A program made the translations under genes and the position numbers. This document shows, piece by piece, positions 1-64,000 of a stretch of 64,000 nt of DNA (its first letter is position 1; each line of letters begins with the position of its first letter). Below the pieces are notes generated by a model. That model made no database searches. It saw only the letters and a program-made list of their open reading frames with translations, and was not told the origin of the DNA. The stretch comes from Selaginella moellendorffii (Eukaryota > Plantae > Lycopodiophyta). The stretch covers positions 1,347,923 to 1,411,922 of the forward strand of contig NW_003314295.1 in the NCBI RefSeq assembly GCF_000143415.4, read 5' to 3'.

Positions 1-3000
1 GATTTTTAGAGTTTATCACTCTTCTTTAGCTAAATCACCTAAGATTAAAACAATTTGGGACAAGTTGAGCACTAGGTAATAGAACATTTTCATTTCAAAA
101 TCTTTTATTTTCATTTTTAAATCTTAACACAATTTATCAACTTATGATGCAATTGAATAAATAATCAATAGTGAGGCATATTGAGTTTGGTTCAATATTA
201 ATTGAAATTATCTCTTCCATCTTTCTATCTAGAATAGGTGAGCATGCTTAAATCTTTGTTTCATTTCTCTATGTTTAAAAACCTTTCTTGGTTTCTAGAG
301 CTTATCATTTTTATTTAGCTAAATCATCCAAGAGTAAAACAATTTGGGATGAGTAGAGCACTAGATAAAATAACATTTTATTTTCAAGATCTTTTGTTTT
401 TGTTTTTAAATCTTAACACAATTTATCAACTTATGATGCAACTGAATGATTAATCGATAAGGCATATTGAGCCTAATTCACTATTAACCAAAGTTGTCTT
501 CACTCCATCTCTCAATCTAAAGGAAGTGAGTGGGTTTAAATTTTTATTTCATTCTTATGTGTTTAAAAGCCTTCTCTGGTTTCCAGAGTTTATCGCTCTT
601 CTTTAGGTAAATCATCTAAGAGCACAATAATTTGAGTCAAACAAAGCACCATATAAGAGAATATTTTGCTTTCAAGATCTTTTGTTTTTGTTTTTAAATC
701 CTAACATAATTTATCAACTTGTCATGCATCTAAATAACTAATTAATAAGGAGACGTGTTGAACCCAATTCACTATCAGCCAAAATTATCTCTTTTCCATC
801 TCTCCATCCAAATGAGGTGAGTAGGCTTGAATCTTTACTTCATTCTTTTATGTTTCAAAGCCTTCATTAGTTTCTAAAGTTTATTGCTCTTCTTTAGCTA
901 AATCATTTAAAAGTAGAATAATTTGGGTCAAATAGAGCATTATATAAAAGAATATTCTACTTTCAAGATCTTTTGTTTTCATTTTAAAATCCTAACACAA
1001 TTTATCAATTTGTGATAGAATTAAACAATAAATCAATACTGAGGTGCATTGAGCCTGGTTCACTATTAACCAAAATTTTCTCCTCTCCATCTCTTTTTGC
1101 AAAGGAGGTGAGTAAGCTTAAATCTTTACTTCATTCCTCTATGTTTAAAAGCCTTCACTAATTTCCAAAATTTATTGTTCTTCTTTAGCTAAATCAATGA
1201 AGAGTAAAACAATTTGGGATAAGCAAAGCACTAGGTAATAAAACATTTTGCCTTAAAGATATTTTATTTTTATTTTAAAATCTTAACACAATTTATTAAC
1301 TTGTGATGCAGCTAAATGACTAATCAATAGTGATGTGCACTGAGCTCAGTTCACTATCAATCAAAGTTGTTTCTTCTTCATCTCTCCATCCAAAATAGGT
1401 GAGAGGGATTAAATCTTTGTTTTATTCCTCTATGTTTAAAAACCTTTGTTGGTTTTTAGAGTTTATTATTTTTCTTTACCTAAATCATCCAAGAGCACAA
1501 CAATTTGGGACGAACAAGGCACCAGATAAGAGCATATTTTTTTTAAAAAATCATTTGTTTTCATTTTTAAATCCTAACATAATTTATCAACTTGTGATGC
1601 AATTGAACAATTAATCAATAGTGAGGCGCATTAAGCCTAATTCATTATCAACCAAAGTTGTTTCTTCTCCATCTCTCAATTTAGAGGAGGTGAACAAGTT
1701 TAAATCTTTGCTTCATTCTTTCGTGCTTAAAAGTTTTTGTTGGTTTTTAGAGCTTATTGCTCTTCTTTAGTTAAATCATCCAAAAGTAGAATAATTTAGG
1801 ACGAACAAGGCACTAGGTAAGAGCACATTTATTTTTCAAGATCATTTATTTTTGTTTTTAAATTCTAACACAATTTATCAACTTGTGATGCAATTGAACA
1901 ACTAATCAATAGTGAGGCACACTCAACTTAGTTCACTATCAACCAAAGTCGTTTCCTTTCTATCTTTCTATCCAAAGGAGGTGAGTAGGCTTAAATTTTT
2001 GTTTCATTCCTCTATGTTTAAATATTGATTTTTTGTTTTATTACTTGGTGCTATGTTTGTCCTAAATTGTTTTGCTCTTAAACGATTTAGCTAAAGAAGA
2101 GTGATAAGCTTTAGAAACTAGGGAAAACTTTTAAACATAGAGGAATGAAGCAAATATTTAAGCCCACTCACCCCCTTTAAATGGAGAAATGGAGAGGAGA
2201 TAATTTTAGTTGATATTGAATCGCGCTCAATGCACTTCACTATTAATTAGTCATTCAGTTGCATCACAAATTGATAAATTGTGTTAGGATTTCAAATGAA
2301 AACAAAAGATCTTGAAAGAAAAATATTCTCTTATATAGTGTTTTGTTTGTTTTAAATTATTTTACTCTTAGATGATTTAGTTAAAAAAGAGCAATAAGCT
2401 CTAAAGGCTAATGAAGGTTTTTAAACATAAAAGAATGAAGAAAAGATTTAAACCCACTCACTTCCTTTGGATGAAGAGATGGAAAGGAGACAACTTTGGT
2501 TGATAATGAATTGGGCTCAACACGTATCACTATTGATTAATTGTTCAAGTGCATGACGAAATAATAAATTATGTTAGGATTTAAAAACAAAAACAAAAGA
2601 CCTTAAAATCAAAACTCTTCTTTAGCTAAATCACCAAAGAGTAGAATAATTTGAGATGAGCAAAGCACTAGGTAATAGAACATTTGAATTTAAAATATTT
2701 TGTTTTTATTTTGAAATCTTAACACAATTTATCAATTTGTGATGCAACTAAACAATTAATCAATAGTGAGATGCATTGAGCCCGGTTCAATATCAACCAA
2801 AATTATCTTCTTTTAATCTCTCTATTCAAAGGAGGTGAGCAAGCTTAAATCTTTACTTCATTCTTTTGTGTTTGTTGGTTTCTAAAGTTTATCACTTTTG
2901 TTTAGCTAAATCATTTAAGAGCAAAATAATTTGGGATGAGTAAAGGACTAGGTAAAAAAACATTTTGCTTTCAAGATTTTTTATTTTCATTTTTAAATCT

Positions 3001-3600
3001 TAATACAATTTATTAATTTATGATGCAGCTGAACAATTAATCAATAGCATGCTAAGCCCAGTTCACTATCAATTGAAGTTGTCTCTTCTCCATCTTTCCA
3101 TCTAAAGGAGGTGAATGAATTTAAATCTTTACTTCATTCTTCTGTGTTTAAAAGTATTTATTGGTTTCTAGAACTTATTGCTCTTTTTTAATTAAATCAT
3201 CAAAAAGCAAAACAATTTAGGATGAGTAGAGCACCTAGTTCAATATCAACCAAAATTGTCTCCTCTCCATCTCTTTATCCAAAGGAGTTAAGTTTACTTA
3301 ATTTTTTGCTTCATTCCTCTGTGTTAACTTTTTGATTAGTTTCTAGAGTTTATCAATCTTAATTATTCAAGAACTGAGTTATAGAGTAGACCACCACGTA
3401 AGAGAACATTTGGCTTTCGATATCTTTTTTTGTTGTTTTTGAATTCTAGTAGGATTCTGTAGGCATAAACGTTATCTTCACATCAAGATAATCATAGTGC
3501 TTTAGCCCAGTTCACTATTAATCGAATTTGCTTCCAATCCAGAGGGAGGTGAGCAGGCTACAAGGTAATCTTTACTTTCATCTTTGTTTTGCTTTGTATC
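1..3600. repeat. AT-rich tandem repeat array, unit ~290 bp, ~12 diverged copies, with an inverted block at ~2030-2613
   Basis: The motif 'tttctagagtttatcgctcttctttagctaaatcatccaagag..aatttggga' recurs at ~1, 291, 580, 870, 1160, 1451 and 1742. It appears as the reverse complement at ~2041-2120 and ~2335-2410, then forward again at ~2615, 2880, 3165 and 3340. Confidence 0.9.
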
Positions 3601-4300
3601 TTTTTATTAGTTTTTATACCAACTTGTGAAATGTTAGCTTTGGGAATTCAACACTTACGAACCCAAGAAATATTCCAGCATTGGTTCAGGGGATATATTG
3701 ATCTCTATGATGTTTCTGTTGAAGTTAAGTTGGAAGCAAGAACTATCAATCAAGTGCAATATTTTCATTTATTTTTATGCATAAAATTTGAAAAAATTAA
3801 TTCAGGCTAGAGGAGTAAATCCATGATGTGACGTAGCCATTTGTAGATCAAAATGGTCAACTTTTACTTGTCTTGGAAGGTTTGGTTAGTGAGAGTATAA
3901 TTTCCTTTTTATTAGCACATGGTAAATTTGAAGATTTTATAAGTATTTCAATTTCTTTTTTACTACTAAATCATATAATTTGTTTTAGAGCAGTCCTAGA
4001 TACCCATCAGTTTTTGCAATTACTTTGGTAAAGGTATGGAACAAAGGCTTTATGCACCTTCTCAAATGGATGCTATATTTTTATGGTGAAAAAAATGATT
4101 TTTTGCAAAATTTAGGTGATGTTGTCTCGTTTGGGGGAACTCATGCTGGGAAATTACACAATAAAACATTGGTGAGTACAAATCCTTCATTATTGTTGTG
4201 AAATTTACATTTACATTTATTAGATTATGCTTGCCAATAGAGAATGGGAATCACACATCAAACACTCCCTTGCATCTGAGATGTTCCCTTATATACTATT
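3600..4300 (+). pseudogene. Decayed multi-exon gene/TE remnant of unknown family
   Basis: Exon-like blocks are bounded by ag|...|gt signals (e.g. atttag|GTGATG...CATTG|gtgagt at ~4116-4172) and contain in-frame stops. No family was recognised. Confidence 0.35.
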
Positions 4301-4718
4301 GAAATACCTGTATACTTGTTCTTAGATCTAGCAAACACAACAAACTTTGAGATGGGGTTATACACAGCATAACACTCACTAAAATAGGTGAGAAAGTGAC
4401 TTTAAAATATGGAATACTTTATGACTCTTTTAAATATTAGGACTCCAACAATGACAACCGACTCACTAATAGATGCTGAAAGAAAAGTGTAAATATTGAA
4501 TAACCAAAAGAAAAAAAGAACCATGTAAGTGCTCTCGTCCCCATCATAGAAAGGGCAACCTTTGCAAAGTCCTGTTTTGGTTTGTTTGCCTATACTTCTA
4601 AGGGTGGTAAAGTCATTGCAGAGTATAATCGACTGGATGTAGTAGAGATCAATGCACACATTTGCAGGGAAGCAAGTGGGAGCAAGCTCATCATGCATGA
4701 TCATGTCCTTGGCTAGCT

Positions 4719-6020
4719 TCAGCTGGAAAGCTGGAATCCCCACCCTGTCATATGCACCATCACCAAGTCCCATGCCCCAGAGTGATCCCCCTCGCTCCAC
4801 AACCAGGTGGTGAGTGATATCATGCTGCTGCTCTCCAAGTCTGCAGTCCCAAAGCTCATTGTGTCCCTTAGTACAATCCTCACACCACTACTGTTGCTGC
4901 CACTGTTGCTGCTAGCACCACCAGTGCTCTTCACTCTCTCAAACAAGAGTGCTAGAAGCTGTCCCCTCCCCACATACTCTTTGAAGCCCAGGTAGAATCG
5001 GATCCCTTGACCGAAGTTGCCATCAGCCGAGGTGGCAAGGAACTGGTCCGTGTCGGCCACAAGCTCAGGTAGGGTGTGCAACTTGGCAACACTCAACACT
5101 CCCTGTGGCCAATCATGCCCGACCAACATCCTTCCCATCTTCATGTTCGGTGGGAGCTCTAGGGGAGTGACCACCTTGATAAAGTGAGGAGAAAAACGAG
5201 TAGAGGTGCCACTTGCATTCATCCTCACCATGGCTCCAACATCCAGTAGGAATAGTGCGCATGCTAGGGTATGATCTAGGCAAATGAAACCATCTTTCTC
5301 AACACCCATGGCCTCGACACACATCATCTTGGAGTTGTCAAGCACCAAGTACACTCGCTTCATAGCCATTGTCTTCAAAGCCCTTGGCAGACACATTCCT
5401 GAAAAGAACAAGCTTCCTCTCATTGAATTAGACGTAATCTAGAGCATTTGCCTCTATTGGTGAGAGATCGGTCTTTGATTTGAGAGCTGATAGCACCCTC
5501 TTTTTTCTTGATACCACTAACCTACCTACTTGTGAAAGTTAATGTGATTGTTCATACAAGATGTGAAGTGTATAAGATCAGCCATCAACTCAAAGGCCAA
5601 TCTCTCACCAGCAGAGGTAGATGCTCTAGATTATGTCCAGTTCAATGAGAGGAACCTTGTTCTTTTCAGGAATGTGTCTGCCAAGAGCTTTGAAGACAGT
5701 GGCTATTTCTCAGGACTCAAGCAGGAGTATCTAGTGCTTGACAACTCCAAGATGATGTGCATTGAGGCCATGGGTGTCGAGAGATATGGTTTTGTTTGTC
5801 TAGATCATACCCTAGCACTGCGCCATTCCTACTGGATGTTGGAGGCACAGTGAGGATGAATGCGGGTGGCACCTCTGCTCATTTTTGCTTTTTCAAGGTG
5901 GTTGCTCTCCTAGAGCTCCCAACGAACTTGAAGATGGGAAGGACCTTGGCTGGGCATGACTGGCCGCAGGGAGTGTTGAGCATTGCCAAGTTGCACACCC
6001 TACCTGAGCTTATGGCCAAG
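4719..6020. repeat. Inverted duplication of an unknown coding sequence (arms ~5053-5490 and ~5576-6018, spacer ~85 bp)
   Basis: The minus-strand ORF 4719-5423 and the plus-strand ORFs 5548-5853/5796-6047 encode the same peptide (YLVLDNSKMMC.EAMGVE..GF.CLDHTLA...GHDWPQGVLS.AKLHTLPEL). Both copies are frameshifted. Confidence 0.85.
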
Positions 6021-6029
6021 ACATTGATC

Positions 6030-7400
6030 TCTTTGGGTGACCGATGATGAATAGGAACCTTGATTGGATGAGCATCCCTTGTTGGACTCAAATGATGTGT
6101 GACAATCTTGGCCCCAGATGATAAGTCAAATTCAAAGAGATCACCATACTCCTTCATGAGCCGGTCAATTGCTGTAACACAAAGACCGTCAGAAGGATCG
6201 GAAAAGGGAAGAGCAAAACAAGATGGAAAAATTAAGAAGTAATGGTGAAACAAAAGTAATGGAAACAGAGGTAGAAGCAAAGGGACAAAGAAGTACGAAA
6301 GTGAGAGGAATGGAAGAAATATAAGGAATTATATGACAAAGAGGAGAAGCCTCAAAGTCACATTTAGCATAATTGCGCTGCACTAATCCATACCAAAAAT
6401 AAGGTCAAAAGCTTGACTTGGCACCACCCACAATGACTGCAACCCAAGCTTGAGATCGCCCATATGCACAACTAGATCCGCCTTATCCTGTGCACATGTA
6501 TGTGTATGGCCGTTGCCATCAAGAATGAAAATTAGCTCTGCCGCATAACACAAATGTAGATAACAACATGTGGCAACAAGTTGAGCAATAGAAGATAAAT
6601 TTGAACTTCTATCAACCAATATGAAGAAAATAATAAGAGACCTCTTATTATAAAAATGAGTTTGAAAACTAAACACTAGATGAACTGGTGCTAAGTGAAC
6701 CTCTTGATGGTACTTGCAAAAAAAAGATGGAAGGGTCATTAACTTATTTCTACAAGGTCTCTTTGTTACTCATGTGATTCGTCGTTTCCTAGATGCATTT
6801 CGGTGTCCAAACCTTCCACTACAGCAACATTAACAGGACATTTAAGCCAAGGTCTCCATCCAAGAAATGGAGACCACTAATTTGGAGAATGCTGACAATA
6901 TCGATAAGTGTGACCAACTTCATCACATGCCTAGTAGCGAACATCACGGCCACAACCACATCCTTATCCTTGTTTTTGAACTCAAGTAGTAGCAATATCA
7001 ACTTCCATTGGAACAAGACTATCACCCATAGGAAGTGGAGTTGAAGAATGTGTAGCAAGAGGTGGAAGAGGCAATGTCTTATAACATTATGCCAAGCAAA
7101 GAGCATTGTCAAGGGTGGCTGGAGTAAGTGCATGCACAAGTTTTACAAGATTTTGACGAAATGTTATCCACAACATTCCAAGCTTGATCCACTTTGACAT
7201 ATTTGGGCACGAAGAAAGAGGTTTTGAAAACAAATGCCAAATTGCATCACTTTCAAAACAAAAGAAAGGAAATGGAAAAAGTTAGAGCTAGATGATGTAA
7301 AAATTAGATCTAACCAAAATCCCAAATCCAAACACTCATCAGGGACAATTATAGGTGCCCCTTATTGCCACCAGGAATATAGAAAGGGAATATAGAAAAT
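6030..7400 (-). mobile_element. Degenerate Ty3/gypsy-like LTR retrotransposon gag-protease fragment
   Basis: The minus strand carries a decayed CCHC knuckle (RY*ACDEVGHTYRYC, ~6895-6940), a degenerate aspartic-protease motif (ILVDRSS) and the pre-RT segment LMKEYGDLF...HHL...PIKVPIHHRSPKE. The order is gag-PR-RT as in gypsy elements. Confidence 0.6.
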
Positions 7401-9265
7401 ATGTATATTAATTAACTAAAAATACAAGAGCGAGTGGTCCAGATTAAAACCAATTTGACAGCTACTAAAATCACACAACATTAATATTAGTATATAGCAC
7501 TGTAGCACTTGGACCTCACAACATTTCTTTTTGTTCCTTTTGTTTAACAAAAATAATTCATAATTGTATAAAAAATAAAGTAATTATATTAATCTTAATT
7601 TTCCATTTTGGTAATCCTTAAAATGTTGAAGATCAAAGTGATAATGAAGTTACTTGACCAATAATTAACTATCAAGAAATATTTAGTTGTTAAGTATTAA
7701 TTATTAAAATTCTTATAGCATTTCTAAAATGTTTTGATAAAATTACTAAAAGATATCATAATATATACTCAAAATAGTTCCCGAGAGTTCTGAAAAGAAC
7801 TTATATGAGTATCATATAAATACTGAAATAACAATTATTTTTTTAAAGCATCTATTAAATCATCATATAGTATAATCATTTGCGATTTATTGAATAAGTG
7901 TTTTAACAACTTGAGAAACACTTTATAGAAACTCAAATGTTCTAAATTAAAATTTAGACAAGATTCTAAAATTTTAAGGTTTGTGATTTTGTGAAATAAA
8001 ATGCAGTTAAATTTTGAAAAAACTATAAGTTATTAATTTATTTTCCTAACAAAATTATAAATTTCATGGGTTCTTGAGGAAAATTACTTATTTAACCCAG
8101 TTTATATTAAAGTTTTTTAAATTTCTTCTCTATTGTGCAATTTTTACATTTATTTAAATAAAAAATAAGATTGTGCAATATTTTTTATATGTAAGGTTCT
8201 AATATAAAGCAATTTTTTATCATCAACATGATATTTTTTTAATTTATAGTGAATATTTTTCTTATGGTTTAAACATGAGTTGACCAAAAGCTTAGTACAA
8301 TTTGCTAAAGATCAAATGCGTATACAACATTTATTCAATTTAAATGTTTGATAAATCTAATTTTTATCTTTTTTTAATGTTATTTTTAGAATTGTTTACA
8401 AATGATACTCATTTGCGGATTTAATAGTTATTAAATATTATAGTTGGGATTATATATAACATAACTTCAAAAACTTACTCTATATGTATAAAGTGTTGTT
8501 GTGTTTCATAAAAAGCCACTATTTAATTAATGTTTAATATTTCTTATTTATTTTTTCAATGATATTCTAATAAAGTTGTTGTGATGGTGTTAAAATTACA
8601 TCATTTGCTTACATGGGAGTCTACTAAATAATTTGATATAACTTATCTATACATATAAATTTAACAAATTTGAGTCATTCAAGATAAACTGTTTAATTAT
8701 TTATATGGTTTTTTGTTAATGTGCATTAAACATGCACATTATATTATTCACATAATCAAATTTAAGTGATGTGGTAATTTAAATAGCAAAGTTACAATGT
8801 CTATACTCATAAATTTATATATTAAATTATTTTATATATTTTGATAAATGGGATATAGATATTCTCATAAATTGACATTTTTGTTTTTTGAAGGTTAAAA
8901 TAACTTTTATCTATATAAAATGAAACTATATATATATATTAAAATAATAAAACAAGTAGAAACGATAAACTAAATTAGATATATCAATATATAATTCACT
9001 ACACTACTCATTTTATAATGTTTTGAATGCATCATAACATAACTTTTTAAATAAAATTTACTTTAATTAATTAATTAAAATATCTTATTAATTTGTAAAA
9101 TGTACATGTTTGACATAATGAGATAATGTAAAATCTTATAATTTTCCATTCTTAAATACAATTGCTATATTTACATTTTATAATATATTTACTTTATTTC
9201 TTCTATTAGCATATTAGATTAACATTCTTTGTCAAAAAGATATAAAAAGTAAAAATATATTGAAT

Positions 9266-11428
9266 TTACACTATAATTCTGGTAGACTTCAGCTTGCGTT
9301 TTCTCTTAATGCGAGGATTGGCATCCAAAGAGCACGACATGGCCTCCAGCAACGCCAAGTCCTCCTCACACGTCAAGATTTTCACAGCATCCGGCTTATC
9401 CAAAAGCATCTTGGCAACAAGATAGCCCGCAATGGACCAAGTCTGGTAGAGTCGAGCCTGCTTCCCTACGAACCTTGCTGCTCTTGTGTCATAATACTCT
9501 GGCCATCTGTCTCTGGAGATCCGTTTCTCCGCAACTTCAATGGCACGCTCAGCCATCTCCGGGCGCCCCATCTTGATGCAAGCCACAGTAAGCTATAAGC
9601 AACATAGAAAAAACCATTAGCCAGAATCTACTCGCGAAGAGCTTGATAGCTTGCCTGCCACAAGAGAGTCGGCCAGGAACCTCCGTTGTGATACGACCAC
9701 GGTCTGTCTCCAAGTCCAAAATGTCAAGGTAAAACATGCCAAAAGAAAAGAACGAGCTTACGTGTTTTTGGGATCACTTCCGGTGATGATACGCCACTCC
9801 TCTCCCTGCAAAGCCGGATAGCATATCTTCATAGGCATGTTGCCGACGAAGTCCACCCAGCGAGCTTCGATGAGATCGAGTATGCCTTCTGCCTGTTCTG
9901 GCGTGGCTAAAGAGCTCACAATCGCCCACAGGTTGCCAAGAGAGAAGAACCGAAAGTCCATATGAGCTGGTTGAAGATTTCCAACCAGGTACCCGCCTTT
10001 GTTGGGAATCCAGTCCACCAGCCATGGCGAGAGGTGGTCCGGATAGATGTTAAACTTGTTGACTGCCTCGTGAGAATACTCCTCGGTTTTGTAGCGGTAA
10101 ATCTCGTTGAGCTTTCCCATGTCCACCCAGTAATACTCTCTGATGTGAAAGGACAGGGCACTGAGTCGAGAAGTGAGGGTCCTGATGAGATCAAGCGCGC
10201 TGTCTTCCGAGATCAGCATTTCCCGAGCACACCTTAGTGCAGAGTAAAACAGAGCCTCAAAAGATAGAAAAACTAGTCAGGAAAGTGAAAGCTTTCAAGA
10301 AGGATGGCATACCTGTATTTCGAGGGGATGGCCATGAATTCCCATCCTTCTGTCGATCATGCACGAACCATCAGTCACGAGCAAAGTCGGAAACATGTCG
10401 AAGCCATCAGCAAGGCAAAGCTTCAGGATCATTTTCATGCCGGTTTGGACGTCGACCCTCTCTTGCAACGTGTAATCCCCGGTGCTTTTGCCATAAGCTC
10501 TCAAAAGAATAATCCACCACAATCCTGTTTAGAGAACCAAATGGAAGTTAAACCACATGGTTGCACGCAAAGCTTTCTTCTGTTCTCACCGGAATCGACA
10601 GGAGCAACTCGGCCAATGGCAGCTTCACCAAAATCTGGATCCAAAACCTCCTCCGTGCCATTTGCTGGATCACCCTCGAGAGGAACAGTTCTCACTTTAA
10701 AGCTGGCGGGCATCAGTCCCTGGCCGGGATTGTAGCAATCCACGGTCTTCTCCCAGCTCTGATACAAACAGAAAAAATGGAGCTCCATAAGTTCATTTCT
10801 CAGAACAACATACCTGGAGCTGGAGCGTGTGTAGAAGAAAATTCCGGACAATGTCTGTCTCGCCCTTGAGCAGGAAAGCTATGGCGGACGGGATAAAGTC
10901 CCTGATAAAAACTTGGTCGTAGTTCAAAGGGTGGCCATCGGTGGGATCATTGGCAGCGATCGTCCCGACTGGAGTCCCACAGTAGTAAACCATGGCAGAC
11001 CTGAGAAGCTCCCAAGCCTCGTGTTCCAAAGGGCTCTCTCGCTTAGAAAAGCTTTGCTTGTCTGCCAATGCCGCCTTGCGGATCTCTCCCACTGTGAGCG
11101 GCGCCACGGCCCCTCCATGGCGGACATAGACGTGCCCGGGCCTCAAATTCTCGCCCACCGACACGACCAGCGTGAGATCGCTGCCCTCTTTCTTCCTCTT
11201 AGCCTCCCCGTCTGGAGCTGGCAATGGATGATCTTCCTCGCTGCCGCTGCTGCTGCCACTGGCTGTGCTTGAGGCCCGGGCGATGCAATGCCGGAGCCGG
11301 ACGACGCCATAGACCTTCTTGCGAAATTCGTACCTCACCCGCGATCTCTGCCCGATGGCGGACGATCCCTGCGTGGCGATGGCAGTGTGGCCGCAGCCGC
11401 AGCTGTGGCGCGGCTGGACAGCATGCAT
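9266..11428 (-). CDS. Alkaline/neutral invertase (GH100), organellar-type, multi-exon
   Basis: Motifs present: [85 protein letters not shown] and [18 protein letters not shown]. There is an N-terminal extension; the exact start is uncertain. Confidence 0.95.
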
Positions 11429-11719
11429 TGCGACCTAAAGTTTCTTGGTGCTCCCATTTTCGCCCTTTTTGACATGGCCAAACCTAGTCGCCCGACAGGG
11501 TGCCAAGTGTCCACCCTAATGTGGCTGCTTCATTCAGCACTTTTTCTGTGGTCCAGATTTCAATTGGGTTTTTTAACGGACAAGATTTATTTTAATAACC
11601 ATGCACAATTAAATTCTTTTGCTTTAATAAAAGTTTACCATATGATTGTGAACAATATCAAGTGGTATAGTATACGTTTTAATGTTTAATCACTTCAAAT
11701 ATTAGTAGTTTGTTATAAT

Positions 11720-12999
11720 TTACATGTTTTTCTTCGGGTCCAAGAGCTTCTTTTCATCCCAAAACGGGCATTTGGAGGCAGCCGCATGGTCCGACGTCCA
11801 CTTTCTGTTGCAAAGGTAGCAAAACTCGTACTTACACCTGAAAACCCCAGAGAAAAAGGTCAAGGGAATGATCAAACAATGGCTTACCGGCAAACAACGT
11901 GGTTGCAGCCCCGCGTCAGCTCGATCATGCTGCCGCACTGGCCGCACTGCTTCCACTTGTTCCTCGACGCCAGCTTGTAGAGCTTCACCCCGTCAAAGTC
12001 GCGCAGCACGGCCGGGACCTTCTCAAACTCGCGGCAGGACATGCCAAAGTGCCATGGCACCTTGCACTTGAGGCAGAAGCCATTGCCGCACGCGAGGCAT
12101 TTGACCATGAACGACGCACGAGCGTTGGATTGAGTCGTCGAAGTCGCCGAGGATGAAGGAAGGGAATCTGATGACGAAGGAATAGGAGCAGACGAGGTCC
12201 AAGCTGGAAGAGACGAAGAAGGCGAAGAGGGCGAAGAAGCTCTCCAAGAACTCTGGGAGCCTCTCCGAGGACTCTTGTTAGAGCTCTTGGAACAACTTTT
12301 TGGAGAACTCGAAGAACTTGAAGAGGATGGCACGGCGTCGAGCAGGCGCTTGTCCATGACTTCGGAGCACTCCTTGTAGGGGCAGTAGATCTTGAACTCC
12401 GCGGGAATGCTCTGCTCCACCCTGTTCTTCTCCAGCAGCTGGATGCTCTCCTTGGACAGCAGCTCGGTGCAAACTTCATAGTCCAGAACCGCGAGACAAT
12501 GCTCTGACGGGCATCGCACCTCCACAGCTCCTTCTTTCACCCTCACCTCCGCGTTGTGCCTCATGCACTGGATGCAGAACCTGTGCTCGCAGGGTTGCAC
12601 GGTCATCATCTCCTGCAGCGAAAGCCTGTCTTCGGTGCAAATTCGACAAGTTTCTCTGCGCATCCTTTGTTCTTCTTCTTGTTGTCGCTCCAGGACTTTG
12701 GCCAGCAGCACCGCATCGATCAGCTCCTCTCGGTTTTGGATCTCCCAGGCAGCAAACACTTCTTCGGCTCGGGAGGCTTCCATTACTTCAGCCAACTGCA
12801 GATCGAATGCGAGGTCGTAATCCTGAGTCAGATGACTATCCTCGTGATTGAAATCGGAATCCTGAGTCGGATGACTGTACTCATGATCGAAATCGTAATC
12901 CTGTGTCGGATGACTATACTCATGATTTGGCAGGGGGACTCCCGATTGGTATGACGAGCTGCCGCTACTCCCTGCGGAAACACTCTGCGAGCTACCCAT
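11720..12999 (-). CDS. RBR (RING-IBR-RING) E3 ubiquitin ligase, 2 exons
   Basis: RING1 CRIC..CEHRFCIQC..CPSEHC; IBR YCPYKEC...CLACGNGFCLKCKVPWH; RING2 WKQCGQC..IELTRGCNHVVCR|CKYEFCYLC. The ATG at 12999 starts MGSSQS. Confidence 0.9.
12812..12930 (-). repeat. 3 x 39-bp coding tandem repeat (HEYSHPTQDYDFD)
   Basis: The translation reads HEYSHPTQDYDFD-HEYSHPTQDSDFN-HEDSHLTQDYDLA. Confidence 0.85.
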
Positions 13000-13339
13000 T
13001 CCCAACTATCCTACCATCGATCCAGCGTGTGCGCGCGAATTTGAAGCCCGAAAATCCAATGCCGTGTTGTGGACCTGTCCGCGAAGAAGCTTTTTAAATT
13101 TTACTGTTGTCTTCTCGCCTACAAGCTCCCAAGTTTGTACGTAGCTGGTTTGAAAAAACTCGTGGTAGGCCATGAAAAGCTTTTGATTTTCAAATTTTTT
13201 AGTTTATTCGAGGACCTGAAGCTAACAAGGAGAAGATCAGTCATTCTCACGCGAACGATCAGTCATTCTCACGAGCGTAGCTTCAAGGAAGAACTTGGTT
13301 TTGATCGAGCAATAGTTTACTTTTATCGATGGAAAGGTC

Positions 13340-15715
13340 TTAATCCTTGAGTGACGGTGGAATCCAAATGTAGCCATGAGTTCTCACGTAGCCTTGCTCT
13401 TCCGCGAGCTTGTCGGCCTCGGGCGGTCCCCTGCTTCCCTGCTTGTACGGAATTACCGGGATTTTTCCAGCTTCTATTCTCTCCAGCAATGGCGTGAATA
13501 CCTCCCACGAAAGCTGTCCGTTTGAACGAGTTAGGAAGTAATTCTGTACGGGGATAGTTACGCTTACCTGTAGTTCGTCCCTCCGAACAAAGTGTTGCTG
13601 ATCTCCGCGGATCCTGGAGGTTATAAATAAATACATGAGCGGAAAAGCGAAGACTCTGAAAGTTCTTCTTACGTGTCCAAAATCAAGCGCTCATAGGCTT
13701 CGGGAATAACCACGTCCTGGTAGCGTTGGCGGTAAGAGAGGTCTAGCTCACTTTGCGTTGCGGACATCTCCAGACCTGGCTGCTTCACCTGTGATCGAAA
13801 TTTTGGCAGATTAAGCTAAAGGTGGAGGAGCTAAAAAGGTTGAAACTTACCGTCAGCTTCATATACATGGCTTCTGAAGGTTGCAATCGCATGACAAACT
13901 CGTTTCGTCCCTGTTTTTTGCCTGTATATTTAAACGAAGTATCGTCTTTGAGTGAATAAAAACAGTGTCAGGGATCAGAGCTTACATTTGAAAATATCCC
14001 CCGGGACGTCTTTGAATTGGACACGAATCTCTGCCTTACGAGTATCCAAGGCTTTTCCAGCTTTTAGGATGAAAGGAACACCTTTTCACAAGAAAAGAGT
14101 TAGTACCGACAGAAGATTGCGAGTAAACTGCCATACCATCCCAACGCTCATTGTGGATTCGCAGCACCACCGAGGCGAATGTGGGTGTCAATGACTCATC
14201 GGAAACCGTGGGATCGTCTCTATAGCCTTCGTATTGTCCAATAACAACCTCGCTGTCTTGTATTGGTTGAATGGCTTGCAGAACCTGTGAGCTTTGAGAT
14301 TTATTCTGTGCGGAAATGTGATACAGTACCTTCACTTTCTCGTCGCGAACATGTTCAGGGCTCAAGGATAATGGTTTTTCCATTGCAACCAGACAAAGAA
14401 CCTGCCAAAGCATGTGCATTTAAGTGCCCGAAAGGGATACGCATGTATACCTGCATAAGATGATTTTGAATGATATCCCGAATGATGCTACGAAGAAAAT
14501 GAGAAGTTAACTCCATTTGGAGCGAAAAACTCTCCAGCTTTTACTTACCCATATTCGTCAAAGTAGCCACCGCGACCATCAGTTCCAAAATTCTCCTTGA
14601 ACACAATCTGCATGTATGCTATTTAGAACACTAGCGATGATTTGTCATTGTCACCCATACCTGGACGTTTGCAACATTATCACGATTCCAAAGTGGAACA
14701 AAAAAGCGATTTGCAAACCGCATCACAAGCTGGAGAACACGAGCTTATCAATGCGAATGACAACGACTGCAACCCTACCAAATTTTGGACGATCTCCTTT
14801 CCCAGATAATGGTCAATCCGGTACAGCTGCTCCTCCGAGAACAAACTCCCAAGCTGATCACTCAACTCTTCAGAGCTCTTTAGATCCTTGCCAAAAGGCT
14901 TCTCGATGACAATTCTAGTCCAGCCCCCTGAAATCAGATCATATATAAAGCCGAAAATCATGTGATCACGTACTTTTGTTCATGCAGTTTTTGTGTATCA
15001 TGCCCGCCACGAGGGGATAGACCGATGGAGGCAGCGCAAGATAGAAAAGTCGGCGAGGCGGCTCATCCTTCCCGGCTTCATAATCGGAAATAATCTTGTC
15101 AAGTTTTCTGAAGCTGTCGTCGTCGTCGTAAGCGCCAGAGATATACGTGCTCTAAAGTGATTGAATGATCGAAGTGTCACAATACATAAACGAGAAAAGG
15201 AGAAACATACCAGCTCGAGAAACTTGGTTACAAGATCAGCAGGATACTTTCCAGAGTCCGCCAAATGTCTACACAAGCGCGAAGAAAGCTTTATGAAGAA
15301 CAATACGAAAGCTAAGAAAGAACAATAATATCCTTACCCTCCAATTCGGCGATGGAAGTCTTCTTCGATGAGCTTCGATCTGGCATAGCCAAACAGTTTA
15401 ACTTGGTGCGATGGTAAAAACCCCTGCGGCATTGTCAATGAATCGAAAATCCCCTCATATTTGCTTCGAATCCTCACATACCTGGCAATAGAGATGGAAG
15501 AGCGCTGGGAACGTCTTCTTCTTCGCGAGATCCCCAGAAGCCCCCAAAATTATGATGGACAGGCAGCTCTCCGCCACAATCTTCTTCGATGCGCTCTTGG
15601 CGTGCTCCCCGGACCCCGCCGATTGCTCCTGGACTTGGATCGCTCCATCGCCGGCCGCTCCATCGGCCTTGGGATCGAGCAATTCCGGGATCGGCGCCGT
15701 CAAGGTAGGGCTCAT
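13340..15715 (-). CDS. G6PD: Glucose-6-phosphate 1-dehydrogenase, cytosolic type, multi-exon
   Basis: Motifs present: [47 protein letters not shown], and C-terminal [12 protein letters not shown]...GYIWIPPSL typical of plant cytosolic G6PDH. Confidence 0.95.
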
Positions 15716-16193
15716 GCTTGCCGCCTCGCGCTACGAGAAAGAGAGGAGAATCAAATGTAGAGCGCCAAGGGTTGAGACCGCGAGGAATTCAGCGCTGACA
15801 ACGCCGTGATGCGATGTCTTACCGGATGAATCGAAGAGGGAATTGTGGCGCAACGAGGAGATCGCTGGCTTTGACACGCGCAAACTTTGCCCCTCCTGAA
15901 TGCACACAATATTTGCCTAGACCGAAAATGCCTGGGTTTTAAACGGGATAACCAGAAATGTTATTTTACCGCGGGTTAAAGCACCTACCATTCTTGTACA
16001 CGAAGAACAAGATAAATCTCTCGTCTCTTTCATTACTACCGAGTCTTTTTCTCTTTCTCTTCTTTCGGTGTTGTTTGATCGATCAAAATTTCTGGGCCCA
16101 GCGAGAAGCAGCAGCGTGATCACGATCTTCACGAATTTGAGCTGACGATACCAGAAAGACTCCTGAAATAATCATAATAAAAAATCACCTCTC

Positions 16194-19100
16194 TCACTCG
16201 CTCACACCTTTGTTCTTGGCCGCCGCCGCTGGCTTGCGATGATAGCTCGCCTCCTCGGATGCCGGGGCTTGAGCTAGCCTGGAGCTGGAAACGGTGGAGT
16301 CCGGCCGCCAGTACTGAGCAAATGGATAATTCGCTCCTCCTGCTGCTGCTGCTGCTGCGGTTGATCCTGCTGCTGCTGCTGCCACCGCTGTGGATTTGGC
16401 ACTGCTCGACGGCCTCGCGAGCTGGATACTCGATGAGCTTGACGGCTTCGTTGCTACGTGATGAACTCTGGAAGCTCCAGTGGTTGTAAACACTGCCGTC
16501 GGTGGTGGTTTCTTCAGGTTGGCTGGCTTTATCTGGCTGGGAGACACACTCGTCTTCATCTCCACTGGTCTTATCTCGATCATCCCGTTCGGCTTGGAGA
16601 CTGGCTGCAGCCGGGGCTGCTTGCCCGGCCTCTGGAGCTTGGCGACATCGGTCGGAGGTTGCTGGCGTTTCACTGGAGGGTTGTTTTGGCTCGGCGTTGG
16701 CTTGGGAACTACAGAGATCGCTGCTGCTGCCCAAATTGAAGGTGTCATCTGTGATGCTAGCCTGTGCATGAGTAAAGTTAGAATTTTAGAGCTCACAATT
16801 CTTGTGTAGGTACCTGAAGCGGGTTTCACAGACGAGCGACCGGATACTCGAGCTGGACGGTGGTTCGGCGGTCTTTGGTTCCCCTGGTCTGAGCGTTACG
16901 TTCACAGGCCGGAAGTCCTCCATCTCTTCTGGGTCGGAAAAACTGAGAGACAATTCCAGCGGAGGTTGGCTCTCGACGTCTCCATTGTCGTTGTTGTCGC
17001 TGGCAGTATTGTTCTTCACGGCCTTGCAAGCAGAATTCTCAGGCATCTTTCCATTGTCACTGGCAGTCGTCTGAGATAGAGCCTCCGCTACCAGCGCGTG
17101 CCCCTGCTTGTGAGAAGCCTGCCGCAACGGTGGCTTCAAGCAACCTTGACAGAGATTTGCCAGGGAGACGAACGGAAGGTTTCGGGGATGTCCAACGTTA
17201 CTCACGAAACCGTTCCTCGACTTTGCGGACCCCTTGTAAGAGTCTTTCACACTCTGGACTGTAGCGAAGTGTCTCTGTAGCAACACCTCCTTGTCAGGAA
17301 CTCGCTGTACTAGCTCTAACAAGCGCTTTGTGTCTTCCTGCATCAACCAAAGCAAAACAAGACCAATTTTTCAGCTGCAGAATGAAACGAAAGCGTAACA
17401 CATACCTCTGTCACCTTGATAACAGCCCCAGATAGTAATCTCTCGCTGCTCACCCCCCCGCAAATGGTACCAGCGTTCTCGACTACGAGCTGCCTAAATC
17501 TATCTTTACACTTAACAGGGTGCCTGTGCCGACCTCTATACACTCCGCCGTCTGGCATTCCTTCTAAGGCATCGCTAGCCAGAAGCCAATTTCCACCATA
17601 CTCGTGCACTACAGCGCACAGGACCTCGTCCTCCTCGGGCATCCAGTCTGTGTGATGATCCTTGGCCTTGAGTGCTTCCTTTCTTCGGTCTCTTTCCAGC
17701 AAGATGACTGGGCTCTTCCTTGCGGTCGTGCAAATAGTTAGCTTGCCACCAAACCTAGGCCTGAAGTACTCTGTCCTGCTATCCTCCTTCCTAAACCTTT
17801 TGTTCTCGCCGCCCTCCTCTTCAAAAAACCTCGAAAACTTGCGCTTTCGTTGAAAAGGCGTGCGTAGAGAGTTATCCCACTGCATGTCGTACTCTCCCTC
17901 GTCGGACGCAATGGAGAGTACCTCATCAGCTTCGTCGGCATCAATGTGATCATCTGCTCCCGCGTCTTCCTCGGAACAAAAATTGTACTCCTCTACACTG
18001 CTTCTTTCTAGAGATTTCAGTTTCTTCTTCTTTGGTCTCTTCTGCTGCTTCTCGCCCTCAATCAGCCTGAAAGAAAAGTAAAGACTAGATTCAGATATCA
18101 AAGAATGTAGAATTACCTGTCAGCCTCTTGGAGCTCCTCGTCGTGCATCGCGTCCCATTGTGCTTGTAAGAGTTCCTGTATACCTTGTTAAATAAACATA
18201 CGGAAATGAAAAAATAAAAACGAAACCTGTTGCTGCGTCAAGACTTCTACTTGCTGCCTATAAGCTGCATCGGCATTAGAAGTATCCCAACCTGCCAGAA
18301 CAAAGTTAACACGGCTTATAACTTTGGACGATGCAAATACGTACTCTCGTAAAGAAGTGGTTCATCATCCTCGTCAATATCCGCCTCCTGTTCTTCCTTG
18401 AGTTTCTCTATTTGTTCCAATTCCCACTCCTTTTCCTCGTAGGTTACTTGTGTTTCCAAAGCGCTGGTATCGATGATTGGATTCCAGAGGTCCAAAAACT
18501 GAATCGCGTATCTCTCGATTGGCTTGAGTTGGTCTTCAAAGTTATTGCCCTGACCTGATGCTGCTGCTGCGGCCGCAAGCTGCTTCACATCAGCAAGCAT
18601 GTCCATCTCCTCCTCGGCATCCAGAAGGAGCGGTTGAGGTTCCTTAAGCTCTGGTAACGACGGCGTTCCAGCAGTCTCAAATTCCGGTGACGGAACTTTG
18701 GTCTCGGAAACCTTTCCATCCTCCAAGTCGTCGGCACATTCGTCCTCCTCCACGCTTACATCTTCAGCAAACTCCTGATTCTCCGCGGCCTCTTCCAGCT
18801 CCACCTTTTTCATAGCCATGTAGTCGGCCTCGTCTTCGGCACTTTTGAGTGCCGCATCTACGTCGGCATTAGAAAGCGGCTGGTCGGCACGCTTTGTAGT
18901 GTTCACACCGGACAGGAGTTCCATGGGATCAAGCTTCTTGAAAAACTCAGTGTTGTAGCCACCACTCTGGATGACCAAATTGTCGAGGAAACGCTTCTGA
19001 TTGGCCTTTTTCAAAATGTTCTCCTCGATGGTACTCTCGCTAACCAGCCTGTATATGTGAACTTCACGCGTCTGGCCGATGCGATGACACCTATCCTGAG

Positions 19101-22100
19101 CCTGTTGATCCATCGCAGGATTCCAATCACTGTCATAAAATATGACTGTATCGGCGCCAACCAAGTTGATCCCAACGCCTCCGCTTCTCGTCGACAGGAT
19201 GAACAAGAAGATCTTCGGGTTCGTGTTGAATCGTTGCATGAGAATTTGCCGCTGTTCAGGTTTGGTAGAGCCGTCGAGCCTCATGTAGTTGTAGCCGTAG
19301 AGGTTGATAAAACTCTCCAAGATGTCGAGCATCTTTGTCATTTGCGTGAAGATCAGCGCCCTGTGACCTTCCGATTTCAGCCGCCGCAGTAGAACTGAAA
19401 GCTGCTGGAGCTTCCCACAATCGAACTGGAGGAGCCTCCTATCCGGGAAAAACAGTTGCTGCCGCACAATGACCGGACGTAGCGGTGCCACCAAGTCACT
19501 CATCACCGCAAGTTGATTGCTCGGGAAGTCATGTCTCAAGATTGAGGAGGCAGACTGTCTGCTGCACCAAATAAGCGGCGGAGGAGCCCGAGCTGCTGGT
19601 ATGACGAATACAAAAGCCTGTAGCAGATCCAGGAGACTTTCGCACCATGAAGATGGAAGCTTCACCACCTCGGCTATCGCTGAAGGGAACGTCAAGTAAC
19701 GAGAAGGATCTGACTGTATGGAATGAATACCATAAACAGGGTGCTCCACCTCGACGTGCTTCGCCAGCCCACGACCATATACCACATGCCTGCTGCATCG
19801 CAGCATATTGAGCCACCCAAATTGTCGAGCCTTTTCTCTTCTCCTCTTCAGTCTCTGCGCTGCCAAAGCCGCTTGAATCTCTTCGAAAATGTTCTGCGGT
19901 TCAGTCACCTGTTCCTGTTCGTTCCAGCTATCTTCACCACTGGTGGCAATCTCTTCAATGAGAGGCGTTGGCGTAGCAAGTTCAGCGAGCTCCGATGGTT
20001 CCCAGGCCTCCATGTCTTCCGACAGGAGATAGTTCAACACTTCGAGGTTCACTGTCGAAAAAGGCTTCTGTTGGACGGCCGTGCACAGCTCCGAGCACAT
20101 CTGAAGCTGGAGGCCCGGCATGTCGAACGAAGACACGATTGGTCTGCTCTCAAACAAGTCGGGATGATTGCAGACCTTGCGCAACTGCATCAGGACGTTG
20201 ATGAGTCCTAAGAAGTTGCCGCCCGACAGAGTTGCTTGTGTATCAGAACTGGCCATGAAGTCCTCGTAGAGATTGCGTTGCCGCTTCGAGAGCCTGCATG
20301 GCACTACATGCTCGTGCTTCCCCGGGAGCTGCTTCTCAACGTCGCGCTTCAAGCGCCTCAGGATGAAAGGTCTCAGCACATTATGCAGCCGATCCACCAC
20401 GTCCTGGTTTACTTTGTCCTGGCCTTCCACCATCCCGCTGATAGGATTGCTGAACCAGTCTCGAAACTCTTGATGCGACTGGAAAACGTGTGGCATCAGG
20501 AAGTGCATCAAGGACCACAGCTCCATCAAATCGTTCTGGAGAGGAGTTCCCGTCAGAAGGATCCTTCTCTTGGAGTTGAAGTTCAACAGCATCTGCCAGC
20601 GTTGAGATTTCCAGTTTTTTATAAGGTGCGCTTCGTCGAGAATGAGATACTTCCACTTCTTCCGTTTGAAGGCCTTCGCGTCCTGGATAACCAGCCTGTA
20701 TGTCGTGATGCAGACATGGAAGGAGTTCGCCTTCGACCACCCTTGCCGCTTTATCTTGCGCTCTTTTGCGTTGCCGAAGTACGTTAGGACCTTGAAAGCG
20801 GGACACCACTTCATGAACTCTGTTTCCCAGTTGAGCATCACGCTTGTCGGCACCACTATCAAATGAGGTCCCCAAATGCCTTTCTCACAAGCCAAGTGAG
20901 CTAACAAGGCAATTGTCATGATCGTCTTGCCAAGGCCCATCTCGTCTGCCAGAATTCCGTTCAGCCGCTTCTCGTACATGGTGACCAGCCAGTCCAGTCC
21001 TATGTGCTGATACTCCCGCAAAGAATGCTTCAGCAAGAAGGGAATCTTGGTCCTCACTCTTGTCGTAGAAAATGTGTATCCTGTTGGCTGTGCAGACAGG
21101 GCAGCAGCAGCAGCGTCGTCAAGCTCCTTCCTACCGGTCTTCCCAGATCCCTCCACTCTACTACTATCATCTAAACCAGCTCTTTTTCTCATGCGTTCCC
21201 CTCTTTGTTGAGCAGCTCGGGCTACATTAGCCAGCACTTCCGCCTCCTGCTCCGTGCCATAAAAAATCTTGCTTTCTCCTGTAGCTTTTGATCTACCCGT
21301 ACTCTTGATGATCAATAACGAACTTCGACCGCTAGTACTAGGTTCGCCCATTCTCTCTTTAGCCTCATCGGAGCTATCAGAAGGCGCGTCACTAGCACCG
21401 CCCTTCTCGTCTCCTGAGCTCTCGGCACCCTCCTGCATCAAGGTATATAAGCTACTGTGTGCACTCTAAAGTAGAACTTACCGCACGGTATCGAGACAAA
21501 AGCTCTGAAACGGGCAACTCATTTTCCATCTTCAGTTGCTCAAGCTTCAATACCATGCAACATTCCATTAGTCAGAGCGAAAAAACACTTGAAAAAGTAC
21601 CGTACCTCAAGGTTAACGTCTTTGTTCTCTGCCATCGCTAGTTTTTCCTCTTCGTCGAAAGTCCTTTCGTCGTCCTACAATCAGAAAGTGATTTAAGGAA
21701 GAATAATCTTCCAAAATTTACCTCCTCTGACGCATATGCGGTATGAGGATCGTATTCCTCGTCATCCTGCATAAGAAATTCCAACTTCAATAAGAATGCG
21801 TTCCCTCAAGCCTCTACAGGCTGCCTAAATGATGGGTATCTTACCAATTCTTTATCTGGGTCGGCGTCGGAGGTACTTCTCTCTTCCTCGCTATTGTCAC
21901 CTTTGAAAGACAACCGTTGGTGAAAAACAAGAAAACAGTAACATAGCTGATGACGAAACCTTTTGCATATAGACCAACAAGCTCCTCTATTGGCAGCTCG
22001 CTCTCCCTCTGAAGCGCATTCAGTTCTTCCTTGCGCTCGTCTTCGGTGATCAGCGCTTCGTCGGCTTCGAGAGTGGCCTCGTCATCCTGCTACACCGTTT

Positions 22101-23379
22101 GTGTTAGAAAAATTATAATCGTCAGAACGAACTGCGTTAACCTCTTCTTCCATTTGGTCACATGTGAAATCTTTGTCAGTAGAAGGCTCATTTGCAGCGT
22201 CCAGCAAATCTCCAGTGTCCTGAGTTTTCTGGTCTTCGTTGTTCTCAGGAAGGCCTGACAGGTTAACTGCTAACATAGAAGAGTATCTGAATAAAATGTG
22301 CAATCAGCGAACTTAGAAGCACAAGGGCACGATTGAGCGTACCTTTCCGTTTGCCCAAGTAAGAAATTTAAATGCTTGTCCAGGGCTTTCTTCTTCTTCT
22401 GTTCAACAGCAAGTTGATGCTTGTAGACGACCTGGACGACAATACGTCATAAGAGAGCATTTAGAAAATTATCTTACCAGCTTTTCGATCTTCACCCAGA
22501 ACTTCTTAACTTCTTTCGCTATGCTGCTCGCGATTCTTCGGATACGCTGCTCTTCACCCTACAGTTTCCAGCCTTAAGACAACGGCAGCACAGAGCGCAA
22601 AGCAAACCTTGAGCCGACGCATGCCTTTGCTTTCCTCTTCCGATTTCGCCTTTGCAACTTTCATGGCAACTCTCTTTGCTTGAGCCACCTTCCATTTCCT
22701 CTCCTTATCAAAGTCCTACACTCAAAACATTCGTCTTAATAGCTCTATGGAGAAGACGATGACATACCTTGGAAAGCCAGACCATCTCCTCAAGAACGTA
22801 GTCCCAGTGACTCTTCGCATGCGTGGGCTCTTTCCACTTCGATGGTGCTCTTCGCTTCACTTGCTCGAGAGCCTAAGAATGAAAGAAGAAGAAATCGAGC
22901 AAGTAAGCAATGCACTGGACACTCCATGCAAATACCGATGCATGTACCTCTTGCCTTGTCCAAATCTCCTCAGCTCGGCTTAAAACCGAGTCCTCGTACG
23001 CGAGCTCCTCTTCCTCATTTAAAAACCTCACGGAATCCTTTTGAGGCGTTTCATCCAAGACCTTTGCCTCTGTCGCCACAACGCATAGCTCCTGCGTCTT
23101 CCCAGCGTCCGATTGGAGCGGCTCCAATTTCGACGGAGTGACAGCCCCCTTTCCTGCATTTAGCTTGGATTCCTCGCTCGCGAGACCGAGCTTAGAATCA
23201 CCTGGAGCCTTCTCCTGCCCTACACTGTCCTCGACGAGCCTTTTATCACCTGGGAGCTTCCCATTTGACCTCGCATCGTCGGCCCCTGGACTGGACACCT
23301 CTTCTTTGGCCGATTTGGAGCGATTCCGGCGGCCATAGCACCTTAGCTGTGGCTTGGCAGCCGCGCCTCCAGCTTCCAT
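16194..23379 (-). CDS. PIE1: PIE1/SWR1 SNF2-family chromatin remodeller (HSA, split ATPase, SANT-like)
   Basis: HSA-like exons at ~22.4-22.85 kb, LREYQHIGLDWL..NGILADEMGLGKT, LILDEAH, QFDCGKLQ, DSDWNPAMDQQAQDRCHRIGQ, and SANT-like WMPEEDEVLCAVVHEYGGNW. Splicing at ~16.76-16.81 kb joins RFR|LASQMTP to the frame that stops at 16194. Confidence 0.93.
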
Positions 23380-23795
23380 CTAAGAATGTAAATCCCTACT
23401 CTTGTCAGCTTCATCCAGCCGCCGCCCCTAGCGTCGCGCGCCCTGCCGCCTCCAGAAAGAACATCCACAAACCCCCTCCCGCTATCCCCCGGCTTAGGGC
23501 TTCCCCCAGCGAAGGCACAACAAAGGATGTTTATCAGTTTTAGTTTTTTCCAGCGTTCATGGTTGGGGAAGAAGAAAGACCTTTTCGGACGGCAAATCTG
23601 GCCATGGCCCAATCTACCGAGTACGAAACTGGAACAATCGCGTCCGTTGGCATGCCGACGGTCCAGATCATCTCATTTCTTGCAAGGTTTTAGGTCTAAT
23701 AATGTGAGTATTGATCGATTCGTACTAACGACAAATTCGAAAATGCCACCGGGTATTATGATCATAGCTTAGGGCAGGCAGATTATCAGAGAGCT

Positions 23796-26700
23796 ATGGC
23801 TCTTGGCATTCTCGCGGCGCTGCTGTGCTTGCTCGCCGGCGCTAGGGCATCGCCGATCGACGAGGACGCATGGCGCGAGCTGCGATCGACGATGCCTCCG
23901 GCTCGCGATCAGCTCCGAGCAGCGGCGAGCGTCTTGCGGAGATTAATCCCTGGCCATGTCTCGGCATTCCAGCTCCAGATCATAACACTGGTAAGCAAAC
24001 AAGGGTCTTCTGTCAATGCTGGTAAATCAAATTGATTGATTGATTCCAGGAAGATTGCGGTGGTAAATCCTGCTTCCAATTGAGCTCTTTAATGGATGAA
24101 GGTTCGAGAAAAATAAGGTACGCTTCTGAATCAATCGAATTTTTCCCCTAGCTGAGTCCCATTTACATAGTATCCATGGAACGTCAGGGGTTGAGCTTTG
24201 TGCTGGCTTGTATTGGTATTTAAAAAACTGGTGTGGAGCTCATATTTCCTGGGACTTAACTGGGGGCTCTCAGTTAGATACCATTCCAGAGCCTCAAGCA
24301 CTGCCTGCCTTGCCTCCTGGTGGTGTCAAAATCCAGCGTTCAGTACCTTGGAGTTACTACCAAAATGTGGTGACCTCTAGCTGTATGTGCTTGTAAAGCT
24401 ATGGTTTTACGTGAACTTAACCGATTCTTCATGGTTTTTTGTGTAGATTCGTATGCATGGTGGAACTGGAAAAGGTGGAGGAAAGAGATAGACTGGATGG
24501 CCTTGCAGGGAATCAACTTACCTCTTGCATTCACCGGCCAGGAAACTATATGGCAAAAAGTTTTCGAGGTTTGGCAGTGTATGGGAGTTCTGTGTGTGCT
24601 TATATTTTCGTTGCTGACAGAGTAAATTTAACATGACAAAACACGAGCTTGACGACTACTTTGGAGGACCATCCTTCCTTGCGTGGGCACGTATGGGAAA
24701 TTTGCACGGGTAAGGAGAACGACGTTTAGCTAACCATCTGTCAACTCTAAATTCTTGTGTAGTTGGGGAGGGCCTCTGCCAGAGAAGTGGCTGGAACTGC
24801 AACTAATCTTGCAAAAGAAAATTCTACATCATATGCGCAGCCTTGGCATGATTGCTGGTAATCTTGTACAAAATTGATCGTTTCTTCACAGACGATGAAT
24901 TTGTGCAGTGCTACCGGCGTTTTCTGGCAATGTTCCTCGAGCATTGAAAATTCTATATCCGTCTGCCAATATCACACGTTTGCCAGATTGGTAAGGCCTT
25001 CGGTTTTCTTTACTTCATTTCTGTGTTTTAGGAACACTGTAGATGGAAATCCGCAATGGTGTTGTACATACCTTCTTCAACCCATGGACCCGTTGTTTAT
25101 CCAGATTGGGAAAGCATTTATCGAACAGCAAGTAAAAGGTTTTAGTTATCAGTGCTGTTTCTGGATTCAAGTGACCGTGATACTTGTTGCTGCAGAATAC
25201 GGATCTACACAACACGTTTACAACTGGTTAGAATGATGTCTCTGACTCTATTCAATTCTTGTTTCCTTTAACAGCGACACATTCAATGAGAATCTTCCTC
25301 CAACCGATGATCCAAGCTACATATCTGCACTTGCAGCGTCTGTTTATGGAGCCATGATTGTGGCTGACAAGCAAGCTATCTGGCTTATGCAGGTAACGTA
25401 CTATGTTGTTGAGGCTCTCGGGTACTATCATACCTGTTACAGGGCTGGCTTTTCTCATCGGATGCTCAGTTTTGGAAGCCTCCTCAAATGAAGGTATCCT
25501 CTCGTGCATACTGGGCCGCATTCTTATCAATCTGATTTGGTCGCTAGGCTCTTTTGCACGCGGTACCATTTGGAAAAATGATAGTTCTCGATCTCTTTGC
25601 AGAAGTGAGGCCTATATGGTCGAAGTCATCTCATTTTTATGGTGTTCCCTACATCTGGTAAGTTTCTGAATTTCTCTCTCTGTTTGGTGCGGTATAAGCG
25701 ACTTCTCTGCTCCAGGTGTATGTTGCATAATTTTGGTGGAAATCACGAAATGTATGGGAGGCTTGATGTAGTCTCTTCAGGTCCAGTTGATGCTAAAACT
25801 AGTGCAAACTCTACTATGGTATCGATACGTTTTTCTATTTCCGAAAGCAATTAGCAAGGGGGTTGTTTCTAGATTGGCGTTGGAATGTGCATGGAAGGCA
25901 TCGAACAAAACCCAGTCGTCTACGAACTTATGGCTGAAATGGCATTCCGCTCAACTAGAAACGCTCTGAAGGTAATTTTAACAGTTTGATGCCGTTGCAT
26001 GACTAACCAACTTTGGAGTGCTGGTAGGATTGGGTGGACGATTATTCTACAAGGCGCTATGGTAAAGCCGTCCCAGAAGCATTGGAAGCGTGGCAAATTT
26101 TATCACATACGTTATACAATTGCTCCGACGGCTTACAGGACCACAACACAGATGTAATTGTGAAATTCCCAGATTTAAACGCTTCTTCACTGACCACATT
26201 ATCGAGATACTTGGCAGAAGAAGGTGGCACCCAGACTCGACGACTTTTAACCGAAGGGCTGACCTCGTTTGGTCACTTATGGTATCGTCCTACTGAAGCA
26301 AAGGTGGCTCTATCTTACATGCTGAATGCATCTTCTAGTCTCAGCAACGTCGCGACTTACAGGTCTCTCGAGTTTTTCTTTGTTTTACTTTTCTGTTTTT
26401 GTTTGTTGAAAATTCGCTTATCAAAACTTTTCAGGTACGATCTGGTGGATCTTACTCGACAGGTTCTGATGAAGCTTGCCAACCAGATCCACCTGCAAGC
26501 ACTGGTTTCATTTGTCAAAGGCGATCTGGAAGAACTTACAAAGAATTGCGACATCCTGATCGGAATTATCAAGGACTCGGAGCTACTGTTACGCTCGAAC
26601 AACGGGTTTCTCTTGGGTCCATGGCTGGAGAGTGCCAAAAAACTGGGAACAAACTCCGACGAGACAAATTTGGTAAGCTTGTCGCCGTTTTAAATCATTC

Positions 26701-27113
26701 CTAAACTTCCTTTTTCCAGTATGAATGGAATGCCAGGACGCAAGTTACTATGTGGTTTGACAATACGAGAACCTTGCCGAGTGCTCTCCATGATTATGGT
26801 ATGTTTCCAGTGCTCGTCTTTACATTTGTTTTCGCCTGATAGTCTCTTCCTCTGTGCTGTGGCAGCGAATAAAATGTGGAGTGGCCTCTTCGAGGACTAC
26901 TATCTTCCACGCGCGTCGCTGTACACGAAGCTCCTAGTAAAGGCCCTCCACGACAAGGAGCCATTCCCATACGACTCTTGGCGATCTTCATGGATTCTGC
27001 TGACCAACACTTTCCAGAACGGCACGAAAAACTATCCACTGGAGGCGGCCGGTGACTCCATCGAAATCGCGAAGTCACTGTTCAGCAAATACGACTCTCT
27101 CGTCCACGACTAG
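23796..27113 (+). CDS. NAGLU: Alpha-N-acetylglucosaminidase (GH89, NAGLU/CYL1-like), secreted, multi-exon
   Basis: Signal peptide [18 protein letters not shown] followed by YYQNVVTSS|[43 protein letters not shown] and [17 protein letters not shown]. Confidence 0.95.
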
Positions 27114-28074
27114 CCGGGAAGACGTACGCAAAAATAAAAAATAAAAAATGGAGGCTAGACTTTTTTAACTGGACATTTTTTCTTCGCAGCATCTTCTCGG
27201 AGAGAGGTTGATCCATCTGGGGAAGGATTGATTAAGTTCATCCATACTATACTAAGCTCGCAAGGAAAAGAAATCTTAGCCGCGATCTATCAAACTGGGA
27301 GATCGATCCACTCCACGCCATTAAGATATTTTCTCATTCATGTAAGATAAAGATGAGATAAATCACGGGGGGGGAGAAAAATTCCACCCATCTCTACCCG
27401 TCAAACCCGTCAACAACTCTAGGCATTCCCAAGTATTCCAATGGCCGCCCGACCGCAGTAAAAGCCCGCTATAGAGCGGGCGGGCGGCAAATGTAGGCGG
27501 TAAAACCACGCGGCACTATCTCGCACGTCGGATCCCCGACACCAACGGTGAGTGGATATAACCATGCTCTTTTTACCGGGTGGCCAAATGGGACTTTCAG
27601 TTGGCCTTGTGTGTGTATAGTGTGGCCCGTGTATTCTTTTTTGCCTCTTTTTTTTCTCCGCCCCACCATTCCTTCTCTGTCTGGTTGCTGTTTGTTGTGT
27701 CTGGAGAGTATGCTCTCTTCTCTATTGGCAGGCTTAACGGAGTTCTTTCGTTAATAGCCCATTCTCCCTCTCTCTCCTCTCTTTCTTTTTTCTCTCTCGA
27801 TCGATACCATCGCCCTGTCGCCCTAGGTACCGCATTGGAGGCGCCGCTCGCTCGATCTCTCTTTCTCTTCCTCCTCGACCGCAGGGCGCCGTGCCGCTAT
27901 GATCTGGGCGTGATCCCACGCCGTGCCGTGCCGCTGCATGCAAATCGCAATGCGATCTTGATCCCTATTTCCCGGTCGCATCGGTAGATCCAGTCTCACT
28001 TCAGGAGGAGTAGCGGCAGGGCGCGCAGGGATTGGTCTTGATCCCGGGCGGGGGAGGGGCAGGGATCATCACTT

Positions 28075-30449
<2,375 letters not shown>

Positions 30450-30872
30450 GAAGTTCCAAAGCTATATGATAAAAGGTGGGACACCAGGAATAAGCTATGG
30501 TGATTTTTACAATAATAAGAGAGATCCGAAGGATATGGCGGCACGTCCATGGTTTTCTGGGATGTTTGTCAAGAAGAAAATTGGAGAAATAAAGGTATAA
30601 TCATAGAAATGATTTTCCTTTTCATTATTATTATCTCATCGAACGTTTAAGATGTTACTCCCAAGTTGGAATTACTGGTAAACTCTTTACTTGGAATTCC
30701 TCCAACGTTCTGGGAAGAACACGCTAACTTCCAAAGTTCTCGGAAGAACTTCGAGAGCTTAATATCACCAAGTTCTTCCGCTGGACAAGCATTTCTGGAT
30801 TCTACTTATTGGAGGCATGGACACCAACAAAATCTTTGAAAGCTTGAGCTTGTTCTTCGATCACGTTGCTCG

Positions 30873-31930
30873 TCAAGAAAAACTAGAACAGTCATTTTCC
30901 ACTTTCTCCAAGGTTGATTGAGTTACCTTCTTGGCCAGGAGAATGAGATGCGGAGCCAGCGGTCTGTGGAGCTGCTCTAAATGTGTGCAAATCCATTCGG
31001 AGGGTGGCAGCAGAGAGGCGAATTCTTTCACAGCTTCATACTCTTCCCTGTGTGCCTATTGTCAGAACTTGCAACCAAAGAAAAACTTGACTCACTGGCC
31101 TCCGGGATGCCCAACGTAGCATATCACGCTCACGAGCCCTCCTGGCTGGAGCAAATCGAGCGAGCAGTGGAGCGATTGGATCGTGGTTGGAGCACGAGTG
31201 ATGAGCTCCTTGTCCCCGTGTGGAAGGTATCCAAGGTTGTAGACTACAAGCCTGAGGTGGTGGACGAGGCCCTGGAGCCAAGAGCTTGAGTTTTAGTGTT
31301 CCAGAGAGAAAGAGAGAAGAGCACGCTACCTCGCTCGAACATCCTTTAGAACTTCGCCCATCTTGCTGTGGCAGTGATGGAAGAGCTCAACTCGGTTTCT
31401 CTGAGAGTAAGATCCAATGAGAAGGAAAGAAAAGATGAAGATGGAATCATGGTTGGCTTACTTGCTCGGGAGTTAGATGCTGCTCGAGTAGAAGAGAAGT
31501 TCTCTCCAACGCCTCCTTTTGGATGTCGAATCCATAGACTCGCCCGAGAAGAGAGCCCGGGGACACCAGTCGAGCCAAGAGCAGCGTATCGATTCCATTC
31601 CCACACGTCGCATCCACCACAGTGTCGCCAGGCCTCACGATTCCCTTCCAAACGCTGCGAGCAAGCACGAATCCAGACGAAATTCTCAAGGAAATCAACT
31701 CACGCGCTGGCAATGCTTGTCGCCTTAGCACCGCCGAGAAGAAGCTGAGCTGTGGAAGTCTCATCGCTGGAAATCCGGCTCGTTGAATCGGCTGTAAGGA
31801 AATCCCCAGCCTTAGCACCTCGCTCGAATCGATTCAGCGAGAGAATACCTGAGATCTGTGCGCGCAGGAGCGTCGCTGGCCGGATCGAGCACCGGATTGC
31901 CGGGAATGGCCGGATAGGAAAATGCGTCAT
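30873..31930 (-). CDS. YtqB/MnmM-like SAM-dependent RNA methyltransferase with organellar targeting peptide, multi-exon
   Basis: The spliced reading is KATSIASA|VWKGIVRPGDTVVDATCGNGIDTL..VYGFDIQ..|RVELFHHCHS..|VYNLGYLPHGDK..LQPGGLVSVICYVGHPGG|EEYEAVKEF. The 3' end is uncertain. Confidence 0.85.
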
Positions 31931-31936
31931 GCCTTA

Positions 31937-31952
31937 AACCCTAATTAGGGTT
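31937..31952. promoter_or_regulatory. Palindromic double telo-box AACCCTAATTAGGGTT between divergent start codons
   Basis: A perfect 16-bp palindrome overlaps a full AAACCCTA (31936-31943). Telo-boxes are established elements near the TSS of plant translation and ribosome-biogenesis genes. Confidence 0.6.
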
Positions 31953-31959
31953 CTTGCCA

Positions 31960-33083
31960 ATGGAAGAGGAGGGCGCCAAGCGCGAGAGGGACGGCGCTGC
32001 GCAGGACGGTAACGATGCGAAGAAGGCCAAGCTGGATGACGCATCGATCTCGGCGGCGACTCCAGCAGATGCAGAGAAGCAGAGCGGCGGAGATGTGGAG
32101 ATGAAGGCGGCGGAGGCGGCGCCGCCGATTGCCGTTGAGGAAAAGGAAGGGAAGGAGGAGAAGAAAGAGGAGGAAGAGAAGGAGGAGGAGAAGGAAGCGA
32201 ATGAAGAAGAGAAGAAAGAGGAGGAAGAGAAGAAGGAAGTGAAGCTTGGTCCCATGACCTTCTCGTCCGGGAAGGAGATGTTCATGTACTTCTACGAGCT
32301 CCTCCACGGCTGGGCTGCCGACTATGACATGAATGAGGTAAGTCCTCTTTCCATTTCTCTTGTCTTTCGATTTGAGCTTGCGAATGGAAGATTGTGGGAT
32401 GGATGCTTTCGCTTTGTTTTCTCTTCGTTAAGTTTTCGAGCTCTTGCTCTTGTTCTCTTGTTTCTTCCTTTTCGTCTGCTTGCTTGCGTCTTTGATGATA
32501 GCGCACGAGATGAGCCGTGCAGGAAACTGCGCACTGAGGTACTCTCGTGTACCCAGCCTGCATTGGCGAGGTTTAATGTGCCAACATGCTAATCTGAGAC
32601 GTCATGGATTCATACTCTTCTTCGATCGAATGCTTCATCTTTGCGATGATTGTTTCCATCCTCCCAAGTAGCGATCCTCGGAACTAACCTTCGTGATCTC
32701 TTCTTTCCTTCCAGTACGAGCATATGGTTTTGCTCGACTTGCTCAACAAAGGCCACAACGATCCCGAGGCGAAGATGGGCCCGGGAGGAGCCAAGGCCTT
32801 CCAGATCCGCGTCCACCCCGTGTGGCGATCGCGCTGCTACTACCTCGTCCGGGCCGACGGCACCGCCGTGGACTTCAGCTATCGCAAGTGCGTCGACAAG
32901 CTCATGCCGCTCCCTCAAGAGATTTTCAACTCCTCCGGTGGCCTCAATCTGAATTCACTCCATGGAGATGGCCGAGGTGGCGGCGGCGGCAGAGGAAGAG
33001 GCAGGCACGGCGGCGGTGGTGGCGGCCGCGGTCGTGGATTTCGCGGAAGAGGTCGAGGGCGAGGGAGATCTCGCGGGTACTGA
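31960..33083 (+). CDS. DUF3223/DCL-family protein (EMB514/DOMINO1-like) with acidic N-terminus and RGG tail, 2 exons
   Basis: VKLGPMTFSSGKEMFMYFYELLHGW..MNE|YEHMVLLDLLNKGH..KMGPGG..FQIRVHPVWRSRCYYLVRADGTAVDFSYRKC, ending in GRGGGGGRGRGR. The intron is at ~32338-32714. Confidence 0.9.
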
Positions 33084-33179
33084 GCCAAGTTTTGTAGGTT
33101 TTCCCAATTTAAAAGTTTTAGTATTTCGGTTATTCCACTTTCTTAAAAGCATATTCGTATTTTAAAAGAATATTCTGCC

Positions 33180-36100
33180 TACTAGTGTAAACACAATTAA
33201 AATGCTAAACCATGGTTAGAGAAAGTTTAAAAGTGACCATTAGATTGAGGATCAACCTGGTTCTTCAAAATGGAATACGTAAAAATTAATCAACTTTTTT
33301 CAACCCTTTGGGCAATAAAATATTAATACTGTGAGGTGCCATACACTCACAATGCTAATATCATAAAATATAATAAATTTTAGCTTCTAAGAATAAAATT
33401 AAAAGTGATTATTAGTTATAAATTTTTATACCTTTACTTAAAAAGGTTAAGATAACTTTTTCTATTTCTATTTTCTTACATTTACATGTAAAGCAAGGAG
33501 ATCCCTATTGTTTTAGAGATTCTCAAGATTAACATGGACAAACCAATTTAAATTTAAATTTGGAGAAAGCACAAGCTTGTGTACCTACTTTATGTTAGGA
33601 CAAAATATAACTAACTTCTCATTTGGCCCTTTCCTAAATAAACTCACTTCCTTGGAAGCCTCACTTGACAATAGTATCTAGAATTGTTTCACCTCTTTTA
33701 TATCAATTTTGTTTTGTTAGCATTTATTGTCCCAAAGACTCCCAACATCATCAACTTAGAAAATCTTATTCAAAAAATTTCATAAAGTTGAACTCTTAGA
33801 AAGAACATAAATTTGTATACTTATTATGTCTCAACACTAAATATGATTTGCTCTCTCATTCACCTTTTCTTACATATAACTATAAACAATTATAATCTTT
33901 TACAAATTGCTTAACTATATCAATTTCCACAGTAATGCTATTACAACTCCCTTTTTTTATAGTCAATACTTAAAATAATGATTTTGTATTAAAATTAGAT
34001 AATAAAATTCAGAGCTTTATTCGAAAAAGACTTTATAATGCTCGGTTTTCATACAAAAATACATTTGTTACACTAAATTTTAAACAACAAAATACAAAAA
34101 TGGAAACAAATATCATAACTATAGAACCCCATGTATTTGTTTTTAGGAGAAAATATCTTTGTATAATAAATTTTTTGGATGTAATACTGAACACTAAAGC
34201 TAAAACAAATAGTTCTAAAAGGGTTTAAATCAAAAGATAAAAATTCATGACTACACAAACAAACATACAAGAAAATACATAAATTATCAACAAACTTTAT
34301 AAGCATTTTGGTACTTTCTTAAGGTTTTTTAATCACATGGGAAAATAGAAAAAATAAACTTTGAGAAGGTCAATATGGTATTAAATATTGCAGCTATATA
34401 AAGTAAAAATTTTCATTTAAAAATTACTCTATAATGTTTATTTTTTATTTAAAAAATGCATTGTTTAAATTAAATCTCAAATAATAAAATATAAAAGTGT
34501 GAGAAAATATCACAACTATAGAACCTTTTATTTGTTTTTCAAAAGGACATAGCTTTGTATAATAAATGTTTTAAATGCGATTGAAACCTAAAATAAATGG
34601 TGGTTAATACATTTTTTGGAAGGCTTCAAATTAAGGGTAAAAGTTTATGATTATACAAAAAACCTTACAAAAAATTACATATAGTATCAACAAATTTCAT
34701 TAGGATTTTGTCAATTTCTTTAGCTTTTATAATCATATAGAAAAAAGGGAAGAAAATTTGAAGAAGGTCAATATGTTCTTAAATAGTGTAACTATTGAGT
34801 TTGAAAAGACAAAAAAATCTAAGATATTAAGCAAAAGTTTTAACAATAAATCTTTAAAATCAAATCTTTCTGTATTCAAAATATTCATGTCATAGTTATT
34901 TATAAGTATCATTTGAGTTATAAAGTTAAAAGTTTCATTAAAAGTTATTTTAGGTATGATAATAAGATTTTTGTTTAATCATTATATAAATTTAAAGAGC
35001 CATTCTCCAAAAATAGCTTTTTCTCAATTCATTTTCAATGTTAAACTTTTATTTAAAAGGATTTTCTGTTTCATTTTTTTATTTGACTAAATATCTGAAA
35101 ACAAAGATGAATTTTATTTTGCAACAAAATAAAATAACTTAAGAAAATTAAATATTTAAATAAGAAACTTCACATTTTTTAATTATTTTTTAATTTGTTT
35201 TTATACTATTTTAGGAAATGCTGCAAAAATATTAATACTTTAAAAATGGTAATTTTCCATCAGCAATGTATTGTATAAGGTTTCATTGTTATACTATAAT
35301 TGGAATCATGCTTATAAATAAGCATCATATAAAAATTTAATCAAATTTTAGATTTTGCTACTAGTATTATTAAGGTTTCTACATTTCTTTATTTGACCAA
35401 ATATATAGAAAAATAAAGAATTTCATCATGCAAAAATATTTTTAAAAATTAATAATTTAAATATTTTATTCTTCAGAGTGTTCTTCAGATTTGTTCACGA
35501 CCTTGCATAAGACACTAATACTTTATAAATGATAGTTTTTTATAGTTAATTGCTTGTATAAGATTTCATTGTTACATTATAGTTAGATTTATACTTATAA
35601 ATAAGTATCATATAAATATTGAAATTAAATTTTAATATTTTCTACTAGTAGTAACACTTTTAACCACTTATTTTAATCATTGTACATGTTTATAAAACTT
35701 TTATCCACAATGGCTTTTAGTTTTTTCAATCCAATTTCAATATTAGAATTTTATTTAAAATGTTTTTTACTACAATTGTTTTTTTTACCAAACATTTTTA
35801 AAAATTATATTGTAATGCATAAATAGGAAAGAAAATTTTAGAAATATAAGTTCCTTTAATACTATTTTTGTACCTATCACAAAAACACTTTTTATTTTGT
35901 TAATGACAATTTTAAATTCACTTGTGAAACTTTTGTTATTATCTTCCAAGAAAAATTTAACATTTTGTATGAATTACAATTTCATAGAGTAGTTTGTCAT
36001 TAAAGATTAATCATTGCTAGTGGCTTGAGAGCGTAAAAATTTATCATTACAGTATAGTTTGAATCATATTTATAAATAACTATTAAATGAACATTTTTAA

Positions 36101-37000
36101 TATAGAGAGTTTTGATTTTAAAAGTATATTGTTAAATATATTGTTTACTATTTTTGGTTCATTGTTTTTATTTGAAATTTTTTATCTTTAATATTTAATA
36201 ATATATTTACATTCCCCAATTTTCTCTCTTTCTTTTCACATGATTAGAAAACATTGAAAAAGTAATAATATCCTATAAAATTTTGTTAATAAGCTATATC
36301 CTTCATTGTAGTTTTTTTTTTAATAGTCATGAACTTTCGTACTTTAATTTAAAGTCTTTGACAAATTGCATTAGCCATCACCTCTTTTAGCTTTTAATGC
36401 ATAAGCTTCAATGTTACATATAAAATATTTGTTATATAAAAGCATTTTTTCATTCAGTTATAAGTAAATATAAGAGTTTTCATAGTTGTTAACTTTGGGT
36501 TTATTCTTACATTTTGCTATGTGAGATTTACTTTTTTTATGTGAATATTGAATTCTCCTATAAAAATAAAGCATTATCAATCACTTTAGAATGAAACTCT
36601 TAGCTTTAGTGATTAACTCTAATACAAAACTATTGTTATAGTAACATTTACAAAAAAATTGAGTCAACAACTATAGATTTCATGTTATAAATATTGGTTA
36701 CTCTTTTAAACTTATTGAGATCAATATCTAAAGAAGCAAAAAAAATGTTTCTTTGTTGTGGCAGTCATTGATCTTAGTTTCTGCTACCAACACCAACTCT
36801 AGCAACAAGGATGTTATAAATCCAAATGTCCAGGAAGTCCACCATCTGGAGCAACTTGAGAGTAACTGATATTTATAATAAGCAACTTGAGAGTAACTGA
36901 TATTTATAATGTGTAAACTACTTCTCAAACCGGTTTAAGATTTAGGGCTAACTTTACCTTTATAAAATACTTAATTCTTCCTTGGAATAGAGAGATCAAT
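33180..37000. repeat. AT-rich island with degenerate internal duplications (likely old TE debris)
   Basis: ~34110-34400 resembles ~34508-34795, and ~35232-35365 resembles ~35514-35650. There is a 31-bp tandem duplication at 36850-36910. No credible ORF. Confidence 0.55.
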
Positions 37001-37059
37001 GCCTGCAAAAAGAAAAGGAAAAACAACTTACATTAACAAAGTTAACAAAGCAATCGTGG

Positions 37060-37785
37060 AAATGGATCCCGTTGACAGCGTTGGACAGGTCGTCGAGTAG
37101 AAAGAGCTGAGCTGAGCAGCATGGCCGACCACACTGCCGACTATAGGCCATTGGACTTGGGATGTCGTTCTTTCTTCACTCAAATGCTTGTAATATCCCC
37201 GGGAGCGATCTCCTGGCCACCACCTAGTCTACAGGCTCAGGAGCAACGGATCCAGCGAAGCCATCCAGTCCCAGCGCGGGGCTACACGAGCTGAGTGATC
37301 ATTAGGGCTTAGCAATGTCTCCATCGTGGGTGGCATACGAGCTCTGCCCAATCTAGGTGATTTGCAGAGGACAAGCCGTCGCCATAGCAGAGTACATAGA
37401 GACGCGTCTGAAGATCCTGGACGTTTTGCATCAACTCTGTGGATCGGGCTTCACACCAGGTGGGAGCTAGGAGAACGTAAAAAAGGCGAGAAAACGTAGC
37501 CGGCCTGAAGTTGAAGAAGCATGGAGACGTCCAGATATTGTTGTCAAACCAAGCTCCAAGGTATGGAAGTGTTTCTTGTGTGTGGAGAGCTAACCTGATG
37601 CATTGTTTTTCCAGGCTATTGATGAGGCACAGGCCGAACTGGAGGCTTTGGGGTCAGTGCCATCAGACGTTCATTTTGACAACGTAAAAGCGAGAAAACA
37701 TAATGCACAGCGCACACAGCAGCATGCTAGTATGGAGGACAGAATATCAACTATGGAGGCTCTATTATTTGCCTGTGTATAATTA
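37060..37785 (+). pseudogene. Remnant of an unknown lineage-specific gene (..SDVHFDNVKARKH..)
   Basis: Exon ENVKKARKRSRPEVEEAWRR..KPSSK, an intron at 37561-37614, then AIDEAQAELEALGSVPSDVHFDNVKARKH. Upstream part has stops. A paralogous piece lies at 41.64-41.86 kb on the minus strand. Confidence 0.45.
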
Positions 37786-38031
37786 TATTATTGCCTGTGT
37801 GTAGTAGATGGTTTGTATGTGGCTATGAAGATCATGAACTGTTGTAACCTTCCTGTCTGAAAAACTCGTAGTCAATGAAGTTCGTGATGAGTTGCAAAAG
37901 GCATATAGGTGATGAGGAGGACCTCATTTCATTTTCAAGATTCTTTAATCACGTTCCGAGACAAGGTAAGTATTCTCTTGGGTGCAGCAACTGTTGCCTT
38001 TGAGATTGAGAGAGTGATGAAAGTGATGAAT

Positions 38032-38215
38032 TCCACTCCGTGTGGCGATCGCGTTGCTACTACCTCCGGGCCAACGCAGTGGAATTCAGCTATCACAAGT
38101 GCGCCAGCAAGCTCATGCCGCTTTCACCAGAGATTTTCAATCCTCTCTCCGGTGGCCTCAATCTGATTCACTCTATGGAGCAACGCGGGAGATTTTCTTA
38201 ATTTAAAATTTCTGG
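38032..38215 (+). pseudogene. Deletion-riddled copy of exon 2 of the DUF3223 gene
   Basis: 'ccgtgtggcgatcgcgttgctactacctc..ttcagctatcacaagtgcgc..gcaagctcatgccgct..agagattttcaa..ctccggtggcctcaatctga' matches ~32813-32970 with many small deletions. Confidence 0.85.
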
Positions 38216-38325
38216 CTCTCGAATTTAGGGTTCTTAGTGATCCTATAAACCCTAAGTGGTCGATTCGTGAGCGAGGAGGGAGGAAGGTGTGGCGCCAATC
38301 CAGGTACTCGGCTTCTAGCACTTTC

Positions 38326-41180
38326 ATGTCCAGTGTCCCCACGCCTGCATCCGGATCGACACTTTCCAACCGACAATTCAGCGAAGACGCTCAATCTCAT
38401 GGCACAGCCAAATTGCCAGCAGCAGCGGCGGCGGGAGCTTCGTGCCCGGAGCACGAAACTTCCAAAATCCGCGCGCTCAATCCACTGGCCAGAGAGTTTG
38501 TCCCTGGTATGTCACTCCTTTTATTTCGAACGAGTAGAAATTTTCTAATTTCCTTGTGATTGTGATTTTACACATTGTAGTTGAGGAGGGATCTCCTTCT
38601 TCGCGGTCTCCGACCAAGCGAACATCGGTAAGCATGGTGATGCTCATTTCCCAAACACCGAGTTTTTTTTTTCCCTTTTCTAGAGTCGTGAAGAATTTCC
38701 TTCAGCACCAAGGAACTTCTCAGTAAGTGTTCAAGTTTTTTTTTCCCATAAAGCGAGGATTTGATGTGATTGCGTTTGACATGAGCAGGATCACGACGCC
38801 GCAGCTACAAGCTCCGAGTCAAATAGTGGGGTGAAGGAAAATTGGGTGGAAAGTGGCATGCCCCACAAACAGTCACAAAAGCTGCAAGAAGTAACAGGAG
38901 GACTCTCAGCCGCTCTTAAAGTCCCTCAAGCAGGAAAAAGTTCTCTCAAGATGGGACACGAATTTACTTCTTCTCAGCACTCAACCCAGCCATCATCTTC
39001 ACGACGCGGACAGACATGGAACGCGAATCATCTACTTAACTTTCACTACGATCCCATCGTTCGACCGTCCCCAAGGCCTCCTCAGCGCAGGCAGCATCAG
39101 AAAGTTCAGGCTTACGACAAAGAGCTCTTCTTGCAAGCAAACTTTCGGTTCTTGGTCTCGGATTTTGGGGACTATTTGGAGAACAGCACTGACCCAGACA
39201 AGATGCTCGAGTGGGAAGACATAGCCCTTGTGGAACTCTCGTCCTCGGTGGCTATCCAGTGTCCGATATGCTTGGAAAGTCCACCTCTGTGCCCACAGAT
39301 CACGTCGTGCGGTCACGTCTTTTGCTTCCCATGCATTCTACGATACTTCTCCGACGCGGACCACAAGACTCACGTAAAGAAATGCCCGCTCTGCTTCGGC
39401 ATGACTTCTCCTAAGGAGCTGCGCACCGTCTACATTCACAACGTGAAGGAACACAGGCTAGGTGACAATGTTGGCTTTACGCTCTTGACGCGGGATAAAG
39501 GGTCTGTTATACCGTTCAAAAGAAATGAGTCGAGGGGATCACCGGCTTACACCAAGGATGGACGTTGCCATCTGTACTCCAAGTTTACACTGACATGCGA
39601 CGTCGAGATGACAACAAACAATGCCGTTTCGGAGCTCACAGCATGGGCTGAGAGAGCTCAGTCGGGCGATGACGAAGACATCGAACAGCTGCCTTTTGTG
39701 TTTGCGGCAATCGATGAGCTTAAGTCGAGAAAGGCTGCTTGGGACGAGCACCGGACGTTGGAGTTTATCTCGAGCAGCCCATCTGTAAGGCAGAGAATTA
39801 TGGCTCAGGTGAAGGCTGGAATCACAAAGCTGCCTGGAGAAGACTTCGAAAGTTCTAGCTCAGCTGGAAAACACCATGAAAAGCAGGAAGTGTTGGAACC
39901 GTCGCCGCCGAAGCAAGAAAGCGTTTATCACATCAATCCGTTCACTGATGAACGAGAGTTGGTTGATGTAGACAAGAAGCCAAAATCGAAAGATTTGCAT
40001 CAAGAGGACGCACCAGAGGACTGGGAATCCATCACTTCACCTGTGAAGACCGCGACTCATAAGGACGCCAAAGACGCCAAACACGAAGAGACTGATTCTT
40101 ACAGCTTTTATCAGGTTCGTTGTATCATTGCGGGGTTTTACTGACGTGTTCTCTTGCAGGCCGCAGATGGTCAACTCGTCATTTTACATCCTTTGACAAT
40201 GAAATGCTTGGTTCACCACTATGGATCGTACACGTCTTTGCCTTCGAGGTAATTTCTCTTGCATGTTTTTCTATTCTGATTGCATACGATGTTCCAGAGT
40301 TGAAGGGAAAATACTTGAGATGGAAGCAATGATTCAAACCGAGCTGTTGAGAAAACGATACCGCTATTTGAGTCATCTACCACTTACTAGCACCTTTCAG
40401 GTAATTTGGATATTTCAAAGTTACAACAACAGATTATTCTGATTCTTAAACCAGCTGTGCGAGGTGGACCTCTCAAAAATCTTACCAAGCTCGTCACTGT
40501 CTCCCTTCAAGGATGAGCTACATGCTCGAGAGGTTCGCAGACAGAGACGCCTGAAACAGGTACAAGATTGGTTTCTCCTAGGCAGAATTGTCGAGCGAAA
40601 TTTGCATTCAGGAGAAGATGCTTAAATCTGCTGGGCAAAGACTTGAAGAGAAAGTGGTGCCACCATCTCCAGCAGACTACATCGCGATCATGAACGCCCT
40701 TCACGAAGACGAAGTTCCAAACGACAGTGAGTTTGTCGGTAAGTCTCAAGTAGAAATGCTCACACTCGAAACTCACCCGCTGGATTCTTCAGCCCCTTCT
40801 ACAGCACCAGTCCCGGCCTCGTCTCCACCAGTCGACGAGAGGAGACTCTTCTCGAGGGTGGCCAAGCTCGGCTTTGCTTCTGGACACGATGCTCCGGATC
40901 TCACGAACGACGGTCTCTCCTCTAACAGGCCACCGATCCAACAACAGTCGCCATGGAACCAAAAACAAGCTCCGGCTGGAAGCAGCAGCGGTGAGTGTGT
41001 TCCAATTCCTGCTCTGTTTCCTAATCTTCCAGCGCGAACACTCTTGCAGGAGGAGCTTCCCTTTCTTTCGCGGACGCCATACAGAGAAAAGTGGAGAAGA
41101 AAACTCCGGAGGCTCCCTCGCGTGGAGCAGCCCGCAAAGGCAAAGTTTTGCTTTCTACTGGCAGTGGAAGAAAGTACTGA
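38326..41180 (+). CDS. RNF10: RNF10/Mag2-like C3HC4 RING E3 ligase with N-terminal PAM2-like motif, multi-exon
   Basis: NANHLLNFHYDPI, KELFLQANFRFLV..DPDKMLEWEDI, CPICLESP.CPQITSCGHVFCFPCI, YSFYQ|AADGQ..LHPL.MKCL, RKRYRYLSHLP and the C-terminus KVLLSTGSGRKY*. Confidence 0.88.
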
Positions 41181-41235
41181 ATAGTCAATGCGTTAATATA
41201 AATACAAAGGGTCAACGGTGTTTATGGTTTTATTC

Positions 41236-41500
41236 TCGAATATGCCTTTAGAGATATTTGTGCTGAAAGATCAGCTTTCTTGGTTGCTCCAGGACCCGGA
41301 GTTCAGACAGTGCACTCCTCAAGAGCTTGCATCCCGACTTCAACTACAGGTATAACAAAAACAAACTGTTTTCTAAACTGAAATCAGTGACACTCTCTAA
41401 ACTGCCAACAATGTAGGCGTTTCATTAAAAGTTTCAGACCTCTGAGAACGATGGTGACGGGGACATCTATCCTCAAGCAGCCCCAGATGGTTTATTACAA
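41236..41500 (+). pseudogene. Decayed fragment of the downstream subtilase (including intron sequence), fused to a copy of sequence upstream of the 42 kb gene
   Basis: 41320-41500 matches ~46238-46470 (agcttgcatcc.gact..actacaggta..ctctctaaac..ccaacaa.gtaggcgtttc..tcagacctc.gagaacgatg..atcctcaagcagc). 41236-41270 resembles 41926-41960. Confidence 0.75.
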
Positions 41501-41639
41501 CAGTTCATAGTCTTCATGGCCACATATAAAACATCTACTAAGCATATAATACTTTTGAAGCAAATAGCTCAATGCTAGTATGGAGGAACTACTTGAACCG
41601 CCAATTCTTGCATCCTGACCCACTGTCACAGGTTTCACC

Positions 41640-41859
41640 TTCTCCAACCTTGCTCTAGCAATGGGTATCATGGGAAGGCTTGGCTTGAGAACACGCTTCC
41701 ACGCCTCTTCCCAGCTTCCTTGCCCTTGAGCTTCATGCCGGCTATGTTTTCTCGCCTTTACGTTGTCCCAATGAACATCAGATGGTTGGTCTAATAGAGC
41801 CCTAATGGCATTGACTCACCTTCCAAGAACCTGATTTCAAAATCAACAACACTGCTCAT
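41640..41859 (-). pseudogene. Second remnant of the SDVH.DNVKARKH family
   Basis: The minus strand reads PSDVHWDNVKARKHSRHEAQGQGSWEEAWKRVLKPS, with an ATG at 41859 downstream of a TAGGGTTT telo-box. Confidence 0.45.
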
Positions 41860-42013
41860 TTGTTCTCCGTGCAAAACCCTAAAGTGATAGCCCTAATAGT
41901 TAAAATATCTGTTAACTGTTCTTCCCGAATATGCCTTTGAATATATGTGTGTGGCTAAAATATCTAAAGAACCCTAGAGCGACGATGATAATGTGAAAGA
42001 CCGGCAAGGGCAA

Positions 42014-43750
42014 ATGCTGATGGCGCAGGTAGTGAGCTTGCAGGCGCCAGTGCCGGGGATTCGCGCAGCGGCGGCGCTGGACAAGGATGCGCTATCCAAG
42101 CAGCAGCAGCAGCAATGCGCGACCAATTTCTCGTCGCCAGGTTTGCGCTGTTCTTCCACTCAGCTCGGGCAGGGCCGGGATTCGGCCGTGTGTAGGGCTA
42201 GGATAGGCAGGACATGGCCGAATCCCAACTACAAGCCACCAGAGGGCGATGGATGGAACACCGGATCGACTGGAAGCTCGCTACCGTGGAATGAGGGCGG
42301 GGGAGGCGCTGCCCAGGCGGATTCTCAGTGGAACAACCAAAATGCCGCCGGAGGCAATGGGCAGCAGCAGAGTAGCGGCTGGAACAGCAATCCGCAAGGC
42401 TCTTGGAACAATCAAAATTCTGCGTGGAACAACCCGGCTCCTGGAAATCAGAGTTCCTGGAGCAATCCACCGGGCCAGCAGCAGGGTTCTAGTTGGAACA
42501 GCGGTGCTGGCTCGCAGCAAACTTGGAACGCTGGGAATCAAGGTCAGAACACTGGTTGGAACAACCACGATTGGAATAAAAACTCGTCGGGTGGTGGTTC
42601 TTCGTCTTCGTGGAGCAGCGCTGCCAATGCAGTGATCGATGTCACAAACAGCACTACTCCTGCTGCTCCCGCTCCTCCGGCTCCTCCCGCCGCTAACACT
42701 ACCACTGGAACGGGATGGAACAACCAGTTTGGAGGCAGTGCTTCCCCGAGCTTCAACTCTTCCGTAGCAACGAGTCCTGCTTCTACGACTGCTCAAAGTC
42801 CGATTCCAACGGGAAGTACTGCTCCAAGTTCACTCTGGGATACTACGCCGGCATCCGATGCTCCAAAGCTAGGTGGTGCTACCACCGTCACTGGCGATGC
42901 CACCACCACTTCCACTCCGACCGAGTCTCCAGCGATCGGGGGCCTCGCTCCTCAGAAGCTTTACCGCGACGAAGACGGCTGGCCCAGTCCGTTGCTGGAT
43001 CCCGAGTACAAGCCCTCGGACGAGAGCTTTTCGTCCGGGTCTTTTCGAAGCTCATCTTTCGGGAAAGGTGTCGGGAAGACATGGCCGAACCCAAACTACA
43101 AGCCGCAGCCTGGTGACAACTACGTCTACTCGTCTGGCGGCTCTTCGTTTAGCAAATACGGCAGCGGGAAGACGTGGCCAAATCCAAACTACAAGCCGGA
43201 GATGAGTGATGGTCGTGACAACTTCGTGTCCTTCAGCAAAGGAAGTGGCAAGACATGGCCGAACCCGAACTACAAGCCGCAGCCTGGCGATCCTCCGTTC
43301 GTTAGTGGCTCCGGCAAAGGTGGCACTGGAAAGACTTGGCCGAATCCAAACTACAAGGGTGATGATCCGACTTATGTCTGGGGTGGTGGTGGCAAAGGCA
43401 GCGGGAAGACATGGCCGAATCCAAACTACAAGGGTCCTCCCCCGATTTACGTGACGGGAGGAGGCAAAGGTGGAGGAAAAGTTTGGCCGAATCCAGACTA
43501 CAAGGGTCCTCCTGTCGGCCCCGAGTTCGCAGGATCCACGAAGAAAGGAGGGAAGACATGGCCGAATCCGAATTACAAGGGAGACGATCCAACGTACGTA
43601 AGGGGTGGCAAAGGCAGTGGCAAGACATACCCGAACCCAAACGTGAAGCCACTTCCAGGAGAAAACCCATGGAATGCGTAAGTTCATCTGTTTCCTTTTC
43701 TCTTTCTTTCCTCTTGTGACCTGACGTGTTTGCTTTGCAGGCGGTGGTGA
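42014..43750 (+). CDS. Uncharacterised low-complexity repeat protein: predicted plastid transit peptide, W-N/Q/G/S-rich region, 9 x (K/R)TWPNPNYK-type motifs
   Basis: Uninterrupted ~555-codon ORF with ATG at 42014 or 42020. The N-terminus MAQVVSLQAP...RCSS...VCRA is transit-peptide-like. The repeats vary synonymously at DNA level while the amino acids are conserved. A likely intron at 43678-43740 gives the C-terminus PWNARW*. Confidence 0.85.
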
Positions 43751-44063
43751 ATGTTAAGTGACTCAACGAGTAATTCTCATCTTTCTTTTTGTATCAGCAT
43801 CGCACCATGTAGGTACGCATCTGAAGTTAGTCTTGGAACTGTATGGCCTTTAGTTCTATCTGAATATCATTTGCTGTTTCTTATCCCGAGTTCTATTGTT
43901 GGTGTTTCTTATCCACTTTAAAACGAAGGCGCTCGTACCTTGGTCTAAACTGACTAGTGGTGCCGAGTAAATCGTGGAAAAAATGTCGAGCGAGATTCCT
44001 GTAAGCCTTTTGTTTCTCAGGTTGGCTTGAAATTCTTCCGCGTGACCCGTTGCTTCTTTGTCC

Positions 44064-46901
44064 ATGGCCAGCTTTCGAACAGTAGCATTTTTCTTTGTTT
44101 TGCACTTCGCAGCATTCATCGATGCAACATCAAAGGTGTAACTCTTTGCTGAATTTGTTTTTTGGTTCGTGTGTGCTTTATATACTTGTTTTCCACAGTC
44201 ATATATTGTTTATCTGGGAGGGCCTTTAGAAGAGGGATACAATGTCGCTTATCTTCACCACCAAAAACTATCTACAGTTCTTGGGTACAAGTTACACTTC
44301 TTTCTTTACAAAATGAACTTACTTTCAGAACCAGACACGAGCTTGCCAAGGAGGCAATGCTATATAGCTACAAGCACCTCTTCAATGGATTCTCAGCAGT
44401 TATCCCACCTGACAAGGTTAAGAACATTTCAAGTATGTCTCGAAGACTTTATTATTGCAAGTAATAACGTAGTTTGAGTTGTTTTGCAGAGCTGCCTGGC
44501 GTTAAGATGGTCCTGGAGGACAAAGTGTATAGACTCCAGACGACGAATTCGTGGCAGTTTCTCGGTCTCCAAAATATGAATGGAACCGTTGCAAATGGAA
44601 AGATCCAGCAAACTAGAAATAACGGCGGCCAAGATGTTGTGATTGGTATGCTTGACACAGGTACGAATACCGTGTGATTGCTGTCCTTAAGACGACTTTT
44701 CTTGTGAATGCTTCAGGCATTTGGCCAGAATCGGCAAGCTTCGATGATAGCTCTTACAGTCCGGTCCCAGAAAACTGGAATGGTTCTTGCGTAAACACCA
44801 CGGATTTTAGTTCCACAAGCGACTGCAACCGGTGAGCTTTTTCAACACGCCATTTGTGAATGCCAACAGCATGTTATATCACACAGGAAAATAATCGGTG
44901 CCCGATATTACTTTCAAGCCGCAAATGCGACGCAACAAGACGAGTCAATCCTGCTATCGCCAAGAGACACCGAAGGCCACGGCACGCACACGGCATCCAC
45001 CGCAGCCGGAAGTTTTGTCAGGGATGCAAACTACCGCGGTTTTACTCGCGGAACTGCTCGAGGTGGCGCGTATGGAGCTCGGCTCTCGATTTACAAGACG
45101 TGCTGGAACAATTTGTGCTCGAATGCTGACATTCTGGCAGCGCTTGACGACGGTATCGGGGACGGTGTGCAAGTTTTCAGCATCTCACTGAGCGGTGAAG
45201 GAGCTATCCCTGAGACAAAGGATCCACTGGCCTTTGGAACGCTCTATGCGGCCATGCATGGGATTTCCATCGTTGCAGCGGCGGGAAACTATGGTCCTAA
45301 GTATGCCACCGTAAGCAATGTAGCACCCTGGATGATTACCGTTGCTGCTACCACAACTGATCGGGCCTTCGCCAGCAACGTCATCCTCGGCGACCTCTCG
45401 AGCTTCATGGTAAGGAAAACGTTATTTTTTACAGGAGCTTAATTGCTTACTTCCAGGGTGAAAGTTTATCAGAAGCTGCCCTGCAATCTGGATTCTATCC
45501 CCTCGTCGCGGCTTCCGATGTTTCCTTTGCGAACATCTCAAGGTAACTATCCGCTTGTTACACTTTGCAGAAGTTACTGTAACTTTGCTGTGATTGAAAC
45601 AGTGACTTGAGCATGATGTGTATTCCTGGAGCACTCGACCCTCAAAAATCGCAGGGTAAGATCGTCTTGTGTTCAGACAGTGGTGTTTCTTTAGTTGTGA
45701 AAGGAGTGGCTGGTGCACTTGCAAAGGCTGCGGGTTTGATCATTTACAACAGCGAAATGCAAGGCGAGACTTTAGAGGCCGTGAATTATGGCCTGCCTGC
45801 AGCAAACGTTGGATACAAAGCTGGACAGGCTATTGTTGCTTACATGCAATCGACTGGGTAATTTCTCTCTATGCAATTTTTTGTGGTTTTAAGTTTGTCA
45901 TATGATCATATTATTATCCTGTTGTTTTTTACAGGAATCCAACGGCATATATAACTCGTTCTGTGACATCAACTAGTGGTAGACCCGCTCCGGAAGTTGC
46001 TGCATTCTCTGGTCGAGGTCCAAACTTGGTTTCTCCAGAGATTGTCAAGGTACTTGGAAGCAGTTTACTCTGGAACTTTCAGCTAAAACTTCTTTCTTGG
46101 TGATGTAGCCTGATATTGCTGCTCCAGGAGTAAGCATACTAGCCGCGTACAGCGAATTTCACAAAACAGACAGTTATGTGGTCATTTCCGGAACTTCCAT
46201 GTCCTGTCCACACGTCACGGGAATTGTAGCGCTTCTCAAAAGCTTGCATCCGGACTGGAGCCCAGCAGCAATTCAATCAGCTATCATCACTACAGGTAGA
46301 ACACAAAGAATCTGTTTTCTATGTTCAAATCACTGACGCTCTCTAAACAGGCAAGACTACCAACAACGTAGGCGTTTCGATAAAGGATCAGACCTCCGAG
46401 AACGATGCGACGCCTTTTGACATCGGTGGCGGGGAGATCGATCCTCAAGCAGCAGCAGACCCGGGACTTGTTTACGATGCCACTCCTGGAGACTACTTTC
46501 TATTCTACTGCCAAAAACTCAAGCTCCAGAAAGCGCCGGCCTTGGACGCGGATTGCAGAGACACCGAAACCGAGTCGTTTCAGCTCAACTATCCGTCCAT
46601 CTCGGTGTCTCTCAAGCCTGGCACGGCTGCAAAGATCACCCGCAGGCTAAAGTCCGTGATGGAAGGAACTTCTACGTTTCACGCCAGTGTCCGTCTTCCT
46701 ACAGTGGCCTCGCTGACCGTCTCGGTGAGGCCCTCGGTCCTAAACTTCACCCAGCAAGGCGACGAAGCATCGTATAAGATGGAGTTCTCATTGGTGGAAG
46801 GATTTTCCACAAAGCAAGCTTATGTCTATGGCTCCTTGACGTGGAGCGATGATCGAGGCTACCGAGTACGCAGTCCCATGGTCATCAAGCTGGAAGCATA
46901 A
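44064..46901 (+). CDS. Subtilisin-like serine protease (S8A) with signal peptide, I9 propeptide, PA and Fn3-like domains
   Basis: [21 protein letters not shown]|[37 protein letters not shown] (Asp), [12 protein letters not shown] (His), [18 protein letters not shown] (Ser), QLNYPSI and [12 protein letters not shown]. Confidence 0.95.
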
Positions 46902-47521
46902 GAAACTTATCAAGGCTCTTCTTTGTTCTTCTTTTCTTCGATTAAAAAACGATCGTGTGACAACTTAGGACGCGTGAAGAACATTCCAACATTCCATTGT
47001 CTTGTTTGGAGCGTACGCTGTTTGATCCATTCGCGACGAAGGAAAGAAGCTCTCTTCTAGCTCTAGTGCGGTGTCTTTCGCTGGTTAACATCAAGCTAAA
47101 ACTATGGGCTCCATGCATTATTTTACTAGGGTATTTAATGTAAGCGACCATTTGACGCCACACGTACTAGCACAGACAAACGGTAAGATCGGCGTCTTTG
47201 AAACAGGAGTTCTCTCTCTCTTCCCCTCTCCATTCGATCGATCGAATAAGAGGCGCCGTCCCGCCACGCCCGGGCCTGCCACTGCCGCTGGGTAGCTGCC
47301 GAGCTTCCGCCGTGCGCCATCGCGATCGATCTGTTCCTTAGGTAATCCCTCGCAGTGTAGCTACAGTGGCGAGAATGCGAGGGATTTAGCTTGCGTCCAG
47401 CTGCTGCCCACACGGCATTTCGCGATCCGGGCGGGAGCGTGGAGATTTCGGCAGGAAATGTAGGTAGGGATTGCGATCCGGCCTGAATCGGTGGGTCTGG
47501 GGTTGGGGATAGAGGGGGATT

Positions 47522-50500
47522 ATGGCGAATGGCGCGCCCCTGGCGTCGCCGGGCTCGTCCGGGAGGAGGCTTAGCAGGACGTATACGAATGGGATGTTCT
47601 CCGGCGAGGTTCTCGACAGTGAGGTGGTTCCTTCGTCGCTTGCCCCCATTGCTACCATTCTCCGGGTCGCCAACGAGATAGAGCCAGAGCGGCCGCGCGT
47701 TGCTTATCTGTGTATGTCCATGATCTCGAGTTTTTTTTTTCGTTTCTTATGGGTGTTTTTTTTTAATCTTCCAGGTCGATTCTATGCGTTTGAGAAGGCG
47801 CATCGTCTTGATCCTACGTCTAGTGGGCGAGGCGTTCGGCAGTTCAAGACAGCTCTTTTGCAACGCCTTGAGAAGGTCTGAAAAAATCATAAAAATGCCA
47901 AAGACAACTCTGTAACTTTTGTTTGACAGGATAACGAGAGGTCGATCAGAAGCAGAGTGAAGCGCAGTGATGCACGAGAGATTCAGAGCTTTTACCAGCA
48001 GTACTATGAGCAGTATGTCAAGGCTCTGGATGGCGCTGAACACGCAGACAGGTATTCTTCGAATTTTTCTCTTGTCGTTTCCTTCTAACAACATGACGCA
48101 CTGTTTGTGTTATGTCAGAGCCCAACTTGCAAAGGCTTATCAGACCGCAGGAGTCCTCTTCGAGGTTCTTTGTGCTGTCAACAAGACTGAAGAAGTTGCC
48201 CCTGAGGTATTGCTTAAGACAGCACTCTCGTGCAAGTTACGCTAACAGGAAACATATAGATTATTGCAATGGGTCGAGACATCAAGGAGAAGAAGGAAAT
48301 ATACGTTCCGTATAATATTCTCCCGCTTGACGTTGCAGGCTCGTCACAAGCAATAATGCAGCTTCCAGAGGTGCACTTTCGCTTTTGTTTGGCACTGTCT
48401 TGGAAGTTTTGTTTATTCATTTTGTTTTCAGATCAAAGCCGCAGTCGATGCGTTGAGAAATATTCGCGGGCTACCATGGTCAGCTGCAACCAAACAGTCA
48501 AATAAAGATGTTATTGATTGGTTGAAGGAGAAGTTCGGCTTTCAGGTTCTATCATCTCCTTGCAGATCATAATGTAGGTGTTGACGCTCATCTTCCACAG
48601 AAAGATAACGTCTCCAACCAGAGGGAGCACCTGATTTTACTCCTTGCTAACGTTCATACGCGCATACAATCAAAGACTGAAACTATCAATAAGGTCCGAT
48701 ATCTTAAGCACCTTTTGAATTGCACATTTAACAGCGATTTTGCAGCTAGAAGACCAGGCCATCAATGAGGTCATGCGCAAACTTTTTAAAAACTACAAGA
48801 GCTGGTGCAAGTTTCTGGGACGCAAAAGTAGTCTTACGTGGGTTTACTTTCTCCTTTTTTTTTCTTGACAACTATAATAATGTGCAGTCTTCCGGATATT
48901 CAACAAGACATCCAGCAACGCAAACTCCTATACATGGGGTTGTATCTTCTAATCTGGGGAGAAGCAGCTAATCTTCGTTTCATGCCTGAATGCCTCTGCT
49001 ACATATTTCATAATGTAAGTGAACTGAAGCAATTTGGATGCGATGATGATAAATGATGGTCTGTAGATGGCTCTAGAGCTTCACGGGATGCTGGCTGGTA
49101 ACGTGAGTTTCGTGACTGGTGAGAACATTAAACCTGCATATGGTGGTGAGGAAGAATCCTTTCTTCGCAAGGTTGTGACGCCGATATATGAGATCATTCA
49201 AAAGGTCTGCTAGTACTTTTATATGTAATTGAAATTACCTCTGTATTTATCTCTAGGAAGCTGCGAGCAATGAATGTGGTACAGCGACCCATTCATCCTG
49301 GCGAAACTATGACGACCTGAACGAATATTTCTGGTCAGATGATTTTTCTTTTTTTTTCCAAAGGTTGACAGTCTTGTAAGGCAGGTCCGACCACTGTTTT
49401 CGCTTGGGATGGCCCATGCGCGCCGATTCGGACTTTTTCGTTCCGCCTTTGACAACAACACCATTTCAGGTGTGTTGTGATACTTATTCTGCGATGCTTC
49501 ATAGAGATTTATGCAGACAATCTCCAAGAAGCCGGTTACGAGGAAGCTAAACAAAATCGGATTCGTAGAAATACGTTCCTTTTGGCATATATTCAGGAGC
49601 TTTGACAGAATGTGGACGTTTTATATCTTATGCCTTCAGGTATTGTGCTTTACTTTCAGCTTTGGCAGCTAGAAGGCGAGTCTCTACAGGCAATGATCAT
49701 TTTGGCTTGGAGCAAAACAAATTCGCCATCTGACATATTTGAAGACAAGATGCTTAAAAAGCTTTCGAGTATTTTCATAACGGCCTCAATTCTTCGTCTT
49801 CTGCAGAGTAAGACTTGGCCTAACGCATGAAACGTAAAATAATTCATCTGTGCAGGCGTTCTCGATATTGCTTTTACCTTTAAGGCCTCTCGAAACATGC
49901 GATTTACGGGAATGCTGAGGCTCGTCCTTAAGTTCGCTATATCTTTAGCCTGGGTGATTACTCTTTCCACATTATATGCTCATTCGTGGGAGCCAAACGG
50001 ATTGATGAAATCTGTAAAGAACTGGCTTGGACAAAACTGGAGGAATCCATCGCTATATACTGCTGCTTTGGTTTTGTATCTTCTGCCAAATTTTCTGGGA
50101 GCAGCCTTTTTTGTCTTTCCATTGTTGCGAAGATGGATAGAAAATTCTAACTGGCGGATAGTTCGCTTAATGCTGTGGTGGTCACAGGTAAGCTGCTGCT
50201 TTCTCGTTTTTGTAGCTGATTGACACCTGATCTAGGTCCCACTGTATGTTGGTCGAGGAATGCATGAAGACCAGTTTACATTGTTCAAGTAAGTACGAAT
50301 CATCGCCGACATAAAACTTAAGCTCTTTTGTTGCCAGGTATACAATGTTTTGGATACTGCTCGTTATTAGCAAACTTCTGTTTAGTTACTACGTTCAGGT
50401 AATTTAGATAGACTACATCTTGTTTACTGGGAAGATGTCCATGCAGATCAAGCCTCTGGTGGAGCCCACGAAGCGGATCATGGGAGTGAGACAAATAGTA

Positions 50501-53500
50501 TACACTTGGCATGAACTGTTTCCGAACGGTACGCAGCTTTGTGCTCCATTTTGGCTCTAACAATGTACACCGCAGCGAAAAAAAATATTGCCGCTGTTCT
50601 TTCATTGTGGTCTCCTGTTATTCTGGTAAGCCGGCGACTTTTGTTATCAGAGTAACTTAATGCTCGCAACAGATATACTTCATGGACACACAAATTTGGT
50701 ATGCTATATACTCGACGTTGTTTGGTGGGATTTTGGGCGCTTTCAGGCGACTTGGGGAGGTGTGAACATTACAGCTTTTAATTTTGTACGGCGATGAAGG
50801 CTCCTTGATTTTTCAGATTCGAACGCTGGGCATGTTGAGATCGAGGTTCCGTTCGTTACCTGGAACTTTCAACGAGAATCTAATTCCCGTTGATAAAGCG
50901 CCTCGAAAGGGATTTTCTTTCTCTCGAAAATTTGAACAGGTTCCAAATCATTTTGTTGTATGACTTGGCATTACAACATTTACGTTGCAGAATACAGGGA
51001 AGGACAGGAAACAAGCTGCAAGATTTTCTCAGCTTTGGAATGAAGTCATCACTAGTTTTCGTGAAGAGGACCTTATCAACAACAGGCAAGTGCGCTGTGT
51101 TCCTGAAAGTTCTCTAACTTGAGACTGTTTACAGGGAAATGAACTTGATGCTTGTTCCATATTCATCGGATCCTAATCTTTCGATTGTGCAATGGCCACC
51201 ATTCTTATTGGCTAGTAAGGTATAATCAACTGCACAATTTGGCTAGGACTAATACTCGTTTCCAGATTCCTGTTGCATTGCAAATGGCTGCAGAATATCG
51301 CGGAAAAGACAATATAGATCTCTGGCGCAAAATCAAGGCCGATGACTACAGGCATTGCGCTGTTGAGGAATGTTATGAAGCCTTCAAAGCCGTCATTAAA
51401 ACAATTATTAGAAATGAACCGGACAAGCGGTACTATCTCCAGTTAATTCTATTTTCGGTTGCTAATACATCATTTCAGAATTATTGAAGATATAATACGC
51501 ACTGTCGAGCGGGACATCCAAGCCAATACATTTCTGCATCATTTCAAATTAAGCGCTCTGCCTTCACTTGCTTCAAAATTTGTGAGGCTGGTGGAGCTTC
51601 TGGTAACATGCTGTTTTTTCTTCACGGTTTTTTGTTCAAAATCACTTTCTGTGTCAGGCTCGTCCGGATCCAAACGCCCGGGATACGGTCATCTTACTCC
51701 TGCAAGATATGTATGAAGTTGTCACAAAAGACATGATGGTCGAAGAAGTGGAACTTAAAAATACCAAGCACTCAAATTCCACAAATCAGCTATTCGACTC
51801 TGTTCTTTATCCACCCCCCGCTACAGACGCGTGGTTTGAGCAAGTAATTTTGTTTTTCCTTACTCTTGTGCTGTCTAACCGTATAAGTTGTATCTACAGG
51901 TCAATAGACTTCATTTGCTTTTGACTGTAAAAGAGTCTGCTATGGATGTCCCCGTGAACCTAGAAGCCCGCCGACGTATTGCGTTCTTCACAAATTCGTT
52001 ATTCATGGATATGCCACGTGCTCCTCGAGTCAGGAAAATGCTACCGTTCAGGTTTGCTAGTTTGTCCAAATGAAGTTTCTCGTGGTTTATACTTGTTTCT
52101 GGTTTACAGCGTGCTCACTCCGTACTACAGTGAAGACATTGTTTTTACCAAGGAGCAGCTTCATCTAGAGAACGAAGACGGTGTTTCTATACTTTTCTAC
52201 CTTCAAAAGATATATCCAGGCAAGCGAGTTGTATTCACTTTTGGCTGGTATACTGATCAAGGAAAATAATTTGCAGACGAATGGGATAACTTTTTGGAGA
52301 GAATCGCATGTAAGTCGGATGCTGATGCGTGGGGGAACGAGGAGTTCGAAATGCAGCTTCGTCATTGGGCATCATTTAGGGGGCAAACTCTTCTAAGAAC
52401 TGGTATGCTGCTTGTTTTTTATTATGGCTTTTAATGCACGACAAATATTTGCAGTAAGGGGAATGATGTACTACCGAAGAGCACTCGAACTACAAGCGTT
52501 TCTTGACATGGCATCTGACGACGGTAAGAACTTCCTCTTCCAAATTGTAGTTAATATTTCTTGATTGCTTGCAGAGATATTGGAAGGCTACAAAGTGATT
52601 GGTTGCTCTTCAAAGGAAACGAAAAAGAGTCAAAGATCTGTATGGGCGCAGTTGCAAGCTGTCGCCGACATGAAGTTCACATACGTTGCTACTTGTCAGA
52701 TTTATGGACTTCAAAAGCGCTCAGGTGATCAGCGAGCAACAGATATATTGAACCTTATGCTGAAGTAAGAAGTTTTTAATTTATGATCTCACATGTAAGA
52801 TAACCTTGCTTGCTCGAAATGTAGGCATCCATCACTTCGCGTTGCATATATTGATGAAGTTGAGGAGACGCAGAAAGACAATAAAAGCAAGAAAGTATAC
52901 TACTCTGTCTTGGTAAAGGCTGTCGACGGGCTTGATCAGGTACGCGGACTTGGACTCCTCTTGTTTGTCATCTGCTCATGTATTGTGGCTCTCAGGAAAT
53001 ATACAGGATAAAGTTACCAGGTCCAGCTAAACTAGGGGAGGGAAAACCGGAAAATCAAAATCATGCAATTATTTTTACGCGAGGCGAGGCTCTTCAGACG
53101 ATTGATATGAACCAGGTAAGGTCAAATTATTAAAACCAGATGTTTAATCTTTTTGGTTTAGGATAACTACTTGGAGGAAGCATTCAAGATGCGAAATCTT
53201 TTGGAAGAATTTCATGAAGATCACGGGGTGAGGCCTCCTAGTATTCTTGGTGTGAGGGAACATATTTTTACGGGAAGGTAACTGATCTGATTCAAAATTG
53301 TCTGGTTCTGAGTCATTGCTATCAGTGTTTCTTCCCTGGCGTGGTTTATGTCGAACCAAGAAACAAGTTTTGTCACGATCGGGCAGCGGGTGCTTGCAAA
53401 TCCATTAAAGTAAGTCCATTAACAGCAGAATCTTCTGTATTAATATGTTTTTTTTTGTCTTTCAGGGTGCGGTTCCATTACGGACATCCAGATGTATTCG

Positions 53501-55407
53501 ACAGACTCTTTCACATAACAAGAGGTGGCATCAGCAAAGCTTCAAAAGTTATCAATCTGAGCGAAGATATTTTTGCTGGTAAACTTAATGTTCTAAGGTT
53601 ACATCACTAGATAAGTGAGTACTGCAGGGTTCAATTCAACTTTGCGACGAGGAAATGTAACACATCACGAATACATACAGGTCGGGAAGGGCCGTGATGT
53701 TGGACTGAACCAAATAACACTTTTTGAGGCAAAAGTAGCAAACGGGAATGGTGAACAGACTTTGAGTAGAGATATCTATCGACTCGGCCATCGTTTTGAT
53801 TTTTTCCGCATGATGTCCTGCTATTTTACAACAGTTGGTTTCTACGTCAACGCCCTGGTATGAAACTGGTTTGTTCTGCTTCCATCATTCTAAAGATACT
53901 TTGTGCAGATCGTGGTGCTCACAGTCTATGTTTTTCTCTACGGACGGCTGTATCTATCATTAAGTGGCATGGAGAAGTCGCTGTTAAAAGTTGCAAACAT
54001 GAAGAAAGACGTGAGCCTGCAAGCTGCCTTGGCCTCCCAATCGTTGGTTCAGCTTGGATTATTGATGGCACTTCCAATGATCATGGAGATCGGTCTTGAG
54101 AGGGGCTTTCGTACAGCAATCAGCGACTTCATCATAATGCAGCTTCAACTGGCTTCCGTTTTCTTTACCTTTTCTCTCGGCACCAAGGTTCACTATTTCG
54201 GTAGAACGATACTGCACGGAGGGGCAAAGTACAGAGCTACCGGCCGAGGCTTCGTCGTTCGTCATGAAAGATTTGCTGAGAATTATCGGTTATATTCGAG
54301 AAGCCACTTCACCAAAGCGTTGGAACTCATGATCCTGCTGATTGTCTACGTGGCTTATGGTTCGTCCGGGAATGGTGCGGTCGCTTATATGTTCATCACG
54401 GCTTCTATGTGGTTCCTGGTGGTCACCTGGCTATTCGCTCCCTTTCTGTTCAATCCGTCGGGTTTCGAGTGGCAAAAGATCGTGGAAGACTGGGACGACT
54501 GGAACAGGTGGATTGCTAACTCGGGAGGAATAGGAATTGCCGCGGTGAAGAGCTGGCAGTCCTGGTGGGACGAGGAGCATTCCTATCTCAACCACACAGG
54601 CTTGCGTGGTAGAATCATGGAATCTCTCTTGGCGATACGCTTCTTTCTGTATCAGTATGGCCTCGTCTACCACCTCAACATCACCAGCGGTCACAAGAAC
54701 ATTCTGGTAAGTCCATTCTGTTGATGCTTATTTTATAGCGTTGCGTGTCTGCTTGCAGATATACGCTCTGTCGTGGCTTGTGATAATCGGCATTTTGATC
54801 GTTTTAAAGGTAACCAGCGAGTATTCTTTCGATACAAGAAACTTATGCCATTTTGTAATTTTTTGTAGATCGTGTCGATGGGACGAAGACGCTTCAGTGG
54901 TGACTTCCAACTCATGTTCCGGCTCTTAAAGGGGATGCTCTTCATGGGATTTGTTTCGATAATCATCATACTCTTCGTGGTGGTTGGCCTGACGGTCGGA
55001 GATCTCTTCGTCACGCTACTCGCGTTCCTCCCAACTGGTTGGGCCCTCTTGCAGGTAAAGCTATCGACACCAGACTCTTCCTCTTTTCCTTACCAAACTT
55101 CCACCTGCAAACTGGCAGCCTTTTTCTTACTGACGCTTTGATTAACTCCCACTTTTGCTTTTGTTCTCCGCAGATAGGAATGGCGTGCCGGCCACTGGTG
55201 GAATCGATGGGCTTCTGGGGCTCCGTCAGGGCCCTGGCACGGAGCTATGAGTTCTTCATGGGGCTGCTCATCTTCACGCCCGTTGCGATCCTGGCGTGGT
55301 TCCCATTCGTGTCCGAGTTCCAGACGCGGCTACTCTTCAACCAGGCCTTTAGCCGCGGCCTCCAAATCTCTCGGATCCTTGCGGGCCGGAAGAAACTCGG
55401 TGAATGA
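47522..55407 (+). CDS. CalS: Callose synthase (GT48, GSL/CalS; many-intron CalS5-like type)
   Basis: [32 protein letters not shown]|[74 protein letters not shown] and [27 protein letters not shown]. Dozens of ~50-nt introns. Confidence 0.97.
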
Positions 55408-55595
55408 AAGATCGACCATATGACCATGCAAGGAAAGATGTCACAGGTCCTCTCGTTTTGCAGTTTTGTACAAAACGGAACTTTACGACGAATATGATCA
55501 CTAACAGACACACACATTTTGTACGAGTCTAGAAACAAAGTCAATGTGATCTACTTCTGAAACAAAGTTAATGTGATCTGCTCGTCTTAGTTTCG

Positions 55596-56025
55596 TCACC
55601 TTTTATCGAGGAGATGGCATGTCAGGATGGCGTCCAGGGTTGAGACCTCTGCCATGGGACCGTCCTCTCCGGGCACCACGACCAGCCCGATGCTTTGCAG
55701 GACCCTCACGTTGGGCTGCGTCACGTAGTTCGCCCAGTGGAACCGGTGCACAAAGAGGACCTTGGAAGGGTCCCAGGCGCGGACGATGAGCGTGAGCAAA
55801 TTGTTGCACAGTTCTATCATGGTAGCATTGTGTTAGTAACAAACAGTGAAGATGGTGCCTTTGTTTCACCTTGGCCATGGAATGAGGTGACAGTGGCGAT
55901 GAGCATGGCATCGGCCCGCTGCCGGAGATCTTCACCTCGGCCCAGCAACACAGGCTATGCGCCAGCGCCGCAACCTTGATCGCCCCAACGCTGCCGGTAA
56001 CCCCCAGGAGAACTCTGGGGGCCAT
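55596..56025 (-). pseudogene. HAL3/phosphopantothenoylcysteine decarboxylase (PPCDC) pseudogene
   Basis: MAPRVLLGVTGSVGAIK...WAEVKI is followed by a frameshift/deletion, then DLRQRADAMLIA and CNNLLTLIVRAWDPSK. The HIELR His motif and the PxMN and C-terminal Cys motifs are missing. Confidence 0.75.
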
Positions 56026-56319
56026 TTTCAAAGCTCCACCCAAGCGTCTCACATAGAAATAAAACTGGGCGAGGAGATGAAGCGTTATGGTTGGAGGGAG
56101 CTTCACAACATGTGATCATTTTATCAAAGATGTACACTTTTGAGACAAAAAAATTTCTGGTATAATGAATGTAACTGGCCAAAATATACACACACACAGC
56201 GAGTAAACAAGACGGCTTGCCTCGTTTTCCTTGTTTCTCTTCCATCCCTGCTTGTAAGTAAGAAAAGAAAAAAAAAAAAAGAATCCGATTCCTTCCTCGC
56301 TCCTAGAAACTTTCTCCAC

Positions 56320-57944
56320 TCACGCCACTTTTATCCGGGACCCCGCCTCCGCCACCTTGTTCTTCCTCTTGGACAGCAGATCTAGAACTTGCCACGTCGC
56401 GTCGCCACGAACGAGCGGCTGGTTGTATACCAACGCCTGGCGCACCTCGTCTCTCCAGAGATTGGCCTGGATCATGGACACATTGGTGGCCGCCACCTTG
56501 CTCAGGATCCTGTCCAGCTTGTGCACGTCCCTCTCCGCCACCGTGACCGAGATCTTCCTCCAGTCGATGACGTGCGAGTAGGGGAGCTGGATGTTGTCCG
56601 CGATGATCACCGGGATGCAGCCCTGGATCACCGACTCCACGATGCGCGGGCTCCACGGCGCCCACCCCAGCGGGCACAGGCAGAACACCGAGCGCAGCAT
56701 CTCCGCCTTGTAGTTGTCGGACCTCTTGCGCTTTATGAAGAAGCGCCGGTCGTGCGAGAAGCGTCGCCAGATTGTGGTTCTCACGCCCCTGCATTAAAAT
56801 CACCCACGACAAAGTTGGTTTTCAGTCCGGACAGTGAAAGACAAGAGGAAAAAAGTACCTGCTGTACATGTGGCCGCTAACGTTCTTGGGGTGGATCTCC
56901 ATCTTGCCCCTGAAAAACGCCAGGATCTTGCGGCGCTGGCCCCTGGGATCGGGCAACTTCTTGGCTGGAACCACGTAGGGAGGTATCTGGATGTGGTCCA
57001 CATTCTGGCAGGGGTGCTTGTTCTTTTCCCCGAAAGTTTGCAGGATGATGGAGTTTCTCAAGAACTGTGGGATGCCCATTGCGACCGCTAAATCCTCCTG
57101 AGAAAACCACATTGGAAAGAGTCATGCATGCATGCGAAGGAGCCAAAACTTATCAAGCCGTGATCCAGAAACGTACCATTGCATGGAAGCATGCCCCGAA
57201 GTCGTGGGTGGCAACAAAGACGTGGTCTCGGCCTTGATGGCGATCCCAGAAAGGCATGTTACGTGAAACCAAGCCCACTGCTGCCTGGAGAATGTCCGAC
57301 GCGTGAAACAGCGTCGGGAACCCGGATCTGCTGGTGAAATTGCACGAGACGTACACGGGCATGAAGAAAAAGTCCGCCTCGTCCGGATCCAAGGTTCGCA
57401 CGGGACTGCGCAGCAAATTCTGGTGAATGGCAACCTCGGCAGCGAAAAGATGGCTGCTACACCGGCTATCGACAAGCCAGTCGGTGTTGTAGCTGGAGGG
57501 AAGATCGTAGATATACACCTTGATGTTGGAAGATAGACCTAGAGGACCACCTGGAGGAGAAATCCATAAGCAAGAGAACGCAAAAGAAGAAAATGCCCAA
57601 GTACCTTGATCGAGAATTGGGGATTTAGATCTTTGCAAAAACACCGTGGGACGTTCTTCGATTACTGCCTTGGAAGCCGACCATGGACGAGTCGAGACGA
57701 ATCGCTCCCTGGAAGGCCCACCGTCTATCGCCATCTCCGGTGATTCATCGAGCCTATCGGATGCTCCAAGCATCCATGCGAAGGGCGACGTGGTAACCGC
57801 GAAGGCGAGCAAGGATAGCACCAGGACTGCCTCGGCAAATCGGAGGCAGAGCCTGGATGTTCCAGAAATCCCATGCCTGGCGCCGGCAGCTCGGCTGGTT
57901 TCCTGCGAATTCTTCCTGGCAGCCCCTTTTGCGGTGATCCTCAT
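56320..57944 (-). CDS. GT47 exostosin-family glycosyltransferase, IRX7/FRA8-like (xylan synthesis)
   Basis: Type II TM segment followed by IKVYIYDLPSSYNTDWL..RCSSHLFAAEVAIH..EADFFFMPVYVSCNF, DHVFVATHDFGACFHAM, FFRGKMEIHPKN and RSVFCLCPLGWAPWSPRIVES. Confidence 0.93.
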
Positions 57945-59942
57945 GGGGCAGACTCGATGTGTCCGCTGCTGGGGGTGCGAAACCTTGGACGCATTTGCCT
58001 CGCCGCGCTCCACCAGATCATCGATCCGCCGCAGCACAGCCCGACGATTTCTACGGCGATCCGGTGGCGACGCGAAATATTCTCACCCGCGGATCGAAAT
58101 ATTTGCCGCGGAAGTCCAAGACCGATCGTTATCAGATCCTGCTGAAAAGAAGGAAATCGGGATCGAGAGGAGGAGAAAGAGGAGAAAGAAGCGATGCTCC
58201 ACAGCGAGAAATCGCGAATCGATGACGGCGATCGAGGACTCAGAGGAAGCGCTCGCGAAAACTTGGCGCAATTCCTCCCTGCTTGGATCAGATCGAGCTC
58301 CAGTAGCAGCGATCGAGAGGGCAAGAAATGGCGGGCGCCGGGCAGGCGGACTCGCTATGGAGCCGCCGCCGATAGAAAGAAAGAGTAAAACCACAAACGC
58401 GAAAGCGTGCGTGGGGGATTTTTCCTCCTCCCCGGTTAAAATATTCCACCCTCCCCCGGTTAAGAACCGTTTTACCACACCCATTACGTACAAAATAATG
58501 TGGTCCACATTTGTTGGTTTGTACTTGGGCCAGTGGCTCCCTGGCTATGAAAACTGTGCGTGTCATTATAGTAAGCAGGGCGCCAGCGAGGATATTGCTG
58601 GACCCCTCCATGGGATTATCCGCCAAAAATCTTCATACCATACCAAACCATTAGCGGCTAATTATTCCTCGCGAACGAGAACGCGGGGATTGGAATATGC
58701 CCCTGGAGAAGCATTGAACCACACCAAACAAACGCAATTACACCTTTCTCGCATTCTTACAATTTCGCGACAACGACATAAGATTAAACTATGGGTGGGT
58801 GCGTGTTTATTTAGAATTAGGATAGATATGGGCTTTGTATTCTTCCCTCAAACAAACCCCTCTATCTTCCAAAACGATCGATCGTGGATCGAGCATTGGA
58901 TGCTCGCTGGGCTTTTCTCCATTCTTTAGCTCAAAAATGGACGTCAATTTTCGCGGTAAACATCTCAACTACCACGTAGGACGCCTGGCACTGCCATCCT
59001 GGCAGGATCGTCCGACGTGTCGGCCTGTCACTCGTCACGGGTGGCTCTGGTCCATCCCTCTACTCTCGTGACCCCTGCCACGCAGACGACACCATCATTC
59101 TCTAGCCTGCATTTTGACATCAAGATTTACCTTCCACTCTTTTTTACCTTGTACGGGAGTGGGTAAAAGTCGCTCTAGCTTTTCTCCAGGGAACCTGTAA
59201 GGAATCTTTGAAGCATAGAAAAGCTTTGGGTGGAATCATCACGCATTCCCCAAATCCTAAAGTAGTATAAGTTGACATAAAGGTTTTGATTGCACAGGCA
59301 GCAAGCCCAGGCACCCACAAAATTAAATCATAAAAAATCATAGATTTCTCAAAGACAACACAAAAATCAAACCCAAAGCACAACATATCAGATTGACCGG
59401 AATAAAACCATCTAAGTATTGTTTAGTGCAAAAGAGCGGGTCTCTTTCCAATAATTAATATCCATAAAACCAAATCATGTTGGTCATACTCAACCTCATC
59501 CACTGCCATATTTTTTTATTGATGTTTTTGCTCAAGGTACCTGGATTAAAAAGCCTGAAGCTCTTGCTGCCAGATTCGAACCCGGCATGAACCTTATCAT
59601 TGTCTGGACTCGATTCTAAAAAGATTCCACACCCGTGCAAGCATATTACCTGAGTTATGCATCGAAAGGATCAATCGAAAAGAAAAAGATGGTAGGAAAC
59701 ACAATAATATGAAAATAGTTGATGATACGATTGGAGTTTCCAAACTCCTGTGATCATTTGCTCATACACGCGACCATCTCGCTCAATGCATTCTTATCTT
59801 TGGCCAAAGAGATCAATGAGTTCTCTTTTTCCTTTCTCTTCTTGTTCTCGCTGGCTGGAAGTTGTGCTTTAGAAAGTTTTGATTAGAAGAGAACTCAAGG
59901 TTATAAAAACAATGGGCGGATTTGCCAGAACTTACGGCCTTG

Positions 59943-61774
59943 TCAATTGTTCTTTGAGTTTGTGGTCGCACAGAACTGGAGGGAAGTTTGAGTGTCCGAG
60001 CTTCCCAGGCAGTTGTATGGATCCTCAGCCCCATACCACTCTCCCATGGCGTTCCAGCAGAAGGACGACGTAGTGGACAAGTCATTAGAACCGGAAAGCG
60101 TAAGACTTACATCCTGCAGGAAAATATTCTGGCAAGGGACGGTGTCGCTGCACGCAAGGTACACTGAGAAATCTGTCCGAGACGTGCCGCGGATGTTCTT
60201 GAAATAAACGTCGTGAACTTGCACCGCATCTGTCTGGAGCATCGTCAATTTCGGATCAAAACGCTCAGAGTTTCTTTAACCGAGAAACAGAAACCTGGTT
60301 CTCGCAAGGAAGCACACTGTCGCAGTAGAACTGGTTTATAATGACTGGAAATGCAACGTCATTCATTGTCACACTCTCGAAATGAACGTCACGAACCACC
60401 CCTGTACCGCCCTGGAAGCAAAAAAGAAGATCAGTCTAGCCAGCCTAGAAAAGATTGAAAGAGAAATATGTCACGCCTGCCATGTCTTAATCCTCAAGCC
60501 GTTTTGGGCTCCATTTATGACAAGGTCCTTGACATAAACACCAGCAACGCAAGCCCAGGAGTCATATTTTCCAAGGCCACCTATACTGCACAAGAAAAAT
60601 ATGAGAAAACTTCCGTGGAGATCACGGGATCAGGAAAAACCCCACCTCACACCGTGGCCCGGACCACAAGTCACTCTCTCGATATAAATGTTATACGAGC
60701 CTGTTTGTATGGAGATGCAATCGTCCCCTGGAAAACCCACCACTTTGTCAACACCGAGAAAACTTCGAGCGATTACCTGTGCCGATGAGAGTGTCCTGGA
60801 GATAAACGTTTTCCGAGCGGACAATATGTATACCATCTGTGTTGGGACTGTCGCTGGGAGCAACAACTTGTAGTCCTGTCATGTAGACCTCGTTGCAGCT
60901 TTCCACTGAGAGATGGAATTCCTGGCTGTCTTTCAAGGTCAAGTAGGAGATCTCCACGGCACTGCTGCGTCTCAGCAATACGGACTGCGAGCTGAGAGAG
61001 ATACATTAGCGTTGAATGAGAGAAAAAAAAGCACCGACTCAAGGATATAGAAGTTTCAAAGCGATCCCATGCTTGTTCTTTTTGTTTAGTTCTGAAAGTT
61101 CGAGAGGCGGACGAGAGGTAACCTACGGTTGGTGATTTCGTTCGGCAATCCTGGCATTAAACATTTCCATCAGCGAAAAAGAGGAAAAGAAGATAAAGCT
61201 CACCGCAAAAGGATAGATCTTGCATGAGTAAGCCCACCAAAAGTCACCTCTTCCGTCTATCACACCATAGCCGGTTAGCCTGAAAAGCTGGAGACCACTG
61301 AAAACCAGCCAGCCATCAAGGTCTACGTTCCAGTTACTAAGATCATCCCTTGCCATGATTGTTCCATCCACCTAGAAGGAGAAAACAATGTGAGTTCTTG
61401 GAAGAAACTATTGTTCTTTCTAGCTATGGAGGGCAAAATACCCGCAAAGTGATATAATCCGCGCAAGGACCCGAGAGCTCCACTGGCCCGATCACAAACG
61501 AGTATGTTGCTGGGAACAGCACTGTGGAGGACGGGACGAAGCAAGCAGCTTCCCAGGCGCTCAAAAATGCCTGGACGGTCGAAACAAGGAATTGGAATCG
61601 CACAGGTATTTTTCGCTCAAGAACAAGTACCTGGGAGTCGTCCGTCTCGCCATCGCCAAGCGCGCCAAAGGATGTGACATCGAAGACCGGAGGGACGAAA
61701 AGGAAGTCGCTATCTTCCAGCGCCGATCCGACGCTCGCGAAGGCGATCGCGATCGCCATTGCGATCGCGCGCAT
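59943..61774 (-). CDS. Polygalacturonase (GH28), secreted, multi-exon
   Basis: Signal peptide [18 protein letters not shown] followed by [47 protein letters not shown] and ACSDTVPC. Confidence 0.93.
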
Positions 61775-61819
61775 TCCTTGCCCAAAGTATGGGATTATTT
61801 TTAGGGTTCTTGGGAGGCA

Positions 61820-62825
61820 ATGCTCCGGACGATCTGGAATGCGCTGTGCCGGGCGATTGCCTGGCTCGGCGTCCGGATCCTCCTCTGCGGCCCAGTGCCG
61901 CAGCACATCGCGATCATCATGGACGGCAACAGGCGCTTCGCGGACAGGGCCGGGATCGACAGGAAGAGCGGCCATGGATTTGGCTACGATAGCCTCATCC
62001 AGACGCTGGAGCTGTGCTTGGATCTGGGGGTGAGGTACGTAACAGTGTACGCATTCAGCATCGACAACTTCGCGCGATCGCAAGAGGAGGTGAGCGCGCT
62101 CATGGAGCTCATGCGTGAGAAGCTGGACCTTCTCGTCTCCAACGAAGGGCTGGCCACCGAGAAAGGGATTCGCGTTGTGTGTTCTTGGAGACTTGACCTT
62201 GCTCCCGGAAGATGTAAGAGCTTCCGCGAATCGAGCGATGGCCGCGACCAAGCACAACTCCATAACCGTGCTTAACATATGTGTGGCCTATACATCCACG
62301 CAAGAGANNNNNNNNNNNNNNNNNNNNNNNNNNNNNNNNNNNNNNNNNNNNNNNNNNNNNNNNNNNNNNNNNNNNNNNNNNNNNNNNNNNNNNNNNNNNN
62401 NNNNNNNNNNNNNNNNNNNNNNNNNNNNNNNNNNNNNNNNNNNNNNNNNNNNNNNNNNNNNNNNNNNNNNNNNNNNNNNNNNNNNNNNNNNNNNNNNNNN
62501 NNNNNNNNNNNNNNNNNNNNNNNNNNNNNNNNNNNNNNNNNNNNNNNNNNNNNNNNNNNNNNNNNNNNNNNNNNNNNNNNNNNNNNNNNNNNNNNNNNNN
62601 NNNNNNNNNNNNNNNNNNNNNNNNNNNNNNNNNNNNNNNNNNNNNNNNNNNNNNNNNNNGTGGCAAGCTTGCCACTCGCACTTGGCCTTTTGCAACGTCC
62701 TGTGGCCCAACTTCTCCTTCCGGCACCTATTTTGGATCATCTTCCAGTACCAGAGAAGCTACCGATCTCTACAACACCACTGGATCAAGGCCCAGAGCTT
62801 TCAAACTCGCCAAAAGTTTGGATAA
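61820..62825 (+). CDS. cis-prenyltransferase (dehydrodolichyl diphosphate synthase-like); +1 frameshift at ~62177 and assembly gap inside
   Basis: VPQHIAIIMDGNRRFA, GHGFG, VTVYAFSIDNFARSQEEV, (frameshift) CVLGDLTLLP..LNICVAYTS, and after the gap WQ..LAFCNVLWPNFSFRHL..IFQYQR. Confidence 0.85.
62308..62659. other. Assembly gap (N run)
   Basis: 352 consecutive N. Confidence 0.99.
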
Positions 62826-62879
62826 CATTGATGAGAAAAGAACTTTACAAAGAACTCTATGAAAACTCTATCCAATCGC

Positions 62880-63539
62880 CTAACATCCTCTACCAGCGCG
62901 AAGCTGCTCGGTGAACGAAGTGGTGGCCACTGGCTTGCCAAGATTATACTGGAGCATCATGCTATCAACATCCTTGACAAATCGATCAGCGAGAGGGGTG
63001 TTGATCATCTGCTGCTGTGGAACGAGCAGGAACTCGTAATTGTGAAGCAAGTAGTCGTGCGGGGCTGGCTGCATGTATCCTTCCAAAACTCTCCCGAGAG
63101 TTCCATCGCCATTGTTGATCGATGATCCGCGGATGTTTGCGACCCAGTAGTGGATGTACGTGTACTGATCCGCGATCGAGAAGATCGATCTCGACGCCCT
63201 CCGATCCAGCATAATAAGCGAGTAGAGCTGGTTGGGGTCGGCGTGGCCGGTTACTCGAATTTGAGGAGTGCTCACGGTGTCCCGGCACGAGAAAATACTT
63301 CCAATCCTTACTGGCACTCCTCCGTACGAGATTTCCAACGAGAGAGACACTGGAGGTGGAGTTGAGTGAAAAGCTGGCGGTGGTGGTGGCGAAGATGGTG
63401 CAGGAGGTGAGTGAAAAGGTGGCGGAGCAACAGTGGCTGATGGAGATGAGCAAGGGCAGAAGCACCTATCGGAAGAACCATAGCTTGCACCAAGGAAATC
63501 GAGGAGGAGCACAGCAGCCATGCACACATAAGACTTCAT
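62880..63539 (-). CDS. Divergent intronless PEBP-family protein with signal peptide and Pro-rich (SPPPPP) linker
   Basis: MKSYVCMAAVLLLDFLGASYG signal, SPPAPSSPPPPP linker, then the PEBP pattern LEISY..P.I.V..LYSLIMLD..YIHYWVANI..G..L.GY..PAP..HNYEFLL..Q..YNLGKPVA..F. Confidence 0.8.
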   Translation of the reverse strand: MKSYVCMAAVLLLDFLGASYGSSDRCFCPCSSPSATVAPPPFHSPPAPSSPPPPPAFHSTPPPVSLSLEISYGGVPVRIGSIFSCRDTVSTPQIRVTGHADPNQLYSLIMLDRRASRSIFSIADQYTYIHYWVANIRGSSINNGDGTLGRVLEGYMQPAPHDYLLHNYEFLLVPQQQMINTPLADRFVKDVDSMMLQYNLGKPVATTSFTEQLRAGRGC

Positions 63540-64000
63540 CCTTCCGGTTGTACATATATCACGTAGTTCCTTACAGTTTATATAAGATGATGGCGACCCA
63601 TTTTGGTCAGGTGCCCAATTAAGCTAGTCAACTGGCAAGGGTTTAAAGGTTTAAATTACTCTTATCTAGTTTAAGCACGACATCATAAAAATACCCAAGT
63701 AATGATCTTGCATTGACCATGAACAATGCAATAGATGTGTTTGTGGCCTAAAAGATACAATCTAGAAGTTTGCATCATGAATTTATTTCTGAATTTAAGA
63801 ATTTATTATTTTAACTATTAAATTAATAGTTATTTTTCTTTAATTTCTTATGGAAATCCTTAGCTTTAGTATATTTAAATTTTTGTAAATTTTAGTATAT
63901 ACTCCTTTATAAAATATATGTATATTGACAGTTAGCTAGTTAATGTTAAATCTAAAAATAATTGTTAAAAAATAGAATTTTACAATTTTGCACATAAAAA

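What the first reader, a model, noticed from the sequence alone, without database searches (positions are those of the whole stretch)
42014..43750. Unannotated plastid-targeted multivalent disordered protein with nine KTWPNPNYK motifs: candidate condensate/scaffold linker
Seen: an intact ORF in four parts. (i) A transit-peptide-like N-terminus ends ..VCRA, so one motif (RTWPNPNYKP) would sit at the mature N-terminus. (ii) A G/S/N/Q-rich segment carries ~13 regularly spaced Trp (GWN, SWN, QWN, AWN, TWN; ~42254-42725). (iii) A P/T/S spacer follows. (iv) Eight further (K)(T/V)(W/Y)PNP(N/D)(Y/V)K motifs are separated by G/S/K linkers (~43073-43650), plus a degenerate GWPSPLLDPEYKP. The motif is conserved while codons vary synonymously, implying selection on the peptide. 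Established: sticker-spacer proteins with repeated aromatic motifs in chloroplasts include the Rubisco linkers EPYC1 (Chlamydomonas) and PYCO1 (Phaeodactylum). Inference: this may be an undescribed multivalent scaffold that condenses a plastid enzyme, membrane or starch/nucleoid component in a vascular plant not known to have pyrenoids. I do not recognise it as any named family.
Basis: partly seen in the sequence, partly recalled or inferred. Interest (0 to 1): 0.88.

Follow-up and report, generated by a model that had tools for sequence, protein, structure and literature searches.

The report
Expressed orphan repeat-motif disordered protein
A strongly transcribed but unannotated gene, most likely of the spikemoss Selaginella, encodes a floppy 557-residue protein with nine copies of the peptide KTWPNPNYK and a block of thirteen Trp-Asn stickers; it looks like a multivalent scaffold, but its partner and its location in the cell are still unknown.

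Summary
An ATG at 42014 opens a reading frame that runs to 43677. A 63-nt GT..AG intron is spliced out in three of the four RNA runs laid, and the stop codon ends at 43750, giving 557 aa. Assembler word depth exceeds that of both neighbouring genes in all four RNA runs from four studies. The protein has an organelle-presequence-like N-terminus, 13 Trp in a G/S/N/Q block (11 followed by Asn), a Pro/Thr/Ser spacer, and 8 tandem KTWPNPNYK motifs plus one N-terminal and one degenerate copy.

Selection on the peptide is supported. Motif identity is 88%, against 19% just after each motif, and third codon positions vary 3.5 times more than first and second positions. Allelic SNPs give pN/pS of about 0.21, with 0 nonsynonymous and 7 synonymous changes after residue 300.

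AlphaFold2 finds no fold. Pfam, PDB, and 5.8-billion and 1.84-billion protein libraries return only one relative: a decayed paralogue mis-modelled as Selaginella moellendorffii SELMODRAFT_424337.

The multivalent sticker-spacer scaffold reading is plausible, and the architecture parallels diatom PYCO1. Plastid targeting, condensation and any partner remain untested. An Argonaute-hook reading of the Trp block is a serious rival. The gene is real and is a new sequence family; its function is inferred only.

The parts
41874..41881 (+). telo-box AAACCCTA about 100 nt upstream of the transcript start; possible promoter element
   Evidence: 3 copies in the window, no more than chance in number. By my reading of the coordinates, each lies just upstream of a gene.
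41983..42013 (+). short 5' leader; contains a mini-uORF ATGATAATGTGA (41985-41996). A TATA-like TAAAATAT lies at 41956-41963.
   Evidence: RNA contigs start at 41983, 41984 and 42001. The contig starting at 42001 is preceded by adaptor sequence. Depth upstream is about 0-5. Sequence read.
42014..43677 (+). exon 1 coding sequence (aa 1-554 plus 2 nt of codon 555)
42014..42199 (+). aa 1-62, organelle-presequence-like N-terminus (MLMAQVVSLQAPVPGI... ...GRDSAVCRA): first 16 residues uncharged, 16% Ala, 15% Ser+Thr, net charge +3, Arg-rich end; no signal-peptide hydrophobic core
   Evidence: maximum 11-residue Kyte-Doolittle hydropathy is 1.42. An allelic in-frame 3-nt deletion lies in the CAG/Gln run at 42099.
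42209..42235 (+). motif copy 1, RTWPNPNYK (aa 66-74), close to the putative mature N-terminus
42254..42718 (+). Trp-Asn block, aa 81-235: 13 Trp in a G/S/N/Q-rich, slightly acidic segment (aa 63-240, pI 4.9); 11 WN, 2 WS; 4 GW, 0 WG
   Evidence: Most allelic nonsynonymous changes fall here, but none hits a Trp.
42614..42973 (+). Pro/Thr/Ser/Ala-rich spacer (aa about 201-320)
42977..43015 (+). degenerate motif GWPSPLLDPEYKP (aa 322-334)
43076..43654 (+). eight tandem units, period 23-31 aa, of form KG(S/G)GK-T-W-P-N-P-N-Y-K-(P/G)-x(2-8)-(Y/F)(V/A)-Gly/Ser/Lys linker; the C-terminal segment aa 321-557 is basic (pI 9.6)
   Evidence: After aa 300 there are 0 nonsynonymous and 7 synonymous allelic SNPs. 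AlphaFold2 gives pLDDT of about 41, with only 2-4-residue strands scattered through the repeat units.
43678..43740 (+). intron, 63 nt, GT..AG
   Evidence: joint 43677 to 43741 in runs X3, X9 and X11
43741..43750 (+). exon 2 coding end: completes Ala555, then Arg, Trp, stop
43751..43807 (+). minimal 3' UTR. Contigs of X3 and X11 end at about 43807. In X9 a contig runs on into the downstream gene.

Best explanation
This is a real two-exon nuclear gene, most likely of Selaginella moellendorffii. It encodes a well-transcribed, lineage-restricted, intrinsically disordered 557-aa protein that probably acts as a multivalent sticker-and-spacer scaffold.

Shown: transcription and splicing, lack of any predicted fold, the motif count, and purifying selection on the motif block.

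Inferred mechanism:
- After import into an organelle (most likely the plastid) the presequence is removed.
- The basic C-terminal block presents eight closely spaced KTWPNPNYK short linear motifs, and a ninth sits at the mature N-terminus. Each motif is followed by a small (Y/F)V element. Each would dock weakly, through its Trp/Tyr and Lys, onto a folded and probably oligomeric or lattice-like partner.
- The slightly acidic Trp-Asn prion-like block would supply self-association and cation-pi contacts with the Lys-rich block.
- Together these could cross-link the partner into an assembly or condensate.

The partner is unknown, and Rubisco is only one candidate. My confidence that the gene, its disorder and its motif multivalency are real is about 0.9. 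My confidence in plastid location is about 0.5. The figure given below is for the scaffold mechanism as a whole.
For: - Transcription: assembler word depth is 400, 100, 185 and 33 across the CDS in four runs from four studies, against 13-180 for the upstream gene and 0-85 for the downstream gene. The tool warns that depth is a poor measure of expression and that runs found with this gene favour it.
- The intron is spliced in 3 runs.
- Both alleles are present at about 1:1 in the four polymorphisms seen in all four runs.
- Nine strong motifs plus one degenerate copy.
- Motif identity is 88% against 19% in the residues just after the motif, and codon position 3 diverges 3.5 times more than positions 1 and 2.
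- Allelic pN/pS is about 0.21. All 9 nonsynonymous SNPs lie in aa 121-255, none hits a Trp, and after aa 300 the count is 0 nonsynonymous to 7 synonymous. My estimate of the chance of 7 of 7 being synonymous, from the site counts, is about 4e-5.
- AlphaFold2 mean pLDDT is 36.7 for the full protein and 41.3 for the C-terminal block, with no helices and only 2-4-residue strands.
- Mature pI is 9.24, and the two blocks carry opposite charge.
- The N-terminus has no signal-peptide core but has transit-peptide-like composition.
- PYCO1 shows that a transit peptide, a prion-like domain and short Trp and Tyr stickers (KWSPR, GTGYNP) can make a working plastid condensate scaffold, and that one Trp per motif is critical (PMC10288592).
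- Nearest language-model neighbours of the C-terminal block are tandem disordered binding repeats (staphylocoagulase, FnBPA, EspF). Scores are below 0.6, so this is a lead only.
Against: - There is no localisation, interaction or phase-separation data.
- No transit-peptide predictor could be run. The putative presequence has Asp23, Asp25 and Asp56, and Ser+Thr is only 15%.
- Single-sequence AlphaFold2 is a weak test of disorder.
- Motif spacing of 23-31 aa is much shorter than in EPYC1 or CsLinker (about 50 aa), which suits binding adjacent sites on one lattice rather than bridging large particles.
- No orthologue outside this genome could be examined, so the age of the family is unknown.
- The SNP test rests on 22 sites taken from assembled contigs.
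- Only the contigs of four runs were laid, so expression level is approximate and tissue is unknown.
Confidence: 0.45

Rival explanations
1. It is a cytosolic or nuclear GW-type 'Ago-hook' scaffold. On this reading the N-terminus is not cleaved. The 13 exposed Trp in the G/S/N/Q block insert into the Trp pockets of Argonaute PIWI domains, as in GW182, NRPE1 and SPT5L. The KTWPNPNYK block recruits an effector.
For: Plant WG/GW Argonaute-binding domains are defined only by exposed Trp next to small residues plus a composition richest in W and G, then N, S, A and D, and poor in L, I, M, Y and C (PMC2910046). Residues 75-240 fit this composition, with Trp spaced at a median of 11 residues. The block is disordered.
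Against: Only 4 of the 13 Trp are GW and none is WG. The conserved dipeptide is WN, which is not the defining pair. The N-terminus looks like an organelle presequence. The authors of the composition method themselves report many false positives among Gly/Ser-rich repeats (PMC2910046). Allelic nonsynonymous changes concentrate in this block, whereas the constrained part is the C-terminal motif array.
Confidence: 0.15
2. It is a lattice- or polymer-binding repeat protein rather than a condensate former. The tightly spaced, basic, Gly/Lys-rich 24-31-aa units would lie along a periodic acidic surface, with one motif per subunit. Candidates are nucleic acid or the nucleoid, a cytoskeletal or division filament, a glucan, or a membrane protein array. 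Tau, nebulin or FnBPA repeats work this way.
For: The period is short and fairly constant, and the C-terminal block is basic (pI 9.6). Language-model neighbours are tandem repeats that bind along a partner. The full-length query's neighbours include a PTAC12-like nucleoid protein at score 0.56, which is a weak lead.
Against: Nothing identifies the polymer. The neighbour scores are in the range that shuffled proteins also reach. The Trp-Asn prion-like block is not explained by this reading.
Confidence: 0.15
3. It is a secreted structural cell-wall protein of the proline-rich or arabinogalactan type. The ..YK-ending Pro-rich decapeptides would resemble PPVYK-type repeats, and the AP/SP/TP-rich spacer would be glycosylated.
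For: The motif ends in Tyr-Lys and is Pro-rich. The middle segment is rich in Ala-Pro, Ser-Pro and Thr-Pro dipeptides. The resemblance to PRP repeats is from my own knowledge and was not tested.
Against: There is no signal peptide: maximum 11-residue hydropathy is 1.42, and the N-terminal stretch is interrupted by Gln, Ser, Pro, Gly and Arg. RNA contigs show no upstream exon that could add one.
Confidence: 0.05
4. It is a young orphan gene whose product has no specific molecular function. On this reading it is a transcribed repeat expansion that is tolerated and drifting.
For: No homologue exists outside one decayed paralogue. The sequence is low-complexity. The family shows gene death: L001 7387-8112 carries an in-frame stop, large deletions and only one motif.
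Against: Depth is higher than that of both neighbours in every run laid. The motif is conserved while spacers and synonymous sites have diverged. pN/pS is about 0.21, with 0 nonsynonymous and 7 synonymous changes in the motif half. The 1.67-kb frame is intact in both alleles, and the only indel seen is in-frame.
Confidence: 0.1

Closest known systems
PYCO1 (Phaeodactylum tricornutum Rubisco linker; PMC10288592)
   Same: Similar size (the published PYCO1 fragments run to residue 592, against 557 aa here). Both have an N-terminal targeting peptide, are mostly disordered and hydrophilic, and are basic (pI 10.03 against 9.3). Both have a prion-like region. Both carry two kinds of short aromatic sticker containing Lys-(x)-Trp-(x)-Pro and Tyr-Asn-Pro-like elements: KWSPR and GTGYNP in PYCO1, KTWPNPNYK here.
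   Different: There is no sequence homology. PYCO1 repeats are about 80 aa, against 23-31 aa here. PYCO1 has no separate 13-Trp WN block. PYCO1 comes from a pyrenoid-bearing diatom and is specific for form ID Rubisco, whereas this organism is a vascular plant with no documented pyrenoid. No localisation or binding data exist for this protein.
EPYC1 (Chlamydomonas) and CsLinker (Chlorella) Rubisco linkers (PMC13655443)
   Same: Disordered, basic, repeated stickers separated by spacers. They are lineage-restricted, and sequence is not conserved between linkers.
   Different: Their stickers are short alpha-helices spaced about 50 residues apart. Here the motif is Pro-rich and non-helical (no helix), and spacing is half that or less.
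WG/GW Argonaute-binding ('Ago hook') domains of NRPE1, SPT5L and GW182 (PMC2910046)
   Same: A disordered block with many exposed Trp in a G/S/N-rich context. Only the Trp and the composition are conserved, and binding is multivalent.
   Different: The conserved dipeptide here is WN, not GW or WG (4 GW, 0 WG). The protein has an organelle-presequence-like N-terminus. It also carries a second, better-conserved motif array that Ago-hook proteins lack.
Tandem disordered binding repeats of bacterial adhesins and effectors (staphylocoagulase, FnBPA, EspF)
   Same: These are the nearest language-model neighbours of the C-terminal block. Each consists of short tandem units that each bind a folded host protein.
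   Different: Scores are 0.49-0.58, which is within the noise range. There is no homology, and the organisms and setting are unrelated. This is an analogy only.
SELMODRAFT_424337 (Selaginella moellendorffii hypothetical protein, P0001)
   Same: It is the only sequence relative found. It shares the presequence fragment, part of the Trp block and one KTWPNPNYK unit.
   Different: It lies at a non-syntenic locus (GL377631.1). The homologous DNA has an in-frame stop and large deletions. The database model is a chimera: parts of it are read in frames other than the one that is open in the window gene, and it is fused to an upstream repeat element. It is a pseudogene, not a functional twin.

Membership tests
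Pyrenoid Rubisco linker class (EPYC1 / CsLinker / PYCO1; a functional class, not a homology family) | Mostly disordered protein with repeated sticker motifs | tested here: met
   pLDDT 36.7 and 41.3 with no stable secondary structure; 9 strong motif copies plus 1 degenerate copy
Pyrenoid Rubisco linker class (EPYC1 / CsLinker / PYCO1; a functional class, not a homology family) | Positively charged (high pI) | tested here: met
   pI 9.24 for the mature protein and 9.6 for the motif block; PYCO1 is 10.03 (PMC10288592)
Pyrenoid Rubisco linker class (EPYC1 / CsLinker / PYCO1; a functional class, not a homology family) | Chloroplast stroma or pyrenoid localisation | tested here: inconclusive
   The N-terminus has transit-peptide-like composition and no signal peptide. 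No predictor or experiment was available.
Pyrenoid Rubisco linker class (EPYC1 / CsLinker / PYCO1; a functional class, not a homology family) | Sticker spacing long enough to bridge Rubisco holoenzymes (about 48-80 residues in known linkers) | tested here: not met
   Trp-to-Trp spacing is 23-31 residues, against about 50 for EPYC1 and CsLinker and about 80 for PYCO1 (PMC13655443, PMC10288592)
Pyrenoid Rubisco linker class (EPYC1 / CsLinker / PYCO1; a functional class, not a homology family) | Host organism forms a pyrenoid or Rubisco condensate | tested here: not met
   The literature states that hornworts are the only land plants known to assemble pyrenoids (PMC13655443). A search for Selaginella plus pyrenoid returned 55 papers; none of the 15 listed is, by title or abstract, about a Selaginella pyrenoid.
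Pyrenoid Rubisco linker class (EPYC1 / CsLinker / PYCO1; a functional class, not a homology family) | Binds Rubisco and phase-separates with it | not testable with these tools
   Needs biochemistry
WG/GW Argonaute-binding proteins | Multiple GW or WG dipeptides in a disordered domain rich in G, W, N, S, A and D and poor in L, I, M, Y and C | tested here: inconclusive
   The composition fits (PMC2910046). However, only 4 of 13 Trp are GW and none is WG; 11 of 13 are WN.
WG/GW Argonaute-binding proteins | Nucleo-cytoplasmic protein that binds AGO | not testable with these tools
   The presequence-like N-terminus argues against this, but it was not tested.
Plant cell-wall proline-rich / arabinogalactan proteins | Cleavable N-terminal signal peptide | tested here: not met
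   Maximum 11-residue hydropathy is 1.42 and there is no uninterrupted hydrophobic core. RNA shows no upstream exon.
Any Pfam / PDB / sequence family | Significant sequence similarity | tested here: not met
   Pfam: 0 hits at E<=1. PDB: 0 hits at E<=10. The 5.8-billion and 1.84-billion protein libraries return only the pseudogene-derived P0001. The back-translated motif is absent from the metagenome and prokaryote genome collections and from the full text of 8.4 million papers.

The most novel reading that the evidence does not exclude
The protein is a native stromal linker of a vascular plant. Its KTWPNPNYK stickers would bind form IB Rubisco, or another abundant stromal enzyme complex, and condense it inside the chloroplasts of Selaginella. 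That would be a pyrenoid-like or other enzyme condensate in a tracheophyte, with a linker already compatible with plant-type Rubisco.
Probability: 0.07. Interest if true: 0.9.

Novelty: new variant of a known kind. Interest (0 to 1): 0.5.

Why it matters
Well-transcribed, lineage-specific disordered proteins with many copies of one short motif are rare and usually mark a scaffold with a specific partner. The pyrenoid linkers EPYC1, CsLinker and PYCO1 were each recognised partly from this kind of architecture.

This protein is absent from the searched annotation of a model lycophyte genome, so screens that rely on annotated proteomes, such as linker-finding pipelines, expression atlases and proteomics databases, would probably miss it. 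If it is stromal and binds a plant-type enzyme complex, it would be a natural sticker system from a vascular plant. That is directly relevant to efforts to build Rubisco condensates in crops. If instead the Trp block is an Ago hook, it would be an unusual RNA-silencing scaffold.

In either case the nine-fold motif gives a clean experimental handle, through peptide pull-down and W-to-A controls. At a minimum, the gene model should be added, and the chimeric model SELMODRAFT_424337 should be flagged as a pseudogene.

Tried and rejected
- Pfam scan: no family.
- Tandem Repeats Finder: no DNA-level array for the motif repeats.
- Word-indexed homology search, with the whole protein and with the C-terminal region at E<=10: only P0001.
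- Exhaustive phmmer against 1.84 billion representatives: only P0001.
- PDB sequence search at E<=10: nothing.
- Full-text search for the motif strings: 0 papers.
- Back-translated motif scans of metagenome contigs, as a two-motif pattern and as a single 9-mer, and of 185,579 prokaryote genomes: 0 hits.
- ESM Atlas feature search: scores of 0.61 or below. The full-length query's neighbours lean towards plastid or green-algal proteins, and the C-terminal block's neighbours are tandem binding repeats. Neither is usable as evidence.
- AlphaFold2 on the full protein and on the C-terminal block alone: no confident structure, so no fold search was run.
- The idea that P0001 is the other haplotype or a functional paralogue: rejected. 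The locus is non-syntenic, carries a stop and deletions, and retains one motif.
- A minus-strand gene: rejected. The 211-aa minus-strand ORF at 43052-43687 is a by-product of the repeat, and the intron is GT..AG on the plus strand.
- Signal-peptide or cell-wall reading: rejected on hydropathy.
- Earlier notes of this scan, searched by place, by words and by sequence: nothing bearing on this locus.
- Selaginella plus pyrenoid literature search: none of the papers listed was relevant.

I could not examine other Selaginella or lycophyte transcriptomes.
Full report

Yes. The ORF list shows a single long plus-strand frame, 41993-43681. Its first ATG is at 42014.

Contigs of four public RNA runs from four different studies were laid on 40500-45500, with these results:
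- Coverage starts at 41983-42001. One contig carries adaptor sequence immediately before 42001.
- Assembler word depth across the whole frame is about 400, 100, 185 and 33. The upstream gene shows 13-180 and the downstream gene 0-85.
- A 63-nt GT..AG intron (43678-43740) is removed in three of the runs.

Splicing replaces the in-frame TAA at 43679 with Ala-Arg-Trp-stop, ending at 43750. The product is 557 aa. The GT..AG orientation fixes transcription to the plus strand. The long minus-strand ORF at 43052-43687 is a by-product of the repeats.

The same four polymorphic positions (42441-42506) appear at about 1:1 depth in all four runs. I read this as one heterozygous clone used by several laboratories. 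The only sequence relative is a Selaginella moellendorffii entry, and introns here are 47-63 nt. Together these point to S. moellendorffii or a very close relative.

**2. Anatomy**

- **aa 1-62.** The N-terminus has an uncharged first 16 residues, 16% Ala, 15% Ser+Thr and 15% Gln, net charge +3 and an Arg-rich end (..GRDSAVCRARIGR). The best 11-residue hydropathy is 1.42, so there is no signal-peptide core. By classical rules (my own knowledge) this resembles a stromal transit peptide, although Asp23, Asp25 and Asp56 are atypical.
- **aa 66-74.** RTWPNPNYK.
- **aa 81-235.** Thirteen Trp lie in a G/S/N/Q-rich, slightly acidic segment. Eleven are followed by Asn although Asn is 17% of the block; I estimate the chance of that at below 1e-6. 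Spacing has a median of 11 residues.
- **aa about 201-320.** A Pro/Thr/Ser/Ala spacer.
- **aa 322-334.** The degenerate GWPSPLLDPEYKP.
- **aa 355-547.** Eight units of period 23-31 aa, of the form KG(S/G)GK-TWPNPNYK-(P/G)-x(2-8)-(Y/F)(V/A)-Gly/Ser/Lys. This block is basic.

Values: pI 4.9 for aa 63-240, 9.6 for aa 321-557 and 9.24 for the mature protein.

**3. More than chance, and under selection?**

Across the nine strong copies, motif amino-acid identity is 88%, while the 14 residues after the motif are 19% identical. Nucleotide differences are 0.30 per site at third codon positions and 0.086 at first and second positions. Five motif columns use several synonymous codons. Tandem Repeats Finder detects no DNA array. 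The copies are therefore old, and the peptide is what is being kept.

Independent support comes from the alleles. There are 22 SNPs visible in RNA contigs inside the CDS: 13 synonymous and 9 nonsynonymous, giving pN/pS of about 0.21. All nine nonsynonymous changes lie in aa 121-255 and none removes a Trp. After aa 300 there are 7 synonymous and 0 nonsynonymous changes. The only indel seen is an in-frame loss of one CAG in the Gln run.

**4. Fold and family**

AlphaFold2 without an alignment gives mean pLDDT 36.7 for the 555-aa exon-1 product. For the C-terminal 216 aa alone it gives 41.3. There are no helices, and only 2-4-residue strands scattered through the repeat units. This is consistent with disorder, but single-sequence prediction is a weak test.

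Sequence searches found almost nothing:
- Pfam: no hit.
- PDB: no hit at E<=10.
- The 5.8-billion-protein word search, with the full length and with the C-terminal region at E<=10, and the exhaustive phmmer run over 1.84 billion representatives: only P0001, SELMODRAFT_424337.

P0001 maps to GL377631.1, with different neighbouring genes. The homologous DNA there is 67-94% identical in patches, with large deletions. It contains an in-frame stop and keeps one motif. The database model changes frame relative to the window gene and is fused to an unrelated upstream repeat that also occurs at window 4612-6026. It is a pseudogene. The window's own product is absent from the libraries, so 'unannotated' is correct for what was searched.

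The back-translated 9-mer is absent from 241 million metagenome records and 185,579 prokaryote genomes. The motif strings occur in none of about 8.4 million full-text papers.

**5. What it most likely does**

The architecture consists of a targeting peptide, a prion-like aromatic block, and a basic array of short aromatic Pro-rich motifs. That is the architecture of a multivalent scaffold.

The closest worked example is diatom PYCO1:
- It has a transit peptide, a prion-like domain and pI 10.03.
- Its repeated KWSPR motif binds the Rubisco small subunit through a critical Trp.
- Its GTGYNP motif contributes a Tyr to self-association (PMC10288592, PMC13655443).

KTWPNPNYK combines similar elements (Lys-x-Trp-Pro and Asn-Pro-Asn-Tyr) in one unit. 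The oppositely charged Trp block and Lys block could also associate with each other.

My preferred reading, at 0.45, is this. The C-terminal motifs dock weakly and multivalently on a folded, oligomeric or lattice-like partner. The Trp-Asn block adds self-association. The site is probably the plastid (about 0.5).

The steps shown are transcription, splicing, motif multiplicity, constraint and lack of a predicted fold. The steps inferred are import, cleavage, partner binding and assembly or condensation.

**6. Against the specific Rubisco-linker idea**

- Motif spacing is 23-31 aa, against about 50-80 aa in known linkers.
- Hornworts are the only land plants reported to form pyrenoids (PMC13655443).
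- Nothing links the motif to Rubisco.

I put this reading at about 0.07.

**7. Rivals**

- **(a) Ago-hook scaffold (0.15).** Plant WG/GW domains are recognised only by exposed Trp plus a W, G > N, S, A, D composition (PMC2910046), which the Trp block matches. However, it has 4 GW, 0 WG and 11 WN. It sits behind a presequence-like N-terminus and is the less constrained half of the protein.
- **(b) Repeat protein binding along a polymer or lattice (0.15).** Candidates are the nucleoid or RNA, a filament, a glucan or a membrane array. The short period and basic charge favour this, but there is no specific evidence.
- **(c) Cell-wall PRP/AGP-like protein (0.05).** Rejected because there is no signal peptide and no upstream exon.
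- **(d) Functionless young orphan (0.10).** Contradicted by expression and constraint.

**8. Novelty and verdict**

The gene is real, and its sequence family is new: there are no relatives beyond a dead paralogue. Its architecture is a new variant of the known sticker-spacer scaffold kind.

I set interest at 0.5. The gene is a clean, testable candidate with a good experimental handle, but every functional statement is still inference.

Noticed in passing
L001:6001-8268 (S. moellendorffii GL377631.1) and window 4612-6026: The database protein SELMODRAFT_424337 is a chimeric model. Its N-terminal half derives from a repeat element that also occurs as an inverted pair at window 4612-5425 and 5643-5975 (about 70% identity). 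Its C-terminal half reads a decayed, stop-containing copy of the gene studied here, partly in different frames.
   Followed up: partly
window 41985-41996: A four-codon mini-uORF (ATG ATA ATG TGA) lies in the 5' leader if transcription starts at 41983-41984, as two RNA contigs suggest. A third contig starts at 42001, which would exclude it.
   Followed up: no
window 31936, 38247, 41874: By my reading of the coordinates, all three AAACCCTA telo-boxes of the window lie just upstream of gene starts. Their number is no more than chance (36 of 100 shuffles reach 3), but their placement is promoter-proximal.
   Followed up: partly
window 38831-41211 (+): The upstream neighbour is a spliced RING-finger gene with the motif CPICLE..CGHVFCFPCI. 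Introns at 40557-40608, 40738-40791 and 40990-41048 are confirmed by RNA contigs.
   Followed up: partly
window 43741-44832 (+): In run X9 one RNA contig continues from the 3' end of this gene through 43807-44657 into the downstream gene. That gene looks subtilase-like from motifs recognised by eye (signal peptide, an inhibitor-I9-like segment, DTG). The other runs end near 43807. This may be read-through, an overlapping UTR or an assembly join.
   Followed up: no
window 42099-42114: The CAG(5) run encoding Gln30-34 in the putative presequence is length-polymorphic. One run shows an in-frame 3-nt deletion.
   Followed up: no
window 41593-41866: A low-depth (3x) RNA contig in run X1 only covers the promoter region with 7 mismatches in 274 nt. 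It probably comes from a paralogous or repeat copy elsewhere in the genome.
   Followed up: no
window 34001-36000: A very AT-rich stretch (GC 0.205) lies between gene-dense segments with GC of about 0.5. It was not examined.
   Followed up: no
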